The position numbers were made by a program, and so were the translations under genes. Under the pieces are notes generated by a model. It had not been told where the DNA came from. It made no database searches and saw only the letters and a list, made by a program, of their open reading frames with translations. This document shows, one piece after another, positions 1 through 41,756 of a stretch of 41,756 nucleotides of DNA; the stretch's first letter is position 1, and each line of letters begins with the position of its first letter. Location: contig NC_068995.1 in assembly GCF_001194135.2 (NCBI RefSeq), forward strand, positions 411,920 through 453,675. The letters run 5' to 3'. This DNA is from Octopus bimaculoides. Its lineage: Eukaryota.

Positions 1-38
<38 letters not shown>

Positions 39-244
39 ATGTATGTATATATATATATGTATATATGTAGATATATTGCTCTCTATATTGTATGTGTTTA
101 TTTATGTGTGTGTGTGTGTGTATATGCATACGTATGTTTTCTTCTACGTCCCCGTATAATGCTATGTCTGTTTGTATATATGCGTGTATGAGTGTCTGTA
201 CATGGATATATAGAATACCATGTACGAACGTATATACACGCATT

Positions 245-283
245 TACATGTGTGTGTGTGTGTGTGTGCGCGCGCGCGCGCGC
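245..283. repeat. (TG)n-(CG)n alternating purine-pyrimidine tract (Z-DNA prone)
   Basis: ...gtgtgtgtgcgcgcgcgcgcgcgc read directly. Confidence 0.85.
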
Positions 284-550
284 TCGCAAAATCTTTCAAA
301 ACAAGTCCGCTGAGTTAGCAGTAATAGTCTCCGGATTATAACCCCGGATGTGGGGAGAGTATATCTGCGGTGTACTCTAACACTTTCCACAAAAACAATA
401 TTTATTGTGCTTGTGAAACCTATTCACAGCCCAGCAGATTGAGCCAGTTCAGAAATTCTTGTCACTGGGCATACAATTAACGCGGTGTTACATAGCGTAT
501 ATAGATATATATATAAGACAAGATAGCACAGGATGTATGTATGCATACGT

Positions 551-599
<49 letters not shown>

Positions 600-1212
600 T
601 ATATATATTGACATATATATGTGGGTATGCGTATCTGTGTCTTTGTGTGTATACATGCAACATTTTTCAAGTATATGACCATCACTATGTATAAACAATA
701 TTTTCAAGGATTCATTATTATGAAATGCGCGAGTACAAGATTATACACACACACATATATATATATATACACATGTGCTAACATGTATATAGTCATTCCT
801 ACATACACACACACACAACCTCTATGTCTCTCTCACACACACACCTAAACGCTCCCACAAACACACGGTTAGACTTGAAGAAACGCCGAGTGTGAGATTG
901 GATAATTTTTCGAAAAAATACATTTTTATAAATTTTCGTAAAATTTATAAAAGACAAGGGATTATCATGACTTGCGTCATTATGAATGTGTGTGTCTGCG
1001 TATGTGTGCGTGCGTGTGTGTGTGTGTGTGTGTGCGCGTCTGTCTGTGTTCGTATGCGTGTGTGTGTGTGTGAATATGTGTCCGGTGCCGAACAAGTTCC
1101 TTATTCTTTGCTTGGCTTATTGCAAAACTAAAATCTCAAAACTCGTTTAAAGAATCAGCCTTGTTACATGTCACTCAGTGTTTGAGGGTCACTCATCCAT
1201 CCACCCACACCC

Positions 1213-1257
<45 letters not shown>

Positions 1258-1402
1258 CATTTTACATAATATATATGCGTACATATATACATATATACAC
1301 ACACGCATGTATATATATATATATATATGCATCGGTATATATATATGTGTGTATATATTTTTATGTACGTACCCACATACACATATATTTCACATTATAT
1401 GC

Positions 1403-1433
<31 letters not shown>

Positions 1434-2241
1434 CATACATACATACATACACACACACGCATATATATATACACACACTCACACACACTCATAGACACAC
1501 TCACCCAGTATGCAGACTCCGCTCTCCGCTCACCATACCAGCGCCATCATGGCCACTGCTGCTGTTTTTGTTGAGGGGGAACGGAATGAACGTCGTCCCA
1601 TCAACTTTACGATGATTAGGGAGGGAGGGAGGCAGAGAAAAAGAGAGAGNNNNNNNNNNTGAGGTGGGAGTGAGATAGCGCTAGGTGAGAGTAGTAGTAG
1701 TAGTAGTAGTGGTGGTGGTGGTGGTATTGGTGAGGTGGAGTGTGACATAGAAAGTAATCAGTTGTGAGAGGAGGAGGAGGAGGTGTTAGTGATCGGTCAG
1801 GCGGTAGGTGAAGGGGGAGGGACTGCTGGGGTGGAAAACAAGACGATTTGGCGGTTGGAGATGCGTGTGTGAAACTTTCTTTGTGTATATACGTATGTGT
1901 ATATATGTATGTGTATATATGTATGTGTATATATATCTATCTACATGCACAGTCTATTGTTACCGCTGGCTCTCCCTCCCTCTCTCTCCTTCTTCTCCTA
2001 CATCTTATCGCTCTCCATCTTTCTCTCTCCCTCACCTCTTACCACTACTGCCACTCTCTGCTTAACCATTACTGCCCTCCTCCCCCTCCCCCTCTGTCTT
2101 TTCTTTCTCTCTGTCTTGCTCTCCCTCTCTCCCTCCCCCTTACTCTCCTTCCGTCACAGCTTCCTTCGGCGAAGAAGAGAGATGACATAGACAAGGGCAG
2201 AGGCGGGATTAGCTAAGTGAGGCATCTCACTCTAACCCTTA

Positions 2242-2276
<35 letters not shown>

Positions 2277-2396
2277 TCTTCAAACACACACACACACACA
2301 CACATTCTCTCTTTCTCTCACTCTCTCTCTCTCACACACACATCTATGTATAGACATATATCCACATATATACGTTTACAAGACCGTGTCCCTCCA

Positions 2397-2815
2397 TATA
2401 AACACACGTATAGAATACATAAAGGGCAGCCGTATCCCACTCGGAGCATTTCTTAACGGTGGACGTCAGCGAATGCTTAACTTATTTCTGTCTGTGACAC
2501 TTTCTTGGACTTACACCACCACCGCCACCACGCACATCTAACAAACCCATACAATCGTCGTGTTTGCGCTGTATATGAATGTATATACACCCGTTTGTTT
2601 GTCTATATATATACGCGTGTATATAGAGCAGACAGAGAAACAAAATACTCCACACACAACAACAACAAATACAACCACTAAGCAGAAAGACTGAAAAACA
2701 AAAAAAAGATCGTGGGGACATTTGTAAAAAAAAAAAAAAAGGGGTTGAAAAAAAGAAAAACTTATTTTCAAAAGAATCTTATTTAAAATTTATCTTTAAA
2801 AAAACAATCCCGAAA
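2397..2815 (+). promoter_or_regulatory. Candidate proximal promoter / 5' UTR of neurogenin
   Basis: Non-repetitive stretch immediately upstream of the ATG with TATAAA at 2397-2402 (imperfect TATAWAWR) and CRE-like GACGTCA at 2462-2468. The TSS cannot be determined from sequence. Confidence 0.3.
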
Positions 2816-3346
2816 ATGGTGATGTATTTGAATAAAGATGTTTTACTGGGGCCAGTTTCCTGCGTCGATACGACAGGAGCTAGCGTGAAATTAGAACCGG
2901 CAATCTCTGACATTGTTTCTCTTTCCGTTCCCTCCTCAACTCACAGTATGGTTACTACTACTACTACAGCTACTATTGGTGCCATTACCACTACTACTAC
3001 TACTACTACAGCTGATTTTTCTCTCTCTGGAGTTCTTCATGTCGTTGATAATGTTGATGCTAAGGTGTCGTCAGGTTTTTCCTGGAGCAGCCCTGGCGCT
3101 CTCTCCTCAGTCATCCACTCACCGTCGTCGGTTCAATCCCCGATCGTATCGCCCGAAAGCCCCACGACGAACGCATTTCATGTCGATGACCACCTCCACT
3201 ATAATCACAACCACAGTCAACATCAATACCAAAACGGCCACCACCGCTACCGACCTCTCTACCCACGGCCGGAGATGACCATGGAATTAAGTACGGTTGT
3301 CGACAGCCCATTGTCTGTGTCGACACCTTCTTCACCGTCGTCGTCG

Positions 3347-3377
<31 letters not shown>

Positions 3378-3820
3378 CATCATCTCCTTATTCATCTTCG
3401 TCGCTGTCATTTTCTCCTCTTCATACCGCCGACCGCAAAGTGCCCGCGTTAAAATCGAACCTGCAACAGTTATTACCACAAAACCGACCGCAAAATGAAC
3501 GACAGCCCAAGTCTCAGCTTCCGATGGAGTCGAAACCGCAACCACAACAACCGGATGTGAAGGCAGCCGTAGCATGTCCGGTTTTGTTACCCGCCTCCGC
3601 CGCACCGTGCAAGGATTCTGTCGTGCTTTTGAACTCTGTCAACACAACTGTAGAAGCAACAACAACAACAGCATCGTCGTCATCGTCGTCATCATTAGCA
3701 GCACCAAGAACAAAAGCAACAACAACAACAAGGAGAAAAATAACGGAAATGACAAAAGCAACGAGACCGCCGATAATATCACGATCACCACCATCATCAT
3801 CATCGTCATCGTCATCATCG

Positions 3821-3852
<32 letters not shown>

Positions 3853-5488
3853 GTCATCATCATCATCGTCAATACCAATAATATCCTCATCGACTGACTC
3901 CGTTGACGAGTTGAAAAGAAAACAAACAAGTCCGGAAAAAAACTGCGGTGCCAAGCGACGTAACGGGCCCACGACGAAGAAAAAGCGTTACACCAAGTCA
4001 CGAATTCGAAACTGTAACCCTTTGATCGTGATGAAAATGAAGAAAAACAGACGAATGAAAGCGAACGACCGAGAACGTTCTCGAATGCACAGCTTAAACG
4101 ATGCTTTGGATTGTCTTCGAGAAGTTCTACCGAATTATTCCGACGAAGGCAAACTGACCAAAATCGAAACGCTGCGTTTCGCGCACAATTACATCTGGAC
4201 CCTGAGTGAAGCCCTTAAATTGATGGACACCGCTGAGAGTAAAGGGGACTTTGGTGACATCCCCGAAAAGCTGGCGACTCTGGGTTTGTTTGCACGTCTT
4301 TCTCAACATAAACACCACCACCATTATCATCATCACCACCACCACCGACAACAACATCCACTACAACTGCAGCCTCAACCACAGCAACAACTGTTACTAC
4401 AGCGACCACAACCACCTCAACAACAACAATTAGTATTACAACAGCAGTCATTACAACTGCAACATAAGCTACAACCACTAACACATCTATTACCACCACT
4501 AGTACCACCACCAACACAACAATTGCCACTACCACCACCACCACAACAACAACAGATCTTACTTGCAAACGAAATAGAAATGGAAGAAGACGACGAAAAG
4601 GATGTTGTTAACAGTGATGGTGATGATGATGATGACGACGATGATGATGATGGTGATGATGAATCAGACGGGTTACTTAAACGGGTGGCCGATACCAGTT
4701 TTCTCCAAGACTTCCTCATGTCGCAGGAGAACGAACCAGTCACGACTTCCGGTCATCGCCATCATCATCACCATCATCATCACCATCATCATCACCGCCG
4801 CCGCCGCCACCTCCTCTGCCGTGAAGCTAATAACTACAACGACGCGGATGCTGTTGCCAATAGCAACGGGAATAACTCCTCTCTCTCCCCGCCATGGATA
4901 CCCGGTGACTATGGCAACAAGATCCACGCTATCAACAACAACAACAACAACAACAGCGACAGTGATATGGAAGTCAGCAGCAGCAGTGGCGGTGGTAGTA
5001 GAGGCAGTTGTTGCTGCAGTAGCAGCAGCAGTGGTTGTGGTGGTTGTAGTTGTTGCACCAGTAACCACAGTGACAGTGGTAGCAGTATTAGTAGCAGCGA
5101 CAGTAGTAGTAGTAGAAGTAGTAGTGTTAGTAGTGGTGGTAGCAACGACAACCTCGCCGACAGCGTCACCGGGGTTCGATCGCCTGACGGCCCCAACTGC
5201 TCTGCCGCCCCCGTCCACGACCGCCGCCCTCGCCGCAACCATCACCATCACCACCACCATCATCATCATCATCCTTACCAACTGCCACAACGCCAGCATC
5301 ATCAGCATCAACATCAACCTGAACAACAACTCACCAAACAGCCCCAACGCCACCTCTATTTTCAACAACATCAGCTGACCGTGGAACCGGGGCAGAATGA
5401 AAGCCTTCACTTCTCCACGGATTTCTCGACGCCAAAACCGAACTTTGACCTTCAAGATGACAATTTTGTCGAACTCACAAAGTTATGA
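2816..5488 (+). CDS. ngn: Neurogenin-family proneural bHLH transcription factor, single coding exon, 890 aa
   Basis: Uninterrupted ORF with strong start context (aaaATGG). The bHLH at 4049-4222 reads [65 protein letters not shown] and [16 protein letters not shown] are neurogenin-diagnostic (NeuroD has ETLRLAKNYI, Atonal has RERRRM). It is preceded by a basic KKKRYTKSR stretch. The rest of the protein is low-complexity. Confidence 0.95.
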
Positions 5489-5510
5489 TGACGGCGTCGA
5501 CGACAATAAC

Positions 5511-6297
5511 AATAAAAGCAACAACAGCGACGACACCGCCACAGCCTCTACGTGGTTGTTTGATTTGCTAGCGATAACAGCCAAATCTTCCTCAAATTGC
5601 TACCGTCTTTAAATTAAAAAAACAAATGAAAGAGGATGCTTTCGGACAATGTAGTCCTAGATACATTATGGCTGAACCAACGATGGGACGTGATGACCAC
5701 AAGCGGAAGGCCTTTGATTCTACAGAAGCCTGCTCGATCAGCGTTGCCCCGGGCTAAACAGCTACAACAACAACAACAAAAAACCAGTTAAGAGAATTAA
5801 TCGTAATTGCAATGTGATAATGAAGACGAAAAGTCATTAAGAAAGAAACACCACATGACCAAAATGTTTCGGTATAAGGAAGTGACTGGATAGACACCCA
5901 CAGTATATTACTGGTAACGATTTAATCGCCAAAACTCTTTGTGCCAATCTAAAAAAAAAAAATCCAACAAAAACCGTATAAGCAGCAATACAGAGCTCGA
6001 GCATGGGCTCGGCCGGCACCACTAAAACAACACACACACACACACACATCGTATTTGATGATTTTGGATTATCTCAAGAATTTTTGTTAATTTAGAAATC
6101 AACTTTTTTTTTTGCAACTTACACAAAACGATGTTTTAGAAACTATCTATGGTGGCCTTGAATTACTGTAAAACTTCTATTAATAAAACAACCAAGAAAA
6201 TTAAGCTAACGATTACATAAGAGGAAACGACCATATAACAAGGACTATGGTGGCCTTGAAGTATCATTGTAATGAATATTTCATGAGTCATAATAAA
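5511..6297 (+). terminator. Candidate polyadenylation signals of neurogenin
   Basis: AATAAA at 5511-5516, 6182-6187 and 6292-6297. The last two are each preceded by TGTA and an identical 16-mer. Confidence 0.4.
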
Positions 6298-6318
6298 ATT
6301 GTCAAAGCACTCGAAACG

Positions 6319-6322
<4 letters not shown>

Positions 6323-6388
<66 letters not shown>

Positions 6389-6515
6389 GTATATATATAT
6401 AATTCGTTTTGAGTGCCATGATAGATCGCTGACCACTACACACAGTTTTTTTCTCGCCTTGTTTCTCTCTTTGTTTCTTTCTGTGTCCCTTTCTGTGGAA
6501 GAACGATATATATAT

Positions 6516-6587
<72 letters not shown>
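6323..6587. repeat. (TA)n/(TATG)n/(CA)n compound microsatellites downstream of the gene
   Basis: Read directly; representative of dozens of similar tracts across the window. Confidence 0.9.
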
Positions 6588-6898
6588 CCACATAGGTAGA
6601 CAGGAACAAAGCAAACAGACCGTCATTCTTCAAATTGAATCAATATTTTGGAATTAACATTATACACATCGTCACACGTGTGTATATAGCATGTACACAC
6701 GTATGTGCATACAGACTAATTGCTCACATGTATACATATATACACACGTGTCATGATTATATAGTCAAATACAACCATGAACGCCATCGCTATTTCATTT
6801 ATTTATTTAATTTTCATCATCATCATCATTATTATTATTATTATTAATATTATTATTTGTAAATCATAAAATGCCTGAAAGCTATCATTATAAGAACT

Positions 6899-6943
6899 GA
6901 GTCGAAATCCCGCCAAAGTCAACTTTGATTTGCAGCCATTCTT
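6899..6943 (+). mobile_element. Degenerate SINE family B fragment
   Basis: gagtcgaaatcccgccaaagtcaactttgatttgcagcc aligns to the family-B segment gagttcaaattccgccgaggtcgactttgcctttcatcc. Confidence 0.45.
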
Positions 6944-7922
6944 GGACGATTGAAAAAAGCAATTGTTCCGGTCGATATACATTGATTAGTTTGTGTCTGT
7001 GGCATGGAAATCATCAGTTAATTCTTCATTCTTTGATTGATTTCCAATTAAGAAATCGAGACTGTTTTTTTTTTTTTTCCATTTTTTTTTCTTCCTTATT
7101 TTGGACCATTTTTTGTTTAAATAGAGAACTTTGAAAAAACAAAACAAAACAAACAACAGTGGGATAATTATTTTAATAATGGCAAACCAGAGCCATTAAC
7201 AATGATTCTCAGGACATGGTGAAGAACCGGAGCAAGAACACAAGAACTTTGGACTTTTACAACAAAAACAAAATGCTTTGAGGAGTGTTTAAACAGATAT
7301 TCCTTGTGTGTGTGTGCGTGCGTGTGTGTCGGATTACTTTCCTAAACAAAGAGAGAGTAAAAATCTAAAAATCATTCTAATGAATGTTATTTTTGTATTT
7401 CCAACGGATTATCTCGTCAAAATTTCATCAAATAATTTTCTGGTCTTTGATACTTTAAAAATTGTTTATCAACGAATTTGTCCTTTTTCTGAACAGTTAC
7501 ATACATACATACATACATACATACGTACATACATACATACGTACATACGTACGCGCATAAATTTATATATACATTTTTACATACATATATAGATACACCT
7601 GCATATATATATGTACATAATTACACACACACACACATACATGAATATATGTATATACAATGTCATTCCATGAACTCTATGCTTATAAACATGCATACAC
7701 ACAGACAGACACTGAAACGTATGTTATATACAGAGATGCTGGTTCTTATCACAGTGACTTTAGCGCCGAATGAATCCAACGAAACACTTCTGCTTTGAGC
7801 CCTCCGGAAACAATAACAGCAACATTAATACGCAACAGTAACGGTCGCACGAACAGCAACAATAGCTACAACAACAACATTGACTGCATCAACGAACGAT
7901 CGCCGGGAATTGAGGGCAGCCA

Positions 7923-7948
7923 GGGTTAGGGTTAGGGTTAGGGTTAGG
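7923..7948 (+). repeat. Interstitial telomeric repeat (TTAGGG)n / G-quadruplex
   Basis: GGG(TTAGGG)3TTAGG read directly. Confidence 0.9.
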
Positions 7949-8259
7949 TGGAACAGGTTCTGAATGTGGAGGGGTCGGGATGAGAGAGAGACGAGAGACT
8001 TCGAATTACTTTGGGGTGAAGCGTGATTTGCTATTGTAAGAAGAAAGGAGGGAGGAAGAGGGAAAGACTAAGAAAGAGAGAGTGGGGGGGGGGGGAAGAC
8101 GGAGTGACAATACAACAGGACATTGCTCTATACCAGACAATTATGTGGTAAAGCGACTTGCGAGAAATAGCAGTCAAATCTCTCTTAAACCGTCTATACA
8201 CACACAATCATATATATATACAAACACGCATACGTACACATGAATACACACACACTCAC

Positions 8260-8291
<32 letters not shown>

Positions 8292-8821
8292 GTGTGTGTG
8301 TGTGTGTAAAATATCATCCTCACATTGATCAACATTCATCATCATCACCATCACGATCATTTATCATCGAAATCAAATCAATTCTATTTATCCCTCCTTT
8401 GTTTATTGATTGATTCCATTGCCAATACGATATCGATTTAACGATTGAATTCTACGTGATTGTTGCTTCCTCTCCCCCACCATCACCTCTTATCGATGGC
8501 GGATCGATAAAACCAATCACCAGTAATCTACTCGGGTTCTTATTTATCATTGACTACATTTTCTTCCCAAATCATTTATTCTATGGCTTTGTGCCGATGT
8601 TGGAAATGACTATTATTATTATTATTTTGTATAAAAACGAAAAAAAATAAAATAATCAAAAATAATTTTTTTATAAATAAATAAATTTTATCAAAATTTA
8701 AATGAACTTTTGTTTTGTTTTAGTTGTTGTTATCATTGTTGTTGCTGTTGTATGTAAAAAATTTATATTTTTGATATTTAAATTTTGTATAAAACGAGAA
8801 AAAATGCCATACAAAATATGA

Positions 8822-9075
8822 GGAGGCGAGTGGCCTAGTGGTCACCTGCAATGGTCAAGGTGATACACCTGCAACTCTAAGATCATGGTATTCGATTCCT
8901 GGGCCGGGTGTTGTGTTCTTGGGTAAAACTGTACATTTCCCCTTTGCTCCAGTTTAAACAGCTGTAAACTAATTCCAGTAATAGACGGGAAGTTAAGCCT
9001 GCAAGGGACTAGCATCCCAGCCAGAGCGTTGTAATCTCAGTCATATGCCATGGAAACTGGTTTACTCCCTAGCCT
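8822..9075 (+). mobile_element. tRNA-derived SINE, family C (copy 1)
   Basis: A-box tggcctagtgg, B-box-like gtattcgattcc, CORE-like gtgttcttgggtaaaac and central cctgcaagggactagcatcccagccag. Homologous to 10735-10975 and 17676-17910. Confidence 0.75.
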
Positions 9076-9204
9076 TTAGGGTCCCAGGGCTCAGGACAGA
9101 CTTAGGTAAGTCTGAAACATTTACAAAGAGAAAATATATTACAGCGATTGCGACTCTTGTAAATGTTTTCGAGAACATTACACACGTATGCGTGTGTGTG
9201 TGTA

Positions 9205-9262
<58 letters not shown>

Positions 9263-9782
9263 TGATCTGTTTCATTAATAGCGGCATCAAGAAAGAGGTA
9301 AGCCCATCCATCAAGAAATAAATAACATTTAATAAAGACGGGATTTATATCAGAGCTGCTATAAGTTTCATGCTCTGATAATACAATAGTCGGACAGTCT
9401 TACAAAGTGTGCCGTGTACACGGCATAAAGCCAGGAATTTTATGAGACGAAGAGTAACTTATTTTTCTAAAATGGTTTCCATATGATTACAGCCGTTTTG
9501 CAATCTTCTTCATGTAATATTATTAAATTCAGAATGCAAAATTATATACGCACATGTTTTCGCCACCATCGAAGCTCAGCATTATACAATAAAATTGTTT
9601 ATTCACGAATTCGTGCAAAGAAAGAAAGAAATTTATCCGATCACCGGGACAGCATATCTACGATTCAACGCACAAAAAAAAAAATTATGGGAATGTCTAT
9701 ATATGGTATATGTGTATGTAAAAACACACACACACACACACATATACATACATAAAATCCAAATATATGTGTATGTGTGTAA

Positions 9783-9941
9783 GCCTAGTATCTATTCTAT
9801 CGGTGTCTTTTGCCGAACCGCGAGATTATGGGGACGTAAACACACCAGCATCGGTTGTCAAGCGAGGTTGGGAGGGGGGACAAGCACAGGGACACAAACA
9901 CATACAAATATATACACATATGTATATACATACACACATAT

Positions 9942-9996
<55 letters not shown>

Positions 9997-10226
9997 AAAT
10001 ATATATATATATAAAATTGAAAATTTAATAAATGGAGTGTATGTATGTATATATATATATATATATATACGACGGGCTTCTTTCAGTTTCCGTCTACCAG
10101 ATCCACTCAGAGGGCATCGGTCGGCCAGAGGCTACAGTAGAAGACACTTGCCAAAGGTGCCACGCAGTGGCACTGAACCCAGAACCATGTGGTTGGTAAG
10201 CAAGCTACTTACCACACAGCCACTCC
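9783..10226 (-). mobile_element. tRNA-derived SINE, family A, with expanded internal (CA/TA)n
   Basis: On the minus strand: head gtggctgtgtggtaag...ggttcagtgcc (A/B boxes), CORE-like ggcacctttggcaagtgtcttc, gaaactgaaagaagcccgtcg, an internal microsatellite, then the 3' body. Homologous to 11461-11838. Confidence 0.85.
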
Positions 10227-10734
10227 TTCGCGTGAGGCATGCATATATGTACATGTACGTATATACACCCATACATACTACATACATGCACGCATAAATT
10301 CACACATATGTATAGGCAAGCGGATAGCGAGGCCTATAGGAATGTGTCTGTCTTTCTATCTTTCGCACTCTGCATGTGCTGATGTGCACATTTGTATCTA
10401 TGCTTACCTGGTAGCAAAACACCTGAGAACGTTGTGAAGGAGTAAAACAAAAACACGAAAGTCGGGAGTCAATGTCAGGATATGTCAAAGTGCTTCATGT
10501 TTCTCTTTTTTCGTTTTTGTTTATTTCGAAAAAGCTATTAGAAGGGAGGTAATTGGGGAATAACCACATTCGCACAAAGTGAAACTTTACAGACACAAAG
10601 ACAACACACAGAGGTTCGCTCTTACATAACGAGGCATATATCCACCCAGTAAACGTTAGCACACACACACACACACACTGATGCATATCTATCTATCTAG
10701 CTAGCTAGCTAGCTACATACATACATACATACAT

Positions 10735-10975
10735 GTGAAGAAGTGCGTGGTTTATTAATTAAGGTATAACACTTATGAAAGATTTCCATTTTGCGGAGCG
10801 GACGATATGTTGTACTCTTGAGCAAAACAATTCCTTTCGCGTTGTTGTCCAGTCCGCTCAATTGGCAGAAATGGATAAACCTACGACGGACTGGCGTCCC
10901 GTCCAGTGGGTGCTACATGTATGTCACAGAACCGGGGAAACCCATCTTATGAGCCTTTGGCTGGGGAAGAAACTT
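10735..10975 (+). mobile_element. SINE family C (copy 2, diverged head)
   Basis: gttgtactcttgagcaaaac...ccagtccgctcaattggcagaaatgg...cctacgacggactggcgtcccgtccag...accggggaaacc matches the reverse complement of 17676-17910. Confidence 0.75.
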
Positions 10976-11460
10976 CGATCCTTTGATGTAAATTTTCACA
11001 CACATACATATATTAATGGGCGTTGTTATGTATGTGTGCGCACGTGTGTGAGTGTGTGTGTGTATGTGTGCGTGCGCACGTGTGTGTGTGTGTGTGTGTA
11101 TATAACAAATACAACTGGAATGTTTAACAAAATGCTAGAAAGCGGTTGTTGATTAATTTTCTGAAGCTCAGCGGCGCATGTTGCAAGGGAGATAACTCTG
11201 TACTTCTAGCGTTTTATGGATGAGAAAAGACCGTTAAGTCGTTAAGTAGAATGTTTCCAAGAAAAATCCTTTATGTTTAGCCCAAGGTCAGCAATAAAGG
11301 AATTAATGGAATGGTATTCTAATCAAAGAGGTCCCAGTTATTACCATTCTGTCATTTTATAGATTTTCATCGAATTTGGCCACTATTTCTAGTCGATCGT
11401 ATTTTAGTTCCGGCAAACAAAACGCAGTCAAAATAAACCCAGCAACCGCCATCTCTCTCT

Positions 11461-11838
11461 CTTCTTTTACTTGGTTCAGTTATTAGACTACGGCCACGTT
11501 TGCACTCAGCCTTCAGTTTTTAGTTTTAAGAAGCGATCTGGGTAATTATGTATTTAAAGCTTGGTACGTATTCTATCGGTCTTATTTGCCGAACCGTTAT
11601 GTTACAGAGGCGCAAACACATTGACATAAGGTGTCAAGCGGTGGTGAGGGAAGAAACCCCACACAAACAAACACACACACACCACATATCTGTATATGAC
11701 AGGCTTCTTTTAGTTTCCATCTACAAAATACATTCATAAAACTTTGGTCGCTCCTAAGAGACTTGCCCAAGGTACGACACAGTGGGACTGAACCCGGGAC
11801 CGTATGGTTGGGAAGCAAGCTTCGTTCAACACAGCCAT
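11461..11838 (-). mobile_element. SINE family A (near full length)
   Basis: Same modules as 9783-10226 plus the 3' tail (tcttttacttggttcagttattagactacggcc on +); short internal (CA) tract. Confidence 0.8.
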
Positions 11839-12592
11839 ACACACACATACGCGCGTGTATATATATATATATATATATNNNNNNNNNNNNNNNNNNNNNN
11901 NNNNNNNNNNNNNNNNNNNNNNNNNNNNNNNNNNNNNNNNNNNNNNNNNNNNNNNNNNNNNNNNNNNNNNNNNNNNNNNNNNNNNNNNNNNNNNNNNNNN
12001 NNNNNNNNNNNNNNNNNNNNNNNNNNNNNNNNNNNNNNNNNNNNNNNNNNNNNNNNNNNNNNNNNNNNNNNNNNNNNNNNNNNNNNNNNNNNNNNNNNNN
12101 NNNNNNNNNNNNNNNNNNNNNNNNTATACTCTCTCTCTTTCCTTTCCCGAGCGTCTAGTAACACTCCGTATCACAACCTCACGTTCTTGTTTTTTGTTAT
12201 TGTTTTTTGTCTTTTCCCTTTTTTTTTTAACTTATATATATATATATATATGCAGAAAGGGGTAAATTAATTTTTTTTAATATAAGAGCAAGTTTATATA
12301 GCCAATATGGACCAGCCCCAGACAAGCTTATGCAAATAATGGAAGAAAAAAAAATTATTTTAGAATAGTCAAACAGGCTGCAGTATCTAACTCAATCTTC
12401 CAGGTTTCAAATCGTCCTCACGTAAACTATTATACTTGTTACTATCTATGGTTGGGAAAGAAGCTCCACGTATACAGGTCATACAGCCACGCACACACAC
12501 ACACACACATATATCTATACACATTCATGCGCACGCATATGCACAACTCAACAAAAACATACTTCTCCACGACATCTCTAGTGTTGTCACTA

Positions 12593-12632
<40 letters not shown>

Positions 12633-12810
12633 CACAAGAAATCCCACCCACCCACTTCCAGTGCCCCGCTCGTGTTTTCTTTAGTTTCCCCTCCTCTCCA
12701 CCACATCCGCCATATCTTGGCTGACCACCCGGACAAGTTGAAGGATTTTTGACCAACACCTATATCACTGCCATCCCTGTCACTCTCTCTTATGCTCTGT
12801 GTGTGTGCGT

Positions 12811-12869
<59 letters not shown>

Positions 12870-13531
12870 NNNNNNNNNNNNNNNNNNNNNNNNNNNNNNN
12901 NNNNNNNNNNNNNNNNNNNNNNNNNNNNNNNNNNNNNNNNNNNNNNNNNNNNNNNNNNNNNNNNNNNNNNNNNNNNNNNNNNNNNNNNNNNNNNNNNNNN
13001 NNNNNNNNNNNNNNNNNNNNNNNNNNNNNNNNNNNNNNNNNNNNNNNNNNNNNNNNNNNNNNNNNNNNNNNNNNNNNNNNNNNNNNNNNNNNNNNNNNNN
13101 NNNNNNNNNNNNNNNNNNNNNNNNNNNNNNNNNNNNNNNNNNNNNNNNNNNNNNNNNNNNNNNNNNNNNNNNNNNNNNNNNNNNNNNNNNNNNNNNNNNN
13201 NNNNNNNNNNNNNNNNNNNNNNNNNNNNNNNNNNNNNNNNNNNNNNNNNNNNNNNNNNNNNNNNNNNNNNNNNNNNNNNNNNNNNNNNNNNNNNNNNNNN
13301 NNNNNNNNNNNNNNNNNNNNNNNNNNNNNNNNNNNNNNNNNNNNNNNNNNNNNNNNNNNNNNNNNNNNNNNNNNNNNNNNNNNNNNNNNNNNNNNNNNNN
13401 NNNNNNNNNNNNNNNNNNNNNNNNNNNNNNNNNNNNNNNNNNNNNNNNNNNNNNNNNNNNNNNNNNNNNNNNNNNNNNNNNNNNNNNNNNNNNNNNNNNN
13501 NNNNNNNNNNNNNNNNNNNNNNNNNNNNNNN

Positions 13532-13568
<37 letters not shown>

Positions 13569-14206
13569 CTACTTACAAGCACATGTACACTTATATATCA
13601 CTATATACGTATGTGTGGGTATATATTTATATGTATATGGGTGTATGTATACGTGTATGTGTATGCGCGCGTCTGTGTTTGATATCTGGGTTATAACCGT
13701 AGGCCATAATTTACAAAGCTTCTCCATGAGTATCGGCTACCATATGCTATCATAAAGCAGGAATTCTCTTTAACTGGATACATATTTGGAAATCCATTAA
13801 TATCCGCAGAATTCATACAAAAAATTACAAAAAGATGGCGTGAACAGGCTTTAATCTTAATCGCAACAATTGTTTCCGTGCATTAGTATGAGCTGGGAAT
13901 TGTTGAACTTTTGCAATCCTGTACACATTCTTGCATTCCTATGATCCAACAATATCTGTGTATCCTCACATCTGCAGGTGAGTGGGCTCGAGAACACTGT
14001 ACTATAATATAATGCAATAGAATATTACGTGAACACACACACACACACACACGTATATATGCATATACACAAACAGGCGTCATAATCAGTCTGTCACGTA
14101 TTGTAAAGGAACAATCACAAATAATGTTTATATCGAAAGGGTTCATGAAACTAAAATATATTCAAGTGTAATCGAATATGGAATAGCATTTATGTATACA
14201 CATATA

Positions 14207-14346
14207 GGAGCAGGAGTGGATGTCTAGGAAGACGTTTGCTTCCCAGCCACAGGGTTCCGGGTTCAGTCCCACTGCCTGGCCCTGGGATGACCAAGCCTTG
14301 AGAGAGGACTTGATTGGTGGAAACTGAAAGAAGTCCGTCGTATCTA
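14207..14346 (+). mobile_element. SINE family A, 5' half
   Basis: ttgcttcccagccacagggttccgggttcagtcccactgc...gaaactgaaagaagtccgtcgtat, the reverse complement of the family-A head. Confidence 0.8.
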
Positions 14347-14889
14347 TAGTTGTAAATTGTAAAACATAACTGTTACCACTACTACATGGACCTGAAGATT
14401 GCATAGTTTAATGCATGAAAGTACTAGTTCATTCAGAATGGACGTTTAATGTTCTATCATTTCATTATCTTATCTTATCTTTTATTATTATAAGATTGTA
14501 AAATGTGAAAATCAGACAAAGTTGGAATTTCTTTGAGTGATATATTCTTCTATACGCAATCATACACACCCGTGTGTATATATATGTGTGTGTGTGTGTG
14601 TGTGTATTGTTAGCGAAATGAGCCTCCCAAGACACAAAATGTGTGGGGGGAGGCATGCATGTGCGTGTATGTGTGTGCATGTATGTGTGTGTGTGTTTAT
14701 GTATACATATATGTATATATGTGTGTGTGTGTGTGTATCTATCCATTTATCTATCTATATATGTGTGCGTGTGTATGTGCATGCAGCGACCGAGGTTCTA
14801 TCGCTTTTCTTATTAAGATTTCGTGACTTTTAACCTAACCAACATATATACACACACACACACAATATGCTGGTTATATTTTCTATGTG

Positions 14890-14921
<32 letters not shown>

Positions 14922-15289
14922 TGTATATATGCATGTATATTGATAATCGACTCCACCCCCCACCCCCATCCACATTGAACAGCCGTATATTCACAGCGAG
15001 GAAAGTTCCCAGCATTCAACGAAATAGTCTTTAATTCCAGACACAAGTGAAACAATGTCGGTAAGTCGCTTTAATCCGATTGATGTTTAATGGGGATACA
15101 CAGATGACCAGCGGCCATCTCCCGTTCTGCCGAATTCGGAGATGGTTTGATGAATATGGCTGTGTGTGCGTGTGTGTGTGTGCGTGTGCGTGTGTGTGTG
15201 TGTGCGTGTGTGTGTGCATGTATATGTGTGAAATATATATACTCATATTTATATACATATATAAAGTATATAAATAGAAATATATATGT

Positions 15290-15339
<50 letters not shown>

Positions 15340-16036
15340 CACACACACATATATATACGCACACACATATACGTGCGTTTATATTTGGGTGGGGGTGAGT
15401 CTGCATGTATATATGTGTATGTTTGTGTGTGTGCGTAGACACCCCCACGCCCATGTGTTTCTATCCGTCTGTGTTTCTGTATCCGAGAATATCGGTGTTA
15501 AACGGTGTTAGTTGCTGCCGCCCCAGGGGGGAGTCTTCTCTGAAACAAACGGTTAATTTGTTTCCTGCCAGTACAATATAGGGAGGCGTGCCACTAACAT
15601 ATTTAAGAAAACACAGTAACTCGAATAATCTTCAATTTTAACATCAACTTCTAACAAACACACCATCTCCTCTTCCGCCTCCCCCGCCTCCTCCTCCTTC
15701 TTCTTCTCTCTTTCTCTCTCATACTCGTTCTCTATCTTTTTCTTCGTGTTTGCTTCTTTGTTGTTTTACATTTCAAACATTGTTTATATGTGTTTTTTTT
15801 TTCTTTTCACTTATATTTAAATTTCTATTTTCTATATATTTAGTTAGAGAACATTTTCGTTTTTTGCAATGTGAAGTTGTTCTGTGTTTTAAATGTGATG
15901 AAAGTATGAAAGCACAAATGTAACTGGATTTCTATGGAAGCACAGACGTTTATATGGGAGCATAGACGTATTAATATATGGCAGTATGGAAGTCACAAAA
16001 GTTGTGGAAGTAAAGAGGTAAAAGTAATGTATGGAA

Positions 16037-16081
<45 letters not shown>

Positions 16082-16600
16082 TAGACATGGAGGTATAAAT
16101 TTTATATAAATGTACATACATATTCAAATTTGTAAACAAAATCTTTTTGATAACCGATTCAGTGTGAATTGGAAAATATTTTTCATTAACTTCTAAAGTT
16201 TCGATCTGAGAATAGAAGGGAAAAAAAAACACATAAACCATTTCTTTTCATGGAGTTAATGACAAAGAAACCCGTTTGAAATGGGTGACAAATGAAAATC
16301 GATCTGCTTCGAAAGGGAGACATATCGGTGTTTGAACCAATGAAAGGCATTGACTAAGAGAAGCATTGAAATGTATTGACTCGTCCAGGTGTTGCGTATT
16401 TGATGGGCACAAAATGAGAAGCACATCAAGCCTAACCTCCCATTTTTAGATTCGCTGTCAATAGCAGTTGTCACATCTCAATGGACCAATGAAATCGCAT
16501 GCTTTTGCCCGCCGGCTGATTTCATCTCTCCTCTTCAAATGAAATATAATTCTCTCTTGTCTTTTTTTTCATTCTTTTAAAATATATATACATACATACA

Positions 16601-16669
<69 letters not shown>

Positions 16670-16700
16670 CGAGAGAGAGAGAGAAGTGGGGAAGTGGGGG

Positions 16701-16704
<4 letters not shown>

Positions 16705-16738
<34 letters not shown>

Positions 16739-16770
16739 TAAATAGATAGATAGATAGATAGATAGATAGA
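16705..16770. repeat. (AGAC)n-(AGAT)n compound microsatellite
   Basis: Read directly. Confidence 0.9.
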
Positions 16771-17675
16771 TGTGTTAATATGTATACAAAAGTTGTTTTT
16801 TTTGTTTTGTTTTTTTTTAAAATCATTTCAACGTGTTTTGCTAAAAAGTTTTGTTAAGATTTCCACTCGATATTTCAGTTTGGAAAATAGCCTTTTTATC
16901 AAGGAAAATTCAATGATAAAAACTTTTTTTAAAATAAGATCAAAAGCAAAAACAATGCGAAGGACAACCACAGCTGCGTCGCTAATATAAAAACTCCACC
17001 AAAAGGCTCAGTCCAGTCTTACAAAATATGTACCCCAGGTTCCAAATGACTGAATACGATTTCAGAAATATGGATCTAAATATATCCACTTTATGGAAAA
17101 TAACAGTGAAAGCGCTTGCGTATAGAACCATTTACAAAAGAAAACAGTTTTGAGATGGCATTAAGACAACAGAGAAGAGATTTCAAATATGGAATACACA
17201 GCGCCTGCATTCTTTGATATCTCACGATAGAATTTATTCAGCTTCTCTTGTGAGTATGAGGAATCTGCAAGACTCTAAGACAAACCATGCAAAAAGGAAA
17301 TGGTGGAACTTGCGCTTGCGGAAAAGTGCCGTGTCTTAATAGCAAAGGGCCAAACAGAAGAGATGAGAGATAATTCACATAATCCTCATTGAGAAAAGTA
17401 TTTCCTCAGGGGATTTGGAACTAAGACGAATTAAGGGACGCGTGTGTGTATGTGTGTGCGTATGTGAGTGTGCGTACGTATGTGTACGTGTGTGAGTGTG
17501 TGTGTGCGTATGTATTTGTGTACGTATGTGTGTGTGTGTAGACATACATAGTTACAACAATGTTTAATGATCAAACATTTAGTCTCAGAGTGAAAACAGA
17601 TCACGTGGTTAAATAACGTGAATCTCTACATTCAGCTTGACGATAAGTGAGTTACTTGGGTAGAGTCACCTTTTC

Positions 17676-17910
17676 AAACCTTACTGACTCGTAAGGGCCG
17701 GTTTCCCGTCTTCCATATTCCCGCGCCTGGACGGGACGCCGGTCCGTTGCAGGATTAACCCATTTTTTGGCAGTTGAGTGGACTGGAGCATAATGGAGTG
17801 AAATGAAGAGTTTTGCTCAAGAACACAATATGCCACCCGGTCCAGGAATCGAAACCACAATCTTGTGGTCATGACTCCAACACCTTAACCACTAAGCCAC
17901 GCGCCTCCAC
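17676..17910 (-). mobile_element. tRNA-derived SINE, family C (best-preserved copy)
   Basis: The reverse complement begins gtggaggcgcgtggcttagtggttaaggtg...ggtttcgattcctggaccggg (A and B boxes), then gtgttcttgagcaaaac and cctgcaacggaccggcgtcccgtccagg. Confidence 0.85.
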
Positions 17911-18805
17911 AACTGGAAGATAGAATCAACTAGTTTCGGCTTTCCTTACAGCGTCATCAAAATTCTTTTACTTTCTCCCAACTGCTGAGACAGAGAGTTT
18001 AGTGGCACCAATTCTTCGGCAATCCTGATCAAGGAATCTATTCATCAATGCATCATTAAATGCTTATTAATTATGGGGAAGGGGGGTAATTAAAACTCAG
18101 ATATGCTGTACTGTTGCTCTAATTTATACAGAATTATAATTTCTTTGTTGAAATTTTAAAACTTCTTTCTTTTAAATTTTGAGAGTCATCTTGTATCCGA
18201 GATTGGTCTTCATTCGATCCATGATCCCTCGTCGTCATAAGTCTTCTTGATCTGCCTCTAGAAGACTTCACCAACTCTGCCATTGCTACCAACATCTTCG
18301 TATCCTCCACCACCACCACTACCAACAATAAAAGCAGCAACAACACCAACACAGCCACCTCTAGCATCAAGGTCACGGCTTCAACCACCACCACCATCAC
18401 CATACCCCTCTCCCCCAAATCCGTGTAGCCCCTACATCCAGGTTCGACTTGTCATAGGGGCTTTCAACATGTAAGCTATAAGATAAAACACGCACACACT
18501 CACATACACAAACACACACATAAACAAAGGAACAAAAATACACACACATACACAAGGGGATACACGCACGAACTAAACTATACACATACACATAGAAACG
18601 CAAACATATACACACAAACGAAAACACACGCACGCACACACACACACACACACACACATACACACACACAAAGAGAAATCCGGTGAAACTGAAGCCGTGG
18701 CTTCTAAAGACAGGCGACACACAGACGAGAACATTGAAATCAGAAAGTGGGATGCTCCAGCATGGACGTAGTGCTGATGGCTAAAACAAACTAAAGTGCA
18801 TAAAT

Positions 18806-18836
<31 letters not shown>

Positions 18837-19181
18837 TATATATATAAACATACACGTACGTGTAGACACACACACACAATAAACGACAAAGAAACGATTC
18901 CACGCCGCCGCCGTCGCCGCCAGAGTTATAACAGCGAGAAAGGAGTAATTAGGCGAGGGTGGTAGTTAGAGGTAGATGAATGAAGGAGGTCTTTATTTCT
19001 AACATCCCTTTCCTCCTCCGCCTCCTCATCGTAACGAGTTGTGGGATGCTGACAGGTGTTGCTTGTGATGACAGAGAGAGAGAGAAAGGGGACAAGAAGG
19101 GGTCCCCGGCTGGTTGGTTGGTCGGTTGGTGGGGTAGGTGGATGGATGGACGGATGGACGGATGGATGGTAAGTTCTTTGT

Positions 19182-19365
19182 ATGATGATGATGATGATGA
19201 TGATGGTGGTGGAGTGATAATGAAGATGATGATGACTGCGAGGACGGCGATGATGATGATGATGATGATGATGATGAGGGTAACGACGACGACATCGACG
19301 AGAGCGATGACGCTGACGCTGACGCTAACGACACCTTTGATGACGATGATGATGATGATGATGAT
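19182..19365. repeat. (GAT)n/(GAC)n trinucleotide microsatellite cluster
   Basis: Read directly; it generates the spurious poly-M/poly-D ORF 18980-19543. Confidence 0.9.
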
Positions 19366-19689
19366 TGTGGTAGTAATTAATCTTAGGCTACTCCTGTCAG
19401 ACCAAATGCCTGCCCGCTGTCCACTATGCCTTTGTTATAGCCGTTTTTTAACCCGAAGTCAGCTATGGTCAAGCAGACATGTGAGCAAATGCATTCCAAC
19501 CGTGACCATCTCATTTTATTTACTTATGTGTACTCTTTTCTAAGACCGTAGAGGGTGACTTAGCTGCTATTTTTGGGAGGTCGAGTTAGAAAACCTTTGC
19601 TTCATGTTATCTTGGGTAACATTTGCTTCCTGTAATCTTGCTTCATGAGACAACCTTTGCTTCGTGTTATCTTGGGCCCCCTTCAACTT

Positions 19690-20400
19690 TCGATGGATTC
19701 GTTGGGGCACCATCGTAGGACAGTTTTGCAATCCCATTGGCTTTTCTTTGACAGTCATATCATCTCTTTCTTCACCATTGTGATATCATCGCGTGAACCA
19801 TTCTGATGTGGAAGGGTTTCCCCGACCCGCCTCATTCGTGATGTGTTCCATGCATGAAACGACTAACATGTAACAGCATCGCATTTCCAATCTCTGTATC
19901 TTCGCATCAACCTCAGTGCAGTCCATTTCCAACATATTTACAGAAAGACGTGAAATACCATTGTACGTAGGAATCTGCTTTTATTCTTCGTGGTGATGTT
20001 TCCTATCTCTCCATATTGTTAGCGCAGTCACTGTCGGTGCGTTTCTTACGAGGATTTCAGACCTAGATCCCTCATCATAAATAAACTACCTTCAGACATC
20101 TCAACTATCTCTACTTTCTCTACTTTCTACAGTGATGTCTCTTGAGATGGCACCGATGACATTTCTCACCATTTCCTTCCCTTACTCGATACAAGTTCTT
20201 TCAAAGTTCTTAACGAATTACATCCATTTATCTTCATTTCCTACCCGTGGAAGCACTCAAATATTGACACCATGGATTCATTACTTACATTGCATAATCT
20301 AATTTCATAACTAATATCAACAGACTCAAGACTTGCTGCTATATTTCAGGGATGCACACGTCTCTGTTCTTGTAGTTAATCTCTTTACGTAACTGGCTCT
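19690..20400 (-). mobile_element. Decayed RTE-clade LINE fragment (RT C-terminal region / 3' end)
   Basis: Minus-strand translations DEGSRSEILVRNAPTVTALTIWRDR (20076-20002) and IQRLEMRCCYMLVVSCMEHITNEA (19899-19828) match remembered RTE motifs DEGSKPEILSRIAQT..AL...IWRD and IQAFEMRCYRRLL.ISY.EH.TNEEV. The segment gatggtgccccaacga resembles an RTE 3' end. Multiple stops and frameshifts. Confidence 0.7.
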
Positions 20401-20624
20401 GTTCTACTGCCGTGGCACCGATTCAAAACTTGTGTGCTAAAAAAACGGACACATTCCTTGCGTAACATTTAATTCCTCCTTAACAACATTCACAGACTCT
20501 GATGTGGTTGATATTTTATACAACATTCTTATGTCTATCCTTAGAGTTAATCTTTCAACGTCCCTGGATGCACAGGAGTGGCTGTGTTGCCAGCGGTACC
20601 AATAACAAACAGAATAATTCTTTC

Positions 20625-20824
20625 TAGTTTTTGGCACAAGGCTAGCAATTTTGAGGGGTTGGGGAAGCCGATTACATCGATCCCAGTGTTTTACTGGTGT
20701 TTAATTTTATCGACTCCGAAACGAATGAAAGACAAAGTTGTCCTTGATATGATTTGAACTCAGAACACAAAGATGCCACGAAGTATTTTACCCGATGCGC
20801 TAACGATTCTGTCAACTGACTGCT
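20625..20824 (-). mobile_element. tRNA-derived SINE, family B
   Basis: ttggcacaaggctagcaatttt...atcgatcccagtg..actggt..ttttatcgactccgaa..gaaag..aaagt..tttgaactcag...gctaacgattctg, homologous to 25519-25786. Confidence 0.8.
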
Positions 20825-21955
20825 TTAATAATTAATAGAACAACACACCTTTTGACTGATTCAGCAATGAAGTCGGTGTCATTCCTCTTCAACATAATGT
20901 TTTCATAATGTTTTTTAGACTCCTAGTCAGGAGAGACCCGGCGGCACTCGTGACCCTTTTTGGGTGCTTAACAAGCTCCTTGAGTGTTACTATTTCTTGC
21001 TTTCTTCCTATCAGAGAAGTGGGGAAGAGAGTAGAAGTTTATCCTCAGACTGAAGAATTCGTCTGAATATTTTACAATATGGACTTCACGAAAAATACTC
21101 AAGAACCAGATGGACTAGGAGACGTTTTAGCTCAATCGTTTCGTTTCTCTCATTCTTACCTTCTTTCTTTCCCCCCCTCCCTCTCTCTCCCTCTCTCTCT
21201 TTCTCTCTCTATTTATAAGTATGAGCATTTACTTATGCTTATATTTATGAGTAATGTCTCTTTTCTGATGTGTTTGTGTGTTTGTATGACAGTTTTAATA
21301 CAAAATCACAACAGTCAACGCAACATCTTTCAACAGAAAATAAAGAAATACATTTTTTCAGCAGCAGACGATGATGAATTAAGAATATTATAACATATTT
21401 TGTTGGACAAATGGCTGTTACTAGACATTTCGATCTTCTTTTCGGTGATCAACTATGATATTTTTTTCATTTTTTAAATAAATTTCAGCGAAATTTCACA
21501 GCCTGTAAATTTCTCTTCACCCCCCCACCCCACCCGCCATGCAATCGTCAAAGCTTAGAAGATCCGGGTTCTTACACAACGTTACCCCAACTCCCATAAC
21601 ATCCTTGAGAATATTAATGATACTTGAACAAGGTATACACATAGGNNNNNNNNNNNNNNNNNNNNNNNNNNNNNNNNNNNNNNNNNNNNNNNNNNNNNNN
21701 NNNNNNNNNNNNNNNNNNNNNNNNNNNNNNNNNNNNNNNNNNNNNNNNNNNNNNNNNNNNNNNNNNNNNNNNNNNNNNNNNNNNNNNNNNNNNNNNNNNN
21801 NNNNNNNNNNNNNNNNNNNNNNNNNNNNNNNNNNNNNNNNNNNNNNNNNNNNNNNNNNNNNNNNNNNNNNNNNNNNNNNNNNNNNNNNNNNNNNNNNNNN
21901 NNNNNNNNNNNNNNNNNNNNNNNNNNNNNNNNNNNNNNNNNNNNNNNTCTCTCTC

Positions 21956-21991
<36 letters not shown>

Positions 21992-23194
21992 CCCCTTCAC
22001 TCTTTCCCGTTTTTCTTAACATGCGGGTGCTACAACATATTTGCAGATACATCGACACACCAACGCACTCATATGACACATACATACACATACACCCACC
22101 AACACAAACATACACACACGCACACACGCTTATACACAGACACTTAAATATTCATCTTTTACCCTCAGCTACATTCCAATTGTTATTATTGTTGTTGTCG
22201 TTGTTACTTGTTTACTTCTTTTCTGATAATCTCGCAGCTAAGTGAATATTTCTTTATCTGAGACAAGAAGAGATTTTTGTCTTTGTTTCGTTTTTTTTTT
22301 TTTTGTCTTGTACTGATGAGGGTATCCTTTCCCTTTTAGTGGCTATTTCTTCCCGCCCCCTCCCCCACCCCACTGCTTCTGTTTTCCCAAATTGCATGAT
22401 GACCCTTATTGGTTAAGCAATATTTTTATATATCCACAAGTATATGACTTACATACATACATACATATGTATACATGTTGATACNNNNNNNNNNNNNNNN
22501 NNNNNNNNNNNNNNNNNNNNNNNNNNNNNNNNNNNNNNNNNNNNNNNNNNNNNNNNNNNNNNNNNNNNNNNNNNNNNNNNNNNNNNNNNNNNNNNNNNNN
22601 NNNNNNNNNNNNNNNNNNNNNNNNNNNNNNNNNNNNNNNNNNNNNNNNNNNNNNNNNNNNNNNNNNNNNNNNNNNNNNNNNNNNNNNNNNNNNNNNNNNN
22701 NNNNNNNNNNNNNNNNNNNNNNNNNNNNNNNNNNNNNNNNNNNNNNNNNNNNNNNNNNNNNNNNNNNNNNNNNNNNNNNNNNNNNNNNNNNNNNNNNNNN
22801 NNNNNNNNNNNNNNNNNNNNNNNNNNNNNNNNNNNNNNNNNNNNNNNNNNNNNNNNNNNNNNNNNNNNNNNNNNNNNNNNNNNNNNNNNNNNNNNNNNNN
22901 NNNNNNNNNNNNNNNNNNNNNNNNNNNNNNNNNNNNNNNNNNNNNNNNNNNNNNNNNNNNNNNNNNNNNNNNNNNNNNNNNNNNNNNNNNNNNNNNNNNN
23001 NNNNNNNNNNNNNNNNNNNNNNNNNNNNNNNNNNNNNNNNNNNNNNNNNNNNNNNNNNNNNNNNNNNNNNNNNNNNNNNNNNNNNNNNNNNNNNNNNNNN
23101 NNNNNNNNNGGGGGGGGGGGTACTACTTGAAAACCTCATTATTGTATCGTGTGGCTATGAGTAGAAAGTGAAGCATAGAACTTATACGGGTCCA

Positions 23195-23517
23195 CAGAAT
23201 CGTTAGAGCATCGGAAAGAAAAAAGTTCCGAGGTATTTGTTCCGGTTCTTTACTTTCTGAGTTCAAATCCCACCGAGGTCAACTTGTCTTTCGATGGGGA
23301 TAAAATAATTACAATAGTCAAGTGGGGCGGGGGTCAATGATATCGATTAATCCTACTTGCTGTAAAATCGTTGGGTTTCATCCAATATTTGAAACAATGC
23401 TTTTCATCATTTCAGGGCCGATAAAATAAAGTACCAGTCAAGTACTGGGGTCGATTGTATCGACTAAACACTGCCTTCAAAATTGGTAACCCTTACGTCT
23501 AAATCAGAAAGAACGAT
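23195..23517 (+). mobile_element. SINE family B: one near-complete copy (23195-23397) plus an abutting 3'-half copy (23398-23517)
   Basis: cagaatcgttag...ctgagttcaaatcccaccgaggtcaact...gataaaataa...tttgaaac, then ttttcatcatttcagggccgataaaataaagtaccag...tggggtcgattgtatcgact. Confidence 0.75.
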
Positions 23518-23776
23518 TTCTGATTTCTGAGAGTAACATTTGAGAGTGAATCTCCGTTCCGACAACACCAACTTTCTCGTTTTGTTGCATGAATTGCTCA
23601 AGTAATTCCACTTCTTTCTGTCAGTTTGTTCTGTTGAATCTTCCATCTTTCACATATACTTTTCTCACTGTTCATAATCCATGAGCAAATTAAGATTTTC
23701 TCAATAGGTTTGTCAGAGGAATTCAGCTGTATCACGAAATGTAATGAGGAGAGCAAGCCTCCCTCAAATATTCTGC

Positions 23777-24345
23777 TCTTACGAGATACTCCTTTTCAGC
23801 AAGGACTGGGCATCCAGAAACAACATGATCAATCGTCTCCGTGAACTTTCCGAAAATTCTGCATGACGTTTCTTGTTGGTAAGCTCTGATCTTACGCTGC
23901 AATAACAAAACCTCCTTTTTCTCCTTTCAGACCTGTCCCATGTAGCCATTGATGTGTTAGGCTTTGATCAACATCTGACTTGGACACGTGGTTAAGGTGT
24001 CTTCCATGCAGGAGTTTGCCTTTCCAGTTGTCTTCGATATTATTCATGCAAGCCTTCTTTGCTTTTTGTTTGATGTTTTTTTTTGCATCAGTGATAGGTT
24101 TGTCATTATTTGGTCTTTCTGATCGTTAATTTCTAAATCAGGAGAAGCAATGGTAGGTCTGTCAGTATTTGATTGTCTTTGGTCATTCTTATTGTTAACT
24201 TGTAGGCCAAGAGACTTTTTCAATTTCTGACTAAGCTTCATGACTGAAGCTTGCTTGGAATCCCCAAGGACCTTACAAGAAATGGCACTGTCTTCACCGT
24301 CTTCATTTTACCTAGTCGATCTCTCTTCTGTCTTTAAGAGGCTTG
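23777..24345 (-). mobile_element. R4/Dong-like RLE-type non-LTR retrotransposon fragment (post-RT region and CCHC zinc knuckle), decayed
   Basis: Minus strand: WKGKLLHGRHLNHVSKSDVDQSLTHQWLHGTGLKGEKGGFVIAA*DQSLPTRN, then after a frameshift CRIFGKFTETIDHVVSGCPVLAEKEYLVR. This matches the R4-clade pattern W..K.LHG...WL...LK.ETEG.IIAAQDQ.L.T...CR.C...ETI.H..SGCP.LA..EY..R. Confidence 0.8.
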
Positions 24346-24445
24346 TGTATATTTATATTTCCGCCTTCGACCGACGTGCGAACGCCAGCTCACCGCCTTG
24401 GAAGGGATTATTATTGAAAATGGAAGTTAGCCGTTTCTTTCTTTT

Positions 24446-24482
<37 letters not shown>

Positions 24483-24519
24483 CCATTCCATTTGTGTGTG
24501 TGTGTGTATGTGTTTACCA

Positions 24520-24672
24520 CAAGCTTCCGCACACATTCAATCACCCAAATTTACTCACATGGTCATGGTCGGCCTGAGGCTGTAGTAGAAGACACTGTAT
24601 GGTTCAAGATGCCACACAGTGGGACTGAACCTAAAATCATATGATTGCAAAACAAGTTTCTTACCATCACCT
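24520..24672 (-). mobile_element. SINE family A, 5' half (diverged)
   Basis: ggtcggcctgaggctgtagtagaagacac...gccacacagtgggactgaacc...ttcttacca. Confidence 0.75.
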
Positions 24673-24694
24673 CTCCCGCCTATCTTTCTGTCTC

Positions 24695-24740
<46 letters not shown>

Positions 24741-25518
24741 TGTGTAGTACTTAGAGTTATTGAGTTGCAGTGGATGTGAAAGGCGATGGCTGTGATTTTC
24801 ATTTCTTTTTTTTTTATAATTTGTATTTTTTTCTTTGTCAATGAGTTGCGTTACGGACGGTAGAGGGCGCTGAATGATAATGCGGACGACAGAATGTATT
24901 TAAAAATAGTGGATCAGTTATTGGTATAAAATAACGTGTGTGTGTGTGTGTGTGTGTACGTGTACGTGTATGCTGTGTGTGTGTGTATTTAAGGCAGAGG
25001 TGGAAGGGGTGGGCGGGTGGATGGTATTACAGTTAAGAGATTACCGTTGTTATTATTATTATTATTATTATTGTTGTTGTTGCTTTGTCTTTGTTATTAA
25101 ACAGGGGTGAGGGTGCAACTTAAATTTTGTTGAAACGTAACGTGATTTACGACAATTAATATTGATAGATCTAAATTATAAAAAAATAACGGACTTAACA
25201 AATATATAAGATATATAAAAATAAAAGTACAAACACACACTCACACACGCACGCATGCACACACAGACACACGATTAAATAAACATGCAAAATTGCGTGT
25301 AGAAATATAAATATATAAATAAATAAAATTAAATTAAATAGCGGACGTGTTTTGGCTGAGGGATGCAGGTAGAATTTGAAACTAGACACCTTTTTTCACC
25401 TACTGTCAGTTTGGGTTGGTCAACTTTGAGAAATTACAGAAACGGCCCCTATCTACTACCCTAAAAAAAAACACGTCCCTTCCTCCTTTCTTCTTCTCTC
25501 TTAGGCGACTGTACTCAA

Positions 25519-25556
25519 TAATAATAATGATAATAATAATAATAATAATAATAACG

Positions 25557-25592
<36 letters not shown>

Positions 25593-25785
25593 TCGGTTTC
25601 AAATTTTGGCATAAGGCCAGAAAGTTCGAGGGAGAGGGGGATAGTCTATTACATCGACCCCAGTGTTTCACTGGTAATTACTTTATCGACCCCGAAAGGA
25701 TGAAAGCAAAGTCGACCTCGGCGGAACTTGAACTTAGACCGTAACGATGGCCGAGATACTGGTAACATTCTGCCAGCCCGCCGCC

Positions 25786-25834
<49 letters not shown>

Positions 25835-26033
25835 TCCTTTCAACTGAAGTTACTCAGCATGAAATTTGGAGGGAGAGAAGTAGTCGATCACATCAACCCT
25901 AGTGCGTAATTGATGCTTACTTTATCGACTTCGATAGGATAGAAAGCAAAGTCAACCTCGTTCGAATTCGAACTCAAAACGCAAACATAGACGAAATACC
26001 GCGAAGCATTTTGCCTGACGTGATACCGGTTTC
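25519..26033 (-). mobile_element. Two head-to-tail SINE family B copies, each with an (ATT)n tail
   Basis: Copy 25519-25786 and copy 25788-26033, both preceded on + by (AAT)n. Head ggcggcgggctggcagaa on the minus strand; B-box-like agttcaagttcc / gagttcgaattc. Confidence 0.85.
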
Positions 26034-26082
26034 TAATAACGTTTCTAATATCGGCCGAAGAAATACTGTCCTGGCCTTCTCA

Positions 26083-26123
<41 letters not shown>

Positions 26124-27228
26124 TTTCTCTTTCTCCACTTGTCACTGTTGTTGTTGATGTTGCTGTTTGTATTGTTGATGCAATTGTTTTTCTTGTTGTT
26201 GTTATTGGTTCTTGTTTATCTGTTTAATCTTTTTAGCCAAGGGGATAAATGTACCCGTAACCGATTCCAGAGCCTCCGGGTTAAACGTGTGAGAGAGAAG
26301 AAAGTATTTTCAGACCTGAATCCTGGCCCTGATGCTGGCAACAGAGTATAATTCGGTTAAGGCACACAAAATACCATGAGGTGGTGTTAAACCGGGCGAC
26401 GAATTAAGTTTGTCATCCGAGTAGGCCATGGCTGGATTTGAACTTAGAATGCAAATAGCCAGAACAAACCGCACAAGTTATTCTATCCGACGTTCGTACT
26501 GTCCCACCATCCACCGATCCTGAACTGCTACTTTATTTATCGACCCTACTGTTGCTTTTATTGGGGTTTCTTGTTTTCCCCCATCGCCACAATCACCAGG
26601 TCAGCTCAGATCCAATAAATTAGATCCAATACAGAATTTAATCATTTAATTGGGATTCTTGGACGCAGGCGCTCCGGATACATCGACCTTTCATCCATGC
26701 AAGGACCACACCATACACTGTGACAAACTGTGATTTATTGTATTGGATGTTACGACAAAATTGTCATGTTTAAGTCTCTCTTCAGCCTGTTTCTTCACCC
26801 CTTTAAGGACTTCCCTAAACCCTATAACAAGAAATAGTTTATTGCACGGGATGTAATCTGACTGTAAGTTCAGACATACGGATCTTGAAATGGAGATAAC
26901 TAGAATGTAGGGAGCGAAACTAGAAAGAATCCTTTTAACAATAAGCAGTGCAGTGGGAGGGACATAATCAAAAGAGCAAATGTATAATAATAAGAATTTC
27001 TTTTATTGGCTCCACAGGGTCAAGGCTTTTGGGGACAACACAAAGACTGACATTGGAAAGCAGCGGACATTAAGAGCGAGTAAAACGAAGAGAGAAATCA
27101 ATAAGACGAAGTCAACTGGTGAACGTTCACGAATAAGATCGATAAACCCATCAGAAATTCCGGACATATCGAGGACGATAACATGGAGTTCTTACTTTGC
27201 CACAAAGACAACAACAACAACAACAACT

Positions 27229-27229
27229 G

Positions 27230-27269
<40 letters not shown>

Positions 27270-27492
27270 TAATAATAACAATAATAATAACAGGCATAAG
27301 GTGAGCAGTTTCGAGGGAGGGGGTAAGTTGATTGACCGACCCCAGTAATTAACTGGTACAACTTATTTTATCGATCTCGAAGGGATGAAAGGGAAAGTCG
27401 ATCCCGGTGGCATTTGAACTCAGGAAGTAAAGTCGGAAGAAAAGCCGCTAAGCAATTTTCTCAGCGCGATAAGGATTCTACCAGCTCACTGC
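27229..27492 (-). mobile_element. SINE family B with (ATT)n tail
   Basis: (AAT)n + ggcataagg...gaccccagt..actggtac.ttattttatcgat..cgaagggatgaaagg.aaagtcga...tttgaactcag...ggattctaccagctcac. Confidence 0.85.
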
Positions 27493-27497
27493 TTTTA

Positions 27498-27557
<60 letters not shown>
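27498..27557. repeat. (GTA)n microsatellite
   Basis: About 20 perfect units read directly. Confidence 0.95.
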
Positions 27558-27558
<1 letters not shown>

Positions 27559-28121
27559 CTAAATATAATCTGGAGGAATGCTGTTTTTTTTTTCTCTCTT
27601 TTTCTCTTAACTTCCATTATTTTCGCTTCATTTAATTCCATGTGATAAAAAAAAGGAAAAAGGGGTCGAAATAAGTAAATAAATGTCCATCAAATATAGA
27701 CAAGGGCAGATCGGGATGTCTAAGGGTCGTCTGCCGTGAAACAACATCATCTCACCACAAACCCGTTTAAAAAGAGAAAAATAAGAAAAAAGTAAAATAG
27801 AAACCAAAAACTAATAATGAATAAAAACGGAAAAACAAAAAACCAAGAATTATAAAAAGAACAAGAGAAACACCAGAAAGACCGCCATAGTCTATAAATT
27901 GAATTTAAACACGTGTCAATGCACGTGACCAGGCCTGCGCACAGTTCCACCCATGCACAAAATAGTACGTCTGCAGACGTGAGCCATTTTCACTTAAAAC
28001 CACTGGCTAACAAGTGCTAACACCGACCAAATACACGCCCACACACGCACGCGTCTCCCCAGCAAACACCCGGATACCTACCCGTTTTCTCTCTCTCTTT
28101 CTCTGTCTGTCTATCTCTCTC

Positions 28122-28213
<92 letters not shown>

Positions 28214-29078
28214 GCACACATGAGGAGTTGAGAAATTCAATGAAAACGCACTTACACGTTTTATATAATGAAATTATAATTATTATAATTATTATAATTA
28301 TATTATACACACAACTACACACGCACACACTATTGCAGAGAATGACAAACAAACACACTTTCAATTAAATAGTTTGTCATTGTGTACAAATACCTTCATT
28401 AGCTTTGTAATTTAATCTCTGTGTGTCTGTATTGCAGTTTAATTAGCTGACGATCAACCGAGCCAAATCTGTGTTCCTGAATGACAGGGACATAAGTCAT
28501 TAACCATCAAGAATTAATCTTACGAACTCCAGTATTTAACTGGTACTTTTTATTTTTTCCAAATGTACAACCGATATTATTAATGTATTATGTTATTAAT
28601 TTCAATCTTTGAACCACAGCCATGCTGGAGCACCGCCTTCAAGAGTCTAGTCGTTTATAGCTTAAATACTAATTGTATCTACTGGAATCTAATTGTGACA
28701 TCGGAAGGATAATTGATAAACTTGTCATGCATAGACATTGAACTCACTTCTTGAAAGAACGAAGCTAATTTTAGTAGACCGTCTATCCAACTCTCCAACC
28801 ATTGTGCCATTCATATGGGCTGTTTTATAATTGTGTCTTATGAATTTAGTTAAAAAGAAGGTGTTTTTGTTTCTTTTCCCAGACTGTAGAAAGTTATGGC
28901 TTTAACACTCTATAAAGCTTACGAGATTGATGGGACATCGCTATAGACACTCAGAGGAGCCCACCTCACAAGTAGGTCATGACAGAATTCGAACACCGGC
29001 CGCACATTTTTTACCCATACCCGACCTGAAAAACTGAAAGTATTCTGTCCGTTGCAAGTTCGTCGCTTATCATCATAT

Positions 29079-29081
<3 letters not shown>

Positions 29082-29144
<63 letters not shown>

Positions 29145-29169
29145 TAGATAGATAAATAGATAGATAGAT
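29082..29169. repeat. (AGAC)n-(AGAT)n compound microsatellite
   Basis: Read directly. Confidence 0.9.
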
Positions 29170-29176
29170 TTTAACA

Positions 29177-29407
29177 ATGAAGGCAAACTAAATGGTGATA
29201 TTTTGAAATCATTTAACTACGTACGTTTCAGGCTTGCGTAATATTTTGTAGGAAGTGCAACCATTACGTAAATGGTCTACCTATATTTTTGAAATGCTTT
29301 AAGTAAGGAACGTTTACGTAATGGATGCATTTCCTGTTGAGTATTAAGCAAACCTGAGACGTACGTATCAAACGATTTCAAAATGCCATTCTTTAGTTGG
29401 ATTTCAT
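29177..29407. repeat. Long imperfect inverted repeat (fold-back, MITE-like)
   Basis: Arms 29200-29272 and 29313-29384 are reverse complements at 60/73 positions by hand alignment; weaker pairing extends to 29177/29407. Confidence 0.85.
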
Positions 29408-29571
29408 CCTTATAACTAAAACGACTCGATGCCAGTCCAAACTCCACTGATGCGGATACTCAAAAAAACGCTTTGGCGTAATTTGTTATATTTGACTCGG
29501 AGCGAAGATTCTGGTGCCGTGCACCGCTTCTTAGCAGAATACGAAATATATATATTCTTGTATTCCTTTAT

Positions 29572-29757
29572 TCTTTGACTGGCTTCAGTTATTCTGACTG
29601 CAGCCATGCTGGAGTACCGCGTTGAAGGAATTTAGTTGAACAGGTCGATCCCAGGACTTATTTAAAAGCCTAGTAACTATTCTATCGGTCCCTTTTGCCG
29701 GCGATGGGGTGACACAGACACAAGGACAAACACACATACACACATACGACGGGCTTA
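29572..29757 (-). mobile_element. SINE family A, 3' half
   Basis: ttcagttattctgactgcagccatgctggagtaccgc...gcctagtaactattctatcggtccc...acacatacgacgggctt. Confidence 0.75.
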
Positions 29758-30249
29758 GTAAGTTAGAAAACTGGAATAGTCCCATTGCAGCTCGCAATCC
29801 GAGCTCGTGGCTATTTATACCGGTAAATCTAACGTGTGGGTCTCGTGAATATATAATCCATGTAAGACAAAGAAATAAAGGCGAAGAAAGAATTTAGAAT
29901 ATCTTTGATTACCAGTTACGATTGTATCGGGACCAATCTGCCTTTAAAGCCACAACACGCAAAAGCGTCATAAGAAAGGTTAGGACACTTTAAGCATTAG
30001 AGAATCACTTCATCAGACTCGAATCGAAAAGTGCGCTCCTACATCGTACGATTACTAAACGTTGGATGTAGCTTAGATATGGACGAAATAACAAGTTATT
30101 GTCTCCTCCATATATAAGCAATAACCAACACATTGAGGTATCATATCCGATCTACTAATACCCACGTTAATCCATTTTCTAATAGTCCCATTAATCCATC
30201 ACAGTGGATCTGAAATTCTTTCTTTTTGTTAATCTCGAAAGAATTAAAA

Positions 30250-30313
30250 GTTCATGGTGATTACTGTGAAACAGGAAAATATATTTTCCTGTTTCACAGT
30301 GGTCACCATGAAC
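30250..30313. repeat. 64-nt near-perfect palindrome
   Basis: GTTCATGGTGA-TT-ACTGTGAAACAGGAAAATATATTTTCCTGTTTCACAGT-GG-TCACCATGAAC: a perfect 38-bp palindrome plus 11-bp outer arms. Confidence 0.95.
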
Positions 30314-30564
30314 CCTAACCCCACCCCAGTACGATGCTCGCCAAAGATCGTCATGATGGCTATTTCAAAAACAACAAGCACAACAACTCAAAAATAACGA
30401 ATGAATATTATTATTATTATTATTATTATTATTAGAAAGTTAAAATGTAAATGGGGACCTTGATGAAGAGAGAGAAAGACACATGAAAATAAAATTTCTA
30501 AAAAATTAACGATAAATAATGAAAACAACGTTATAACGATGATGGTGATGATGAGTATGGTAAC

Positions 30565-30567
30565 AGC

Positions 30568-30627
<60 letters not shown>

Positions 30628-30760
30628 TGTAATAATAATAATAACAATGATAATAATGACAAAAACAACTGTATTCTTAATACAAATAACAGCAAAAACA
30701 ACAATAATACTAATAACTACTAACAGCGTTAATAATAAAACTAATAAAGATGAGGATAAA
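30565..30760. repeat. (AAT)n microsatellite with degenerate flanks
   Basis: Read directly. Confidence 0.9.
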
Positions 30761-31015
30761 AAGGGAACAATTTGGATTCTGTCCGTGTGTGCATATCTCA
30801 GGGTGAGTTGCAGCATGCGGGTGGGTCCTACACCGCCCATGGGTTTCTACCATTTGCAGACTTAAACTCCCAACTTTTTTTTGTCAGTTTCAGATATGTC
30901 TCTCACTACCACCCTGTTCCCACCCTTATATTACTATCAGCTGCTTCATATCCCAAGAGAGCAACCTAATATGGCTGTTTGCGCAGGTGTGTTACATACG
31001 TAAATACACACACGC

Positions 31016-31046
<31 letters not shown>

Positions 31047-31278
31047 CATACATACATACATATATATGTATATATATATATATACATACATATATATATA
31101 TGCGCATATGTGCGTGCATATTTATGCATATATTCGGAAAGGCAATGTTAATGAAAGCAATCATGACGGAGATGCAGGTCATTTAATTAACGTAGTAGTA
31201 GTAGTAGTAGTAGCAGCAGTAGTAGTAGATGTTTGTTAATATGGCATACGTTCTGCATGTATGCAAATATATATGTGT

Positions 31279-31315
<37 letters not shown>

Positions 31316-32229
31316 GCGTGTGCAGTCATATATCTGCCCACTTATATGCGCGTGCGTGTACGTATGACATTGCCGGCATCCGAAATCAAGTACGTAACTT
31401 GGTATACATATATACACAAACACACACACACATTATATATATATATATATATNNNNNNNNNNNNNNNNNNNNNNNNNNNNNNNNNNNNNNNNNNNNNNNN
31501 NNNNNNNNNNNNNNNNNNNNNNNNNNNNNNNNNNNNNNNNNNNNNNNNNNNNNNNNNNNNNNNNNNNNNNNNNNNNNNNNNNNNNNNNNNNNNNNNNNNN
31601 NNNNNNNNNNNNNNNNNNNNNNNNNNNNNNNNNNNNNNNNNNNNNNNNNNNNNNNNNNNNNNNNNNNNNNNNNNNNNNNNNNNNNNNNNNNNNNNNNNNN
31701 NNNNNNNNNNNNNNNNNNNNNNNNNNNNNNNNNNNNNNNNNNNNNNNNNNNNNNNNNNNNNNNNNNNNNNNNNNNNNNNNNNNNNNNNNNNNNNNNNNNN
31801 NNNNNNNNNNNNNNNNNNNNNNNNNNNNNNNNNNNNNNNNNNNNNNNNNNNNNNNNNNNNNNNNNNNNNNNNNNNNNNNNNNNNNNNNNNNNNNNNNNNN
31901 NNNNNNNNNNNNNNNNNNNNNNNNNNNNNNNNNNNNNNNNNNNNNNNNNNNNNNNNNNNNNNNNNNNNNNNNNNNNNNNNNNNNNNNNNNNNNNNNNNNN
32001 NNNNNNNNNNNNNNNNNNNNNNNNNNNNNNNNNNNNNNNNNNNNNNNNNNNNNNNNNNNNNNNNNNNNNNNNNNNNNNNNNNNNNNNNNNNNNNNNNNNN
32101 NNNNNNNNNNNNNNNNNNNNNNNNNNNNNNNNNNNNNNNNNNNNNNGATTGTTTGGAGCACTTGAATACCTTTTCCAAATGTGCAACCACAACTGGTCAT
32201 CAGGGAACGCCTAATTATATATCATAATT

Positions 32230-32631
32230 AGGGTTTCAAATTTTGGCGCAAGGCCAGAAAGTTTAAGGAGAGGGGTGTAAGTCAATTACTTCGAACCCAG
32301 TGCTTAAATTGTACATATTTTATTGATTCCGAAGGGTGATGGACAAAGCCGACCTCGGCGGAATTTGAACTCAGGAAGTAAAGATGGACGGAATGCCACA
32401 AAACATTTTGTTCGGCGTGCTAACGTTTCTGCCAGCTTGGTTCGTATTTTGGCACAAGATCGGCAATTTTAGGCGATGGTTTAGTTACGTGATTGACTGG
32501 TGCTTATTTTATCGATTCAGAAAGGAAGGAAGGCAAATTTGACCTCGACAGGATTTGAAACCGGAATATAAAAACAGAAGATATGCTTCAAAGCATTTTG
32601 TCCGACACGCTAACGCTTGTGCCAGATCGCC
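32230..32631 (-). mobile_element. Two head-to-tail SINE family B copies (32230-32438, 32439-32631)
   Basis: Both show ttttggc.caag...tttt(a)t.gat...gacctcg.c.g.atttgaa...cattttgt.cg...gctaacg.tt.tgccag. Confidence 0.85.
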
Positions 32632-33305
32632 ATTAACACAATACCAACAAGAACAATATTACCATCACCGCCGCCACCATCACCACCACAACGGCCAACA
32701 ATAACAACAACAACCTTTATAAAGATTCGTTTGCTCCCGACTTGAACCTCAAATTGGCTTTTAGTCGAGTCAACAACTTTTACGAATATCGTTTTGTAAA
32801 GAGGAACAGCTGGACATTAGTTTTGTCCATGTTTCAAGCCACCCCCTCCGCCCCCAGCCATAACTTCTATCACCTTTGGTCATCAAATGGCCTGGACATT
32901 AAAAGCCAAAACACTTAGACTTAGCAGTCAAGCTACCTACGACCCCCCTCCACACACACACCTCCCTCCCCGCCACCATTAATCCAGAGCAGACTCTTCA
33001 GCGCGTGCCAGGCGTCTGATGACTTTTTATATTTCTTTTATTATTATTATTATTATTATGAACTTTTACTTTAAAAAGTTTTCATTTAAGACCTCACTTC
33101 CCCCTGTTCTGCACCTCCAACCTCCACACACCGTCTCTCATCTTCCTCCGACCCTTTTGTCATTTGGTTTCCTTCTTTTTCACTCTTAAAATTCCACCCT
33201 TTGTTTCCCATCTACCCGCTCTTCCTTCATTTTCTCTTTCATTTTTTCTCTCGCACTTTCCATCTCTCTCTCTCTCTCTCCTGCCGAATCTGGTCACCAA
33301 CTCTT

Positions 33306-33488
33306 TATCTATCTATCTATCTCTCTATCTATCTATCTCTCTATCTATCTATCTCTCTATCTATCTATCTCTCTATCTATCTATCTATCTCTCTATCTAT
33401 CTATCTATCTCTCTATCTATCTATCTCTCTATCTATCTATCTCTCTATCTATCTATCTCTCTCTCTATCTATCTATCTATCTATCTAT
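33306..33488. repeat. (ATCT)n/(CT)n higher-order microsatellite
   Basis: Units of (ATCT)3-4 followed by CTCT, repeated about 10 times. Confidence 0.9.
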
Positions 33489-33545
33489 CCAGGTACATAT
33501 GTGCATGCACGTATGTGTTTGTGCATGTGTGCGTGCGTGCGTGCG

Positions 33546-33594
<49 letters not shown>

Positions 33595-36371
33595 GTGAGT
33601 ATGTATAAAACTTTTACCTATGTCACTACCACCATCCCCCATGTCCTCCCCACTACCAGTGGTCTGCCTCCGATGACAGCTGACCACTTAGTATCCTATA
33701 ACACCTTTAAACACTTCGCCCTTGAAGGCAGATGACCACCTTTAAACCACCCCCGCCATCTCACCATCTCCGCCCACTCACAAACAGATAACAGATGACC
33801 ATTACTACCACCGCCACCATCATAAGCAGCACACCCATCACCACCTCCGTCATCACTAACGCCATCCATCTACTCTCGACGACAGCACAGCCTATCATCA
33901 GCACTGACCGTTGGTCAATAGACGCATAAATCAATTGAGGGTGAAGCTGGAGTTGGGGCTGGGAGGGGTGGCGGTTTGCGTTAACCAAAGGTGTTGAAGG
34001 AACTAATGGCAAAAGAAAAAACAAAAACAAATATATAATAACTGACCAGTTAAGCCACTCGACATAAATGTAGATCTAAAGTCCGGCAGCATATATAAGA
34101 TAAGGTGTTCTAATCTGGTCACTTCCAGCCAGCTGCCAGGCCTCAGGCCTCCACAGTAGTAATAGTTGTAGTAGTGGGGGTAATGTTGTTAGTAGTAGTA
34201 GTAGTAGTAGTAGCTGCTGCCGACTAGCCGCTGGTCAAGTGTTTCTTATTCTTTTGTACAGTCTGCTTTACTCCTCCCCCTATACCACTCTCACCCACAT
34301 CCCCAGTCATACAAAAGTGGGAGATAGATCAAAAGGAGTAAAAAAAAAAAAAAAATGAATTCTGAACGAGATTCACTTTCGAAATTTAATTTATATCTTT
34401 GTCCACTTGACCACCGCCCGTCTTTATGTCCCACCCCAACTATCCGCTACCCAGTACTCGGCTATGCGCTTTTCCCCTTACAATTCTTGCTAATCCGGCT
34501 CTTTAGATTGGTGCTATTTTGCCGAATGGACGAAGGACAAAGGTAACCTCGGCAAGAATTGAACTCAGAGACTCGAAACAAATATAATGATTGTAAGATT
34601 CTTCATGTTCTGTATTCAAATCCTTCCTTGAGCGGCAAACTTAATCCGTTGCCTAGTTTAATAAACCACCAACTAGAACTCTGGGTACCTTTAACCAGTT
34701 CCACTCTGTTCCAATGCTTCGAGCCAGGTTTCCGATTTGAGTATGCCTTACCACTCTCGCTCCCTTTAGAGTGAGACTATGTATCGAGTGACACGGGGGG
34801 GGGGGGCCTTTCCTTTCGACGAAAAGGTAAGTAAACAAAAGAAGAAGAAAAATACACAAAACGTTTGGGTCGGCAAATGGTCGTTTGAGAAGGAATGAAA
34901 TTTACAAAATAAAAATTGATGGTGTTGATTGTTAATAGTGTAGAATAGAATGTGAAGGAGGAGGAGGAGGAGGATAACGATGATGATGATGGTGAAGAAG
35001 AAGAAGAAGAAGAAGAAGAAGAATCAGTCGAAGAATGAAAAAACATAATGTTCTATTGAAAACTACCCCATAATTTTCATATGAAGTGTGGACAAGAGTT
35101 TTGAAGTTAAAAGATGTGTGGGTGGATGTGGGTAGGTATTGTGGTTTAGGGGTGGTGGTGGTGTAACCAAACAGGTAGTGGTCCCTTTCTGGACGGTTGG
35201 CGCCGCTCAACCATGGCTTACCTCAGCTTTGTCGGTTTGTTTAATGGGCGGGACGAATGGAGCGTCTCGTCTTGAACGTCTCTTTCATATGGAACAGACA
35301 TTCGGCGGTGATTAATGTATCAATGCACCGCCGCATCCAACTGGAAAACACACATACACACACACACTGATATATATATNNNNNNNNNNNNNNNNNNNNN
35401 NNNNNNNNNNNNNNNNNNNNNNNNNNNNNNNNNNNNNNNNNNNNNNNNNNNNNNNNNNNNNNNNNNNNNNNNNNNNNNNNNNNNNNNNNNNNNNNNNNNN
35501 NNNNNNNNNNNNNNNNNNNNNNNNNNNNNNNNNNNNNNNNNNNNNNNNNNNNNNNNNNNNNNNNNNNNNNNNNNNNNNNNNNNNNNNNNNNNNNNNNNNN
35601 NNNNNNNNNNNNNNNNNNNNNNNNNNNNNNNNNNNNNNNNNNNNNNNNNNNNNNNNNNNNNNNNNNNNNNNNNNNNNNNNNNNNNNNNNNNNNNNNNNNN
35701 NNNNNNNNNNNNNNNNNNNNATATATATATATATATACAAGTACATGCATGTGTATACATATATAAACACACCTACACCCACACACACCTATTTATCCAT
35801 CTGTCCACATATTCACACATACTTTTTATGCTTACGGATGTACGTATGTATATATGCATGTATGTATATACACACGCGCACGTGCACATACATGCTATTC
35901 ATACATCCATGCATACACACACACACACGCACGCACACACATACACACACGTGCATACATATATGCACATATACATCTAGATAATTTGATATATATTTCT
36001 CCGTATTTCCTTCGGCACAATATGCTCTGAGTTCAAATTTCACCAGGGCCAAACTTGAATTGAATTCTTCTGAGGTCGATGGTGCTGGGTATCACCCACC
36101 CGTCAACATTGATGACTGTGTCAAATTCGGGAAGTGTTACTGTTGACGGCGATCATGCTTTGGGAGAAAGGCATACAGGCCTTATATTGCCAGTAACCTG
36201 TCGACCAAAACAAAATCTTTGTCCCTGGTCCAGAAAGTATTTTCAGATAAACTTCTTTTACCAGGATGCTTCGCCAAATAATATCGCCTACATCGACATG
36301 AATTGCATTTATACATCAAACGTATTGTTAGAGTGGAAAATAGATGGACGAGATAGGAGTTATCTCTATTT

Positions 36372-36462
36372 GGTAGAAGATACTTGTCCAGGGTGCTGCG
36401 CAGTGGGACTGAACCCTGAACCATGTGGTTTGGAAGTAAACTTCTTACTACACAACCACGCC
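36372..36462 (-). mobile_element. SINE family A head fragment
   Basis: gtagaagatacttgtccagggtgctgcgcagtgggactgaaccctgaaccatgtggtttggaagtaaacttcttactacacaaccac. Confidence 0.8.
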
Positions 36463-37189
36463 GTCGCCTTTTGTTAGAATTATCATTGTTGATGCTGTTG
36501 TTGTTTATAATTATTGTTGATGTTGTAGTTGTCACGTTTGGTTTTTCTTTTTTTTTTGCTTATAATGTTGTTGATGTTATTGTTGGTGGATATTGTACGT
36601 TCCTTCTCTCTTTCTCTCTTCTTTTCTCTCTCTCTCTCTCTCACATTAACTCATCCTCTACCTCTTTCTCTCCCCACCTCTCCCTTCCTGATTGTCAATG
36701 AGTGAACCGTACCCTAATAAATCTATTATAAATCAACTTCTGACACCCACCCCTTCCCCCACTCCGCTCCATCAGCTGACCATCACGTGCCCTCTCCTCT
36801 CCTCCCCCCACCTTCCCGCGGTGCCTTTCTCCTACTCCGGCCACACTTCAGGCTGGCGCCATTCATTGGTCACGGTAGTGGGGAGAAGGCGAGGGGAATG
36901 ACGGAGGGCGGGAGGTAAGTCTGCTGTGTTCTATAAAATATCTTTTGTTGGTATTGTTGTTGATGTCGTTAAAGATTATCACCATCATCACCATCAGCAG
37001 CAACATCCACAAGTCATCGTCGTTTTCCTCCTCCTTCTCCTCATCATCATCATCGTCGTCGTCGACGTCGCTATCATCATCACCATCAATCATAATCACC
37101 TTTCAATGAGCCAGCAACGGTGCCTCCGAGTGTTTGCTTGCGCTGCTAAACATACAGAGGTGTGTGTGTGTGTGTGTGTGTGTGTGTTT

Positions 37190-37720
37190 ACACCATCAAC
37201 AGTTGCTTGGTTGCAGGCGGATCCTTGAAGGAGTCGAGAAAATCTCAGTCAGAATGTGCTTCAAACCAACAAAGCTGATGACCCTTCCACTGCAAAATGG
37301 ATGAAACAGTTTCGCTTGGCCTTGCCTGGCACTGGAATTCCAATTTATACAGAACAACTTGTCCGGAGCATGGAACCTGAAAGACACACATCGATTGGGC
37401 CACCAAAACTCTTGAGAACTGGCTTATTAAGGTTGATAAAACTTGATTGTCCGCTCCCTTCAAACTTTCGGTATACCAACATGCCATCATGCCCCAGATT
37501 TTGTCGCTCCTGACACTAAAAGATGTCAGCATCTCAGCTGTGAGAGGAAGATCTTCCTTGGATAGGAAGATCGGCAAAACCGGCTTACCAAAGAGCCCGA
37601 ACAGCATAGCTCTGTACGGGTCAATCAACACCTTATGATGCAACGCTTTCAGTGACCTCTCCGAGCAATTTGTTGAACAAGAGAAGCCATTAAGTACAGA
37701 GATTCCAGGGAGACCGTAGT
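37190..37720 (+). mobile_element. HERO-like RLE non-LTR retrotransposon, RT C-terminal/thumb fragment, decayed
   Basis: Mosaic of + frames: LGCRRILEGVEKISVRMCFKPTK...KQFRLALPGTGIPIYTEQLVRSM...ENWLIKVDKT*LSAPFKLSVYQHAIMPQIL...GLPKSPNSIALYGSINTL. This parallels the remembered HERO pattern RWILQGLE.LI.WARM.FKP.KSRSL...G..IP.I.EKPVKSLG...WL..VDK.GLPG.FK.W.YQHGILP...GLP.SLS.IALYG. Confidence 0.7.
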
Positions 37721-37721
37721 G

Positions 37722-37950
37722 GCACACTGCCTAAATACCAATCTTGAGAAATTAGGCTTCTTAAACCAAGAAAGGAGAAAGCTAATTCGAAGACTACAGA
37801 TCTGATCCATCACCGGAACTGTAAAAATCTGTAAAACTTTCCAGAAGTTTATTATTTAAAAATATATATGAGCATGTCTAGATATGCAACTACATGCATG
37901 ACAAGGCATGCATAAAACATACAAATCTGCACATGTATGCATACATACAT
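37722..37950 (+). mobile_element. 5'-truncated 3' end of a different RLE-type non-LTR element plus probable 3' UTR
   Basis: 37725-37859 translates HCLNTNLEKLGFLNQERRKLIRRLQI*SITGTVKICKTFQKFII*, resembling the terminal LQ...(L/T)GT.KI helix of R4/NeSL-type ORFs. It is followed by unique sequence and (TACA)n. Confidence 0.5.
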
Positions 37951-38609
37951 ACATACGTACATACATACATACGAACGTACATGCATAACCGATTCTTTCT
38001 CTTTTGGCAAGAAATCTAGAAATAAACTGAATAATGACAGACATACACACACATATCTGTATTGCGTGCGTGCGTGCGTGTGTGTATGTGTGAGAGAGAG
38101 AGATAGAGAGAGAAAGGGGGATCGAGAGATCATAAAATAACAAAAACAACTAAAACAGCTTCCAGAACTAAGGAGAAACATGGTTAGGAAAGAAGAGCCA
38201 ACCACCACCACCAGCAACAACAGGAACACGAAATACTAACGGAGGAGAATAAAAGTTAAGAATGGGTCTCTCTCACCTACCCGCCCCCTCTCTCTCTCTC
38301 TCTCTTTCTCTAGATAGATAGAGAGATAGATATAGAACCGGTGTATATATTTCAGGTAAATGAACAGTGTTAAATGAGGCGACTGCAAAGTAATGGTGTG
38401 GTCAGGCATGAGTGAAAGAGGGGACAAGATAAAACACACACTCGCGGGGTCAACCGGTTCGAAGTATTCTCTATCTCCTCTCTCTCATACCACACACCAT
38501 AAACACACACACACACACGCATACACACACATAGCTTCACAACTTACACACATGCACACATGCGCGCGCATGCGCGCGCATGCGCACACAAAAATATATG
38601 TTTGAAATA

Positions 38610-38867
38610 TCTATAAAACCGTCAAAAGCTTGTTTATTTTTATGTTTTTTTTATTTATTATTAGTGTTGCTTAATACATTTTGGTAAAATTGCTGTTTCT
38701 TAAAAGATATCATCAGAAAAAGGTAATTAAAATTCATTAAAATGACAGATCTATCGGACTTTCAAAGAGGTCAAATTGTTGGTGCTCGTATGGCAGGCGC
38801 TAGCATAATGAAAACAGCCAAAATGTTTGGTGTATCACGAAGTACTGTCTCGAAAGTAATGACAGCC
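38610..38867 (+). mobile_element. Tc1/mariner transposon 5' fragment (transposase N-terminal HTH)
   Basis: 38742-38867 translates MTDLSDFQRGQIVGARMAGASIMKTAKMFGVSRSTVSKVMTA, a typical Tc1-like paired-type HTH start (DLSDFQRGQIVGAR.AG.S....A...GVSR.TVSKV). The AT-rich leader upstream has an uncertain 5' boundary. No DDE domain follows. Confidence 0.8.
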
Positions 38868-39228
38868 TCTGCGATGTCCAATATCTGTGAGAACCAAATA
38901 AGCAAACAAACAGAATGAATTTTGAATCCAAAAATATTGTCGAAAGTGTCCTTCTTCCCCCCCCCCCTTTTTTTTTAATGGGAGTTATTTCTAGGAATAT
39001 ATGTAACCACGTAGGGAGAGTGGCCGGATATGAAGTGGTGGTGGGTGTGGGTGAAGTGAGATCCCGTCTCCATGTACGGCGCCCGAAAGTCCTCTGCGGT
39101 CATTTAAACCTGTTCAGTCTGTTCAATTGTGGACTTCCTTTCCATCTGTTTAAATCTCAGCTTCATTTCGACAATTGTCTATGGGTAAGTGTGTGCGCGT
39201 GCACGTGCCAGAATAATCGTGTTTGTGT

Positions 39229-39259
<31 letters not shown>

Positions 39260-39352
39260 ATAAAGAGAGAGAGAGAGAGAGGGAGAGAGGGGAGAGAGAG
39301 AGAAATAAGTAGGTAGATAGCTAGATATTTGCATATCCAACTATCTACATAT

Positions 39353-39387
<35 letters not shown>

Positions 39388-39494
39388 CATACATATAAAC
39401 ACACATATATGTGTGTGTGTAAGCATGTATGTATGTATGTATGTATGTATGTATGTATGTAGGTAGGTAGGTAGGTAGGTAGGTAGGTGTATAT

Positions 39495-39628
39495 AAGTCA
39501 ACTTTGCCTTTCATCCTTTCAGGGGTCGATAAAATAAATACCAGTTGCTTACTGGGTCGAGTGATCGATTTATCCGTCCACCGACATTGCTGGCCTTGTG
39601 TCAAAATTTGAAGCCGTTATTATTATTA
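39495..39628 (+). mobile_element. SINE family B, 3' half with (TTA)n tail
   Basis: aagtcaactttgcctttcatcctttcaggggtcgataaaataaataccag...gctggccttgtgtcaaaatttgaagccgttattattatta. Confidence 0.85.
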
Positions 39629-40667
39629 TGAAGAAAAAGAAGAAGAAGGCGTTAAATTGTTTGAATCGTAAGAGTTTTGGAAGCAATGCCTTGTGGTATT
39701 TGATCCAGTTTAGTATTTTTTCTTAATTTATTTGCTGTTTTATAACTTTATTGGTTCGTTTTTCTTTTCGTTATGCTATGTTCACAATATTGAATGTCCC
39801 AAAAAAAACGAAAAAAAAAATCTACGAAAAACTACAAATAAAAAACAAAAAACGGAAAGTAATCCACAAAACTACACAATAAAAATGACAAAGAAAGCAG
39901 GAAACAAAATGGCGGTAACAAAGTCAAGTTAACTTTTCTTATTGATTTGATTTGTATTTCTTTTTGTTTTGCTTTGGTTGTTCGTTGAAACTGTCAAGTT
40001 AAATGCGGGTTACAGTGTTGTTCTATCGCCAGCATGGTTATTTGGCCCTTCTTGCATATATTTTATTTTATTTTTAAAAGATGGAAGTTAATTTCTTGTC
40101 ACTGCAATTGTGTAATTGTATAATCGTGTCTGTAGAATTTGACAGGGTGATTTGTATAAATATTTTTGACACTTTCTTGTTTCATTGTCAGACAACATTT
40201 TAAGGGAGCCAACATATTTCAGTGGGGGCCAATATTTCGAATAATATAAAATAATACAACACAATCTTCAATGTAAAACCTCGACAATCAACATGGCGGC
40301 TCAGCGTGTCGTCCATTCAGCGTTTAAATGCATTCACACACACACACACGCACACACACATATATGCATATATAGATATACACACACACACATGCATACA
40401 TATACACGCATACATACAAATGTACTACGTACGTACATACATATATACATACATACGTACATACATACACACTCGTACTTATATGTCTGTGTAAATATAC
40501 ATACATACACACAGACATATATACACACGCACACACAGACAGTTATACAAATTACAGATGTATGCGTATGTATGCATATGTTTATGTTATATAAAGATAA
40601 ATAGATGGATAGAGAGATAGAGAGAGAGAGATGTATAAATGCATACATACATATATATTAGAGAGGA

Positions 40668-40677
40668 NNNNNNNNNN
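40668..40677. other. Assembly gap (one of eight: 1650-1659, 11879-12124, 12870-13531, 21646-21947, 22485-23109, 31453-32146, 35380-35720, 40668-40677)
   Basis: N runs, nearly all flanked by microsatellites or homopolymers. Confidence 0.99.
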
Positions 40678-41096
40678 ACATACATACACACAGACATATA
40701 TACACACGCACACACAGACAGTTATACAAATTACAGATGTATGCGTATGTATGCATATGTTTATGTTATATAAAGATAAATAGATGGATAGAGGGATAGA
40801 GAGAGAGAGATGTATAAATGCATACATACATATATATTAGAGAGGAAAGGCCAACAAAGACCAAGGCAGGACGAGTATCTCAAGCCATTTAGAATATTTA
40901 ATTAGAGTAAGGTGAATTTGAAGTAAATAATTAATTAATTAGTAAATTGATTACTTAATTATTGGATGCCTTACAGCTGTTTCTAGGATATTCCAAGTGA
41001 TTGGTTAACATCTCCATACACTGGGTATTTCGCCATCAGAGACAAGATAGTTAGGTAAGAAAGTTCTAGATAGGGAATTCACAGTTTATAAAGGGA

Positions 41097-41216
41097 TAAA
41101 ATAGTAGATCGAAGAATAAAGAGTAAAACAGTAGATCGAAGAATAAAGAGTAAAACAGTAGAGAGAAGAATAAAGAGTAAAACAGTAGAGAGAAGAATAA
41201 AGACAGAAGAATAAAG
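41097..41216. repeat. 27-bp minisatellite, about 4.4 copies
   Basis: Unit TAAAACAGTAGA(TC/GA)GAAGAATAAAGAG starting at 41097, 41124, 41151 and 41178, plus a partial unit. Confidence 0.95.
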
Positions 41217-41329
41217 TTCACAGATTGTCTTCTTCCCAGGCGGTATGGACGTTGGTCCATCCATACATACATCTATGTGTCTTGCAAACAACTGGCACCT
41301 GCAAGTGCCACCAGTCGAGAACTCCGAAT

Positions 41330-41666
41330 ACCGGAAGCCAGCAAGAAGGTCATCAGGAGAGACTGCGTGCTGTTTCGGAGCCTACAACTCGATGGCATCA
41401 TTGCGCACCGGCCCCCAATCACAGATATGAGACTCCGCTTGCTAGATCAACTGGTTATTAAATATAGCTCAATATTCTTCTAGCTATCGCTCATTGTCTC
41501 TTTTTAACCAAATCCAGTGGTTAGCCTTCTCCACTGTAGTTTGGATATCGGTCGTGGTGGCATTTACCTTACGATGAGTTAGGCCTAACGATAACAACAG
41601 TCGCTTCACACTGTGTTCAATAAATCCTCTACATCCGACTTCGATTGGAAAGTGCTCCACTTTCCA
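41330..41666 (-). mobile_element. HERO-like RLE non-LTR retrotransposon 3' end
   Basis: Minus strand 41666-41484: WKVEHFPIEVGCRGFIEHSVKRLLLSLGLTHRKVNATTTDIQTTVEKANHWIWLKRDNER*, matching the HERO C-terminus pattern W....P.EVGCRGF....L..LG......EKAS.W.W.KR. The presumed 3' UTR lies toward 41330 (boundary uncertain). Confidence 0.7.
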
Positions 41667-41676
41667 TCATTTTATC

Positions 41677-41756
41677 GGTGGCGAGCTGGCAGAATCGTTA
41701 GCACGCCGGGCATTTCGTCCGTCTTTATGTTCGGAGTTCAAATTCCGCCGAGGTAG
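41677..41756 (+). mobile_element. SINE family B head (internally deleted, runs off the window end)
   Basis: ggtggcgagctggcagaatcgttagcacgccggg|catttcgtccgtctttatgttcggagttcaaattccgccgagg. Confidence 0.85.

Follow-up and report, generated by a model that had tools for sequence, protein, structure and literature searches.

An 890-codon neurogenin gene in Octopus bimaculoides: a conserved bHLH core between long low-complexity tails

Introduction

The canonical neurogenins, including vertebrate Neurog1–3, Lingula neurogenin-1 and the proteins of Saccoglossus and Doryteuthis, are 160–360 aa long and share with the octopus protein considered here a pre-basic KKRYxKSRxRxRSP motif and a bHLH domain with the KANDRER basic region (bHLH identity of 68%–86%). 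Developmental transcription factors of vertebrates and Drosophila are known to carry poly-Q, poly-A and poly-H tracts, which vary in length through replication slippage and evolve under relaxed constraint; compared with such homopolymer-rich factors, the octopus protein stands out by the extreme extent of its accretion, measured against the ancestral protein, and by growth on both sides of the core. Among relatives of solved structure, mouse NeuroD1 (PDB 2QL2) is the closest; it has the bHLH fold in common with the octopus protein and is known to bind the E-box as a heterodimer with E47.

The octopus gene itself has been described. A cDNA of O. bimaculoides NEUROG was cloned and deposited as HM369392 (Shigeno 2015, PMC4657373), and an Iso-Seq-derived protein of 957 aa, Ov-NGN, is available for O. 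vulgaris (Deryckere 2021, eLife, PMC8384421, Supplementary file 6). Expression in the embryonic neurogenic ectoderm and the lateral lips has been published, for O. bimaculoides itself in PMC4657373 and for O. vulgaris in PMC8384421, and the published trees place both Ov-NGN (PMC8384421, Figure 4-figure supplement 3) and the protein encoded by HM369392 (PMC4657373) in the NEUROG/TAP clade. Accordingly, neither the gene nor the full-length sequence of its orthologue (PMC4657373, PMC8384421) is a new discovery. The size of the protein and its repeats are, however, unmentioned in the searchable text of the two papers, and a literature search for further cephalopod neurogenin sequences or lengths returned nothing usable; the length anomaly seems to have gone without comment in print.

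Here, we follow up a reading of the genomic sequence made without database searches (the sequence-only reading), which had proposed a giant neurogenin embedded in homopolymer tracts. We consider it very likely that NEUROG is a single-exon gene combining a constrained core with translated, slippage-lengthened and partly constrained tails.

Results and discussion

The locus and its gene model

The window, that is, the whole 41,756-nucleotide stretch of DNA that was analysed, lies on chromosome CM046615.1 of O. bimaculoides, so that the guess of a cephalopod source was correct. The segment 2816–5488 (forward strand) is O. bimaculoides NEUROG, the gene of cDNA HM369392 and the orthologue of O. vulgaris Ov-ngn. 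Two features define the gene model:

2816..5488, forward strand: single-exon NEUROG coding sequence, 890 aa plus TGA stop, collinear with the 957-aa Ov-NGN
5489..5762, forward strand: minimum extent of the NEUROG 3′ UTR, from matches of O. vulgaris HCR oligos

The frame runs from ATG to TGA over 890 uninterrupted codons, free of Ns and of internal stops, as the sequence-only reading had stated, and the remaining five frames of the same segment contain 31–73 stops each. The predicted Met1 lies in the context GAAAATGG, with A at −3 and G at +4, and the nearest in-frame stop 5′ of it is at 2624–2626. Four of the transcript-designed O. vulgaris HCR oligos match downstream of the stop codon, at 5544, 5682, 5709 and 5737, with 94% identity.

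The exact 890-aa protein was absent from a collection of 15 billion proteins in an exact-sequence search, and no octopus protein was among the matches listed for a search with the bHLH region, so that NEUROG may be missing from standard annotations. This absence, together with the six large N gaps and the many microsatellites of the window, could be taken to mean that the long frame is an assembly or annotation artefact, with repeats collapsed or expanded in a gap-rich scaffold. However, the frame itself contains no Ns, and the transcript-derived sequence of O. vulgaris has the same architecture from end to end, by which the artefact reading is already effectively refuted.

A neurogenin-type core

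The only Pfam domain in the 890 residues is HLH (PF00010; aa 412–462, E = 5e-16, score 58.7 bits, cut-off 20.7). It occupies the middle of a core with three parts:

3977..4048, forward strand: family-wide pre-basic motif, aa 388–411, from an alignment of 40 neurogenins
4049..4201, forward strand: bHLH domain, PF00010, aa 412–462, 100% identical in O. vulgaris
4202..4306, forward strand: end of helix 2 and post-bHLH extension ending in LFARLSQ, aa 463–497, common to squid

The assignment to the neurogenins, proposed in the sequence-only reading, is borne out by several features. A word-indexed search with the full-length protein was dominated by low-complexity words and yielded only 14 bHLH matches, and the search was repeated with the bHLH region alone; among its top 120 matches, those with names were neurogenin-1, -2 or -3, apart from one ‘Neurogenic differentiation factor’. 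The bHLH domain is 80%–86% identical to the closest neurogenins versus 64%–71% to NeuroD. The basic region reads KANDRER, helix 2 is of the neurogenin type, D418, T448 and F455 are residues that vary hardly or not at all among the 40 neurogenins, and the segment upstream matches the consensus KKKRxxKxRxRxRSP derived from the same 40 proteins. NeuroD, by contrast, carries KANARER and KLSKIETLRLA, and O. vulgaris has a separate NEUROD gene (Ov-NEUROD). The tree-placed orthologue, Ov-NGN, has a bHLH identical to that of O. bimaculoides NEUROG.

In the AlphaFold2 (AF2) model, two helices (aa 402–437 and 449–475) form a helix-loop-helix at pLDDT 84–94, and short helices are predicted at aa 485–494, within the post-bHLH extension. 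The dN/dS ratio of the pre-basic motif and bHLH between the two octopuses is 0.054. The core, which runs from the pre-basic KKKRY motif through the bHLH to the end of the ~30-aa extension specific to cephalopods, is under strong purifying selection. By homology with NeuroD1–E47, it presumably pairs with an E-protein on E-box DNA and drives neuronal commitment in embryonic neurogenic tissue.

Size and relatives

The median length among relatives in the family is 270 aa, with about 575–580 aa for the longest credible cases. At 890 aa, octopus NEUROG is the largest found, 3.3–3.5 times the family median, so that its outsized length is confirmed. The Owenia fusiformis relative has 322 aa. The best match outside the squid, P0016, comes from Logan runs SRR30938155 and SRR30938156. 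The neurogenin of the squid Doryteuthis pealeii (P0015, 167 aa, possibly incomplete) has the post-bHLH extension to LFARLSQ and is devoid of tails. At least 12 of the short relatives end in a SPxx[YF]SDTS[DE]G[YF]x[YF]E motif that is undetectable in octopus NEUROG; a profile HMM of SPxx[YF]SDTS[DE]G gave no match in its C-terminus.

Other long members are arthropod-type TAP/neurogenin relatives (P0002–P0006 and P0008–P0011; 490–580 aa) with Ser/Gln/His-rich, low-complexity C-termini. Their growth is independent and mostly C-terminal, leaves no similarity to the octopus protein beyond the bHLH and stops at no more than about two thirds of its length, but these proteins show that the neurogenin family can grow by low-complexity accretion. 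An exhaustive HMMER scan found no homologue of the octopus tails, and the non-repetitive islands, searched on their own minus the bHLH, had no match at E ≤ 1e-3 within a candidate list limited to 8000, a weak negative when taken alone. The suggestion that the expansion is lineage-specific can be narrowed to within the cephalopods, but the placement gets no finer than that, the squid record being perhaps incomplete.

Architecture of the tails

About 780 of the 890 residues (~88%) lie outside the conserved core (aa 388–497), approximately 390 aa on each side. The N-terminal tail and its main tracts are as follows:

2816..3976, forward strand: N-terminal tail, aa 1–387, low complexity and rich in Ser/Thr/Pro/His, 89.8% identical to O. 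vulgaris
2987..3010, forward strand: Thr8 tract, ACT-rich, a codon run
3338..3385, forward strand: Ser16 tract, TCA x11, TCG x3, TCC and TCT, 4 aa longer in O. vulgaris
3674–3694, forward strand: Ser7 tract, a codon run
3794..3871, forward strand: Ser26 tract, a coding microsatellite of TCA x21 and TCG x5, a codon run also found by TRF

The C-terminal tail contains the following:

4313..4345, forward strand: first His tract, 11 residues, aa 500–510, identical in O. vulgaris
4346..4555, forward strand: Gln/Pro/Leu-rich block by composition, aa 511–580
4571..4669, forward strand: acidic block, aa 586–618, 20 aa longer in O. vulgaris
4622–4651, forward strand: Asp10 tract inside the acidic block, GAT x8 and GAC x2, a codon run
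4670..4756, forward strand: conserved non-repetitive island, aa 619–647, acidic and hydrophobic, nearly identical in O. vulgaris
4760..4795, forward strand: His12 tract, (CAT CAT CAT CAC) x3, a codon run also found by TRF
4934..4954, forward strand: Asn7 tract, AAC x7, a codon run
4976..5140, forward strand: Ser/Gly/Cys-rich block by composition, aa 721–775
5240..5272, forward strand: His11 tract, equal in length in O. vulgaris
5372..5485, forward strand: C-terminal conserved island, aa 853–890, ending in FVELTKL, from the O. vulgaris comparison

The tracts named in the sequence-only reading, including 26 serines at exactly 3794–3871, three His tracts, an Asp run and poly-N, are all present at the positions given there, and TRF arrays were detected at 3784–3871 and 4753–4796. 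Two parts of that description need correction. The Gln/Pro block does not directly follow helix 2, from which it is separated by a conserved non-repetitive segment of ~35 aa and a His tract. The figure of about 800 aa of homopolymer is overstated: runs of at least four identical residues cover 153 of the 890 residues (17%), and the remainder is biased in composition, with conserved non-repetitive islands, which in the N-terminal tail span aa 1–46, 66–128 and 191–286. Serine alone makes up 17% of the protein, and the seven residue types S, P, H, T, Q, D and N make up 57%; hydropathy averages −0.86, and the entropy of blocks goes down to 0.9–2.5 bits.

Such a composition is in line with the prediction that the tails are disordered. 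The AF2 model points the same way, with 730 of the 890 residues at pLDDT below 50, a confident fold only at aa ~390–494 and secondary structure confined to aa 402–494 and a weak predicted helix at aa 883–889, in the C-terminal island; nevertheless, low pLDDT in the tails is weak evidence of disorder because there is no alignment depth in those regions. Vertebrate Neurog2 has a CDK ‘rheostat’ based on S/T-P sites; in octopus NEUROG, such sites are not enriched (15 observed versus 16.8 ± 3.4 expected from composition).

Comparison with O. vulgaris and transcript support

Aligned over 880 columns, from Met1 to a shared C-terminus, NEUROG and Ov-NGN show 90.1% identity, and the order of tracts and islands is kept. 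The O. vulgaris protein is longer by a net 67 aa through 21 indels of 1–20 aa, each of which falls in a low-complexity stretch; none falls in the core (aa 388–497). All 21 are in frame, a status read from the comparison of two open frames, which would also accommodate compensated frameshifts. The non-repetitive islands are at least 90% identical, and the first 46 and last 38 aa are almost unchanged. The position of the Ser26 tract is occupied in O. vulgaris by an interrupted S/L/P/T/R/A stretch that is 7 aa longer, the Gln/Pro/Leu block differs by 24 aa spread over four in-frame indels, and the lowest identity among the sub-regions compared (83%) is that of aa 721–810, which include the Ser/Gly/Cys block.

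That the repeats belong to the transcript is supported by the published O. vulgaris probes. The RT-PCR-cloned in situ hybridization (ISH) probe is contiguous from aa 193 via the Ser tracts into helix 2, and of the 50 HCR oligos listed, 46 have one mapped site each; these sites follow one another collinearly between 3255 and 5762, and oligos 16 and 17 fall in the island at aa 619–647. Transcripts that splice out the repeat blocks or end before them would have contradicted the sequence-only reading; for this sister species they do not account for the data, because the ISH and HCR probes tile both the repeats and the 3′ UTR. The claim that the gene is intronless likewise holds for the coding sequence, as far as the collinear Iso-Seq-derived protein and the probe sets of O. 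vulgaris show. Although sequence alone cannot separate an intronless transcript from genomic contamination, the tissue-specific ISH signal speaks against contamination.

Selection on the tails

At the nucleotide level, the comparison drew on the published O. vulgaris probes, some 0.8 kb and a set of 25-mers, rather than on a full cDNA. Differences between the two species at codon positions 1, 2 and 3 number 16, 14 and 37. The dN/dS ratio of the N-terminal tail over aa 193–387 is 0.34 (Fisher p = 9e-5) and, after removal of the runs, 0.44 (p = 0.017). Over 131 codons of the C-terminal tail, omega is 0.51 (p = 0.11), or 0.69 past aa 529 (p = 0.34); these values of 0.5–0.7 are not significantly below 1, and any constraint at the amino-acid level would be weak in this tail. 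Neutral simulation at K = 0.2 leaves 63%–65% amino-acid identity and introduces 6–10 new stops per tail, whereas the observed tails retain 88%–90% identity and have no stops. These sequence comparisons indicate that both tails are translated and that constraint on them, though relaxed, is real. Purifying selection, which the sequence-only reading had suggested from the open frame, is hence borne out for the frame as a whole and for the N-terminal tail by omega, indels and stops; omega of the C-terminal tail falls short of significance.

These data bear on the possibility that the functional protein is short, its translation beginning at an internal Met close to the bHLH or its mRNA being a minor spliced isoform, with the long frame mostly untranslated and open by chance. 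Met406 and Met408 do lie just upstream of the basic region, and the sole squid neurogenin on record is a 167-aa protein devoid of tails. However, an internal start would lose the KKKRY motif, which is upstream of Met406; the frame is open from Met1 to the stop codon in two species, against the several stops expected per tail under neutrality; and the in-frame indels, the third-position excess, the N-terminal omega of 0.34, the A at −3 and G at +4 of Met1 and the stop-rich other frames all point to translation of the whole frame. We regard a short product as very unlikely.

A more serious contender is that the tails are approximately neutral passengers: slippage in a microsatellite-rich genome would have inflated the disordered ends of a small neurogenin, and selection would do no more than preserve the open frame, perhaps because truncated products or products prone to aggregation are harmful, with no function tied to the sequence of the tails. 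The C-terminal omega, not significantly below 1, is compatible with this, as are the near-pure codon repeats of the tracts in a microsatellite-rich stretch of DNA, the differences between the congeners in the acidic block (20 aa), the Gln/Pro block (24 aa) and the interrupted Ser26 tract, the lack of homologues of the tails, and the independent growth of the arthropod relatives to 490–580 aa. Conversely, the N-terminal omega stays at 0.44 (p = 0.017) once the runs are removed, the islands are at least 90% identical, and both termini are almost unchanged. Passenger tails are thus a tenable but rather doubtful explanation.

How the tails may have grown

Under the favoured reading, that is, a constrained core with slippage-lengthened and partly constrained tails, the ~390 aa on each side of the core are low-complexity, probably disordered sequence made up largely of imperfect coding microsatellites (TCA/TCG, CAT/CAC, GAT/GAC, AAC, ACT and CAA/CAG/CCN), whose lengths shift by in-frame replication slippage. 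The tracts are near-pure in one or two codons, and every length difference to O. vulgaris is a multiple of three and falls within low-complexity sequence. The islands might represent functional elements, such as activation, partner-binding or turnover motifs, with that at aa 619–647 a candidate activation motif, while the homopolymer tracts would mostly be tolerated, fast-evolving spacers. Roles of the tails as activation or condensate domains, as the sequence-only reading had it, are conceivable.

A bolder variant holds that the tails are specific to octopods, absent from squid, Nautilus and other molluscs, and that the islands together with the His, Gln and acidic tracts alter how the proneural factor acts. 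If so, condensate or nuclear-body targeting, altered stability or new cofactors might underlie unusual progenitor dynamics in the octopus brain. We consider this variant unlikely.

Implications for the use of the gene

Few proneural regulators have been mapped in cephalopod embryos, and since neurogenin is among them, the true NEUROG coding sequence matters. For expression constructs, antibodies, CRISPR guides and orthology tables, the predicted full-length product is one of 890 aa, not about 220 aa. With ~88% of the protein outside the core and evolving by slippage, tract lengths differ between species and probably between individuals. The gene offers a tractable case of low-complexity accretion on a master regulator, be it functional or merely tolerated. 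The length of NEUROG alone says nothing on the evolution of brain size.

Flanking sequence

Around NEUROG, the window has six large N gaps and many microsatellites. In the rest of the window, no Rfam matches and no tRNAs were found, and Pfam returned no matches for the two largest other open reading frames. Downstream of the minimum 3′ UTR, AATAAA motifs at 6182–6187 and 6292–6297 are candidate poly(A) signals.

Layout of the neurogenin gene

The Octopus bimaculoides neurogenin gene (NEUROG) is a single unbroken ORF, which runs from ATG to TGA without any Ns and encodes 890 aa, with HLH as the sole Pfam domain (aa 412–462; E = 5e-16). The other five frames over the same interval contain 31–73 stops, and their longest open stretches span 132–269 codons; therefore, the repetitive DNA alone does not explain the open NEUROG frame. 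The gene model holds up, and the sequence-only reading had described the intact ORF, its bHLH and the named tracts accurately, with matching positions (exactly so for the run of 26 Ser). The guess that the DNA belongs to a cephalopod was also right, the ORF being an exact match on chromosome CM046615.1 of O. bimaculoides (GCA_001194135.2).

Positions of the NEUROG ORF and its main tracts
2816–5488, + strand, NEUROG ORF
2987–3010, + strand, run of 8 Thr
3338–3385, + strand, run of 16 Ser
3794–3871, + strand, run of 26 Ser (Ser26)
4313–4345, + strand, first His tract
4622–4651, + strand, run of 10 Asp inside an acidic block (4571–4669)
4760–4795, + strand, second His tract
4934–4954, + strand, run of 7 Asn
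5240–5272, + strand, third His tract

Two details of that reading have to be amended. The Gln/Pro block, placed directly after helix 2, is present but begins ~36 aa past it, the residues in between forming a segment that is conserved and non-repetitive, followed by a His tract. Likewise, the homopolymer tracts exist but do not add up to the ~800 aa ascribed to them, since only 17% of the residues lie in runs of four or more; the tails on both sides of the core (pre-basic KKKRY motif, bHLH and post-bHLH extension; aa 388–497) are better described as low-complexity sequence with unique islands interspersed.

Relationship to other neurogenins and protein size

Searches with the bHLH region returned neurogenins throughout, the best named match being that of the squid Doryteuthis pealeii (P0015, UZQ18776.1), followed by neurogenins of spiders, hemichordates, echinoderms, one brachiopod and many vertebrates; there were no octopus proteins among the listed matches. 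Over the bHLH, the octopus protein is 86% identical to that of the squid and 80–84% identical to the two closest relatives without a name, with Lingula at 68% and NeuroD proteins at 64–71%, and the closest solved structure is that of NeuroD1 with E47 and DNA (2QL2). Both the residues typical of the neurogenin subfamily (18 letters) and the pre-basic motif (15 letters) are present in the octopus protein. By homology, it would form a heterodimer with an E-protein, bind E-boxes and activate differentiation genes such as neuroD.

Octopus and squid share the post-bHLH extension up to LFARLSQ, whereas beyond this point the sequences diverge completely. The squid record, which has no tails, does not carry the family-wide pre-basic KKRYxKSRxRxRSP motif in aa 1–33, where the sequence is unrelated up to the basic region. 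The record may be incomplete, mis-assembled or derived from an alternative 5′ end, and its 167 aa should therefore not be read as the true size of the squid protein. The long form may be octopod-specific; the case that would have made it unremarkable according to the sequence-only reading, similar lengths in all molluscan orthologues, is touched only indirectly. A C-terminal motif, SPxx[YF]SDTS[DE]G[YF]x[YF]E, is strongly conserved in many short neurogenins (relatives P0135–P0137, P0144, P0151, P0161, P0165, P0173, P0180, P0221 and P0228); a profile HMM found no match to it in the octopus protein, and it is not evident by eye in the squid sequence.

When 1.84 billion representative proteins were scanned exhaustively with HMMER, 3466 matches were obtained at E ≤ 1e-3. 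Among the best 150 of these, the best-matching stretch always fell in the bHLH neighbourhood (query aa 277–563), with no match to aa 1–276 or 564–890. These relatives have a median length of 270 aa (interquartile range 227–314; 95th percentile 416), and the longest reach 562–579 aa. Three longer records are not to be counted as long neurogenins: P0007 (825 aa, Polypterus), a helicase domain fused to a bHLH, looks like an annotation artefact, and P0012 (768 aa, Chinchilla) and P0013 (607 aa, Diamesa) are probable gene-model fusions, the domain joined to the bHLH in this set being a helicase or a zinc finger. The proteins of O. bimaculoides and O. vulgaris (890 and 957 aa) are thus 3.3–3.5 times as long as the median and exceed the longest other credible relative by a factor of ~1.5. 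Independent low-complexity growth within the neurogenin family is shown by arthropod-type relatives of 490–580 aa, which have Gln/Ser/His-rich regions of their own. Size inflation is not general among the octopus bHLH genes sampled in the supplement that contains the O. vulgaris protein, since ASCL1 (243 aa), NEUROD (256 aa) and SOXB1 (short) in this small set are near the ordinary size for such factors.

Previous records of the gene

The O. bimaculoides NEUROG cDNA was recovered and deposited as HM369392 by Shigeno et al. (2015; PMC4657373), who found it expressed in the embryonic neurogenic cords. The O. vulgaris orthologue, Ov-ngn, was identified from Iso-Seq transcriptomes, placed in the NEUROG/TAP clade and found to be expressed in the lateral-lip progenitor zone, and its 957-aa product (Ov-NGN) is printed in Supplementary file 6 of the same study (Deryckere et al., 2021; PMC8384421). 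The gene and a full-length orthologue sequence are therefore already published; the searchable text of the two papers does not mention the length, repeats or disorder of neurogenin, and the only addition here is the remark that the octopus neurogenin far exceeds every other member of its family in length. A collection of 15 billion proteins does not contain the exact 890-aa sequence, for which the sole entry in the databases searched is a gene called on the assembly. Standard octopus genome annotations may lack NEUROG, perhaps due to low-complexity masking.

Transcript coverage and divergence between two octopuses

The sequence-only reading would have been undermined by transcripts that splice out the repeat blocks or end before them; in O. 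vulgaris, the transcripts do neither. Ov-NGN, which derives from an Iso-Seq isoform, contains every block. The colorimetric ISH probe, a contiguous 836-nt RT-PCR product from embryo cDNA, is in frame from a 10-residue stretch at O. bimaculoides aa 193 and reaches helix 2 after crossing the two mid-N-terminal Ser tracts. Furthermore, 46 of the 50 listed HCR oligos designed on the O. vulgaris transcript map to single sites between 3255 and 5762; they follow one another collinearly, the pairs are spaced by 27 nt as expected, and the span takes in the two tails along with no less than 270 nt of 3′ UTR. Judging from these sequences, no intron is removed within the CDS of the mRNA on which all published expression work rests, at least in O. 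vulgaris; sequence alone cannot tell an intronless transcript from genomic carry-over, but the tissue-specific ISH signal speaks against the latter.

In a global alignment, the 890-aa protein and Ov-NGN are collinear from MVMYLNK through FVELTKL, with 793 identities over 880 aligned positions (90.1%); start and stop codons coincide between the species. The 21 indels are confined to low-complexity stretches, and aa 388–497 are free of them. Tract lengths are free to vary: between the two octopuses, the difference is 20 aa in the acidic block and 24 aa in the Gln/Pro block, and the O. vulgaris counterpart of Ser26 is an interrupted stretch 7 aa longer. At Ser26, the O. vulgaris probe reads (TCA)10 followed by interrupted L/S/P/T/R/A codons, and O. 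bimaculoides has (TCA)n with a few TCG, which suggests either that one lineage recently underwent a homogenizing expansion or that the tract decayed in the other. In this comparison, the tracts prove to be built of imperfect codon repeats, and their length changes keep the reading frame.

Selection and possible function of the tails

Nei–Gojobori estimates over the ISH-probe region, where differences at codon positions 1, 2 and 3 number 16, 14 and 37, gave ω = 0.054 for the KKKRY motif and bHLH (76 codons; dS 0.21), and ω = 0.34 for the N-terminal tail at aa 193–387 (194 codons; dS 0.20; Fisher p = 9e-5 versus ω = 1), or 0.44 without runs of four or more (dS 0.16; p = 0.017). For the C-terminal half, compared through the HCR 25-mers only, ω was 0.51 (131 codons; p = 0.11), and beyond aa 529 it was 0.69 (101 codons; p = 0.34); accordingly, amino-acid-level constraint on the C-terminal tail is weak and does not reach statistical significance. 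Neutral simulation at K = 0.2 predicted 63–65% amino-acid identity and ~6–10 new stops per tail, with a 0.002 chance of zero stops in the C-terminal tail, against the 88–90% identity and zero stops observed. The proposal that purifying selection keeps the frame open is supported by the N-terminal ω and the missing stops, though the constraint is a relaxed one, and plainly so in the C-terminal tail. The comparison shows a conserved neurogenin core flanked by tails that look translated and under relaxed constraint.

Non-repetitive islands conserved between the two species lie at aa 1–46, 66–128, 191–286, 619–647 and 853–890, the fourth enclosing an acidic-hydrophobic segment of 19 residues (aa 620–638). 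In the preferred reading, these islands would carry whatever function the tails have, and the homopolymers would be tolerated spacers. The main rival, to which we give a real but smaller chance, treats the tails as neutral passengers, only kept in frame; the weak C-terminal constraint would suit such passengers, and the N-terminal ω speaks against them. The two readings are not sharply told apart by these data, least of all in the C-terminal tail. The activation or condensate domains proposed by the sequence-only reading, and any tie of theirs to brain evolution, are speculation.

AlphaFold2, run with a 40-sequence alignment, predicted two helices (aa 402–437 and 449–475; pLDDT 84–94), short helices at aa 485–494 and a weak helix at aa 883–889, with no secondary structure elsewhere and pLDDT < 50 for 730 residues, which is a weak sign of disorder because the tails had no alignment depth. 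Together with the composition (Ser 17%; S+P+H+T+Q+D+N 57%; mean hydropathy −0.86), the model is consistent with disordered tails.

Genomic surroundings

The 36 kb downstream (5489–41756) contain no other credible protein-coding gene, Rfam family or tRNA, and NEUROG looks to be at the edge of a gene-poor, microsatellite-rich stretch. Six large N gaps of 246–694 nt (11879–12124, 12870–13531, 21646–21947, 22485–23109, 31453–32146 and 35380–35720) mostly have microsatellites of dinucleotide type (TA/TG/CA repeats, for example) on their flanks, as seen in ORF translations running into them; the long ORFs that do so are artefacts of Ns translated as X. At 18980–19543, which shares the C/A-rich skew of NEUROG and has no Pfam match or long clean frame, an (ATG/CAT) repeat of ~31 copies (especially 19182–19277) gives rise to spurious poly-M, poly-D, poly-S and poly-H ORFs on both strands. 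A TATA-like element near 2396–2403 is a candidate promoter signal, and AATAAA motifs at 6182–6187 and 6292–6297 are candidate poly(A) signals. Near the end of the window, at 40499–40847 and 41088–41203, are two copies of a 179-bp unit (93% match) and 4.3 copies of a 27-bp unit (94% match), respectively.
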